DNA of 64,000 bases from Epiperipatus broadwayi. Its lineage: Eukaryota; Animalia; Onychophora. A program made the position numbers and the translations under genes. Of this stretch, positions 1 through 64,000 are shown in pieces. The first letter of the stretch is position 1. Every line of letters starts with the position of its first letter. The stretch covers positions 27,776,001-27,840,000 of the forward strand of contig JAQFVV010000003.1 in the NCBI GenBank assembly GCA_028023455.1, given 5' to 3'. The notes under the pieces are model-generated. The model had not been told where the DNA came from. It saw only the letters and a list, made by a program, of their open reading frames with translations, and searched no databases.

Positions 1-3000
1 ATCACAGCTGACAGCAATATTTTTTTATTATAATAAATTCCCAACCGATGAATTTATCAATTTTCAATGGAGAAAAAAGTTATGGGGATCTATTTTCAAA
101 ATCCTAAATCACTCAAATAATCAATATTTGGTTCTCGAATTTCACAACACAATACAAAAATAAATCTTCCCACAACATATACAATTCCTAAACAATAAAT
201 ATAATTGTTATTTAGACTTTAATAGAAGGCTAAATCTAGCAGGTCAAATCAAAAATTATCATGTCATATTTACTAATCAAGACCTCAAAACATTCTAAAT
301 TCATAAGGGAAAATTACTAATTTCAGATATTTGTTGGGAAAAAGAATATCAATTAGTATTAGTATTGACAAACACAGCCTTTTTCAACATGACCCTAAAT
401 AAAGGTATAAAACCATATGATGTACTTACACTTCATGCCACATACTCTTCACCACTGATAATAACTTTTAAAGGAATACCACCACAATGTTTTTACTGTA
501 AATCCATGAATCTTATAATAAAAGACTGTAATGAGCACTTCTGTAATAAATGTGGTTTTAAAAAAACTAAGCTACATCAGTGCAATAAATCACCAGGATC
601 ATCCATCAATGAACAGAATATTAATCAAGGAATGAATGTTTGGGATTTTCAGATCCCACAAAATACGGAACATTAACCCTGAAGACAAGTCAATTGGTTT
701 CCAAACAGAAGATGAATATCTACATCTCATACAAACTTCACTGATGATTATACTATCGAGTCATCAAATGAATCTGAAATGGACCAAATTATAAATAATA
801 ATAAAAACTCATCAGCTGAAAATGAAGAAGACTTTAAAACAATCATAAAAGACCCCCCCCCCAAGAAATAAGAACAGCATCTGATAACATTAGTATAAAT
901 GATTTGCAGATGATAATGGAATATCAAACCAATACCAGATTAAAAAAAAAAATCTGATTCTTTAGAATATGCACCCGCTACTTAAAAAACTAAACTACTT
1001 AACATATCAACAAAAAATACTTCAGGTGACAATTTCAAAATCTATACATTGGACAAGACAACAAAATGCCAATTTTCAACTGGCTTCTGAACAGTTACAT
1101 TGCGGGCGTTGAAAGCAATAATAAACCAACCAGAGTAAAAAAAAGTCACAATGCTAAAGAAATTATAACAAAAGAACAAAGCTCAACTCACACATAAGAC
1201 ATGAGGAATAATAATTTACCTACTGAAATCATACAATAACAGCAGCATCAATGCTAAATGATCAATAGAACAATCGCCCAAAAATTGCATTTGATTTTTT
1301 CTTCCAAAATTTATGATGGATTAGATGTCAAGTATCGTATATGGTTTAATACAACCTAATTCACATTTAGAATTCTACTCATAAACTGCTCATTTAAATC
1401 TACATTTTCCAGTGATCTTTCTTAGAGTAAAAATGTAATATTCACTTTGCTATCATAATTTACTTATAATTAACAATTATATAAATACAGCTAATTCTAA
1501 AGCTTTCATATTCGATCTATACAAAACCTAATGCATATTAAAATCTTAGCTATTAATGTCAGGGGCATCAATTCCTTCAAAGGTTATTTGCAATTAAGAA
1601 TTGGATAACAATTTACACCACACATATTATTCATAGAGACAAACGCACAATACATACGAAAATAGATCATCTAAAATACTTTGGCAAATTAGGTTTTTTA
1701 AAATTATCTTAGCCAAACACTGCTGCAGCTGAGGTGGGGTTTTAATTCATCATAGATCCTCTTTCCTATCTTTCAAAACACTTTACCTTGACCATTATTT
1801 TACCATTCATGTAATCACGCTTTACCTATACAACAAAATATATCTAATACTGTAATTAATTAATCAAATAAACCTTTACGTAAATACAAATTCTTATCCT
1901 ACAGAACTAATGGGTGATTTAAACATTTCTTATCCAGAATTTGTCTCCAAATTTCTACAATGCATAAACAGACCACTTATGAGTGCAGAAAGTTTCTGTC
2001 ATTCTATACAAGGAAACACTCTAACTGATTCCTTTTATTCCTCTAATTTCCATTTTATCATTCAACCTTCCCTAACCCCTTTCCCTTTTCTCTGATCATT
2101 TTACCCTCAATGCAGTACTTAAGGTCATAGATTCCCCTATAACATGATAAGAATACTTCTCAAAATGGCTACCACTGATCTCCAAGATATACATATATTT
2201 CCAAAAGATCAATATGACAACTCAGTAGAAGGTTGGTTTTCTTTTATCAACACACACAAAAATAAATCGCCAATCTCAATGTCAAAAAATTTAGAAACAA
2301 TCTGCCAAAAATTACAACTCACATCATGTGATTCTGATGCAAGTCCCTCCATTTTGCATCTGAAAATACCCAAAAAATATTAGCTGACTACATTTCCATG
2401 AAAAAAGCTAAACTACTTGTAGACTAATCACACAATTGGTCCAAAGGGTATATACAATGGGCTCTGAGTTATTGAACAAACAGGTCCATCTCCTCTTCCA
2501 TTACTAAAGATTTACAATTTATTACTGGTGAAAATATGTTGCCTCATATTTTTTATTATCATTTTAAAAATAATTTCAATCCCTTCAACCTCATAATATA
2601 CCCATTTCCTTGTTCAGTCAAAGTGATGGCAATCATGAAATTCATATATACCAAATTCCAATCAAATTAAATTCTAAGCCAGACAGTACTCATCCAGGTT
2701 CACACACAATCCCTAAATTTGTTCTCGGCCATTTTACCATTGATATTATTTACAATCTTTTAAATTACTGCTCTACACAAATTCAAAAAATTGAGCAGTT
2801 GCACCCAATTTCACTGGTACTGTTTTTAAAAGAAAATTACATCACCCCCCTGAATAATTTACGACAATCTCCATGACACCATTAATGATTAAAGTCATAG
2901 AAAACCTAATTAAGGACAAAATACAGCCAATCCTGTCCCTAACATATTAGCTCATCAATTTTCTAAAAAGGGAACTTCCACTACTGCGGGAGTGATGCTC

Positions 3001-4500
3001 TTCAGAATTATCATTGGTCAAGTCAGATATGCTAGAAGCGCTGGGCTTATTGCACTACAGCTGGACATCAGGTCAGCTTTTGACTGTTCCAACAGAAAAG
3101 CTCTTGTAACTAGTCAAACAACACAATATTCTTATACCAATCCTATATATTCTAGCAAACACTCTATAATAGAGAAATTCATATAACTCTAAATGATAAA
3201 ACAATACCTATTTTCACTCAGTATAACTCAAAATCCCAAGGCTCTCCTTTAAGTGACTTGCTCTTTTATTACATATATTAACCCTCTTTTCATTCAAACT
3301 AAAGTCTTCTTGGTATCTATATACAATCTATAAATCAATATATAAAACATTTCTTACATGGTTGATCTTATAATCATTCTTCCATCCAAATAATACATAC
3401 TACAAATAATTTCTCTACTTGAACAATATACTAAACATTATTCCTTAAGCTTCAATATTCAAAATCATCAGCCTGGAACACTGTCTGGGAAAAACATTGC
3501 ATCCCCTTTCACACCATCTTAAATTCCTTGGCTATCCAATATTTCTTTCAGTCAATGAATTAACAAATTCTATCCAGAACAAGCTCTTAACTTCCTTAGA
3601 AAGCACTTTTATTTCACTCTCTCAAGATTATCAATCCGTGCCAAAATCTCACTTATTAACATGCTCATCTTCCCCAAAACTACCTTCTATTCCCCTATAA
3701 TTAAATTCAATAAAGTATTTATTAAGAAAATACATTCCCTATGCACTGAACATATCTGGGGTAAGAGGACTGTTGCTATTAGTAAAATATCCATGCACAG
3801 ATCTTCAAAGATCAATGGGCTATCTTTACATTGTATTCCTGTTTTCCATATACAAAGAGTAATAAATAAAATCACAAGGATTCTTGACTTTTTCACTTAC
3901 ACTCAAAATTTCATACCTGTCAACACAACTGACATTCCACCACAACCAAAGAGTAAATTTCTAGGCAACTTATTCAAGTCAATCATTCCTTTCATCTCTA
4001 GAAATCATACAATCTTTAAGGAAAAAATAACTTAAATCAGGATATTATAAAACCCATGCAATTTAAATATTAATATCTTGAATATAAATGTCTGGATTTT
4101 ATGATTAAAAAAAGTCTGAATGCACTACTCACAAATAGCTTTTTAACAAAAAATTCACCAATGCTAATATAGACACCTATTGCCGGTTATGCCATAGAGA
4201 TGAAGAAACATCAGCACATTCTACATGATTGCAGTGCACTATAAACATATCGCACACTCATTAGCATAATTATACGTAATCACTCTCCTTCCCTTTTGGC
4301 TCTCGGCAATAGCACAAATAGAGGGCTCTTCCCTAATATCAGATATCCAACTTTATACTTTTCACTCTATGGTTTCTGAAGTGCCACTTTTGCTTTAATC
4401 CTACATCTAGTAAACTTTGCTCACTCTTTTATAGCAAATTGAGTAAAATTAAAACCAGTGGCCAGGCTAGACATATTTGCACTGATCTGGAGCTTGATTA
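1..4500 (+). mobile_element. Degenerate L1/Tx1-like non-LTR retrotransposon (5' end outside window; 3' end approximate)
   Basis: Ordered motifs despite stops and frameshifts: ORF1 zinc-knuckle-like CFYCKSMNLIIKDC (ORF 365-676); APE start MHIKILAINVRGINS (1531) and MGDLNI (1910); RT motifs LDIRSAFD (~3060), QGSPLSDLLF (3237), YMVD in place of YADD (~3355), LKFLGYP (~3520); C-terminal CRLCHRDEETSAH (~4180). Confidence 0.82.
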
Positions 4501-5348
4501 TATTGCCTGCATCACTACAGGTACTACCTACATAACCAATATATTCCTTTTATAGTGGTTATGTCTTTATTATCCAGTTTTGTAATGATGTTAGAGTAGA
4601 CCTTACCTATAAACAAAAATGTATGTCTCACTGTTTCATATAATGGAATCTCATTGTAACTACTATGCAAATAAACTTCTTTAAAAGTTATTGGAAGTTT
4701 CTGCACAAACCAATTAAAAAAGAAAAACATATGCTTTGATCTTTATTACTTTGCATTAAAATTGCAGTATCAGAATCCTTTTTGATTAAAATAGTGTTTA
4801 TTCAAATATATTTTAGTCTCATACTATTATATTTTTATTATTTAAAGCCAGTATTGATTAAGATGGTGGAAATATCTAGATTTAAGTCTTTATTAAAAAA
4901 TCCTTTGGTGGCAAAATGAAATTTAAAGTTTTTGGTTGATTAAACTTCAAAACAGCAGCAAATTCTACATAGAGCAGTTCTGTCTAAACTTTGGCAGATA
5001 ACAATACACTAGACATGGATTACATTATCAGTTTATGTTCTATAGAGTGCTTGCTAGTTCATTTTTAAGGATCATTTCAGTCTTTCAAATAGCATTGCCA
5101 GTTGTTATATGATATTTAGTCATTATACTAGTAGTTACTTACCTAAAAATTTCTATATAGTGTAAAAATTAAAAAAAAAAAAATATGATAAATTAAATTT
5201 TAATTAGTGAATTAAAATAATCTATCCCAAGATTAAATAACTTTCCTTCATCATTAATATTTTTCTGCATTTGCACAATAATTGCATCCATATTAACATA
5301 ACCATTTGTAAATTGCTGAAAGTTTATGATGATGGTATTGTAGATGTT

Positions 5349-5547
5349 ATATGTTGGACTATCTATCATTAAATGTAGAATGTCTAGAAAATTTTAACCT
5401 TTTCAAATACAAACAACTGTTAGTAATCTGTGTTGTTTATTTGTGTGTTATTACTCAGTTGTTTATAATTGAAAACTTTAAATAAAGTTTAACATTTTCT
5501 AGACATTCAACATTTAATGATTAGATGGTGTAAATAGTCCAACATAT
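5349..5547. repeat. Small foldback/MITE-like inverted repeat
   Basis: Arm 5349-5403 (atatgttggactatctatcattaaatgtagaatgtctagaaaattttaacc) is an imperfect reverse complement of 5484-5547. Related sequence occurs at ~27300-27410 and ~32660-32760. Confidence 0.55.
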
Positions 5548-6829
5548 TATAACATTATTTTATAAACATTGCATGATTTGCAAAATTTCTATCTGGTGTC
5601 TACTGGCTATTCAATCCTTTCATAATACAGTGATGATAGGTTTTAATACTACAATTGATTATATGACTATGTTATCACTGTTAAAAAAATGTGTTTAAAC
5701 ATGGTAGTCAATTATTATAATTGAGCATATAACATTTATCATCAGTATTTTAATTTAGATGAGAGTAAGCAGGAAAATTGTTGCTATTCTAGCATCAGAC
5801 AAAAACAATCCAAATATTGACTGAATTGGTGAAGTAGATGACACTCAAATGTATTCCATATGTGTAGAATTTAGTCTTTGCATTGAATTCTAGGGACATC
5901 TATCTTAAAGATAAAATATATGTCTCATCATTTAATACTATACAATAATGACATTATCTTTGCCCATAACCATATATGAGCACTGGGTTCTATTAGATAT
6001 TAGATTGCAATGTAGTCAAGGCTTGAAACTTCTATTTATTTATGAGTATTTTGCTTTCAATCAAAATAAGAAACTGCTAAATAAGAATTCACCATTCAAT
6101 AACCAATTATTCCTATAATGCTAATAAAATTAATCATTTAATATGTTCATCATCATAATGTTTATCAAATTACATATATCAGAAACTCAGTGAAAGTTAA
6201 TGGTGGAACCAATTGAACGTTCTTTCCCTCCACTAGTCACAATTATCCAAAAGAAAATAAATATCTTAAAAAATATTTAAATTTTTTTTCGAGAACTGCT
6301 TTTATTCACATAAATGCATTAAAATGTAAAACATGCATTAAACATAAAAAATTATATTCAGCTTTCATAAATAACAGTATGCTGCAATCATGTTTACAAA
6401 TTCATAAGTTAGATGCCCAAAGATTCATTTAAATAAATTTACAATTAATACCCATTTTATTGTAACAAACTACAGTCTATTTGTCAGTTAAAAAATTTGT
6501 TTTATCTGATGAATGCAATGATTGATACAAGAAAGTAGGCATTAATTGCAAGTTTATTTAAATGATTTTTCAAGAAACAGATTTTTGAATTTCCAAACAC
6601 TATTGCTCTACACCAGTGTTTCTTAAACTGTGGATTTGCAATCCTTCATTATCTTTAATATATTACGTTTTCTATACAGTGCAATTATAAAATCGTAATA
6701 GATGGTCAAGTTGAGCTGTAAATTATATTTAGATATTGAAAAATTACACTAAATGCATCATAATAGTGGTGTCATATTGCAATTTCAGCATGTTATTTCA
6801 GAATCAAAATATAGCTGCAGTGGCAAGAA

Positions 6830-6955
6830 AAAGGTTGGTGTCATTGCGATTATATAATGCATTTCTGGTCAAATTATTTGTTTCGGTTTCATAAAGGTTG
6901 GTGTCATTGCGATTATATAATGCATTTCTGGTCAAGTTATTTGTTTCGGTTTCAT
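6830..6955. repeat. 63-bp tandem duplication inside the hAT 5' region
   Basis: aaaggttggtgtcattgcgattatataatgc...ggtttcat occurs at 6830 and 6893 with one mismatch. Confidence 0.9.
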
Positions 6956-7395
6956 TTCAACAAGTGTCCACATCGCAAGAACAATACAATATTGTATTTT
7001 ACTCGACTAAGATTAATATTTATTTGAATAAATATGTTATTTTTTATATGTAAAAATGCTTGTATACTTTTTTTTTCTCACTTTTTTATTCAAAATTTAT
7101 CATCTTATTAATTATTATAAAAATTTATTTTTTATTTGAAACTTATTGTCATTTATTTATTAATAAGTAAAAACATATTCCTATTTTTTAAACTTAACAG
7201 GTAATTTATAATTGATTTGTTGATATTTTTTAAATATTAAAAAATAAAACATACGGAGGTATTAAAAAATAAAACATATGGGAATAAATATGCTTCATGT
7301 AGTTAAACAAAAAACACAGCTCCCACTTGGTGTCTCTACTAACTAATAAATACTGTTATTTTATTTATATTTTAGGATAAAAATACTTTTTACCC

Positions 7396-9175
7396 ATGGA
7401 TAAATGGTTGAACTTGAATACCAAAGGTAATGATGCAGATGACAATGCTACAAAGTCTCCAAGCAGGATCTCGTAATCGGAAAGAGGCATTTAAGATGAA
7501 AAAAAAAAAAATGATGAGACATTTCACCAATTTGGCTTTACTTTCAATAACTGTGATAGTAATGAACAACCTCTTTGTTTAATTTGCAATAATGTTTTGT
7601 CTATGGAGAGTATGAAACCATCAAAATTAAAAAGACATCTTGAATCCAAGCATCCTTCATATGTCAATAAACCAAAAGAATATTTTGAATGACTGTTAAC
7701 TTCAAATAAAGAAAAACAATATTTTGAGAAAATTATAACTGTTAATGAAAAATATTTACTAGCATTATATGAAGTTTCATATCTGATTGTTAAAAATAAA
7801 AAGCTATACACCATTGGAGAAGATCTTATATTACTTGCTGCTATTAAAATGGTCGAAATACTTCACGGAAGTAAATATGGTGATGAAATTTGGAAAATTC
7901 ATTTCTGAAATTAGCAATGATCAAGAAAACCCAATATTTATAATTCAGTTGGACAAAACAACTGATATTTCAAAAATAGCCCAATTATTAGTGTATGTCA
8001 GATATATTTATAAAGAAAACATTGAGGAAGAATTGTTAATTTGTCATTCTTTGGAAGAACGTACAAGAGAGAAAGACATATATAATATAGTAGACAAATT
8101 TTTTAAAACTGAAGGTTTAGAATGGAAAAATTGCTTTGGAGTATGCATAAATGGTGCAAAAGCAATGACTGGTGAAAATATTGGTTTTAAATCATTTGTC
8201 AAAGCTTCTGGTAATAATCATGTAACTTTTACACACTGCCTGATACATCGAGAGGCCCTTGCAGCAAAAAAATTAGCAACGGAATTGAACGATGTGCTTC
8301 AGGATGCTAAAAAAAATTATAAACTTTATTAAAAGCCATGCGCTTAACAGCCATTTATTTTCAAATCTTTGTAAAGACATGGATTCTGAATACAAAAATT
8401 TATTATTACATGCAGAAGTAAGATGGATGTCAAGAGAGTGAAGTTTAAGAAGATTATTGTTATTAAAAGAAGAAATTATTGTATTTTTAACCGAACAAAA
8501 ATCTAATCTTGCTGCTCTTTTTCAAAATGACTTGATATTTTTGAGAAACTAAATGATCTTAACTTGTCTCTTCAAGGGAAAAATAGCAATATTTTTACTT
8601 CAAATGATAAAATTGAAGGTTTTATTAAAAAGATCAACATTTGGAAGAATAAGGTGGAAAATGATTCATTGGAAATGTTTTTGACTATTGATAATTTGAT
8701 AATTGAAAAAATAATTGTATTGCAAAAATTATTATAGATCACTTAAAACTCAGAAACACAGTTTTGCAAATATTTTATATCATATTTAGATTTCAAAAAG
8801 TTATCTCGGATTCATAGACCATTTTTGATTGACATTAATGAGATTAATCACCTGCCATATAAAGTCCAAGAAGAATTTGTTGAGTTATCAAGTGACTCAA
8901 ACTTAAAACTTGACTTTCCACAAAAATACTTGACTGAATTCTGGATCGGAGCTAGGACTGAATTTCCCACAATTTCTGAAATGACATTAAATGTTCTTCT
9001 GCCATTCAGCATCACATACTTATGTGAAATGACTTTTTCAGCTTTAATGTATATTAAATCCAAATATCGTTCAATGCTGAAAAACATTGAAGATGCTTTA
9101 CCTCCAGCAGTATCAAATATTTCACCAAGATTTAATTTGTTATGCAGCAAAAAACAAGCACATCCGTCTCATTAA
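7396..9175 (+). pseudogene. Frameshifted Buster/Charlie transposase (ZBED5/ZBED8-like family)
   Basis: BED finger PLCLICNNVLSMESMKPSKLKRHLESKH; IQLDKTTD; HCLIHREALAAK; LLPFSITYLCEMTFS; C-terminus KQAHPSH*. Multiple stops and frameshifts. Possible 5'UTR intron 7201-7375 (gt...ag). Confidence 0.88.
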
Positions 9176-10299
9176 AATATGATTTTCTTTCATTAATTTT
9201 TGTATACTTAAAACAAATACTAAAACTACTTATATTGTTTACCAAAGAAATAAATTATTTATGGGAATACTTATTTCTATATCTATTTTATATTTAATAT
9301 TTGGGGTCGCGAAAAAATCTCGATGACAAAAAGGGTTCATGAATGAAAAAGGTTTAAGAAGCGCTGCTCTACACTTTTATTTCAGCTTAATACAATTGAT
9401 TTTTTAACTTTTAATGCTTTTATGTGAAAAAAAATTTCTTCACATTTTTTTTCCATTTTCTTTTGTTTTATATGGTAGCAGAAATTAGGAATGAAGAAAA
9501 TTTATATCAATTTAGTAGCACTAGATGACAGTACTATAAAGAGAAATGAATTGCACAGAATTAAAAAATTAAATATTTTGTTAATTTTTTGATAAAATTG
9601 TTTGTGAACTCTAAAAAAATATATTGTTATAGGTAATATATATGTGTGCTATTTTAACTAAGTAGAAATTGAGTTACAAGATTTTATATAGAAAGATAAA
9701 TAAAATAAAAAAATTGTAAAAAATTAAAAGCTAATTACTTACAATATTATTCACCATCAGTGTTGGTTTAACAGTAAAAATAAATTGCTAGTAAGTAAAA
9801 GTTACAGCTTAATTTCTTAGTGAAAACTATGTGAAGAAAAATCTTGTTGGGATATTTGATTTGATATCACTATATTTTTCCATTGTGGAATATAAATTAT
9901 TAGATTGTTTCCATCTTATATCTTGTTCTTTAAGGCTATGTCCAATTTTTTTTTCTTCATTAAAAATTTTCTGTATTACCAACTTAATAATTCCAACCCC
10001 CCCCCCCCCCCGATCTGACATGAACACCTCCCTCACCTTATACAAGTTTGTGCATCATGGAAAGCAAGCTGAAATAAATAATAAAAATGATTAATACCAT
10101 TTGCTTCACATTAAAGTATGTAATAACTTTTTTTTTTGCTAGGAAAAAATAGAACTGATTAAGACAAAATAGAAGTATAACACTCATGTCAGTTAACTTT
10201 ATTAGATTTACAGGTATTCATATAAATGTACATTTTCTTAAAGTCAAGATTAAATGTGTTTTTTATGTAAATCTTAATGTGATCATATAATAAAGTCTG

Positions 10300-10985
10300 G
10301 CAGTCATGAAATTTTAAAGTGCTCATAATTTACCCGAGTGGTAGAAGTTGCTGAATTAAAGAGAGCTGAACTAACAACATTGAATCTACTTTAGAGTATA
10401 TTGTTTTGCCTGAAAAAATCTTTATCTCCATTTAAAAAATGATTCTGCAAATACAATGAAGCTGTGAACTCTGCCATATTTTGTTTTAAGCCACCCTTGT
10501 TTACATCATATATCCTAAAATAAAATTTTGTTGACAAGCTTATTGTACTGTTACTTGACATGTGTAGAGTATGCATTTATAAATTAAGTTTATAATATAA
10601 ACAAAATGTTAAAAAAATAAACAATAATTGAGAAACACATTTATATATATATGTTGCAATACTATGTATTCAATCATTCATATTCATTTTAAAAAAAAGA
10701 AAACTTAATTTTTGATGCAATACAAGATCATCAATCAGAATGTTCTTACAATTCATATCATTTTGCTTTAAGGTATTTTCTGTTTTAATCAAAAATTGTT
10801 CCTTACTTTAGTTACAACATTAGCTGTTTCAGAAGCACAAACAACAATGGCATAAATCTGCTTCACTTTGATTGAAAATTCATTCTTTTGAAACATATGG
10901 CCTACTTCAGAATGACTTATTTTTCCTTACTACATCAATGATTTTCATTTTCTCATTTAATGAAAATATTTTACGACTTTTTTAT
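10300..10985 (-). mobile_element. Tigger/pogo-like transposase fragment
   Basis: Minus strand reads SRKIFSLNEKMKIIDVVRK / SEVGHMFQKNEFSI / ETANVVTKVR / DMNCKNILIDDLVLHQK and QGWLK, resembling the HTH-psq and CENP-B N-terminus of Tigger transposases. Heavily decayed; ends approximate. Confidence 0.55.
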
Positions 10986-11957
10986 TTTATTTATCCTTTA
11001 TTATTCTACAAATAACTAAATATATAATATGAATGATATATAGTATAAAATTTTTTGGGGAAAAAAAATGCAAAGAAAAAATTCTATACACGTGCATACA
11101 ATTTTGACACTGAAATGTATTTAAATCCTGAAGAAAATGTGATTAAATAAATTTATATTTGTGATTAGGGAACATTATATTTATCAAAAAAAAAAAAAAG
11201 ACTGCTACCATACAGAGATAAAATATGATTTAATAAGTTCACATTTGAGAATGCTATAGTTAGCAAAGAAAAAAAAATGACTGCTACCAAGTTAAGATTT
11301 GTCATATTTAATAAGTTTATAAATTTCAAATAGGCCAATTATATATTTATGACCACAAAGTAAATTTTAGAGCTGCATAACAGATGCATAGAGATGATAT
11401 TAAAAAATTTACTGATTGAAATAGCATGAAATAATATGATTACACAAATCCAGAAAAACAAGGTTTCAATAGATACGTCTATACAGATAGCAATAATGGA
11501 CACGTGTACCATATGAAGTTGTACATAGATAAGAATATAACTTCTGGTGTTGGCCAATATCTAATTACTTAAGCTGTGGTCTTAATAGTTTTCTAATATT
11601 CAAAAAGAAATGCTGTATTGTCTGCCACAAAAAAAAAAGCATGAAAGTTTTTTTGACTATTTGAAGTGATGATTGGACACACAACAAAAGTGCTCAGATA
11701 GGCAACTTTATTGCTTTTCAATTGAAGTTGAAATAGGCAATACATCTCTACAAACTCCACCTCAAGTTTTTTCAGGAACATTGACTAAAGTACCAGCCCC
11801 ACCACCATCTTACTGTACTGATGCTTCAATTCTGTGATCAGAAGAGAATGAATCATGAATAATTCCAATAGATAAATTGTATTTGCATTTTTATTTATGT
11901 TTATTTTTTTGCTGTATGGTTACAATAGCATTTAATTATTTCTATGCAATCATTTTG

Positions 11958-12144
11958 TAGTAATTACTTATACATCCTAATGCCACAACCTTTTAATACA
12001 GTTCCTTATGTTGTGGTGACCTCCAACCTTTAATTTTGCTACTGTTTTGAATCGAAAATGTGTTTTCCAATGGTTTTAGATGACCCCTATGAAAGGGTTG
12101 TTCGACCCTCAAAGGGGTCGCGACCCACACATCGAGAACTGCTC
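11958..12144 (-). mobile_element. SPIN/URR1-like hAT MITE with an internal deletion
   Basis: Minus strand GCAGTTCTCGATGTGTGGGTCGCGACCCCTTTGAGGGTCGAACAACCCTTTCATAGGGGTC...AACAGTAGCAAAATT...GGTCACCACAACATAAGGAACTGTATTAAAAGG is collinear with my recollection of the URR1/SPIN consensus. Not database-checked; TSD only partly visible. Confidence 0.75.
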
Positions 12145-14450
12145 CTTTAGATGGATTCTATCTAACAGTGAAATATTTTTCAAAGGCGAAAATTAAGACA
12201 GATAATAAAAATAGCATTAATATTCATTAAATTTTCTACATTGCACTAAATCTAAAACTTTTTTTCCGTTTAGCTACATATGTATTATATTTGAAAACTA
12301 TTTTAGACTTATTTATCTCTACTATTTTCATTTCCGTGATTATATATAGATGCCTATAAGGAAAGAATAGTTATGGGGTTTCTACAAAAAATAAAAGATA
12401 TCAAAATCTCTATTTTTTGATTTTTTAGAATAATGAATTTTTAAGTAAGTCATGATATATACCATTTTGATAAATATTTTATAAGGAATTTAATGAACCT
12501 GTTAATAAAAATACTATTTTGAAATTTATCCATGAAAATGATAATTTTTGAAAGCATTAAAATATTTTTTTTTTACTATTATGAATATGTAATGACTCTA
12601 TTTTTTCAGCTTTCTTATGTTTCTTGGTATATTATTTTTTTGATAATATACACCACTTGACTTTTGCATAATGCAAAATGAAAATCCTATAAAAATTGTG
12701 TATTTAATCAAGTTTTCTAAAAATCCAGTATGGCTGCCACGAAGTCTAAAAATTAAAGAATTAACAGAATGTTAGGAGCAATTCATGATTCTTTAAATCA
12801 ATAGATATTACTTAGTAATATTATATTCATATCCAATGTTATTATATCTCATTCTCAGTCTAGTTTCTATCTTATGATCTTGGATTCAATGTCTCTCATT
12901 TACAGCAACAAGTTTTTATTTGTTTATTATCAAACTAATAGCTTAAAATTCAAAAACAAATGTTTTGAATCAAATCCAATTTACTTGTTATATATGAAAA
13001 AGAGTAAAAGTTACTGCAATGCATGATGGACTTTAAATTCAAACTTCTCATTAATGAAGTCCATAACCCAGAAACTAGTGTAAGAATATAAATGTGATGG
13101 AACTGGATTGTACTGATACCATCTAATATATTATACATAGCTACGAAGTAGAATGAAAATAAATATCCATAAAATCATGTGTTAATAGAGATAGTCAAAT
13201 AATTGTTGAATATATATTCTCTGAGATAAAAAATAGTCAGATATTATAAAAGTGATATACTCTAAAATATATAGTTACTTATCTAATATCAGATTTACAT
13301 AATTGTGCAAGTAAGTTAGCTTGAGTTCAAAGCACTTGATATAAATTTAGCATTATCATCTAGTATTTATTAGTTATTCAAGCTTATAATAAATGATACT
13401 GAAGTATAATGAAAATAATTTTTCCCAATAGCATATTAAAGATAATCACAGATAGTCATGATATTTGTCAGCATATATTATTTTGGCCATAACTTAGAAA
13501 AATGCCTACATAAATATATAGTTAATGGCTTGGATTTAAAATATTAAAGTGTTTATTTTAAATTTTAGGTTATTAGTTTGATAGTGAAAAAAAAGAGTAT
13601 AAGATGGATGCTGAATGTGTAGTGTATTAAATGAAGGTTTTTCATTGATAATTTCATAAGCCAGAAACTAATTTGGAGATGTGAATAAGTGGCATTGGAT
13701 GTAATATCACTAACATATAATACTTATTGATTATTTAAGTTTACAATAAATGGTTCTGAAACAGAGTAAAATAAATTGTTCTTAACAGCATAAACGATAG
13801 CAAATTTTGAAAAGCTACAATTGCTGATCAATTCCTATCAATGCTTAGTCATCTCACACCAAGCTAATTATAACATTTGTCTATAAATAGAGATGATTAC
13901 ATATTAATCTCTTTAAGAGAAATCAATACAAAATTTAAAAATGAAATTAGACACATCACATTATAAAGTATTTATAATTATGGGCAGAGGTAAAGTAGAC
14001 CAAGTAAATATTAATCTTTCTAAGTCTGCCCCTAAATTGTTTATGGAATTTATAAAAAATTATACAATTATTTGATCAAAGTCTTCAAATATATACTTTT
14101 TTTTTTCTATTTATCTTTTATCAATTATCCCTACAAAAAAATATCAATGAACATTTGAAAGTTTTGATTAAAGCTATTTTAAAAATTAACATGAAGACAA
14201 TGTAAACATGTAATAGTATAATATCACGTACAAAAATTATGTTTCTTAATGAATGCATAAAATTACGCTAAATAATATTACTGAAAAAATATACAATCAT
14301 ATATACAAATTGTAAAAGGATGGATTATATATAAAGTTAAAGAAAAGGAAAGACTTTGATTTTAAATCACCCATGAATACTTTTCATTTTAACTTGATAC
14401 AAAATCTTTCTTTTTTATAATATATATATATATATATATACAGCAATGGT

Positions 14451-14683
14451 ACACAGAGGCTAAACTCTCCATACAGTAGCACCCCTAAGGGCAAGCCACA
14501 GTAATCAATGCATGCAAGAAGATTTGTGCATAAAAACCCCATCTAATACTACTCATCCAATATCACTGGACTAGTTTCTAGCTTGTGGCTTTCATCAGTA
14601 AGGAGCACAAACCTTCTTGCATCCATTGATTACTCTGGCTTGCACTTAGTGGTACTATTATATGAAGAGTTTAGTCTCTGTAT
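14451..14683. mobile_element. MITE-like element with ~80-bp inverted arms
   Basis: 14451-14529 (acacagaggctaaactctcc...gatttgtgc) is an imperfect reverse complement of 14605-14683, with a ~75-bp spacer. It lies next to a (TA)n tract. Confidence 0.8.
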
Positions 14684-15203
14684 AAATAGCTTGTGTAAGC
14701 ATGTTATGTTTAGTGGTTTAATACATCAATGGTAATTGTTGTCTGAAGTTAAGATATAATTTTTGAAAATAAAAACAGACTATTATTAATATTTCAACAA
14801 TATTCTTTTACATTTATAATTTAACAAATATACATGAACTTTCATTTTATAATGTGAATTTTATTGTCAGGTTTTTGTTTTAAAAAAGTTAAAAAATCAC
14901 ATATATTTTTAATTTGAACACAATTTAATATGATAGGGAAAAATTGCACTTTTTTTTAAAAAAAATTTAATAAAAGAACTCTGAAAATAATACGTTTATT
15001 TAGTCATCGTTCTTCATGAAATCTTATTTTTAACTGCAAATGTTGTCAATCTTTTTTTTATTTTTTAATATTAAAATGAAGAATGAAAGGTCATCATTAC
15101 AAATGTTAATCTTTCAAACTATTTTTTTTCCTCATTATTATAATAAATGAATATTTGAATAATTTTTATTAAACATTACAATAATATGGAAATTGCAAAT
15201 TGT

Positions 15204-15558
15204 TTACGGTTTTTTCTTCTTTAAAGTAGTATAAACATTCATATAACTTTTCTGTGCACTGTTTAACTTTATAGAAGCGTTCACGATCATTATTATTGGA
15301 ATAATAAGCCAAAATGAATTCATAATAATAAAATACCCCCAAAAATAAATAGGATGCCACATAATACCATGTATAAAATTGTCTTCATATTCTGTAAGAA
15401 AGTACAGACAGTCACCATATAGTTGTCCAGAAGAAACTAATAGCTGAAGAACATAAGCATATGGTTTATTCGCCAGAAATGCTGCAACAGTGAGAAAGCA
15501 TGCAGGTCCTTCTACAAAAGCCGTGAATGTTTCTACCATGATGATGAATGAGTCAGAA
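15204..15558 (-). CDS. EBP: Terminal coding exon of EBP (3-beta-hydroxysteroid delta8-delta7 isomerase / emopamil-binding protein)
   Basis: SDSFIIMVETFTAFVEGP...QLLVSSGQLYGDCLYFLTE...HPIYFWGYFIIMNSFWLIIP matches the EBP C-terminal half; equivalents of human E122, N193 and W196 are kept. Acceptor polypyrimidine+AG at 15560-15559; exon starts 1 nt before the Ser codon. Confidence 0.95.
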
Positions 15559-17249
15559 CTAGAATTAAAAAAAAAAGAATTTAAATTTTTTATATCTGAA
15601 AATAATTTACAGCTAATTGTTTACATTACAATAATTTAATGCTTAAAATGAATAATATTAAAAATTTACTTTGTTTTATATTTTTCACATGCATAAACAA
15701 AAACGGAATGACATGAATTAAACTAAGATAAGAACAATTACGAGAGTTTATATACATTTGATAAAGCATTAGATTCTTCCATCTTGTCCTAATGAGATAA
15801 TAGTGATATCTTTCATCAACTCTAGAAATTACAGTATATTTCTTTCTAACTACTCTCAAATATCTTCAGTATCCAAGATATTATTTGGAAGACTATCATA
15901 TATTTATTTAGAAAATAAAATACTGTAATCATTTCATAATGTATAATTAGAAGTATATAATTTAGAAACTGAATTTTGGAAATGATTAACAATTAAAAAT
16001 ATCCTTTCTGAATAGAATACATTTGTCATGAAGTGTCATTTAGAGCACATTATGAAGCACGATATACTATTAATGTCAGGATAATAGATAATATCTTATT
16101 TTGCAGTAAGTGTTTGAGAAGGCATTATAATGTTCTAAATCAGTACTTCTAAATTTCTATGCAATCTATAATTTTTAGCTTAATTATGAAATACAAATAA
16201 TGAAACTATTTAGAAAATATAACTTTAATGTTATTTTTCATTGGGGGAATTTTACCAGATGCAAATATTGCTAGTTTAAAACAAAATTACAGTATGTGCT
16301 CTTTATTTACTACAGTTACTTCTCCTATGCATCTATTGGTGCATTAATATAAAAATAAGATGCATTTACCCTGAAAAAAAAAGTCTTCTGTGACTCTTTG
16401 AGCAATCATAATTCAGAATTTCATAACACTATTTTAATTCTGAAGTTTCTGTTTTATAACATCAGCATCATCATTAGCAGCTATTCATAATAAACTTCAC
16501 AAAAAAAAAAGAAATAAAAAAAATTAAGCGATCTTTGTAACGATTATGAAATCAATGCATGATACCACTATCATAATACATAACAAGTTATCTTTTAATT
16601 TCTGCAGCAAACTTTTTCTTCTGAAAAGTTTTAATATCTTTTCTAATTATAGATTTGCATTACATGTTATCCATAGACATATACATCATCCCAATGCAAA
16701 CATCTTGATGCCTGCTTCACAAAACTGCAGATACACTGTTTTTACCACAATATTTCCTATATTAATATCATAAATTTCTCATGCTAGCTCCTATGCTTTA
16801 TCTTATATCATGATATAGAAGCTATATAATATGAATAAATTTCAGTAACAAACAACTGGTTTCAAACATTCCCACAAACTTTTCGACTAACAGAATCACA
16901 AAGTAAAAGACATTAACATAACAAACATTTATATGGATTGATTGTGGAAAGATATATTAATATGCACTAAAGTTAAAATGGTAGTTGAAGTAAAAACAGA
17001 TCCTATTCCAATAGATATTCATTCTTTAGATTACAACTGTTATAGTAAATTTCAATGGCTATTATATACTAAAATTGCCTATTTGAATTTTCACACTTAT
17101 CATGTTATTAAGGCATATAATTAATTCTCTTAAAAAGTGTTTACAAGTGTAAGTGTATTCTTAAGCCCATTAAAAAAATTATAAGTTGTTTAACAATGAC
17201 TGTAATATTAGTGACCCAATTAAATGAAAACTTATGTCATTCTCTGTTT

Positions 17250-17690
17250 GTAGAAGAAACAAAATAAAGATGAAGCTTCAAAAGCAACGTAGAGGATTAA
17301 AGACACAAGTTCAATAATTGACAAGAAAACATAACAAAGACTGATGAATCAAAAGTGTAAAGGAAATACAATTGTTTGCTTAACATAATCACTTGTGATC
17401 TTTTTTTATTGTACTGATAGTAATTTACGTTCCTGAAAAATGATACAACATTCTTATTATATCAGAGATCACTCTTTTGCATAATAATGATATTTTGAAT
17501 AGGTGGAATGAGTATTTTGGTGATCTTTTGAATAATGATGCAGAATTCAGATGACTGTTTTAGTGATATATTATTGCAGTCAATTTACTTAGGCTTGGAC
17601 ATTCCAGATTGGTGAAATTGAAAAAGGTCTGTAATTTTAAATATAGAAAAGCAGCAAGTCCTATGTGAGATACTGAAAAAGTTTTAGAAT
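17250..17690 (+). mobile_element. Possible RTE-like LINE fragment
   Basis: RWNEYFGDLLNND (~17500) followed by EIEKGL...KAASP-like remnants, typical of the region N-terminal to RTE RT. Very decayed. Confidence 0.35.
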
Positions 17691-17719
17691 ATGTGATAAT
17701 GTATTAGCTATATATAATA

Positions 17720-18640
17720 GTGTCACATCAATCTTTTTTTTTTTTTGTCAATATTTCTGTCTGAAAATACATTAATTACACGAATATACTTCAAAGTAAT
17801 ATTTTCTCCTTTGTCTAGTCTAGAACTATCAGTTGTAAACTTGAGAAATCTGACTTTTCCAGACCTTAGTATATTTAAATTGCCATCCCCGGATTGGGGG
17901 CTGGATTTTGCCTTTATCAATGAACTTATAATAGTGTCAAAGTAGAGAATAGTAGTAAGTTCAAAGTATCATATGGTGGTATATCATATGGTGGTATAAC
18001 AACTTGGAAATGATTGAGAACAGCAACTAATTGAGTGTACATTTCAATAGTATGGAAAGCCAAAACAAAAAGTCCTTTTTCCAAAAAAAAAAAAGAGTCG
18101 GTAAACAACAAAAATTATTTGAAGTAATTATTCAAATTATTGACAAAATGAAAACTCTAATATTACTTTCAACAATTTATTAATTTTCAATAAAATATAA
18201 AACATGTTTAAATATACCATGAACATGTTTCAGACCAAATGTTTTCTAAAAGTCAGATAAAAATCTTTAAATAGCCCAATGCAGCACAAAGATTTTTCCA
18301 AAGAGGAACATAGAGTAAGAGCTATTAGTTATTAAGTCATCCAACAAGAAGATGAATTAATAGTTTTCTTATTTTACTTTGTCTGGATTTAAGCTTCAAG
18401 TTATGGATGTAATAGGCAGATATTTGTAATAATAAAAATATTTTAGATATAAATTTCTTTGCTTTGTGTGAGTGTTTTCACTATCTAAATAGTTATCAGA
18501 GCCCATAGGTTTAGGGTATCTCTCTCCAAGGATGAAAGCTACATGGTATTTCAATTGTGCCTTTCCTTTAAAGGTTGTATCAGCATTCATTTGACCAATC
18601 CAAGTGTTTTGTGATCTTTATTTTTCAGCAAAAAAACAAA
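17720..18640 (-). mobile_element. Possible decayed LINE endonuclease and RT-N-terminal remnant
   Basis: Minus strand SQNTW...KYHVAFIL...ISAYYIHN...LLDDL resemble APE motifs in order, followed by KAKSSPQSGDG (KSPGPDG-like). Confidence 0.33.
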
Positions 18641-19372
18641 AAAACAAATACTGTTCACTGACCACCAACAATTACTGGATTGTAGCAGCTATCCAGAAAA
18701 AAATCTTTAATTTCTACTGAAAGTTAGGAGCATGGGATTCACTTTAGAGTTACATCGAATGTGCACAATATATATTTTAATTTGATGAAATCAATACAAT
18801 ATACAAGTTCATTTGTCACTCAACTGAGGGTTTTTTTTAATATTAAAACCTTATTTGATGGCATAACATAAATATAAGTTTCAATTCCATTTACAATTGC
18901 ATAGAATTAATATAAAAAATGAAGTAAACATATATACATAACAGTAGTTAATCACATCGTTTTCCAAATTAAAACCATATACATATTCAGAAAATCTATT
19001 CATTCATTTTACATCTCCAATCCTGCAATCATATGATTTTACAATAGCAGATCTAAGAGCACTACATTCAGAAAGCAGATCATGTCAACTGACCTTATGA
19101 TCTTGGAATCTTACTTTTAAATATGTTATATAAATAAAATTATTAATAAAAACAATAAGAATAAATTAAAGATAAAAAAGAAATATAATAAATGGTATTT
19201 GTTGAATAAAATGTATTTGATATAAAATTAATACACACATAAAAAAAAAAAAATTTATAATAACATTTAAGTAAAATTAAGAGCATGCTAATAGCTCTAA
19301 ACAAGCTTTTTTTTTTTATTTATGATAAATGCTACTACAAGAGAAGGCATTCAAATCATTTTCATCTTGGAT

Positions 19373-19430
19373 TGTCCCCATCCCCAGACCGGTTTCGAGC
19401 TATGGGTCTCTTCAGTGAGGAGTTGGGATA
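19373..19430 (-). ncRNA. Type I hammerhead ribozyme, copy 1 (stem II mismatch variant)
   Basis: CUGAAGA and GAAAC..GUC core intact; stem II reads GACC-CAUA-GCUC, giving a C-C mismatch. Confidence 0.75.
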
Positions 19431-19796
19431 TTAGATCTAAAAAACCAACTCAAGCAAAGCATTTATCTAAAAGATAATTGTTAGAAGAAGATCTGAAACT
19501 TTTAGACATCTACATGTCTTTAAAGTCAGCTCTCCAACTGAAAAAATCATATAGGCCTGAACTTAATTCAGATACTCCATATATTAGTAGGCTTAGCTCT
19601 TTAATTTAGCTAAAGCCACAACAACAAAATAATAATAGTAATAATAACAAGTCAGATGTCACATGACTTATATATAGCTTGTACTTACAAATATGTAAAA
19701 TTAAGAGCATGCTAATAGCTCTAAACAAGCTTTTTTTTTTTATTTATGATAAATGCTACTACAAGAGAAGGCATTCAAATCATTTTTATCTTGGAT

Positions 19797-19854
19797 TGTC
19801 CCCATCCCCAGACCGGTTTCGACCTATGGGTCTCTTCAGTGAGGAGTTGGGACA
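19797..19854 (-). ncRNA. Type I hammerhead ribozyme, copy 2
   Basis: Reverse complement of UGUCCCAACUCCUCA-CUGAAGA-GACCCAUAGGUC-GAAACCGGUC/UGGGGAUGGGGACA on the plus strand. Confidence 0.88.
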
Positions 19855-20218
19855 TTAGATCTAAAAAACCAACTCAAGCAAAGCATTTATCTAAAAGATA
19901 ATTGTTAGAAGATCTGAAACTTTTAGACATCTACATGTCTTTAAAGTCAGCTCTCCAACTGAAAAAATCATATAGACCTGAACTTAATTCAGATACTCCA
20001 TATATTAGTAGGCTTAGCTCTTTAATTTAGCTAAAGCCACAACAACAAAATAATAATAGTAATAATAACAAGTCAGATGTCACATGACTTATATATAGCT
20101 TGCACTTACAAATATGTAAAATTAAGAGCATGCTAATAGCTCTAAACAAGCTTTTTTTTTTTTATTTATGATAAATGCTACTACAAGAGAAGGCATTCAA
20201 ATCATTTTTATCTTGGAT

Positions 20219-20276
20219 TGTCCCCATCCCCAGACCGGTTTCGACCTATGGGTCTCTTCAGTGAGGAGTTGGGACA
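20219..20276 (-). ncRNA. Type I hammerhead ribozyme, copy 3
   Basis: Same intact motif as copy 2. Confidence 0.88.
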
Positions 20277-20640
20277 TTAGATCTAAAAAACCAACTCAAG
20301 CAAAGCATTTATCTAAAAGATAATTGTTAGAAGAAGATCTGAAACTTTTAGACATCTACATGTCTTTAAAGTCAGCTCTCCAACTGAAAAAATCATATAG
20401 GCCTGAACTTAATTCAGATACTCCATATATTAGTAGGCTTAGCTCTTTAATTTAGCTAAAGCCACAACAGCAAAATAATAATAGTAATAATAACAAATCA
20501 GATGTCACATGACTTATATATAGCTTGCACTTACAAATATGTAAAATTAAGAGCATGCTAATAGCTCTAAACAAGCTTTTTTTTTATTTATGATAAATGC
20601 TACTACAAGAGAAAGCATTCAAATCATTTTTATCTTGGAT

Positions 20641-20698
20641 TGTCCCCATCCCCAGACCGGTTTCGACCTATGGGTCTCTTCAGTGAGGAGTTGGGACA
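20641..20698 (-). ncRNA. Type I hammerhead ribozyme, copy 4
   Basis: Same intact motif as copy 2. Confidence 0.88.
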
Positions 20699-21075
20699 TT
20701 AGATCTAAAAAAACAACTCAAGCAAAGCATTTATCTAAAAGATAATTGTTAGAAGAAGATCTGAAACTTTTAGACATCTACATGTCTTTAAAGTCAGCTC
20801 TCAAACTGAAAAAATCATATAGGCCTGAACTTAATTCAGATACTCCATATATTAGTAGGCTTAGCTCTTTAAATTATTTTGCTGTTGTGGCTTTAGCTAA
20901 ATTAAAGAGCTAAGCCTACTAATATATTGAGTATCTGAATTAAGTTCAGACCTATATGATTTTTTCAGTTGGAGAGCTGACTTTAAAGACATGTAGATGT
21001 CTAAAAGTTTCAGATCTTCTTCTAACAATTATCTTTTAGATAAATGCTTTGCTTGAGTTGGTTTTTTAGATCTAA

Positions 21076-21133
21076 TGTCCCAACTCCTCACTGAAGAGAC
21101 CCATAGGTCGAAACCGGTCTGGGGATGGGGACA
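21076..21133 (+). ncRNA. Type I hammerhead ribozyme, copy 5
   Basis: CTGAAGA at 21091; stem II GACC/GGTC; GAAA at 21110; predicted cleavage after GUC at 21119; stem I CUCCUCA/UGGGGA plus distal UGUCCC/GGGACA. Confidence 0.9.
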
Positions 21134-21496
21134 ATCCAAGATAAAAATGATTTGAATGCCTTCTCTTGTAGTAGCATTTATCATAAATAAAAAATAAAGC
21201 TTGTTTAGAGCTATTAGCATGCTCTTAATTTTACATATTTGTAAGTGCAAGCTATATATGTCATGTGACATCTGACTTGTTATTATTACTATTATTATTT
21301 TGCTGTTGTGGCTTTAGCTAAATTAAAGAGCTAAGCCTACTAATATATGGAGTATCTGAATTAAGTTCAGGCCTATATGATTTTTTCAGTTGGAGAGCTG
21401 ACTTTAAAGACATGTAGATGTCTAAAAGTTTCAGATCTTCTTCTAACAATTATCTTTTAGATAAATGCTTTGCTTGAGTTGGTTTTTTAGATCTAA

Positions 21497-21548
21497 TGTC
21501 CCAACTCCTCACTGAAGAGACCCATAGGTCGAAACCGGTCTGGGGACA
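21497..21548 (+). ncRNA. Type I hammerhead ribozyme, copy 6 (one TGGGGA repeat of stem I lost)
   Basis: Core intact, cleavage site at 21540; 3' strand is TGGGGACA only. Confidence 0.8.
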
Positions 21549-21915
21549 ATCCAAGATAAAAATGATTTGAATGCCTTCTCTTGTAGTAGCATTTATCATA
21601 AATAAAAAAAAAAAGCTTGTTTAGAGCTATTAGCATGCTCTTAATTTTACATATTTGTAAGTGCAAGCTATATATAAGTCATGTGACATCTGACTTGTTA
21701 TTATTACTATTATTATTTTGCTGTTGTGGCTTTAGCTAAATTAAAGAGCTAAGCCTACTAATATATGGAGTATCTGAATTAAGTTCAGGCCTATATGATT
21801 TTTTCAGTTGGAGAGCTGACTTTAAAGACATGTAGATGTCTAAAAGTTTCAGATCTTCTTCTAACAATTATCTTTTAGATAAATGCTTTGCTTCAGTTGG
21901 TTTTTTTAGATCTAA

Positions 21916-21973
21916 TGTCCCAACTCCTCACTGAAGAGACCCATAGGTCGAAACCGGTCTGGGGATGGGGACA
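21916..21973 (+). ncRNA. Type I hammerhead ribozyme, copy 7
   Basis: Intact motif; cleavage site at 21959. Confidence 0.9.
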
Positions 21974-22344
21974 ATCCAAGATAAAAATGATTTGAATGCC
22001 TTCTCTTGTAGTAGCATTTATCATAAATAAAAAAAAAAAAAAAGCTTGTTTAGAGCTATTAGCATGCTCTTAATTTTACATATTTGTAAGTGCAAGCTAT
22101 ATATAAGTCATGTGACATCTGACTTGTTATTATTACTATTATTATTTTGCTGTTGTGGCTTTAGCTAAATTAAAGAGCTAAGCCTACTAATATATGGAGT
22201 ATCTGAATTAAGTTCAGGCCTATATGATTTTTTCAGTTGGAGAGCTGACTTTAAAGACATGTAGATGTCTAAAAGTTTCAGATCTTCTTCTAACAATTAT
22301 CTTTTAGATAAATGCTTTGCTTCAGTTGGTTTTTTTAGATCTAA

Positions 22345-22402
22345 TGTCCCAACTCCTCACTGAAGAGACCCATAGGTCGAAACCGGTCTGGGGATGGGGA
22401 CA
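22345..22402 (+). ncRNA. Type I hammerhead ribozyme, copy 8
   Basis: Intact motif; cleavage site at 22388. Confidence 0.9.
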
Positions 22403-22771
22403 ATCCAAGATAAAAATGATTTGAATGCCTTCTCTTGTAGTAGCATTTATCATAAAATAAAAAAAAAAAAAGCTTGTTTAGAGCTATTAGCATGCTCTTA
22501 ATTTTACATATTTGTAAGTTCAAGCTATATATAAGTCATGTGACATCTGACTTGTTATTATTACTATTATTATTTTGCTGTTGTGGCTTTAGCTAAATTA
22601 AAGAGCTAAGCCTACTAATATATGGAGTATCTGAATTAAGTTCAGGCCTATATGATTTTTTCAGTTGGAGAGCTGACTTTAAAGACATGTAGATGTCTAA
22701 AAGTTTCAGATCTTCTTCTAACAATTATCTTTTAGATAAATGCTTTGCTTGAGTTGGTTTTTTAGATCTAA

Positions 22772-22829
22772 TGTCCCAACTCCTCACTGAAGAGACCCAT
22801 AGCTCGAAACCGATCTGGGGATGGGGACA
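22772..22829 (+). ncRNA. Type I hammerhead ribozyme, copy 9 (degenerate)
   Basis: Stem II GACC/GCTC mismatch and GAAACCGATC (G16.2 to A), probably impaired. Confidence 0.7.
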
Positions 22830-23193
22830 ATCGAAGATAAAAATGATTTGAATGCCTTCTCTTGTAGTAGCATTTATCATAAATAAAAAAAAAGCTTGTT
22901 TAGAGCTATTAGCATGCTCTTAATTTTACATATTTGTAAGCGCAAGCTATATATAAGTCATGTGACATCTGACTTGTTATTATTACTATAACATTTAAGG
23001 AAAATAAATATGGGAAAAAAATTCTATTAATAAACATACAAAAAACACAGCATACATATATTTATTAAGTGATATTAAAATATTTTATTAAAAATAAAAC
23101 AGAAAGAAAAATAAAGAAATGCCACATAAAAAATTAAAATAAAAATCCAGAATAAAATTATTAATGTTTAATTAATTATTAATATATATATAC

Positions 23194-25211
23194 TGTAAGG
23201 GTGGCTGACAACCACCGAAAAACAACCTATATTAATCCCCACCACTAAACCAAGCCCATTCAAAACATGCGCTTAACTAGTAAATGGTTGAATATACACT
23301 ATCTTCTCTTTTTAAGCATATCTATACACATGCGAAGAATGTTTACTTTGTTACATATCAAAGTAAATAAATGTCACAATAAACTAATTTTCATTACTTA
23401 ATAAAAGAAGTAAAAGCCCATATAATGAAAAATAGAATTAAACACTTTAAAGAAATCATTTAAATATATATACTAATAATAGACTAATCACCAATGTAAT
23501 GTACATCACAAATTGGACAGAGACTAAGTAAGCATAGTGATGCCCCAATGTCAAGCTAATCACTAGGCAAACAAGTGTGGAAAATAAAATTAGAATTCTA
23601 TTAAGCAATTCTATAAATTAACTACTTCCAAGGTAATTTATGCAACAATAGGCAACTGCAGCAATATCTAAGGAAATGGAAGATTTAGTATACCAAATAC
23701 CAGAAACTACGCTCAGTATAAAAGCAAACCCAGTTCATTTCTATTCTCTTTTCTTTTTTTTTATATAATGCATTAACCATAGAAATTCAACATTGTGAGA
23801 CCGAATTTTCAAATGCGAAGGAAAATGGATGTCTCATTTGAATATTCTGGCTTATCCATATAAGTTTATTAGAGTAAAACCATAAGAAATTAAAATTGAT
23901 GTTTGAATTAAGAGAGGTTTCAGAAATTCGTGCAGCTTGATAAAATAAATGAATTATTTTCAAACCAATATTGGAGAAACAACCATATTATTTGAACACG
24001 AATAGAAAAGGAATAAAACATCGTCAGCAGTTAAACAAAATGCTGAAATAATTTCTCTTGCATATAAAGCCATTAAATGCCAAACTGCAAATAGACAAAA
24101 TTTAATTCTGTTATAAATTACTGTACAATGTATTCTAAATTACTAGTGCCATAGGACTGAGTACCATTATTCCAACCCTCGAAGTGCAATGATTTTGTTT
24201 GCTTACTCAGGTAATGCCTAAAGGAACACCAATTGTCCTACGACAAATGTCTACGTGGATCGAGAGTGACTGGACAGAATTGATGCAATATTGCTTTGAG
24301 CATGTTATGTAAGGATTTAAACGAGCGATGAATATTTTACCTAAGGAGAGTGGTCTGAAAAGAGATAGACTGTACCCATAAAAGACATTGTTGCCCACCT
24401 CATGAACATTAACCAAGATGATTTAATGAAAGCTTTGATTTTATGTATTTTTACCATATATATATATGTTTGAAAAATTCTTTTATTTCCATATTAGGAA
24501 GCATAAATGTTTATAACTTGGTAAAGTCCATTATAAATGGAAGCAACAAAAAGAGGGGGGAATCATTAAGTTAGATAAGTTTTTTTTGTTTGTTTTAAAT
24601 AAAGCTTAGATCAGTTTCCTTCGGTAGCGACTTGACATTGATCATCATAATATGGAATAATGTAAGATCTTTAAGATTATTCCATATTAAGTGCATACAT
24701 TTATTACAGAACAGAGTTTACATTATTTGTTTGTTGTTAACTAATAATTGTATGTTTATTTTTTCAATGTAAATAACTAATCTTCTTGTGCAGATGCTCT
24801 TTTTGTCAGCAGTAGAGAATTATACATAGATAGGGGGGTCCCCAAGAAGATCAAACACTGTTAATCTGAATTGGATGACAATGTTACTGCAAATGCACCA
24901 GCATATATTAGATAGTTAGCTATGCAGTCATTGTACTAATAGTGATTTTTGTTTTGGCTTTGTAAATAATTTGTGCCACGTCATGCATTTCTACCACTGG
25001 ATCAGGGTTTGGAATCGTAAATATAATCAATTGTTGATATGGTAGAAATCCATCCTTGATGCATATAATTATACTGTTTCATCGTGTTAAAAAGTTTTAA
25101 TTTTTTACTTTGTTTTGTTATCTAATAAATGTTGTAGAATTTATTCATATCAAACTAGTCTCTAGTTTATTAAAATCATCTTACATTCACTAATCAACCG
25201 GTATCCTAGGA
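23194..25211 (+). repeat. Gypsy 5' LTR, first part
   Basis: Collinear with 39407-41345; starts TGTAAG. Confidence 0.88.
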
Positions 25212-25432
25212 CAGTGGTGGTGAACCTTTTTATATGCACATGCCAAATATTGTAATTATTTTTTTGTCCAACCTCTGGCATGCTGGGAAATTCTTAGTAG
25301 GAAATAAACAGTAAAAAGTTCATTGTTATAATATTTTATTAAATTAGATTAAGGAGCTGACTTAAAAATTCACAAAATAATTGTATACAACACATTTTGC
25401 TATATAAAAATCAATACGAATTCTAGCTTTTA

Positions 25433-26995
25433 TCAATGAGATATTTGTTGTACTTTGGATGCCAAATGTTGTATATCAGATTCATAAGTTGCAACTTTAA
25501 ACAATGCACATGCTACACTGGATTCATCAGTCAGCTTATTTCTATAACTATCTTTTATAAAATTTGTTTTGGAAAATAACTTGCAAGCATAAGTTGAGGA
25601 GAAAATAGACAGTACAGCAGTTGCTAGTTTTTTTAAACAGTTAAAGGTTTCGGGAATGGCATTCCAAGTTCTTCTCATTTCATATTCTGCATTCTTTTTA
25701 ATTGTGTCCAATAACCGATCATTTTTAATTACTTCCAAGTCTTTTCATAAATCAACAAATTTCTTTTTCCATATGGAACTAGACTGAAAATCAATTAATT
25801 GCATTTCTAAATCTTTCAAGTTGAGCCACTCAAAAATCTCTATATTGAGTTTATCTAATTCAATGGTATCAGGATATAAATGCAATTTTGCTGTTTCTGC
25901 AAATTGCCTGAAATCTTGAAAAAAATTCATTGCTTATCGCCTGAATTACTGCAGAAAATTCTTGTGTTATTTTAACTCGATCTGGTTTTTCACGAGTTTT
26001 TAAATCTAAGAAGAATTTTTTCGTATATGAGAAATACCTAAATATGTTAGAAATAACATCACAGTTGAAAACTTGCAATTTTACTGCAAATGCTTCAAAT
26101 AAATTGAACATAACAATAACTGTCTTATTAATACCTTGAAACTTAACATTTAATTTGCTCAAATGTGAGCATAAGTCAGTGAAAAACATTAATTTGCCAA
26201 GCCATTCGACATCTAGTAACCGATTAAATTTCCATAATTTTTTCATTATGAAAAAAAAGTCGAATTTCATCAAAACAGTCCATGGATCTTTGAACTTTTC
26301 TGGACTTAAACATCGAACATTGTTGTAAATAAGTAAACCATTATAGACTGAGTTTACCTCATGCAGTAATTCCAAAATTTTTTTTTTATTTAAAGCACAT
26401 GCAGATATAAAATTCACCACTTAATACTCATAATGTCTTCCAAAGACTTGAAACTAGTCTTGGCTCAAAACCTGCTGGTGTATAATACAGTAAAAACCAA
26501 GAACTGAATGACCAATTTGTTTGGTGAATAATATGAGGAAACCATTTTCCTTTCCAATCATACTCCAAGCACCATCAGGACACAATTTTGTTTATATCAA
26601 TTTCTTTTTCCGTAAATGCATTCACAACTGCGTTGCAAATATCCATTCCTTTTGTTGTTGCTAACAAATATATATTAATCAATTCCTCTTTAATATGATT
26701 CCCAACACAATAATGAATGAAAATTGCTAAACGAGCTGATCTAGTTATATCAAAACTTTCATCACGACAGAGAGACACAAAGTCAGAAGAATTTATATCC
26801 ATTTTTTGCTAAGTTATATTTTTAGCCATGTCCAGAATTCTGTCTTTTATGATGTTCCTAGCCAATTCTCTGAATAATCTTTTCCTTGTTTTCAAAGTCT
26901 TCAAAGAGAACAGGTGCACATTTCAACCATGTTTCCTTCTCATATTCCCCATCACTAAAAGGTTTTCCATGTTTAGCAATGTGGGCTGTAAGATG
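25433..26995 (-). pseudogene. hAT transposase, central and C-terminal part (frameshifted)
   Basis: AHIAKHGKPFSDGEYEKETWLKC; DESFDITRSARLAIF; WLGKLMFFTDL; LSIFSSTYAC...FSKTNFIK...RNKLTD; ends QQISH*. Confidence 0.87.
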
Positions 26996-28929
26996 TTCAT
27001 TAATTTTCGATAACAAGAAATATAGTTGGATTAAAAAATTTGATGATTGGGATAAATACTATTAGCAATGTATAAAATATCTGCCAAAAAAAAACAAATT
27101 GAAAAAAGATGGGGTGGATTTTTCCCTACTATATGTAAAATATGGATTAGTATCTATTATTTAAAAAATGTTTGTCAGTTATCTTGTAAGAAAGAAAAAA
27201 AATGTTTTTTGTTAATATGTAAATATTTGTTTGTTTGTTTTTTTTAATTTTCTGTTAATAAAGTTATTTTACTTAAAAAAACTTGAAGGGTTATGTTTTC
27301 CTGAAGGTTTGTGATGATGGTGTTCTAGTATTTTTATATTGGACTATTTCCATTATCTAATATGCCTATTGAATGTCTTTAGAAAAATTTAACTTTATTT
27401 AATGCAATTCAGTAAAGTGTTTATTTATATGTAAATTATTAATTTTAATAATTATATATATTGTAACCATATGGTTTGGCTCAATTACATCAAGCTTTAT
27501 TCAAGTGATCTAATATGTAAAATTTTAAATTTTAAGTAATATATTGAAAATCAGTGTGTAAAAATCAATTATAGATTGAAATGCTTGTTGGATTATAATT
27601 TTCCAACTAAGCAAAAGCTCACCAATAAATATCCTGAAAGTGATGATGATTTGGACTGTTTGAGATACACTGGAAAGTCTGATAGAGTGGATATGAATTT
27701 CATAAACATTTTATCATAGGTTCTAGTGGCAGCTCTATTTCAAATAATATGTTAATAGTATTAAACCAATCTGGAAGTATGAAAATATTTAACACTTTAT
27801 TATTATTATTAAACAGTAATTAAAAGAAAAGAAAGCAATTTATAATTCTTCTAAATTTTGTAAACAATCTTCAAATCTATTGTATTGCAATTTAAGATAT
27901 AAAACATTCTAGGTAGTCATCACTAGTGGGACAGATATTAATTTATTCACACTGTTCAATTATTGGTCCATTTAGTAGCATCATGCAATGTAATACAAGG
28001 TATAAATAATATAACAGTTTGTAGGGGGGGGGGAGGTTACTAAGAGAAGAAAATCAGAATAAGAAGACTTCAATTCTTACACTTATAAAATAAAGAAAAG
28101 GCTGAAAAGTAACAACTTTGTGGATTAAATTGAATAAAATTACAGGATAATGTGGAGTTAAAAATATAGAATAAAAAACCTTAAGAAAACCTTGTATTAT
28201 TTCACCACTGGTTTCCATCGATTTTATAATTCCTAATATGCATATTGGAGAAGATAGAATAACAGCCATATGGATAATTATTTGCCTCAACAAATACTAC
28301 TTCAAACAAAGAACAATTCCAGAAAATGTAACCAATTACTTTTATTTTGTTTATATTAGTCAATTTTCAGATTTAAAAATGACATGTAAATTATTTAGAT
28401 TTAAAAGACAAAGACTAAAATGTTTTATTTTTGCACTCTTAAGTATAAAGCAGAAAAATATGTTTGCTTATAAATTGTACTCTATAAAATATAATTCGAA
28501 ATAATATTGAACAAAAGTGAGAAAATATGGAGACAAATTAAAAATTCATTTTAAGTCGTTTAAAGTTCAATCAATTTAAAAAGAAAAATACATGAACTTA
28601 TTTCTTATTCTCATTAGAGAAGAAAACTCATCTGCCAAATGGTGTTTTAGCGTGAATTTGCTTAGTTATTGAAAATGGAAAAATGACAGATTATTAATGC
28701 TCACAATTGAATAAATTCTTAATATTATTAAACACATTAATTTGCTGATAGAAATGAATAAATAAATATTTACTTCTTAATCTTTATTGTGCAACATGCA
28801 TATTAATATTCTAAATGTTTTAAAAATGCCCAGATTATTTAAAATTATTACAGATATTACCGCGGAGGGAAAAACAAATCAATAAATGATTTTAAAAAGT
28901 TGAGCTTGTTAATTGTAATGAACCTATAA

Positions 28930-29260
28930 ATTCTTTTAAGGAAAATTATCTATAAAAAAAGTATAGATAAACCTATTTTAATTATGCTACACTCAGAAGT
29001 GTTTGAATATTGTCTCACTATGCTGACATCGATAAATAAATATAATACACCTACAAATTCATTTAAGGAAAATTATCTATAAAAAATGTGGAGAAACCTA
29101 TTTTTAATTGTGCTACACTCGGAAATATTTGAATATTGTCTCACTGTGCTGATGTTGATGGATAAATCAGTTCGTTTGTAGATCGTAATAAACCTATTTT
29201 TAATTGTGCTACACTGGGAAGTGTTTGAGTATTGGTTCAATATGCTAGCATCGAACATAA
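28930..29260. repeat. Three imperfect tandem copies of a ~95-125-bp unit
   Basis: aacctatttttaatt(a/g)tgctacact...gaatattgtctcact recurs at ~28970, ~29095 and ~29190. Confidence 0.75.
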
Positions 29261-29899
29261 TAATCAAATATATATATATGCGTTACTTAGGAATGTTTGC
29301 TTAGGATATCAGTTTTCTTATCATTTTAGCTCATAAGGATGAATCTAATGGGAGAAAATGTTCGTTTATTTTTTTTTTGTTACTGCTATGTTTAGTATTA
29401 TAATATACTTTTGTCATGTTATTCAGGGATTTTTTTTTATATATTTGTGATTTAAAATATATTTAGTAAAGGATGAAGAGATGTATAAAGATATATACAT
29501 TTATTACACATATTTTCATTATTTTCCCAGTTAAGGAAAAACATAATATTAAATATCATTTATCTAGACAGAGAGATATTTATCTCTCACATTTTTAAAA
29601 CATTTTAATATTTTATTGAAGGGTGAACAAACAGACTAAATTTTGTCAAAGATATATTATAACGACCCGATTGTTTTCTTATATGAAATAATTGATATAA
29701 GCCTTTTTCATTTCTTAATTTTGCTTTATGAATGAACATGTCCACTTTAAATATAAAATATAGGCTAATCTTCATTGTTTACGTGTGTATGGCTTGCTAT
29801 AACAAAAGTGTTATTATTTTAAAATAATTAATGGTCATTTGACTTATAGGTTGGTGGTTTGTTTATTAATACATTAATAGTTTCTGCATTGTGAAATGG

Positions 29900-32640
29900 G
29901 ATATTTATGTTTCCACTTTTATTGTTAAGATTATTTTATCTTGCTATGGTATTGATAAGGATTCGTGACAGCTTTTAGCTGATAAGTATGTGCCACATAT
30001 AATAGCATCAAATATAGTATCATTTATATTAATATTGTGCATGGGCTGATGGAGAATCTCCCATTGCTGATTACATGAGGATGATATTGTTGAGGCTGAT
30101 TAATAGTTAGTGCTTAGTTAGCATAGTTAATCCCAAGAGAGGATGATATCCATGGTCTGAATTCTATTTCCCTGTGATGAGGCAATGCCCACACTTTTAT
30201 ACCTATGAAAAGGTATTAGAATTGGCCATATTATTGTACAACTATCATGTTGTTTTGTAGAGCCTCCCTTTATTGTTTGATCCCTCATGAGGTTATATAG
30301 TTAGTTTTCCACCATGTATGGTGAAGTTTAGTATTTCAAAATCAAATAGCAAGGATAAGATAAAGTTAGATTAAGGGACACTGGTTTATCTATAGTGTTT
30401 GCCTAATTGGAATAGTGTCTTTATGATGTTGTAGAATCTTCATCAGTTTATAAACAAACCAACCAAAACTTACTAGTGATTGTAAAACTTCTATATGAAA
30501 GAGCAAGAGAGACACATGGACAATGTTGATTTATTTTCATCAAGTAGTGATTCACTGATGGATTGGTAAGATAGGTTAACTATTAAATGATTATGTTGTG
30601 GACATAGGCAATGTTTTGGTGTCATGTGTGCATTTGACTTCTGATGTCTGTCCCCACATTAATACAATGAATCTTTTCATAGTAAATGATAATAATTGTT
30701 AATTGTGCTGAATATGATAATTGTCTTTATCATATTCTGATAAATGAAATAGCTTTACTATAATGCACTAATTTATAATTTTGAGTTTAGATTTTAAAAT
30801 TTGCATATCCCAAAGACCTAAATACAATTTTGTTTTGAAATTTAATTGCTAATTTAGCTTAAATAAAGTTTACCTATCTTATTCTATAGGATAGAATAAT
30901 AGAAACATAGCCAGTAATGATAGTGATACTATGAATATCACTGTATTAATTTGTCTGATATAATATGTGTGTAGTCAATGGGATATCAATTGTTTTCCAT
31001 CCCTGATTTTATTTAATGTATTAGTCTTATTTCGTGCAATGTGTCTGAAATAAATTTGTAAATAGTGTAAATAAATGTGTTAAAAATTTATTTAGTTGTC
31101 AGTAGTCTTATTGCTAATCACCACACACATTATTATTGTTATTGCTATCAACATATCATCTGATTATATGGAAATCACCACTGATCAATATAGTATAAGT
31201 AACTATACGTTGGTATATCATAATAATTTTGGTAAGCCCTATGATTTAAGAGTACATCTAAGGCATCATCACTTAATAATCAAAATATTATTAACCTAGA
31301 GTGCATATTGTTTTAAATGGTATACTAAAAGATTAAACACTTAATATTGGTTTAATTAGTTTATTTGAACCCACAAATCTATCATTCACTGATCTTGATC
31401 ACATTGTTTATAATTATTTGAGAAAAGGAAGTTGGTAAGTTATTGTGTTTTGTTATTGAAAAATTATTCCTATTTCTTGAAGCTTAAAGTTTATAATAGT
31501 TAGGGAGTTTATAAAATTTCTTCGGAATTATTAAATATTGTTTGTTATTTCGATTTAGTATTAAGAGCTGTTTTGTGCATTATATTTGGGTAGTGGCAAA
31601 ATCCCTCTCACTGACCCAAGTATATCTTGTATAACAATCTTTAAGTTGTTTGAACCCTGAGAAGAATAAGTTAGTAATTTGCAATGTAGAATTTGAATTT
31701 ATTGTAAATTTTATATCTAGTTATTTATTGTAGTTGGATTTGAATTATGTTATATTCACTGTTTTATGAAAGTCAACCAAACTTTCAGGTGTAAATTGCT
31801 TCTTTTGTCTTAAATGTATAGCTTGTTTTGACTTTATGGTGAATATTCTGGTTTTGTCAAGCTTGGAATCCCTATTTTATTTAGTTATCTTATTATCATT
31901 TAATTCAATGTCAGTTTAGAGTTTTGGACATCATCTTCCATCATCATTATTCTTCTCATCTGTCATTTCAATCTTTCTTTATTCTTCTTTCATCCTAATT
32001 CATTATCCTAATTAACTCACCATTCACTAGCTCTTATTCCATTATCATCTTAATCATCAATTAACTCTTATAATATCACCATCTTAATCATTCATTATTC
32101 TGGTACATCTTCATTCTTTTCTTTTCTCAGAATCCTTTCATTTTATTATTTAATTATTATGTATTTTCATCATTCATTTAGTCATCTACATCCTAATTTA
32201 CTTATTGCTTAATTTATAATTTTAAGTTCATATTCATTCCATCGATCTAATTATTATTTATTTATTGGTTTGCTGAATATTAAATTTATTTTGTAACAGT
32301 TTGTTTGTGGATTTTAAAGCTAGTTTGACCAGAAGTTATTATCTTCATTAATCACCTTGTAATCTTCTTTAAGTTTATAGTTTCATGAAAGCTTAGTCAA
32401 TAAAGAAATCATCTCTTTAGTTTAGCATTTAGTTTTAGGCGTACATTCTAGATTAGTTGTAGCTAGGAAGGTTACATAGGAGGATTTGGTCACCCTAAAA
32501 CATGAGGCTAGATTGATTGTTAACTATGAGAAGGTTACAATATATAAAAAAAGATAAAAACAATGATTTGTATATGATGGCATTATTTTAGTAATTGCTA
32601 ACAACTAGTAAATAAACAGAACTAACCTGTTTGATGTGCT
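29900..32640 (-). mobile_element. Highly decayed L1/Tx1-like LINE ORF2 remnant
   Basis: Minus-strand remnants in RT order: DALDVLL (QGDPLS-like, ~31250), ISI*SDDMLIAI (YADD-like, ~31150), FRSLGYA (~30810) and KKCGHC zinc finger (~30190). Confidence 0.55.
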
Positions 32641-32749
32641 ATTACTAACAATTGAATGTATTTGGAATATTTAAATAAAGTTAAATTTTTCTAAAGACTT
32701 CAATACGCATATTAGATGATGGAAATAGTCCAATATAAAATTACAACTA

Positions 32750-33056
32750 GAAGCAGTTATATTTGAAGAACTGCTGATAAATTTTATTAGGGATGCTGAC
32801 TGCATATTCTTGTTTTTAACTGCCTGAGCAATAAATTCCTTTTGTTCTTCCTTGCGTTTCTCAAGGAGTAGCATATGATTTGTCTCATAATGCCGTTTTA
32901 CTGAGAATGTTCTGCATACAACTGTCTCAGAACGTAAAAAGGACACCGCTTTATTTCCTTTATCAATCATTCCATACTCTTGAGTCCACCAACTTTGGAA
33001 TTCTCTGCTGCTTGTTTTTAATAGTATTTTTTGTTTTTTTAATTTTCATTAGCCAT
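32750..33056 (-). pseudogene. hAT transposase N-terminal part
   Basis: ETVVCRTFSVKRHYETNH (BED-finger remnant) ... SSSSNITAS, which continues into the AHIAKHGKP segment at ~26990. Confidence 0.8.
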
Positions 33057-33772
33057 GTTGGGTAAAACCAGAAGAAATTTACGAAAATTGATAATGAAAA
33101 TATTTCTTTAAATATTTCAAAATCTTCACTTTAATCTATATTTAAATTAATTACCTTTAAAATTCAGCTACAAAGCAATAGTATTACACAGTGCACAGGC
33201 ACAATATTATTATTATTGTCACAACCAAATTTCAAACTCAAATGAGTACTCTGCATGCAGTCTGTCTGTATAGACATGTCCCAACTTGTGCCGTATCACA
33301 CAAGAAATAAGCATATTTAGAGGATGTTCAATTAATGGCCACAAAGCTGAAATATTATTATAAATACAAAACTTATGAAAGAATAATCCGATGCAAGTGA
33401 ATTAAACAACAAAAATTGGAGCAACTTGTTAAATTACAGACAAAATACCAATTAAAAAAAATTTGTCACATAATTTATATACTTGCCACACAAATCTTTG
33501 GTCTCACTTTCTGCGAATGTGTTCTTTGTCTGCGCGCATTTCAACCTCTTTAAATATAAAGTTCCTACCACATCATAATTACATTTTACTATTCGGAAAT
33601 TTTTGTTCGGCCGTTTCTTTAAATTTAGTATTCTATTGCTAGATCATGTCTTAAATTTTTGGAATCTTGCATTTTTCGTTGTAAAATAAGGATACAATTT
33701 GAACATCGATAACGTGACAAAAGTTTTCATACATGCCACCTGTGACATAGGTTGACCACTGCTGTCCTAGGA

Positions 33773-34144
33773 TATGCAGACACACATACCTCTCATATAA
33801 TAATACTAAAGTATACTCAGGTGGATATTTAAATTGTAACCTATGTAGAGGTGGAACAGTTGTAACTTGTATACATTCATCCCTGAAGAGAGTAAAAGGC
33901 AGAATTCTCCCTGAGTTTGAATACTGAGGCATAAATGTTCCAGAAAGAGGTTTGAGATGTGGATGAACTAGCCCATATTGTATATAGATTTAATGAAGAA
34001 CTACAGAGCTAGCCCATTGGTGATAGATATTATCATAGGTTATGTATTTCATTGCACTATTGACAGCATGTTACCAGAAGACCTGAAGTCCAACTGTAGT
34101 GAGATGATCTCCCCCTCTCTTGTGGAAATGCATGGCCTGTTACA
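33773..34144 (+). repeat. Gypsy 5' LTR, last part
   Basis: Collinear with 41346-41711; ends TTACA. Confidence 0.88.
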
Positions 34145-34146
34145 TC

Positions 34147-34158
34147 TGGTGCTGAAAC
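34147..34158 (+). promoter_or_regulatory. Primer-binding site, tRNA-Phe-like
   Basis: TGGTGCTGAAAC, 2 nt after the LTR; matches 11/12 of TGGTGCCGAAAC (complement of the tRNA-Phe 3' end), the difference being a CpG-type change. Confidence 0.7.
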
Positions 34159-34919
34159 ATTAGGGGAATGAAATGGAAGTTACTAGGGAGATCCAGCCAT
34201 TGGACTGGTAATTTAAAAAAAAAAAAAACTTTTTTTAACTTATTCTTTTGTCAAATTTTCGTAAGTATGAAACCATAATAAATTTGCATGTGTAACAAAG
34301 AAATGGTACACCCAACTACAAAAGAGTGAACCTCAGGAATCTAAATCACTCCCAAATAAATGCATGAAAAGGAAATCATGTATGAAGCATCGAAGGCAAG
34401 TTAAATGAAGAGAATGAAATACTAAAGTGAGACCAACAATAAATAAATAAATAATGAATAAACAAAATTAAAATAGATGAATTAGGCAAATGAAAAAAAT
34501 AGGCCATAAAGAGTAAGCATTAAAAGCAACACTAACATAAAAAATAAAAATAAAGAAAGAAGTTAAATATAAGCGCTTAATGGCTAGGAATGGCAGAAGG
34601 CCCTATGGCATACATCCATTTGTATCTCTAAAAGAAAAATTAACTTTGCACTCAACAACACTATGGCATATATACATTTGTATCTCTAAAAGAAAAATTA
34701 ACTTTGCACTCAACTATCGAAAAGAAATTTAACGATAACCAGGAGTAGGAAATAATTATTAAGCATCGATATGAAATGTTTTGAAGAAACACAAAGCAGT
34801 AGTGATAGTGAGGTGAAAGATGCCACTATTACCAGTGGAAAAGGATCTTCACTATTCAAATACCTGGTGAATCCGTGACCAAGATTAGTAATCCTCCACA
34901 GGTACATGTTGCAAACTGA

Positions 34920-36340
34920 GTGACACCTCAAATTCAAGAAGTGCGTGACAATGAGATGACTCAAGTATCTGAAACTGAAAGAGCACAGACAACAGAAGAT
35001 GGCCATGGTACAAATGACCGTGGAAATGAACTAGAAGTTGGAAGCAAAATTGGACAGCAACCTAAGCAGTATGAAAGAAAAAATATAAGCAGTATGAAAG
35101 ACATGAACAATATGAGCAATATGAAAGAAGAAATGAATAATAATAGCAGCATGAAAGCAAAGATGGACATCATGAAGAAGAAATAAAAGAAAACATGAAT
35201 ATGAAGGCAGATCTGAAAATGGAAATGAAAGATGTAATAACAATACTGTCTGCAAACATGGAACAACTGTCCATAAATCTAAGTAATGTCGAGAGGGTTA
35301 ATACTGAAGTGAAACAAGAAGAGAAGAATACATAATGCCAACAATAGTTTGATTCAAATGTAGCACCATTAGTCAATTGGACCTTAAGTGCAAAGAGGTG
35401 AACTAAAACCAAGAAACTTAGGGATGAAGTGCGCGCAGACCAAGAGAAGTATCAAACTGAGGTCAGAGAGTATTTCAGGACATCCACACAAAGATGGACC
35501 AACTCTGTTCTCAGTAAAATATTGAGATGGATGCATAACAAGACCTTAGAGACCATGGGCTAAAATTTAAGCCATCTGGAGGACAGGATGGCCTCAGTTG
35601 AGATGGAAACAATCTTGGTCAAGGCAACTTTAAAGAAAGGAATAGAAAATGCAAATGAAAGGTGATCAAATTGGCCATATGAAGGAAGCCATCAGCCAAA
35701 GATTCATACTAATTGAATCCCAGCTATGCCAAAAAAACACAAGCCATTGGGATGCAGCAGACTAAGATGGGCCAAAGGATCCAGAATGAGAAATGGAATG
35801 ACACATGGGACAATCAAGAGATTGCAATCAAGGATCTTAATAGGATGAGTGATCCCTGTTTGGAACACACTCTCCCACATCAGATGATACCCAGGATAGA
35901 TTATCCTTTCAATTTTAACTTAAAAGGGATAATTCCAAGTACATGTCAAACCAACCCAGATAGAAATATTGACCCCACAAATAAACCCTACAGAGAAGAA
36001 CAGAATGCATAGCCATGCAACACAGATCAGTGCGATCAATCAATTTGTGAGACTCAAGGTCTTCAAGAAAACAGCCAATGAAGCCCCTATAGAACACCTT
36101 AGGAGTCTTAACCTATACTCCATGAACCACAATTTGTCAGGTGAAAAGTTAATCATCACATACAGCCACCTCCAAGGGATATGTTAATGTAGTTGGAATC
36201 ATTATTCCAAACCACTTCCACTTTTGATGATTATCAGGTCCTATTGATAAAAAATTTAAGAAACAAAGACAAGCAAAAAGCCCTGCTCTACAAATTGTTT
36301 CAGGAAACATATTGGTCGACATCAGGAGAAATGTAACCAA
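34920..36340 (+). pseudogene. Gypsy gag-like remnant
   Basis: E/K/M-rich coiled-coil fragments (ORF 34920-35186 onward), RLKVFKKTANEAPIEHLRSL, and a Cys/His cluster PCSTNCFRKHIGRHQEKC (~36290). Confidence 0.6.
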
Positions 36341-36699
36341 ATTCTTTCACTGCCAAGTCATTAAACTAAGATGATGATTATGTACTGCCTGAGTAAGAGG
36401 GAAATAATTACAATCACCCAACAAAAACCGAACTGACAATAATAAAAATAGGACAAGCCCTTCCAATAACCCAGGGAAATCCCTGAAACTGGTACAGCAA
36501 CTATGCACTCAAAGTCCAACAGAAATCAAACCAGAATGGTACTTGAGGCCATAATCCTCACCTCAAGAAACCAAAAGGACAATGAGGAATGTAACCAAAC
36601 TGTGAATCAAGAAATCACTAATCCAATATGTTAAAAAATGCTTAATTCTGCTTTCCAAAGTTGCCCCATAATAGAGATTTGGTTTGAGGGTTTACTACT

Positions 36700-38850
36700 T
36701 AAAGCATTCTTAGACACTGATGGCCAGATATCAATGGTATAAGATAAATTCTATTATAAAATTCTGTCTAAGAACCTCAACATCAAAACCCTGCCACTAA
36801 AATTACCATGACTAACAATAGGAAGGCTAAGCTAGCACAGAAATAGATATGGGCTCAAATGAAAATAGGTCAAAAAAAACATTCTTCTTTTATTTTTTAC
36901 TTAATGTGCTGAATAATATAAGGGCTCCTAGGGCCCCTGCCTCCACATTATAGTTTTTACTATAGTTTTCTTTAATAAGGAAGGGGAAAGGAAAGGTTTT
37001 TGGAGATAACTTTGCTTCTGAGATGACCAACCTGAAGTTGACTGCATAATATCTACCATCCCAGAGGCACTCATGGAAAACAAAATCACAGAAGCCAATC
37101 TACTTCAAAATGACGATGCATTAAAATTGCAATCAGTTATCAATGAATTTAGTCTGATTTTCTCAGATACCAGGTATGATAGAGGGTTTCCAAGAGAAAA
37201 TAAACCTGGCCCATGACCAACAATTCCTATCCAAATTGTACCCTATTTCATATCAGTATCGAGAAGATATATCGAAGCAGATTAAAAAAATGCTGGATTG
37301 GGGGATTATTTCCTAATGTTCTTCACCCTACTGTAAATCAGGGGTAACTATGAAGAAGAAAGATGGGTTGATGAGATTTTTGTTTGGATGCCAGGCAACT
37401 CTAAACAGAATTACTGTTCCTGATAGGAACATCCCACCACCCATACATAAATTATTCATGAAATTTGGAAATAAGAAAGTGTTCTCCACTTTTGATTTAA
37501 CCTCCAGCTACTGGCAAATTGAACTTCATCCAGAGGATCGCCAATAAACTGCCTTCCAATACACGAGTTTTACATATGTTTAATAGGATGCCTTTTAGAT
37601 TGATCAAGTGGTGCTGGTCTAATAAGATGTTTGAATGAAACGTTATCTCCTGAGGTCAAACAGTTCACAATCATTTATGTGGATGATTATTACATCTGCC
37701 ATCTTCAATATCTCACCCTATTTAAGGAGTGCTACCAAAAAGAAATAAGGATCAACTTCAAGAACAATGTTAGTTTGCAATGAGGTAGTCTTCTTAGGTC
37801 ACATCATTGGTTGCAAAAAAGATCATCCAGAAAAGATTAGTGTCATTCAGAACTTTTCAAGGTCCTACTATATACAGTCAATACAGATACACATGAGTGG
37901 AGGGTAGGACTACCTAACCATTGTGGACCCCACTTGTAAAATATATAGTCTGTATGGACCCTATGGTGCATACAAGACAGAACAAACCCTTAAAAACTGG
38001 TTCTACTGGCCAAAAATGTACAGATGTCTTGATATCACTTTGAGATTGTCCAGTATGCTTGCAAACCAAGCCGGTGAACCAAAGTTACAATAACACCATG
38101 AAATCAATTATACCAGAAAGACAGAACAAGATCCTAGTGATTGATTATTATGAGCCTTTGCCCCCAGTTAATAAACAAAAATACCTGTTGGTCGCATATG
38201 CTTGCCCAATACCCCAAGCTAATACTAGACATACAATCAAAGTATTAGACACCTTCCAATCCATGGTGATAGGAAAGCCTAAGGTCACATCTTAAGAGAT
38301 CATGGTACACCTTTCCTAACCAAAGAATGAAAAAAATGGGTGGAAAAATCTCAAATAAGGCATATGCTCACATCCATTAGGAATCCACAGTCAAACCTTT
38401 GTGAATGTATAATGAGAGCTTGGATGTTTGTTTAGGTCTTACCTAGATAATGAGGGTAGTCAGTTACATCAAGTGAAACATAAACAAATCCACTGGATTT
38501 ATGCCGATTAGACTGCATGTCAATCAACCAACACCTACACTATTCATGAAATACCAACCCATGGTTATAGACATTAAAGAGACATGGAAAAGGGTAAACA
38601 AAGAGTGCATGAGTGGCTCACGGATAAAGCTGATTACAGAAATAAGAACAAGAGAATCCCTATAATTTTAAAATAGGAGACAGGGTCTTTATAAATTCCT
38701 CATTTAAATAAACAACAGGAAAACAAGTATTATTTTACCATTCATATGCAAGACCATTAAGCATTGTGGAACAGTCAGATCCAAACATGTTCTGGATAGA
38801 CATAGAAGGAAAGGTTAGTTGTACATATAACACCTGCATACTATAACCAA
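36700..38850 (+). pseudogene. Gypsy pol remnant (PR-RT-IN; RNase H region apparently deleted)
   Basis: AFLDTDGQIS (36704); FSTFDLTSSYWQIELHPEDR; IIYVDD (37676); FLGHII; YGAYKT...FYWPKMY; CPVCLQTK; VIDYYEPLP; DHGTPF; NPQSN. Confidence 0.9.
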
Positions 38851-39392
38851 CTTGTATGCAAGCTAAAAGATAGAAAGAAGTGATAATTAAAACAAGAAAG
38901 AAAAGGGGATAACATCAAAAAATACAAAGTCATTTATTTTGTTGAGAGTATACCCAGGTAAGTGCTCAAAAGCAGTCACTGGGTTATCTTGGAACTAACT
39001 GAGACACAGGAGTTAAACCATACTGAATGATGGATGCTCCAACATTTTGCTTAGATCTTCAAAAAAATCTAGTTAAGTATCACTAAGGGAGCAGAATGAA
39101 GGCTAACAAAAAATGTGTGCCATCTGCAACAGATCACATTACCAGATAAGTTTAGACCATAAGACCATCAAAAGGAAAAAATATTTATGTCTAAATCTCA
39201 CCTTAATATGATATCATCTAATAAGATAAGAAATCATGAAGAAATGTGGATATAGTTAAGGGAGTATAAGAAAATAAAGGAGGTAGGTTTCATAATCTTT
39301 CTTTTAGGAAAATCAGACAATCTAATGCTAAATGCATAACTACACTAGTTAAGTGTTAAAATTTTGATTGCAGCTTAAAATTTTAACCCTGT

Positions 39393-39405
39393 AAGAAAAG
39401 GGGAG
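39393..39405 (+). promoter_or_regulatory. Polypurine tract
   Basis: AAGAAAAGGGGAG immediately before TGTAAG of the 3' LTR. Confidence 0.85.
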
Positions 39406-39406
39406 T

Positions 39407-41711
39407 TGTAAGAGTATCTGACAACACAAAAACAGCCTATATTAATCCACACCATTAAACATAAGCTTACTAATAAGTGGTTGAAATATGCTATCTTTTC
39501 TTTTTAAACATATCTATACACACATGATGAATGTTTATTTTCACAATAAACTAAATTTCCTTGCTTAATAAAAGAAGTGAAAGCTCATTTAATGAAAGGA
39601 AATAGAACTAAACACTATAGAAATGATCAATGCAATGCACATCATGAATTGAGACAGAGACTAAGTAAGCATAGCAATGACTCAATGTCAAGCTAATCAC
39701 TAGGCAACAAAGTGTGAAAAATAAAATTAGAATTCTATTATATAACTCTTTAAGTTAACTTACCAAGGTAATTTACACAACAATAGGCAGCTGCAGCAAT
39801 ATGAAGGAAATGGAAAATTTAGTATACCAAATACCGGAAGGAGCTCAGTACAAAAGCAAACCCAGTTCATTTCCATTCTCTTTTCTTTTTTTATAAATAA
39901 TGCATTAGCAACATTGTGAGACTGAATTTTCAAATGTGAAGGTAAATGAATACCTCGTTAGAATATTCTGGCTTACCAATATGTTTATTACCATAAAACC
40001 ATAAGAAATTAAAAATCGATGTTTGAATTAAGATAAATTCATGCAGTTTGATAAAATAAGTGAATTATTTTCAAACCGATATTGGAGAAACAACTATATT
40101 ATTCAAAATACTAGTAGTTAAACAAAATGATTATTGCCAGCAATTAAACAATATTAAGTAATTGTTTTTATGTATAGTCATTAAATGCCACACCACAAAT
40201 AGAGAAGATTTAATTCTATTATAAATCACTGTACAATGTATTCTGGTTAAATTACTAGTACCATAGAACTGAGTGTCATTCTGACCCTGGAAGCACAATA
40301 ATTTTTTTGCTTACTCATGTAATGTATAAAGGAACACTAATTGTCCTACAACAAATGTCTACATGAATCAAGAGAAAGATGACTGGAGAGAATTGATGCA
40401 ATATTACTTCGAGCATGTTATGTAAGAATTCCAATGAGCAATGAATATTTTACATAAAGAGAGCAGTCTGAAAAAAAGATAGACTGTACCAATAAAGGAT
40501 TTTGTTGCAAAACTCATGAACATTAACCAAGATGACTTAATGAAAGCTTTGAGTTTGTTATGCATTCTTATATATATATGTTTCAAAAAATACTTTTTTT
40601 AAGTTTTATTTTCACTCTTGGAAACATAAATATTTATAACTTGGAAGAGTCCATTATCAGTAGAAAATATTTTCATTCTTGGAAGTGTAAATGTTTATAA
40701 CTTGGAAGAGTCCATTACCGGTGGAAACAACAAAAAGAGGAGGTAATCAATAAGTTAGATAAGTTGTTTTTTTGTTTATAAAGTTTAGATGGTAGCGACT
40801 TAGCATTGATCATCATAATAAGGGATAAGGTAAGATTTATTCCATATTAAGTGCATACTCTTATTACAGAACAGAGTTTATGTTATTCGTTTATTAACTA
40901 ATAATCATTAAATATCTATTTTTTCAGTGTAAATGATAATCTTCTTGTGAAGATGCTCTTTTCTGTCAACAGTAGAGAATCACACATAGATAGCAGGGTC
41001 CCCAAGAAGATCATACATTGTTATGACAATGCTACTAAAAATGTACCAGCATATCTTAAATTAGCTAGTTGGCTTCACATCACTGTAATAATTTTTTTTT
41101 GGCTTTGTATATAATTTATGCCATATCATACATTTCTACCATTGGGTCAGGGTTTGGAATCATAAATACATTCCAATTGTTGATATAGTAGAAATCCATC
41201 CTTAATGCATATAATTATACTTTTATCTTGTTAAAAAGTTTTAATTTTTTTTTTACTTTGTTTTGTTATCTAATAAATGTTGTAGAATTTATTCATATCC
41301 AACTAGTGATTATCTCTCATTCACTAATCAACCAGTAGCCTAGGATATGCAGACACACACACCTCACTTTTATATAATAATACTTGGGTGGCTATTTAAA
41401 TTGTAACCTATATAGAGGTGCAGCAGTTGTAAACTTGTATAAGTTCATCTGTGAAGAGAGTAAGGCAGTATTCTCCCTGAGTTTGAATACTGGGGCATAA
41501 CGGAGCCAGAAAGGGGAGTGAGATGTGGACGAACTAGCCCAAATTGTATCTTAGATTTAATGAGTAAATACAGAGCTAGTCCACTGAAGAAAGATATGGT
41601 TATAGGTTATGTATTTCATCAAACCAGTGGCAGCATCCTACCAAAAGACCCTGGGTCTGACCATAGTGAGATGCACTCCCCCTCTCTTATGGAAACACCT
41701 GGCCCATTACA
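39407..41711 (+). repeat. Gypsy 3' LTR (~2.3 kb)
   Basis: TGTAA...TTACA; matches the reassembled 5' LTR; carries its own ~60-bp tandem duplication at ~40605-40725. Confidence 0.9.
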
Positions 41712-43129
41712 AACATTATTTTAACATTAGTAATATTATTCTTTTCTATTGATGGTTTGACCAATCACAGTATAAGCATGGGAATCAAACATTAGATTCC
41801 TTTAGATTTTTGAATACTGAAATTAAGATGAAGCTCTAACCAATCAGTCCATTCTATTGAAAGTAACAATCAGTAAAAAGTTGATATAATTATCTTTGAG
41901 GATCATTCTAATTTTTCTACTTTTTTATGAGCAAAGTTAGTGAAACATTTCTAAACATTATGAAATGTTGCTAGGTTGATTTATGGGATTATGAGCAGTT
42001 TTTTTAAATTTTCTTTTTACTTTTATCTCTCTATCCAATATTGTTGTTTTTTTGCAATTGGGAATTTTTCCATTGAAACATGCATGTCTATATCTTGTGC
42101 TCTTTTAATTGTTTTTCAGCAATTCTGGTTTGTTTCGCAGCTGTTGAAATTAGCACAAGTATAATCATTTCCAAAGAATGAACACTAAATTTTCAATAAA
42201 TGTGTTTGAAACAAGATAGAGTTTTGAATGGAACTATCATTTCAAACTCAAAAGATAACAGTCTATGAATTGTCCAACAAACTGTGATTATAAAGTGACA
42301 TAACTAATTATTTTGTGAGTGATCATGAAATTTCCTTTATAGTGACTTATCTGTCTAAACAAAGGGTTTGTGATATTTAATTTATGTGCCATATTCAATG
42401 CCAGTGGACCATCTAACTACATATATCCAACACCATTTCTTTCAATAACTTTCAGTCAAAGTTTATTAATTATATGAATATGAATATTACAATCTCCAAG
42501 AAAAAAAATTATTACACTAAAAAATAAATAATTGAATGATTTTATTATTTGAGAACTCAAAAACAAATTTAAGTGCATGATGAAAGTGACAAAGCTTGGC
42601 TTCAATTCAGTAACCTCGGGTTCCAGAATTTACCTCTATTATTGCACCTTAACTATCTAACACTGTAATAACATTAACTTATATCGAATAAAAGTTTTCT
42701 TTCTCTAAATTTTATGAATCTAATGTTAAAGCAGAAGTTCTGATAAAGTGGAAACCAGTATACAAAATGATTTTTAATGACATTAGCCTTTCATTGATAT
42801 ATCTCAAAGAAATTCCAAGAATAAAAGAAAAGCTTCAACAGTTAATTGGAAAATCTTCATATTGACATTTTTTATTGTAATTTTTTTAAGAAATCCAATA
42901 TTACTAATAATGTTTTGGTAATTTTAATACAATCATCATTTTACATATTATCTAAATTTATTTCAGAAAATGATTTTTTAATTGGAGTTTTTATTTTCAT
43001 AGATGTCTTAATCAAACCTTCCATAGTCTTCCAACTTGTTTAAAAATCCAAAATAGATAATCCATTCCATATCATATAACTGGTACACATGACTACAGAT
43101 ATGTGAAAAAGATAAATGATCACCAATAT

Positions 43130-43603
43130 ACATACTTCGTGCTAAATCAACACTCATCAGTTGGTCCAGATCATTATCTCCCACACATAAATAATCAGTT
43201 CTTGGTTTATATTAAGACAGCAAATCTTCACACTTTAATGGATAGACTGAATCCACTCCAACCTTCAACTCTTCAGCCATCCTTAACACTGATAATCTGA
43301 TGATGGCATGAGCACATCCTGTGATAATATCAATATTATTGCCATGCCCACATTCACTTATAAGTCATTCTGACCCCTCTGTGTAAGACCTTGTCGGTTC
43401 AAATACACAGGAGAGGAATTGGCATTTATCAGATTTTCAATGGAATGGATGGCTGAAGAGATCAAGGATGGAGTGGATTAAGCCTGACCATTAAAGTGGC
43501 AAGATCTGATATCTTAATATAAATGAAGCACTGATTATATATATATATATATGTGGAAGATGACAATCTGGAACAACAGATGAGTGCTGGTCAGCATGAA
43601 ATA
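43130..43603. repeat. Diverged foldback: ~150-bp inverted arms with ~165-bp spacer
   Basis: 43130-43282 is an imperfect reverse complement of 43447-43603 (ggatggctgaagag...gagtggatt...ccattaaagtg...gatgagtg). Confidence 0.7.
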
Positions 43604-43791
43604 TATATATTGTAGATCATTTATTTTTTTCGCATGTTTGTGGTTGTGTTGTATGAGATGGAGTGGATGGTTGAAGAGAGCTTGAAAGTCTTTCAAATTC
43701 CTTATATTATATCTAGACTCTAGGTATATAAAATATACTTGTATTTAAAATATATAAATATTATAATGATACAAAGAATCAGGGATTAACC

Positions 43792-46497
43792 TGTGGTGAT
43801 GGCACTCATCATCATCAACCCCAAGTCAATATAAAATTATTAGGTATAAAAGGAATACTAATGAAAGGAATGAGTAATGAATAGAGGAGCATGAGATATC
43901 AGCACAGAACTAACTATAAGTTCATCAGCATTACACAAAAGCAATAATCAATCATTATCATGAATAATCAATAATAAAAATAAATCACAATCAATCTTGT
44001 GACTGGATTAAGCAGGCTTAATTATTTAAACCTGGCCAGCTTGAGGCAGATTATTTAAACACTAATTTGGATGCACAAACTTAAATTCTAATCTATAATA
44101 ATATACCAATTAAAAAAATAATGCTGGGATACTAAAACATGCCAATCATCCTCAATGCTCTGGTCACTTAGTACCATTAATATAGTGGTCAATTATAAAC
44201 TTACTTTCTAATAAATACTAAACTAAAAATGTATTGCATGGATTTTAAAGGATATTTCCTTTGCACCATCAAACATCAACATCATCTGGATGTCTATAAT
44301 ACTAATAACAGACTGTTGTGCATGAATCCAATTCAGTGAACAAAAGCTCTAGAACTGTTACTGTGACCAAGAAATATAATACAACATATAATAATTCATA
44401 TTTTAGGATTTAATAAATTTGCTGGAATAATTATATTAAAATGAAATTAAGGTTGGTAGAATATAGCTATACATATAAATTAAGCCTTCTGATCTTGAAT
44501 AACGAAAAGAAATCCACTATTACATTGTAATTTACATACATGTCTCAATAGCTTTACATAAAACACTTATGTATCAGCACACAGACATGTCTGTATAACG
44601 ATATGTTTGAATAATGTCAAATTAACATATTTGAATTGTAATAACTAATAATAAAAATGTATTTTAACATATATGTTTCTTCCTGTTATGCATCTATATA
44701 AGCACACAGATGTGCTGTAGCATGGGAATTGTCATATAATAATAATAAGCAATCACATTTTAATGATATATAAATGATTGCTTTCATATATATACATGGG
44801 CACCTATGGAAATGTGGGTACACACAGACATTTATATCATATATGTTACTTTGTCAAAATAATAAACTTGTTAAAAATATACTTTTCATAAGACAATTCC
44901 ATATTGAAAATATACACAAAATTCACACATACATGTATATATAATAAAAAAATTGATAGTTATGAATCAGTTATTAATTAATTCACTATTTCTAATGGTA
45001 AAATAAACTTTTTACTTTTTAAAATATATTTGTATTACTTCTTTGACAGTCCATAAAAGCTTTTCTTTAGGTCAGGGGTGGGCAATTGTTTTGGCTCAGG
45101 GGCCGCAGAGTTTGGCGGAGGGCCGCTTTGTGGAAGCGATGGTTAACAGAGGGCTGCACTTTTTTTCATGTGACAATAAACACACTGCTTTATTCCCTGT
45201 ATTACCAAAGAAATATTGGTTTGTCCATTCTTCATTAAAACATGACATTCATCACTGATTTTACATTTTTTCAGAGGGTGCATAGTTTCATTAAAGTTGG
45301 AAATGCATATATTTGCTAATGCGAAGACTAAATTGAAATTAACCAGACCAACTGATAAAGCATTGCACATTATATCTACACTGTGCATGTGTATCAATGT
45401 GGCCATTCTAGTGGAAAATACACGATGAATCTTCGGTTGTGCACAGGAAGGAAATAGTTCAAAGTGGATTTTTCTGATTGTCTTGGAGGCCGCATAAAAA
45501 CTCTTAGTGAGCCACATGTGGCCCTCAGGCCGCTATTCACCCTCCCCTGCTTTAGGTTATTGTTAATTGTAATCTTTTACAAAAAAATCAAGTCAGACGT
45601 CACATGACCTAATTTAAAAACACTCTAGCAAGTTCTTCTTTTTTCTCCTTTCTAAATAAAACTGGAAATGCATCTTACTTTTAAGTGAATAAAGTTATTT
45701 ACTTAAAAAAAATTGTAATTTAAAATTTTTAACTTATTTTCAAGAAATTATTTAAAATAATCATTCTGAATATATAAAACACTATACTCACCACCTGCAA
45801 TTTATATATATTTGACAAAGTACTTTTATCTGTGCTTCTATGAATATGAATAAAACCATATCCATGTAACTACTTCAGCAAGGTGATGGAATCTGTCAAT
45901 AAGCTAGTCCCTTCTAAAACAGTAGTCTAGCTTCTTGTCACAATTGAGAAAGGTATAATCTGGTAAATGTGGCATACCTACAGTCATCTCCACTTAGTCT
46001 AGAATTTGGTAAGACTTCAGGCATACCAGCTAGAACACAATATATATGAGGTAATAAATCACAAAAACCTGGCCCTAGACTCCATGTGATTCAAAAATCC
46101 TCCATCACATCACTTCAATTATAACTTCATAGTCATAATCTGTAAAATATCATTAAATCTTTTTTCCTCTTTTTATAATGAGGGTGGCAATTTTGAAAAA
46201 AAAAAACAGTAATTAAAAGTAAGTTTTCTTTATCTTGATGAAAAAAGTTAATGTCTCTTTTCAATTCACTTTAATCCTTTCAAAAACAACTTTGTAAGAT
46301 TTTAGGATTGCTTTAATTTAAAAAAGTTATTTAATCAAAATAGTGGAATTTTATAATTACCAGTATGTCTATTGTAACATAAAAACATGCTTGTTTTAAT
46401 TTCAAAATCAGAATTAATAAAATATTAATAAGATCTTTTTAAATGTTTAATTTATAGTGAATTTTTTTAAATTCAAAATTAATTTCAGTATTTTACA
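43792..46497. repeat. Long direct repeat copy A (probable LTR)
   Basis: Collinear with 48863-51010 (e.g. tcaatcttgtgactggatt, gggatactaaaacatgc, ccttctaaaaca); runs TG...TTACA; ends approximate. Confidence 0.75.
45073..45549. mobile_element. hAT MITE (477 bp)
   Basis: TIRs CAGGGGTGGGCAA / CAGGGGAGGGTGAA; perfect TSD CTTTAGGT at 45065-45072 and 45550-45557; absent from repeat copy B. Confidence 0.92.
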
Positions 46498-46670
46498 AAT
46501 ATATATTATCAAAACAAAGTTCATAAACTATATACAAACCAATTTTTTTTAGATTTGACAGGCATCTGACACTTAATAGAATGAAGTGACCTGCAATTCT
46601 GAAATAGATAAAAAATTCAGCCACTGGATTATAAGTACATAATGCACGGTAATAGTAGTACATAATGCAT

Positions 46671-48317
46671 GGTAATAGTATGTATACTGAACCCCATGGC
46701 TTGATGGTGCTGTTTTTCACACAATGCACATCAATATACTGTTTTAGCAGCCTTAACTTATGGCTGACCCTACAATAGGTGTTGTTTGAGTCATAACAGG
46801 CTGCCTGAGAATGATGATACGATTACATAACAAACTACATCCATTACATTGTGACAGTATTACTTAAGTGAGCGCTATTGAACTCTCGCTGTGGTCTGAT
46901 TTGATGGTGGCCATATTTAAAAGAGGTGAAATTCTCCAAATTTTATTGGCAGAAATTTCTTAGAAAATGTAGCATAATTAGTATTATATATTAAGAAATG
47001 TCATGTCATCACACACACTTCCTTATGTTTTTCAACTGCACACAACTTCAAAAAGTTATTCTTTTCAGCAGAGTTTTTCCTGATTTCACACACAAATACA
47101 AGTTTATGCGTGAATCCTGGGGAGAACAGTAAAATGTCATCTGCAAGTTATCAAAATTGGTTGAAACAATGAAATGACGGCCACAGAAATTAACGAAGTG
47201 ACTGTTTTTTTTTTGTTATGGTTCCCTGTTATTTTATTTGTGTGTTTCTTTTGGCTGCTGTGTTTTTTATGCCTCCAAAAATGGTGTTCTTTTTTGTTTC
47301 AGTCACAACTTGTCCACAGTTTTGTTTATTTTTGATTCAACAAATTATTTCATGGGAAACTGTTGTTGTTGTTGTTCACATGATGCTAAAGTAGGTAGGT
47401 AATATTTTATTTAAAAAGAAAGAAGTGTTTAAGAGTTTCTTCAAAATGCCAAAAAATAATAATAAACAACTGTGCGGTAACATAAATGTTCAAAAAGAAA
47501 ATCCAAAAAGAAGTCGACAATTAAAAATCAAAACAAACCTTCCCCCACCCCCCTTAAAAAAAGTGTTCTATAAAAATGAACTGTTTATGTCTTTTTTAAG
47601 AAGGCCAAAAAATTAAGCAAGAACTTTTTGCTATTATATAGAGGTTTCTGCAGCGTAAATAAATATTTGGAAAAAAAAAGTCTTATAATAAATTAAAAAA
47701 AAAAAAAAGACGATAATTACAAACCAAAACAAAAAGCAAATGTTTTATTTAAAAGTATCAAATTGTTTAAGTCTTTCAAATAAAAACATCAAAAAAAAAA
47801 AGATAATTTAAAAACAAACCAACCCCCTTCACCATCTAAAAACAAAGTGTTTGTTAATTTAAAAAAAATTCTACACCTTTTAGGTAAAGAAAGTTAAAAA
47901 AAAAACAAAGTTACCGTATTATGTAAAAAAACCAAGAGACCATTAGTCAATAATTTAAAAGCAAACCAACACCCCTACTATACCACCTAAAAACAAAGTG
48001 TCGTTTATGAAAAATATGAAACCTCCAAAAAAAAACCGGGTGAAAAAAATCTTTGGTTTACAATAATATTATGTAAAGAAACCGATGGACCATTAGTTGA
48101 TAATTTAAAAGCAAACCAACAGCCATACACCATCTAAAAACAAAGTGTTTGTTTCTTAAAAAACAAACAAATGAAAAAAAAACTGGGTGAAAAAAAATCT
48201 TTGGTTTACTGTAATATTATGTAAACCAAACAGACGAATCGGGAATCGGTATATTGATGCGCATTGGGCGAAAAACAGCACCATCAAATAATAGGGTTCA
48301 GTATACATACTATTACC
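46671..48317. mobile_element. Non-autonomous TIR element, Merlin-like ends
   Basis: 71-bp TIRs starting GGTAATAGTATGTATACTG; flanking TAATGCAT / TAATGCAC (8-bp TSD, 7/8); internal ~150-bp subrepeats at ~47800-48230; no recognisable transposase. Confidence 0.75.
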
Positions 48318-48862
48318 TAATGCACCATGAACACCAAGTGGGCTACCTTAATTTAGACATTATAAGATACCACAACCCTTGAGATGAAATAAAAAGGCAA
48401 AAATCTTTGCAAAGTTCTGCTACTTTAAATCTTAGGGACTAGAAAATATATACTATGCCTTGTTCCTTTTCTTGGAGACTTAGAACTCAGAAAGTGAATT
48501 GGAGCAATGCCTGAACACACCTCAGGGTTGAATGAAAACATTGCAACCTAAAGCCTATGACAAAACCTTCCATCCACCATTAAAATTGAAATATAGGTAA
48601 ACCAACTCAAATAGTCAAAAAACCCAATTCAATCTTCAAAATCATAAATTTTCTATTCAACTTTAAACATGAACTTTTTAAATGTACATTAAAAGCATTT
48701 TATAATTTATAATCATCAATACTCTTGTCACATAGTTCACAATAATTTATTTTTAATATTATTTTTGCATAAAATGCATACTTTTTCTCAGATGTGGTTA
48801 TATTTGAGATCTAGTTGAGTGGCACTTATGTAATAATGGCCACCAGTCCCCGTGTAGCCATT

Positions 48863-51010
48863 TGTAATGGTATGAACTTTGAATTGATGAAAAATCATAA
48901 ACCTTAAGTCAAATACTAAATTTAAATATAAACTTAAATACAAATGACTATCATGAGGAATAAGATTAAAAGATGAGTTAATATTAACTATAAATTCGTC
49001 AGCATTACACCTAATAATCATTTATCATCATGAATGATCAATAATAAAACTCAACAGTCAATCTTGTGACTGGATTTGAAATGGGTCTACTATAGGGAAG
49101 GCTAATTATTTAGCCATGCCAGCTTGGAGCAGATTATTTAAACATTAATTTGGATGCAAAACTTAACTGTTAATCCATAAAAATATAACAATTAAAAAAA
49201 TAATTCTGGGATACTAAAACATGCTGATCATCATTAATGCTCTGGTCACTGGCCAATTATAAATTTAATTTCTAATAAATAATAAACTAAATAAAATAAA
49301 ATGTAGTGCATGGAATTTAAAGGATATCCCCATTGCATCACAAATCATATTAGAAGTAATGAAATCATAAACTGAATGTACACAACACTAAACATAAACC
49401 CCTTTTATATAACATTGTGTACAAATTCAGCTCAGTGAGGGAAAGCTCTATACCTGTTACTGTGAGCAAGATATAATCAATATACAATAATTTATAATAT
49501 TTTAGGATTAAATAAATTTACTGGATTAATTTAAACAATGAAACATCAAATTATTAATAACAATTAAATTAAAATAAAATTAAGGTCAGTAGAATATGAC
49601 TATAAATATAAATTAAGCCTTCTGATTTTAATTAATACCAAAAAGAAATCTACTATTATGTATATCTCAATAGGTTTACATAAAACACCTATACATCAGT
49701 ACAGAGAAGTGATTGTATAATATAAAATGAACATGTTTGAATTGTCATAAACTAATAATAAAAATAATTAATTTTAACATATATGTATCTACCTGGCATG
49801 CATCTATATAAGCACACAGACATGCTATATCATATGGGAATTGTCATATAATAAAAAATAAGCTATCACATTTTAATACATGAGTTTTCACACACATATA
49901 TATGGATACCCACAGAAATGTGCACACACACTGATGTTTATATCATGTGATATTTTAATTTGTCAAAATAATAAACTTATTAAAAATATATTTTTTTACA
50001 AAACACAATTAATTCTATGTTAAAAACATACATGAAATTCACATAAACGTGTATATAATAAAAAAAATTGATGGTATGAATCAAAGTTATTAATTCAATG
50101 TTTCTAATGGTATAAAAAGTTTTTCTTTTTACTTTTTTTAAGTTCTTTTGTTCCTTCCTTTTTTAATAAAACTGGAAATGTATCTTACTTTTAGTTGAAT
50201 AAAGTTATTTACTTTAAAAAAAGTTGTAATTTTAAAAATTTTGTCATTTTCAAAAAATTATTTAAAAAACATTCTCAAAATGTAAATCACTCTACTCACC
50301 AGCTGTACTTTATATGTATCCAATGCAGTACCTTTATCTATGGTTTTCCACACATAAATAAAACAGTATATGTAGAAACTATTTCAACAAGCTAATGGAA
50401 TCTCTAGGTAAGCTGGTCCCTTCTAAAACAATAGACTGGATTGTCATAATTGGGAAAGGTCTAATCTGGTAACTGTTGACATATATACAGTCAGCCCCAT
50501 TTACTTTGAGACTTCAAGCATACCAGCTAAAACACAATATATACAGGCTAATGAACTACAAAAAAGCTGGTCCTGGCCTCCATGTAAATCATAACTCCAT
50601 CATATCACTAGCAGCAGTAGCTAGATTCTGTCTTCCCTTCAGTTATAACTTCATAGACATCATGCTGTCATAATCTCATCTAATCTTTTTTTCAACCTTT
50701 TTATAATCAGGGTGAAATTGAAAAAAAAAACAGTAATTAAAAGTAAGTTTTCTTTACCTTGATGGAAAAAAGTAAATGTCTCTTTTCAAAAACAACTTTG
50801 GAGAGTTTTAGCATTTTTATCAAAATATGTTATACATGCTTTAAATAAAAAAATTTCTTTAATCAAAGTAGTGGAATTTTATAATTACCAGCATAATTAT
50901 TGTAATATAAAAACATGCTTGTTTTAAATTCAAAATCAGAATTAATAAAATATTAATTAGGCCTTTTAAATGCTTAATTTATAATAATTTTTTTAAATTC
51001 AAAATTATTT
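48863..51010. repeat. Long direct repeat copy B (probable LTR)
   Basis: Starts TGTAA; on the minus strand its end is followed by AA-TGGCTACACGGGGAC, a PBS-like position; right end approximate. Confidence 0.72.
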
Positions 51011-51738
51011 AATCCTTAACTGTTATTCCAGTGTAATAGAGAAACTACCTCAAAAAAATTTTGTTTGCATGTATTTCTATTTTTCCTTTCAACTTTATAT
51101 ATATATATGCACACACTGTTATGTTGATGTATACCATGAGACACATAACTATCTCATTGTATATATATTAATTTATTTAATCAAATGAAAAGTACAAAGA
51201 ACAAAATTATTTTTTTAGACTTTTTTAAAATATAAGCAATGTAAAAAAAAATTAAAGAGTATTAAATATTTTGTATTTTCTTGTTCTTACTCATATGTTA
51301 TACAATATTGTTCTTTATGATCAAGGTTTTAAATACTTCAACTTTTCATATAGGTATAATTGTTTTTGTGTGTGTGCATGTAAATGAGTTGCAATTTAAT
51401 ATTTGTAACTTGAATAGTTTAAACATCAAGGCTGAATCGTTATTTTCATTTTGTAAAGTCATTGTTAATATTATCATCAGTCATCACTGTCTCTCATCAG
51501 AAGCACTCATTAGATTGTATCTGACAAATTTAACTTTAATATAGCTAAATGTAATTCATGATTATAATAAATATGTTGGTCTACTGAAAACAATCATTCA
51601 AATTTTTGCAACACATTGTCCATAAATAGTAACAATGCCAAGTTTTAAATGAATTTAGTTTTATATCAGGTAATTTTGAAGTTAAATAAAACTAATCTAA
51701 GGTACATTGATATTTTTTTAGACCAGTTCATTCATTAA

Positions 51739-52833
51739 CCTTTACCTAGGTCTATATGCGAAGTAGTGGTCGAAGGGCCCCCTATTGCATTTGTACACAA
51801 CACAATATAGCATTTTGATTTTCCTTTGACAATAGCAGTTTTGTCTGAAAAATTCTGTTTTTTTTATTCTAGCCCATGCATATACTATTCAGGTATTAGT
51901 TTGTAAAATTTCACATAGATGGCAGTTATAATTAATGATTTATTCGCTATTCCATGGATGATAATTGGAAACCCCATATTGACTCTTTTTCCTACCTGTA
52001 TAGAGAAAAGACGTTTTTCTTTGCTTTCTGCAAAATAATTTCTTTTTTTTTTTTAATAATTTGCATTATTCTTTCAATTGATAAGTTATAATAATTATTT
52101 ATGATTTTTCTTTTTTAGAAAATATTTCTATGAAAATAAGCTCTTTGACTTTCTATTCAGATATCTAGAATCTGTGATAATTCTTCAACTTTCATATTCT
52201 TGCATGCATTTTTTAATATTTATTCTTGCAAGTATTATTTTGAAATCAAGTAAATATTACTAACTAAATATTATGTATATTTCAAAAAATTATAATTATA
52301 TTTTCTGCAATAAATAAGGGTGTTTTTGTAGATTTTGAAAATATGCAGCATCGTTTTGTCAATTGAAAATTTTCAACATCACGTGATGTTTTCTTATCTA
52401 TAAATGAATAACTATTATATTTTTTTACAAAATATTTTAGGCTTTAGAAAGTATGTGAATCAAAACTTGATTTATATATATTTTTATAATAATGTATTTC
52501 AATAAATAAAATAAACAGCATTTCTTTTTCATATATTTTGAGTCACATGATAGCATATATATATATATTCATTTTTCACTCCTCATTATATCCATCTGGT
52601 TTTTTGGACAAAAATATATAAATATGTTTTTTTTTCATATAAAATATAATTTACGTTTTAGAATGTATATGATCCAAAACTTGTGATTTATATATATTAA
52701 TAATAATGTATTTCAATAATTAAAATTAGCATTTCTTTTTCATATATGTTGAGTTACGTGATAGCATATATCTGTAATTGTAAAAGTGTACAATTTTGGT
52801 CACTTTTTTGAAAGAAAAAAAACTAGGAAAAGG
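51739..52833. mobile_element. Non-autonomous piggyBac-like element
   Basis: TTAA at 51735-51738 and 52834-52837; TIRs CCTTTACCTAG / CCTTTTCCTAG; internal ~215-bp duplication at ~52450-52780. Confidence 0.75.
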
Positions 52834-53382
52834 TTAATGGATGTGATGATTATTTTATTACTTAAAGTTTTTTTTTTTAATTATTTCTTTTTTTGTATTT
52901 ATAATAATCCATCATTAACTGGATTATGCCTTATGAATTTAGATTTTATACTTTATCTTATAAATTTACTGCTTGTTATTTGGACAGACATAAAGTGGTA
53001 TAACAGCAACTGCCAAGATTATTTCCCATAAAACAAGTTATGCAGTAAATTTAGCAACTGTTCGATTGCCATCTGAATATCAGAACCATTTCACTTATTT
53101 GAAATAAACCTTCTTGAACAACTGTTGAATCTTGACTCATCCATATTTTCCATTCTTTTGAAACTTCAAAATAGATGAGTCATTGAAATCTTAACCAGTT
53201 CTAGGAGTCAATGAAATACACAAATTATCTGAGATTATTTGTTCTACGATGGGTGACAGATAACTTCCTGGTAATGAAATGATAACCTCGCATCTAAATT
53301 ATTTACAAAAACTCTTTGATGAGAATATATACTTTTTCAATAAATAAAATAAAGGAAGATTATAAATAAAATAAAAAATTAC

Positions 53383-53419
53383 CTTACATAGCGACTATCT
53401 CCTTTAGCATATTCTTTCC
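53383..53419 (-). CDS. EBP: 37-bp EBP micro-exon encoding (W)KEYAKGDSRYV
   Basis: ttttag|GGAAAGAATATGCTAAAGGAGATAGTCGCTATGTAAG|gtaatt. Same length and phases as I recall for human EBP exon 3; splices in frame to 15558. Confidence 0.93.
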
Positions 53420-56400
53420 CTAAAATATTAAAAAAAACACATTAACTTTAAAAAGCATCACATTTAATAACTGTGTTTCATCTATTACATTTTGAATTAA
53501 AGTAAATGAAATCTGCTTAATAAAAATAAGAATAAAATCTACAATGATGGGTCTCAGCATAGCTGATGAATGGAATTTACCTAAAATTAGTTGTAAGAGC
53601 CATGTATTATCATAGTTCGCAATTCAGAATTTGATTATTATATAACATCTTATATCTTACTTAAATACTGATTTGATAGGATTTAAATGGACTTATTTAT
53701 ATTATGAAAGCAGAGAATATTAAATAAAAATTAAGAACTAATATTTATATCTTCTATTGTTATATGCTTATTGATTAAAAAAATTGTACACCCTATATAT
53801 TATATTTCAATTTTTCAAAAACTGGTTTGATATATATGTTCCCATTCCAATTTGGCCTGTGGATAAATTATAGTAATGTGCATAAAATAAAAACGCGTCA
53901 TTTTCTTATATAGGAAGGGAAGCTATAGGGCACCCAAGTTAAAGCCCTACATGATTGAATCCCAAAAGCCTAGGACAGAGTGGGGGAAATATGTGCTTTT
54001 TGTTTGTATTGATATAACCCAAAAATGGTACATACCTTGAATTATTTAAGTTATTTGTAAATGTTAGAATTAGAAAAGTTGTCTGTGGATACAAACTATT
54101 TAACCATTTTCTGATTTTGATTAACATTCTATTCTGCTATTTTTATTCTTTCTATAACCATAATTTAAGTCTAATAGTTTTAATAATTTAGTTTTGAATA
54201 TTAAGCTATAGTTTGTAAAAATCATTCAGATTATGTGTGCTTGTATTTTACATAAATAAACTTACAGGTACACATATATTGGAAAGAAAAAATTTTGTTG
54301 AAATCATTTTAAGATTTCAAAAGCTTTATTGTTATAAAGACTATTGTTTGTAATGTGTTAATTAAACTCACAAGGTTAGAATTTCAGTAGTACAGCTAAG
54401 TCTTTAAATCAAAGAAAAAAGTAATTAAATTTTATGAGGCTAGATTTAAGACCAAGATGTGAAGTCATTAAGGCAATGGATTCCTTCCAGACCAGTTTTT
54501 TATAAAGAAATAGATTAGTCTGGGTCTCTTGCCACAGTAAATTTGAAACGAATGATCAGTTTTAAATTATATAGTTTAACTAATAAAAATCATGTGTTCT
54601 AACTGGGTGGTCTGTAAAAGACTCAATGATATAAAAGGCTGGCAATCACTTAAAGAAAAAAAATATTAAAATTATTGTGAGAGCATCTTAAATTGTGGTG
54701 AGAAATCACTCTGAATTGCTGTCATTTTTTATATATAATTTTGTTTGGAAAGTTTCAGATAGACTAATGGGAGGCTAAATACATGTTTCATCTGTGCTGG
54801 TCCAGCCATCTGGTAGCCAAAGCATGTCTGAAGTCTCAGCCAAAAGTATTACACAGATTGTGACTGACTGAAAAATTAGATAGAAGAAACTGATTGCTCA
54901 TCTGCATTTTAAGTCTAAAATGAAAATAAGTGAAATACTGAAAAGTGTGAACCATGTTAGTTATCATGCCAGTGACTGAGTTTAAACTCCAACAAAATGA
55001 TAATAGGAAAAACTGCAAAGATCCTGAGTCTATTAAAATAATTATGCTGAAAAAAATTAAAACAATTCCAGTGCCAAATGGTTCCTATGGAAGCAAGTAA
55101 CTTCACCATCATCATCACAGTAACAGAATTGCAAGCCCAAGCCAAGAAAGAATAGGACTGTTTCAATAAACCATTGAAATTGGTAATGTGTTACAGATTG
55201 GTGTATGTGGTTGCTGCAAAATTTATAAACATTCAACAAACTGAATTTGAACTCTTGGAAAGTGCATGCCTCAAGAAAGTAAAAGGACTGGTAATATGAA
55301 TTTTAATTATATATTTGCATTTTTATTATATCAGGGACTATTAAAATTTTTAATACCAAATTTTCTTTTATTATCTCTGAATTGTAAAACCAAAATAAGA
55401 GTAAAAAGCAGTTTCAATAATAGCTAGTACAGTATTGATGATTTTATGTATTCTAAAATTATTATATGCATCCACTTATTGATGTATTTTATTTTGTGAA
55501 ATGCATTATTGTGGATCAGTTCAAAATTATGTAATGTTTAAATCTTAAAAGGTTTTGTTTGTGTTTAATATTTTATTCATAATGGGGATCCACACACAGA
55601 CATAGTAATATAATACTTGCCACATGTATAGCTGTGTTGCCTGAATGTTGAAAGTGATATAGAAAGACAGCATTGGAGTTAGATTTTTTAAAAATGATTA
55701 GTGACCTCAATCACTTAGAGGGGGGGATAAGTAATTTAAAGCTTGTTTCTGTGAATGCTTTTACTACTCTGGAATCTAACTAACCATTTTCTAATTAATT
55801 TTGTTCTATGTTATGTTAAAATTTATAAGATTACAAAAGTATGTGCATGCATAAAGTGTATATAGTTTTTTAAGGAAATATTTTTCTTGTGGATAGAACA
55901 TTTATTTACTATCCAAATTGATGCAAAAACATTATACTCTGATAAACATTGGATACTGTCATTGAAGGGAAAGTTTAGTATCATAAATATTATGATTTAA
56001 ATATAAATAACTCATCGGTATTATTTATATAAATTTTCCTATCTATCTCTAACTAGTATGTATATTTTAGTAATTCCAATAATGAATGTTAATTTGCTTT
56101 ATTAAGAGCCATATATTTTTATTAAGAGTATTTGTTGCTTTATTAATTACAATCATTCATCATCACTGTTGAATATTAATGGTTAATTTCTAATTTAAAT
56201 ATAATAAAGTTAGGCAAATAAGTAAACGTTTATAAAAGAAATTTTATGTTAGGTGTTAGTTCTAAAGCTGTGGCTGGAAGTACCATTATCATTATCATGT
56301 TTTAAATCACTGATCTAGATAAATGTGTTTAATAGCTATAGATAAATAATGATGTTCCCTACATTTGTTTATCATTTGTGAGTCATTATAAGATAACCAC

Positions 56401-56694
56401 CATCATTCAAGGCTGATTGAATTGCCACCATAAAGCAAGTGTTTGATATGAGCTAGCAAGACTTATAAGATACCAAAAGGGGTTCAAACCCAGTATATTT
56501 GTAAGTAGGTATAAAATATAACTTTGTCTAGGCTTAGCTAGCCTAGTGGCACCTTGCTAGACCATATTCACAGATTATTCACTTAATATAAAACTAGAAA
56601 TAAAGTAGGCAAAATACTGGAATTATTTTGAAATATTTTCATTAAATTACAAAAATTGCTCACCCACTTTTTGATACTTTGATTTAGGTTACAA

Positions 56695-56714
56695 TGGCTG
56701 CCCCATTAGGGCTC
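56695..56714 (+). promoter_or_regulatory. Primer-binding site, tRNA-Lys(CTT)-like (decayed)
   Basis: TGGCTGCCCCATTAGGGCTC, 1 nt after TTACA; resembles TGGCGCCCAACGTGGGGCTC. Confidence 0.5.
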
Positions 56715-57342
56715 AAAATATGCCATATACCACATGAGACTAGTTTATTAAATTTGCCATATTTTTTCCTGCAAATTGTTTATTTTGAGATGGGAAAAAT
56801 TATTTCTTAGATGTAATTTTTTTTCTCTCTCACAGAATTGTCTTGGCCATATATTATTTTAGACTTGTATATGATGTTTATTGGGGTTTAATTTCTTCAA
56901 GGATGTCGATAAATGAGTGCAGCCATAAAACAGCTTAGTTTTCAAATTTTTAAAATAGATGTATATCACAACTTGAGACAGTGTTGAAATTCATGATAGA
57001 ATTTTTTTTTGAAACATTTGATTTATTAATGAATGATTTACTGTGAGATAGGGACAGGCATAGTTGTGAATTATGGGATAATTTCATGGGTATTTGGAAA
57101 GTTCATTTTGTAGAAAGTCTAAGACTTTGGAGGTTGGATTGGATATTTGATTGTTGGAGTTTGGTTGGCTAGATCACAGTTTTTGATGATGAAAGGAGTG
57201 TTTTGTCATTGCCTTAAAAATGCTGTATTCATGCAACCCAAGACTGATCAATCCAATTCATTGCTCCAACCTAATTTATAAGTTGGTAATATTTATCATG
57301 AAGCAGTTAACAGCAGTCCTGCCATGATATCAGCCTATAAAT

Positions 57343-57556
57343 CTCCAAGAGAGAGCAAGGCATAGTCTTATGTATTCAATAAGCAGGACATCATTTTGAT
57401 ATTTGCCACATAAGACTCCAAGAGAGCACAAGGCAGTTTTCTTGTATTCTAGTCCATTAGACTTGATATAAGCACGGCATCATTTTGATATTTGCCATGT
57501 AAGACTTCAAGAGAGAGCAAGGCATTACTTTATATATTCCAGCCCTTAAGACTTAA
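57343..57556. repeat. Three imperfect 73-89-bp tandem units in the LTR element leader
   Basis: ctccaagagagagcaaggca recurs at 57343, 57416 and 57505, with catcattttgatatttgcca in between. Confidence 0.8.
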
Positions 57557-59496
57557 AAGCAGGGTATTGCAACAGAGCTTGCATCATTCTATCAAGGGTT
57601 GTGATAGCTTAAGGTGATTAAATTGGGATGGTCTTCTGAGTGCTCATGGTGCATTGTGTGCTTATAGTGCTGACAATTTTTATTTATATCATGACTGTGA
57701 ACTGCTAATCATTCTGGTAGCTGTCAATATGTCAGATCTCTAGGGGAATAGAAGAATGTATAATTTGGGCTATTACAGATATACATGTACTATATAAATT
57801 ATTGAGTGATTCATGAAGAGGGATATTAAAATGTTTGTTATGAAATGCAAGGTGAAAGGCAAGTCAGTCAGTCAGGGATATGTCTCAGACAAGGAAAGGA
57901 TGTGTAGGTTCTTGGTGGTTGGGGAGCTAAGATGAGATACATTGAATTTTAGGAAAATTTTAATAGAATGAATAAACAAGAAAGAGAAATGATGTTGCAT
58001 ATGTTCAAAATTATAGAAAGTATGAGTTAATAAAAGATGGAGAGAAAGTTTAAGAGAAGATAATGATGGTCTAAGAGAAGAAAAGGATAGAAAGTATAGA
58101 AAGTTTAAGCGAAGAGGGCAAAAGTAGAGCCAGTTTAAAAGAAAAAATAAATAACTCCATGGAAAACAACAGCAAAATGCTCATGGCTTTGGGAAATAAA
58201 ATACAGAAACACGAGGAGTGCCCTAATCCCTGGAATTCATAATTTTTATATAGAAGAAGCTAAAGAACTTATTTAGATTAGAAGTTATGAGAAAAGTTGA
58301 GGAAAATGCTTCTAAAATTAGTGGTAATGCTGTAGAAATAAGGACAGAAATCTTTCAGATTCGAATAAAGAAAGCACTATCAGAAATAAAATTGACAGGG
58401 CTGATGATGAAGTGTATGCTTCAAAACATAAAAGAAAATTATAAAGATCCCAAAAGAAATAGGGAAAGTATAAAACAAAAGATATGTCAATCTGTGAAAG
58501 GATTGATAGAAAGTCTAAGAAAGAATAGTAAAAAATACAGAAAGAATAAAAGATAATCAAAGATTTGGTGAAACCTCATCAAGAGATAAGGCAGAAAAGG
58601 TGTTTGGATATATAAAGGTTATAAAACACGAAAGTGATCAAGTTTCACAGATGTTAGTCAGACTCATGAAAATTAAAGAAATGATTAAAAAATTAAATGA
58701 AAAATAGATAAACAGACCAATACACTGATGGAGGATAAGCCCCAAGAAATAGAAATGATGATAAAAGCTGTAAAACAAAATCTCCTGGTAGAGAGTATAT
58801 GAGATGGCTAAAGGTCAAATTAGGGGGGATTGTGAAGTGAAGAGAAATAGAAAAAAGCTGGAGGAACAACACCATGTAAAAGATCAGGTGGTTACATTAA
58901 AAGAACCCCTAAAATAAAATCTAACAATGAAAAGAATATATGGGGAAATGGATGTCTGATTAAGGTGGACTATGAAGAGAAGAGAAGGGAGTTTGAGAAA
59001 AAACTCAATACACAAGATCAGGCAGTTATGTTAGGGGAAGCAATAGAAGGGATGAAACAAAATATCCTATGAAAAAATATTTAAAAAGCTGTAGTTCTCA
59101 ATTTATTTATAAACAGGTGTGTGTGGCCTAAAAAATCTTTATTCCTAAACAGATTAATTGGCAATTATATGGTACAGAGAGTCGGTCTCTGGATAAAGTA
59201 AAGGTACAGTATGCATGGTACCAAGAGTTCATATTTCTAGGTGGATTCTATGACCTGAATTTACATAAAATAAATCCTCAAGACATATATTACAAGTGTC
59301 CAGTAAAAATGAAATGGGATTATTAAAAATGAAATGATTACATATTTGCAATTTTATGCAAACTGCAATAAGTAATATAACATGGCATCAATTTATTTTG
59401 GTAATTGATATTCACAAAAAGGAAAAGGAATAGAATATAGAAAATTTTGTTTTTTATGGGTTATGGATGATTAAAGTAAAGGTGTGCTTTTTTATT

Positions 59497-59509
59497 AGAA
59501 GAGGGGAAA
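59497..59509 (+). promoter_or_regulatory. Polypurine tract
   Basis: AGAAGAGGGGAAA just upstream of LTR D. Confidence 0.7.
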
Positions 59510-62500
59510 TATTGGGCCCATTCCAATTTAGCCTGTGGATAAATTGTAGTAATATGCATAAAATAAAAAAATCATATTTTCTTATTTAGGAAGGGAAGCT
59601 ATAGGGCATCCAAGTTAAACCCTACATGATTGACCTACATGATTGAGTGCCAAAAGCCTAGAACAGAAAGTGTAAAGGAAATATTTGTGCTTTGTTTGTT
59701 TGTATTGATATAACCCAAAAGAAATAGTACATACCTTGAATTACTTAAATTATTTTTAAGTTAGGATTAGAGCACATATTGACAGTTGTCTGTGGAAACA
59801 AACTTTAATTAATCATTTTCTGATTTTGATTATTAACTTTCTTGAAAATTGATCTATACTTAAGTAAATTCTGCTATTTTTATTCTTTCTATCACAATAA
59901 TTTAAGCCTAACAGTTTTAATAATTTACTTTTGAATATTAAACTATAGTTTGCAAAAATCATTCATATTATTTTTAATATGCAGGTCTTTCTGAGTGTCT
60001 GAGTGTGTGCTTGTATTTTACATAAATTCACAGGTACACATATACTAAAAGAAAAAATTCTGTTGAAATCATTTTAAGATTTCAAAAGTTTCATTGTTAT
60101 AGACTTTATTGTTTGTAATGTGTTAATTAAACTCACAAGGTAAGAATTTCAGTAGTATAGCTGAAAGTCTTTAAATCAGAAAAAAAAGTAATTAAATTTT
60201 ATGTGGCTAGATTTGAGACCAAGGTGTGAAGTCATTAAGGCAATGGATTCCTTCCAGACCAGTTAATTATCAAGAAATCCATTAGTCTGGGTCTCTTGCC
60301 ACAGCAAATTTGAAACAGATGATCAGTTTTAAATTATATGGTTTAACTAATAAAAATCAGGTGTTCTATCTGGATGGTATGTAAAAGACTCAATGATATA
60401 ACAGGTTGGAAATCACTTAAAAAAAGAAATATTAAAATTGTTGAGAGCATCTTAAATTGTGGAGAGAAATCACTCTGAATTGCTATCATTTTTTATACAA
60501 AATTTTGTTTGAAAAGTTTCAGATAGCCCAGTGGCATCCTAAATACATGTTTCATCTGTGCTGGTCCAGTCATCTGGTAGCCAATGCATGTCTAAACCAA
60601 AAGTATTACACATACTGTGACTGATTGTGAAAAATGAGACAAAAAACTGATTGCTCACCTGCATTTTAAGTCTAAAATGAAAATAAGTTAACAAGTGAAA
60701 AGTGTGCTAATTCGGTTATGCCAGTGACCAAGTTTAAAGCCCAGCAAAATGATAATAGGAAAAATGCAAATATCCTGAGTCTATTAAAATAATTATGCTG
60801 AAAAGAAATAAAACAATTCCAGTGCCAAATGGTTTCTATGGTAGAAAGTAACTTCATCATCATCATAGTAACAGAATTGCATGCCCAAGTTGAGAAAAAA
60901 AGGACTGTTCCAGTAAAATGCTAAAATTGATAATATACATTACAGATTGGTGTATGTGGTTGCTGCAAAATTTATAAACATTGAACAAGCTGAATTTGAA
61001 TTCTTAGAAAGTCCAAAATCGAGTAAAAAGCAGTTTCAGTAATAATAGCTAGTACAGTTTGATGATTTTATGTATTTTAAAATTATATGTACCACTTATT
61101 GATGCATTTTATTTTGTGAAATTTATTATTGTGGGTCAATTCAAAATTATGTAATATGTTTATGTTAAAAGGTTTTTTTTAATATTTTATCATAATGGGG
61201 ATCCACATATGCACACACATAGTAATATAATTAAACTTGCCACATGTATAGCTGTGTTGCATGAATGTTGAAAGTGATAGACAGGTAGCATTGGAGGAGT
61301 TAGATTTTTTATAAATGATTAGTGACCTCAATCACTTAGAGGGGGAGATAAGTAATTTAAAGCTTGTTTCTGTAAATGCTTTTACTACTCTAGAATCTAA
61401 CTAACCTTTTTCTAATTAATTATTTTGTTCCATATGTTATGTTTAAATTTATAAGATTACAAAAGTATGTGCATGCATAAAGAGTTTATAGTTTTTTAAG
61501 AAAATATTTTTCTTGTGGATATAAAATTTGTTATTTACTATCCAAATTGATGCAAAAACATTATACTCTTATAAACATTGGATACTGTTATTGAAGGGAA
61601 AGAGGGAAGTTTAATATAAATATTATGATTTAAATATAAATAACTCATCGATATTATTTATATAAATTTACATATCTATCTTTAACTAGTATGTATATTT
61701 TAGTAGTCCAGTAATAAATGTTAATTTGTTTTATTAAGAGACATATATTTTTATTAAGAGTATTCATTGCTTTATTAATTATGATCATTCATCATCACTG
61801 TTGAATATTAATGGTTAATTTCTAATTTAAATATAATAAAGTTAGGGAAATAAGTATATGTTTATAAAAGATAAATTTTATGTGAGGTGTTACTTCTAAA
61901 GCTGTGGATGGAAGTACCATTATTGTTATCATCATCATGTTTTAAATCACTGATCTAGATAAATGTGTTTAATAGCCATAGATAAATAATGATGTTCACT
62001 GTATTTGTTTATCATTTGTGAGTCATTATAAGATAACCACCATTCCGATCATCAACATCATTCAAGGTTAATTGAACTATCACCATAAATCAAGTGTTTG
62101 ATATGAGCTAGCAAAGCTTATGAAAATGTGGAAATGCATTTATGATATTAAAATGTAAGTGGTAATGTTGTCTGATGAATTTTATATGCACAACCAAAGC
62201 ATAAGGATGTTTTTGCTTTTCTTAATGTTAGTGCAAATGTGATATGGTCCTAAAATACAAAATCCTACACCTGATTATAAATAAGGTACCAAAAGGGGTT
62301 CAAACCCAGTACATTTGTAAGTAGGTATAGAATATAATTTTGTCTAGGTTTAGCTAGCCTAGTGGCACCCTGATAGATCATATTCACATAGTATTCAATT
62401 AATATAAAACTAGAGATAAAAAGTGGGTAAAATACTGTTGGATTTATTTTGAAATATTTTCATTAAATTACAAATAGCTCTCATTCACTATTTGATACTT

Positions 62501-64000
62501 TTATTTAGGTTACAATGGCTGCCCTCATTATAACTCGAAATATGCGATATACCATGTAAGACTCGTTTATTATATTTGCCATTTTCCCCCTGCAAGTCAT
62601 TTTGGAGTTTATTTTGAGATATTATTTTGGACTAGTATTGTTTCCATTACAATATATATATATATACTGAAACTGTATATATAGTCTTATTAACCACTTA
62701 CCCTAAAATCAACCAAAGTGAATGGATATTAGAATAAATTATAAATTACTCAATGCAATTATGTGTACATAATTTAGATATACATATATAAAGGTTATGA
62801 AGAGTAATTAAGAAAAGTTTTAAATTAAAATAAATAAATAAATAAAAATTGTTGTATCAGCAAATAAATGTTAGCTAATGCATTTTGTATAATACAAAAT
62901 AGATTAAGCAAATTGATAACAGGGAAATAGTTCCTTGCCTATTAAATTTAACTTTAGATCAATTAGAGAGAAAATGATGAAATATAAAATTGTTTGTTCA
63001 CAGGGATGAACAACGAATAATGTAAAATCATGGAATGCTCTTAAGAGGTTGTAAACAATAGAAGTAATAGGAGGCTTCCATTAATTAATGAATGTAAAGG
63101 TAAGGCTGAGAAACATTTAAGTGTTTCCAAGAATGCAAAAAAGAGGTAAAAAGATATAACTACTCTGGTTCTTCTTTGTTCTGGGTTCTTGTTCTAAAAT
63201 CTTAATTGTGATATAACAAATATGTAACTATGTATAAGTTGTCTGAGTAGAGAAGATTACCTGTCCCCCTGTGAGTCTGTTTTTGGAGGGTGTCCAAGAG
63301 ATGAAGTCCAGAAGATCTAAGAATCATGCTTGACAACTGCCTACCTTTTACTGCCTGGGAAGATAAAAAAAATCTATCTTATAAGCGCTTAATTACGGGT
63401 AATATTTTATCTTTGTCATTTTTTGTTCTTAATTCTATCCATAATGAAGCATTTAAGCCAGCATTTATATATATTAACTAATTTTACCTCATATATATTG
63501 TAACGAGCACAGACGTTTGTTACATTGTTTTTTATTTATTTATTAAACATGAAAGTAAATTAAAAAGTTCGCATTTAAAAATTTTCTTTAAGAATTAAAA
63601 ATTGAAATTAAATATCATCTTAAACTCGTATATGTTAAATCGCACAGATAATGAAAAATTATTAAAATAAAACTTTATTAAAGAAAAAGTATTTTAAAAC
63701 TAAATTTTAAAAAGATTTGGAGATAAAATTATATCTTTAAATTTATCTTTAAATATATCTTTGATTTGGAAAACAGGTTAATTAATCAGAAATGGAAATG
63801 ATTGTTAATTAGTTAAATGTAAACCAGCCTTGGGCATTTAAATGTAAAAACATCGGTCAGATAGGAAAACAATAGAAACAAATAGCCAATGAAAGAAATC
63901 CATCGGGAAATCGGACCTCAGCGAAAGGATCATCACATCGAGGACATAATGCCAAGTCAATCCTTCGAATACGTATAAAAGGAAAATTTGGAAATTATTA

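Follow-up and report, generated by a model that had tools for sequence, protein, structure and literature searches.

The window, by which we mean the whole analysed stretch of 64,000 nucleotides from the onychophoran Epiperipatus broadwayi, contains two arrays of hammerhead repeats between 19271 and 22989. They are oppositely oriented and meet with their 5' ends at 20872/20873, as is seen by TRF, by an inverted-repeat search and by alignment (Table 1). An initial annotation had reported nine copies of the hammerhead core at this place, and these are confirmed by Rfam and by the sequence itself. They do not, however, form a single tandem array of about 8.8 units, as was then assumed, but two inverted arrays joined head-to-head. 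The units measure ~422 bp (range 419-429 bp) and are 97-99% alike, in line with the few differences noted before. The predicted spacing of 419-429 nt between cleavage sites also holds in the alignment, within each arm. With 80 aa as the longest ORF, the units are non-coding, as had been proposed.

Table 1. Positions of the insertion and its hammerheads in the window
Feature	Position	Strand	Description	Basis
Target-site duplication (TSD), left copy	19260..19271	.	ATAACATTTAAG	read from sequence, also found by script
Minus arm	19271..20872	-	3.8 monomers, 4 hammerheads	TRF, inverted repeats, alignment, arm mapping
Outermost minus-arm hammerhead	19381..19421	-	predicted cleavage after 19387 (minus strand)	RF00163, 20.5 bits
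Intact hammerhead	19805..19845	-	predicted cleavage after 19811 (minus strand)	RF00163, 31 bits
Intact hammerhead	20227..20267	-	predicted cleavage after 20233 (minus strand)	RF00163, 31 bits
Intact hammerhead	20649..20689	-	predicted cleavage after 20655 (minus strand)	RF00163, 31 bits
Head-to-head junction of the arms	20869..20877	.	ambiguous by 4 nt at most	
Plus arm	20873..22989	+	5.0 monomers, 5 hammerheads	TRF, alignment, arm mapping
Intact hammerhead	21085..21125	+	predicted cleavage after 21119	RF00163, 31 bits
Intact-core hammerhead	21506..21546	+	predicted cleavage after 21540	
Intact hammerhead	21925..21965	+	predicted cleavage after 21959	
Intact hammerhead	22354..22394	+	predicted cleavage after 22388	
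Outermost plus-arm hammerhead, mutated	22781..22821	+		RF00163, 16.1 bits
TSD, right copy	22988..22999	.	ATAACATTTAAG	sequence, script

The ends of the two arms differ. The outward 3' end of the minus arm lies at monomer position ~119 (the 'short' end), that of the plus arm at ~176 (the 'long' end, which carries a tail of ~60 nt). At the centre the truncation falls at monomer position ~203 in the minus arm but at ~178 in the plus arm, and the junction is therefore not a perfect snap-back. Both arms together are enclosed by a TSD of 10-12 bp; in the left copy the ten bases AACATTTAAG are certain and the first two are ambiguous with the end of the element. A paralogous empty site that could serve as a control was not found, since the right flank leads into another repeat after ~190 nt of unique sequence. 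MiRNA-like Rfam matches at 20821-20953 proved to be artefacts of the palindromic junction, and a hammerhead-like string on the minus strand (14569-14598), which lacks a pairable stem I, was dropped. An element 2.5 kb before the window was considered as a second insertion of the family, yet it showed neither a BLAST match to the monomer nor an Rfam hammerhead. This is another element, in which a tRNA-like part and a CUGAUGA motif were recognised.

A hammerhead with a loop-less helix III

The conserved core of the hammerhead is present in the order CUGAAGA, GACC/CAUA/GGUC, GAAA, C CG G and UC; stem I is open, and the other two stems are closed. Stem I consists of two parts, UCCUCA/UGGGGA and UGUCCC/GGGACA, stem II is GACC-CAUA-GGUC and the cleavage triplet is GUC. 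These elements had been correctly described, except that the unit 21541-21959, which follows the hammerhead at 21506-21546, lacks one UGGGGA repeat of the 3' strand of stem I. A full core had been ascribed to every copy. This applies to seven of the nine; the outermost copy of each arm is mutated. On the minus arm a G-to-C change breaks one pair of stem II. Its plus-arm counterpart has the same change and, in addition, CCGAUC for CCGGUC, which turns the GUC triplet into AUC. The stem II change was absent from 96 other copies.

Helix III is the self-complementary ACCGGU without a loop, which makes the motif a 'dimer-type' minimal hammerhead. It closes either as 2 bp without a loop or as an intermolecular palindrome of 6 bp (-8.3 kcal/mol). 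Because helix III is loop-less, the scores in covariance models remain low. The initial annotation had proposed such a scan as a check, and the seven intact copies do match the type I model RF00163 (31.0 bits, E = 7e-5), but below its gathering cutoff of 34 bits; at this cutoff the scan of the window returned no match, and the motif emerges only below it. Four other copies of the family in the genome exceed the cutoff with 35.4-40.2 bits. RF02275 aligns over the full length, to 21073-21142, with 32 bits (cutoff 52) and displays the two-part stem I, stem II and the loop-less helix III.

A palindromic helix III of this kind suggests that productive folding should need two paired copies, as they would be present in multimeric transcripts. 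This dimer mode is deduced from the sequence and from the published behaviour of such motifs. In the newt and axolotl retrozymes and in the dimer-type hammerheads of Penelope-like elements (PLEs), helix III (A-U, C-G, no loop) is likewise too short to close on itself. In dimer-type minimal hammerheads a single long helix III can arise from the palindromes of two motifs, and those of the axolotl retrozyme are efficiently cut only as dimers. The motif of the window differs from these by its long stem I, which has two parts and an internal loop, as in canonical type I hammerheads. Minimum-energy folding of single or double hammerhead segments reproduced neither the ribozyme core nor the intermolecular helix III and is not informative in this respect.

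The pairing of stem I amounts to 99.4%, versus 36-63% in slid controls, with 4 compensatory pairs. The helices thus appear to be maintained by compensatory change, the counts resting on few independent events. Exact stem I patterns were counted genome-wide for two of the four haplotypes and yielded 4,183 copies with C-G and 4 with U-A. A circular unit is predicted to fold with -107 kcal/mol (z = -3.9). That the RNA may cleave itself and form a circle of ~424 nt, as the initial annotation had supposed, we infer from the sequence.

A dispersed family and its insertion footprint

In the 5.6-Gb genome 4,953 exact matches to the 29-nt core were counted, whereas the reversed control yielded 0 hits. 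Besides the window, TSDs of 10-16 bp were seen at at least nine loci, and many insertions lie within (TA)n or (ATT)n. The GC content of the family is ~0.28-0.31. Majority sequences of the family were used solely as a coordinate ruler in scripts. Units diverge by 1.15% within the same arm, by 1.11% between opposite arms and by 2.41% between loci, and diagnostic variants are common to all units of both arms. The two arms are best explained as a single insertion event from a homogeneous template. Three variants in the window are each common to just two units; adjacent units that share variants are M2/M3 and P2/P3. Another locus, L022, displays a three-unit higher-order pattern. Neither this pattern nor the two-unit variants are predicted by a single monomeric circle without later events at the DNA level. 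Since the mutations in dispersed copies are mostly CpG decay, the individual copies are not under selection.

A sister family, B, is 72% identical, and all helices are kept in it through compensatory changes. The third pair of stem II is G-C instead of C-G, and ACCGGU has become the longer palindrome ACCAAUUGGU by a 4-nt insertion. Family B comprises at least 1,552 candidate copies and has U in place of the conserved core nucleotide A9. Its spread with such a core raises doubt that mobility requires cleavage.

The footprint of the insertions is uniform. All 37 clusters of mixed orientation that could be examined (17 of 17 among the places listed, 20 of 20 fetched two-armed loci) are head-to-head, and none of them is tail-to-tail. 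Counted downstream from the cleavage site, the 3' ends of the arms fall into two fixed positions, ~119 and ~178 nt, 43 of 48 being located at monomer 112-132 or 170-193. Each of the 20 two-armed insertions has exactly one long end (170-193), the other end being at 112-132 or further upstream. The 5' ends, by contrast, are distributed all over the unit. Of 48, none was located within 3 nt of the cleavage site, a position that would have indicated in vivo cutting, and the template therefore had no processed 5' end there. Arms reach a length of seven or more complete units, which are not interrupted by coding sequence.

This footprint matches the published insertions of PLEs, as judged from the sequence: tandem copies, an inverted 5'-truncated copy, a one-sided tail and a bias for microsatellites. 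Partial tandem copies with an adjacent inverted, 5'-truncated copy are known from PLEs (Craig et al. 2021, PMC8557442; Evgen'ev & Arkhipova 2005), as are an extension at one end only and a preference for (TA)n-type microsatellites (PMC8557442). PLEs are also present in this genome, with intact Penelope ORFs. A first look gave 10,242 GIY-YIG candidates, and 150 of 150 scored exceeded the cutoff. Scans of whole ORFs against Pfam remained blank; the domains matched only when scanned separately. In this way a 901-aa ORF was found to combine RVT_1 (45 bits) with a C-terminal GIY-YIG (39.7 bits). This ORF is itself arranged as an inverted truncated copy and then tandem copies, and an intact PLE, L068, has the layout of our family. 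The family differs from PLE insertions in that the window element has no ORF, in its tail of ~60 nt versus 30-40 bp, and in sharing no sequence with the sampled PLEs. A PLE with monomer sequence, a link that the initial annotation had suggested to look for in a shared ribozyme, was not encountered among 35 loci (30 GIY-YIG loci and five with ORFs of 800-901 aa and their flanks), nor was sharing of the 3' end with an autonomous partner; compared with more than 10,000 candidates the sample is tiny and the negative a weak one. A match upstream of the L071 ORF, considered as a link to a partner, proved to be an independent copy of family B.

A probable retrozyme with Penelope-type insertion

We read the stretch in the window as one young insertion of a non-autonomous, non-coding metazoan non-LTR retrozyme that entered the genome by Penelope-type insertion, with a probability of roughly 0.8. 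The class as such is already published (Cervera & de la Pena 2020, PMC7229834; Li, Clavereau & Pollet 2026, preprint, bioRxiv 10.64898/2026.07.22.740005), and every feature of it that can be judged from sequence was found. The repeat is non-coding, falls within 150-450 bp, carries a type I hammerhead and has no LTR, PBS or PPT; the family is dispersed in multiple copies with TSDs of more than 4 bp and a low GC content, and PLEs are present in the genome. The published retrozymes likewise have a type I hammerhead in each non-coding repeat of 150-450 bp, low GC, TSDs > 4 bp and thousands of dispersed copies; they co-occur with PLEs, and their unit RNA is predicted to be highly paired. The present family differs in being known from sequence alone, and its ~422-nt unit is at the upper end of the reported RNAs of 170-400 nt. 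Head-to-head arms and a one-sided tail, both the rule here, are unmentioned in the two texts. They strengthen, together with the TSD, the earlier guess of mobilisation by Penelope-type enzymes. A text search of the literature for the ribozyme sequence found no paper. Plant LTR retrozymes are non-autonomous retroelements too, whose RNA is cut by hammerheads and circularised, as may be the case in our family. They are, however, distinguished by type III hammerheads in LTRs, a PBS and a PPT, TSDs of 4 bp and Gypsy-type mobilisation, none of which is seen here.

The insertions themselves tell how copying proceeds. It begins at either of two fixed AU-rich places of the RNA, ~119 and ~178, one per arm, and continues over several units. 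The two cDNAs stop at varying positions and are united head-to-head, and a target duplication of 10-16 bp is left. The full cycle might then be as follows. The retrozyme array would be transcribed, and paired hammerheads would cut the transcript after GUC to unit-length RNA, which a host tRNA ligase could circularise. A PLE reverse transcriptase/GIY-YIG endonuclease would finally copy this RNA into a staggered nick, for the most part within microsatellites or AT-rich DNA. Multi-unit arms from a homogeneous template would be best explained if a circular monomer were traversed more than once, a homogeneous linear multimer being the less probable alternative.

Other origins have to be weighed against the retrozyme. 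A Penelope-type insertion could also have been copied from a linear transcript of a source array, multimeric and uncleaved, with the hammerhead as a passenger and no circle at all. We regard this as possible, if rather unlikely. Fixed 3' ends of the arms would be expected of a defined RNA 3' end, and the rare inactivating G-to-C in the outermost hammerheads of both arms would fit two copies of one heterogeneous template. The three-unit pattern of L022 and the spread of family B despite its U9 core can be added, as can the suggestion of Craig et al. that hammerheads may be mere parasites of PLEs. However, where a variant is private to an insertion or subfamily, it is found in every unit of both arms; this demands that the template repeatedly passes through a single unit and then expands anew, and a linear multimer offers no such bottleneck. 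Moreover, just one of the three shared variants of the window is mirrored between the arms, and the helices are maintained by compensatory change between the families.

That the monomer is a terminal repeat (pLTR or 3' end) of an autonomous PLE, the coding part having been lost by 5' truncation, appears improbable. PLE insertions are, of course, heavily 5'-truncated and have the same tandem and inverted layout, and published work relates retrozymes to PLE pLTRs. Yet the multi-unit arms devoid of intervening coding sequence, the lack of any similarity to the 35 PLE loci and the 5' ends scattered round the unit speak against it. Strongly disfavoured, and hardly credible in our view, is an ordinary satellite or segmental palindrome created by DNA-level events such as unequal crossing-over or fork reversal, with the hammerhead as a dead relic. 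Tandem arrays can indeed expand by unequal exchange, and the variants common to the adjacent units M2/M3 and P2/P3 suggest some later local duplication. Such events do not account for thousands of dispersed copies with TSDs, for arms that always meet head-to-head and never tail-to-tail, for fixed outer ends strictly paired as long and short, or for a centre that is not a perfect palindrome.

If the retrozyme reading is followed, the family may even record how PLEs integrate, namely by rolling-circle reverse transcription of a single circular unit RNA with two coupled primings, one per strand of the staggered break. The proposal is a tentative one, to which we would not yet give even odds. It builds on two fixed AU-rich start sites, separated by 60 nt, of which one is inside a hairpin that is conserved between the sister families. 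Twin priming of L1 is similar in that two cDNAs are primed from both strands of a staggered break and joined in inverted orientation within one TSD. In our family, however, the inversion is the rule instead of an exception, both primings take place at fixed sites inside the RNA, and the arms comprise multiple units. If true, coupled priming would account for the obligatory head-to-head arrangement of the arms, for the tail at one end only and for units that are made alike again at each jump.

How the PLE reverse transcriptase and endonuclease prime and resolve insertions is an open problem in the PLE literature, and animal retrozymes have so far been linked to PLEs mainly by their similar ribozymes, by co-occurrence and by phylogeny. 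The very young family described here, of ~5,000 intact copies, carries the full Penelope-type integration signature, with unusually clean rules: always head-to-head, two fixed starts and exactly one long end. It is not a new class, yet it offers a short, non-coding, high-copy natural substrate for the study of PLE priming and resolution. It also supplies a natural dimer-type hammerhead and, in its sister, the U9 motif, both suited to cleavage assays. In Logan contigs, which are of uncertain type and come from no run recorded as RNA, the family is found in two organisms, with many variants, with junctions to flanks and with opposite-strand joints; the junctions look genomic.

Inverted arms and their dispersed family

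The hammerhead units of this insertion, which the initial annotation had read as a single array of nine, are real, but the layout is a different one. Tandem Repeats Finder resolves two inverted arrays (table), which an inverted-repeat scan finds to be mutual reverse complements at 98-99%. A motif scan places four hammerhead cores on the minus and five on the plus strand. When cut at the predicted cleavage sites, each arm yields units of 419-429 nt, and the annotated spacing is thus borne out within each arm. In the sense of the ribozyme, the arms face outward: their 5' ends join at 20872/20873 and their 3' ends adjoin the flanks. The central truncation points differ (~203 versus ~178, counted in nt of the monomer downstream of the predicted cleavage site), so the insertion is not a perfect snap-back. 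It is flanked on both sides by the target-site duplication AACATTTAAG, which comprises 12 bases if two ambiguous ones are counted, and contains no ORF longer than 80 aa.

Coordinates of the insertion and of its target-site duplication
Feature	Position	Strand	Description
Tandem array 1	19271-20876	minus	period 422, 3.8 copies
Tandem array 2	20873-22989	plus	period 429, 5.0 copies
Target-site duplication, left copy	19260-19271		
Target-site duplication, right copy	22988-22999		

The genome of 5.6 Gb contains 4,953 exact matches to the 29-nt core and none (0) to its reversed control; the core together with proximal stem I gives 4,183 exact occurrences. At 24 further loci that were fetched, the units are 95-99% identical and the target-site duplications measure 10-16 bp (e.g., 11, 11, 16, 10, 11, 11 and 13 bp). 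The target sites are often (TA)n or (ATT)n tracts. Hammerhead mutations in the dispersed copies concentrate at the two CpGs: once inserted, the copies decay neutrally. An older foldback insertion of the family (L066, G000:C12779:569600-571600) lies within an (ATT)n tract and has been tandemly duplicated along with this microsatellite, at 92% identity.

Insertion footprint and Penelope-like elements

The arms obey strict rules. Where a cluster has cores on both strands, the minus cores precede the plus cores, i.e., head-to-head, in 17 of 17 cases among the listed sites of the exact core, and the same order is found in all two-armed insertions at the fetched loci (20/20). Out of 48 arm 3' ends, 25 fall at monomer positions 170-193 (long end) and 18 at 112-132 (short end), with 5 elsewhere; these two intervals together make up 11% of the unit. 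Exactly one long end is found in each of the 20 two-armed insertions, for which the probability would be ~1e-6 if the ends were independent. For the window's insertion, the 3' ends map to ~119 (minus arm) and ~176 (plus arm). A UUAUUAUUACUAUUAUUAUUUU tract harbours the long end. The short one falls within a hairpin-forming block that, ribozyme aside, is conserved better than any other part between this family and its sister family B. The central 5' ends are scattered; none in the same sample of arms lies 3 nt or less from the cleavage site.

Published insertions of Penelope-like elements (PLEs) consist of partial tandems with an adjacent inverted, 5'-truncated copy, carry a 30-40-bp tail on one end only and are biased to (TA)n (PMC8557442). 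The footprint of the window's family is this very structure. At the DNA level it lends good support to the earlier proposal of a retrozyme mobilised by Penelope-type machinery. Inverted arms go unmentioned in the two main papers on metazoan non-LTR retrozymes (PMC7229834; 10.64898/2026.07.22.740005), whereas they are present here. The insertion rules are very regular; this is an added value and could help in studying how Penelope elements integrate.

A GIY-YIG model yields 10,242 first-look candidates in the genome; all 150 that were scored exceed the cutoff, and many of them form head-to-head pairs. One PLE locus (L068, G000:C12394:20942000-20951999) contains two tandem Penelope ORFs of 901 aa with a period of 3135, both apparently intact, ahead of which lies a copy that is inverted and truncated. 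Pfam scans of the entire ORF returned no match; scanned piecewise, the ORF displays RVT_1 (45.1 bits) and then a C-terminal GIY-YIG domain (39.7 bits). No sequence common to the monomer and PLEs was found in the 35 PLE loci examined.

The hammerhead and its sister family

At the Rfam gathering threshold, a scan of the window gave no match; at an E-value threshold, seven copies match Hammerhead_1 with 31.0 bits (cutoff 34; E = 7e-5). The HH9 model aligns end to end with 21073-21142. Stem I is built of two 6-bp parts with an internal loop between them, stem II has 4 bp and the loop CAUA, the core CUGAAGA...GAAA is complete, and helix III is loop-less and consists of ACC/GGU only. ACCGGU is a self-complementary sequence (duplex energy -8.3 kcal/mol). 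By analogy with the hammerheads of newt, axolotl and Penelope, this is a type that would work as a dimer. Folding predicts extensive pairing for the unit RNA, be it linear (-111.6 kcal/mol, z = -4.4) or circular (-107.1 kcal/mol, z = -3.9).

A full core in every copy, as claimed initially, agrees with the seven matches but fails for the outermost hammerhead of each arm. Both (19381-19421, minus; 22781-22821, plus) share a G-to-C substitution in stem II, and the plus-arm copy additionally has AUC in place of GUC. The stem II change is seen in 0 of 96 other copies examined. It could have been inherited from one template in mirror fashion or stem from conversion between the arms.

First-look candidates of family B number at least 1,552 and have a period of ~419 (L072-L091; L071:5500-5830, other contigs). 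The family shares the foldback layout and both classes of 3' ends, here at 163-193 and 99-105. Across the ribozyme module it is ~72% identical to the window's family. Proximal stem I is kept, distal stem I is a different and longer helix (9 bp versus 6), one C-G pair of stem II has become G-C, and the palindrome of helix III is extended to 10 nt, ACCAAUUGGU. Aligned natural copies show 99.4% pairing in stem I, compared with 36-63% when the partner is slid, and four of its pairs are altered on both sides. The independent events are few but agree in pointing to selection on the fold. The family B core reads CUGAGGU, with U replacing the conserved A9; either this is tolerated or cleavage is dispensable for spread. 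A tandem repeat with a period of 392, ~4 kb before the window start (L065:521-1399), is 71% similar to a non-ribozyme part of family B.

The template and the surroundings of the insertion

Units of the same arm differ pairwise by 1.15%, those of opposite arms of one insertion by 1.11% and those of different insertions by 2.41%. Diagnostic variants are present in all units of both arms (e.g., at the fetched loci L024, L015, L021 and L023), and the variation within arrays amounts to 88 singletons versus 12 sites common to some units. Variants fixed across a multi-unit insertion require a bottleneck of one unit, followed by re-expansion. The simplest route to them would be a unit-length circle copied by rolling reverse transcription. 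A circular template is favoured by these sequence patterns, i.e., bottleneck and re-expansion together with the lack of a processed 5' end. An uncleaved linear multimer as template would not provide such a bottleneck. It is nevertheless a serious rival, because three variants in the window are each common to two units and because five consecutive units at another locus (L022:681-3363, G000:C6477) read P-Q-R-P-Q at seven sites, a three-unit higher-order repeat. The latter could reflect a trimeric template or a later block duplication.

Public runs with sequence of the family provide contigs of uncertain kind from two organisms. Mapped to one unit, they include numerous short contigs with variants, junctions to the flanks and two joints between opposite strands, a picture compatible with genomic DNA and RNA alike. 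That the RNA cleaves itself and occurs as unit-length and circular molecules we infer from membership in the class.

An element 2.5 kb before the window start (L065:2084-2493) has a tRNA-like stretch and, on the minus strand, a CUGAUGA...GAAA string; it finds no Rfam match and is unrelated to the window's family. From 23183 on, the right flank belongs to a different dispersed repeat, for which there are at least 416 first-look candidates (82-92% identity). A long hairpin-like stretch at 43246-43483, with a miRNA-precursor match far below threshold (42.5 bits versus 230), may be another foldback insertion. An ORF of 181 aa at 7787-8332 (plus strand), which weakly matches DUF4371 (23.6 bits, below the cutoff), is probably the relic of a transposase. 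A probable host-gene exon lies ~3.7 kb from the insertion: an ORF fragment (15204-15539, minus strand) that encodes an EXPERA/EBP domain (Pfam PF05241, 64 bits).
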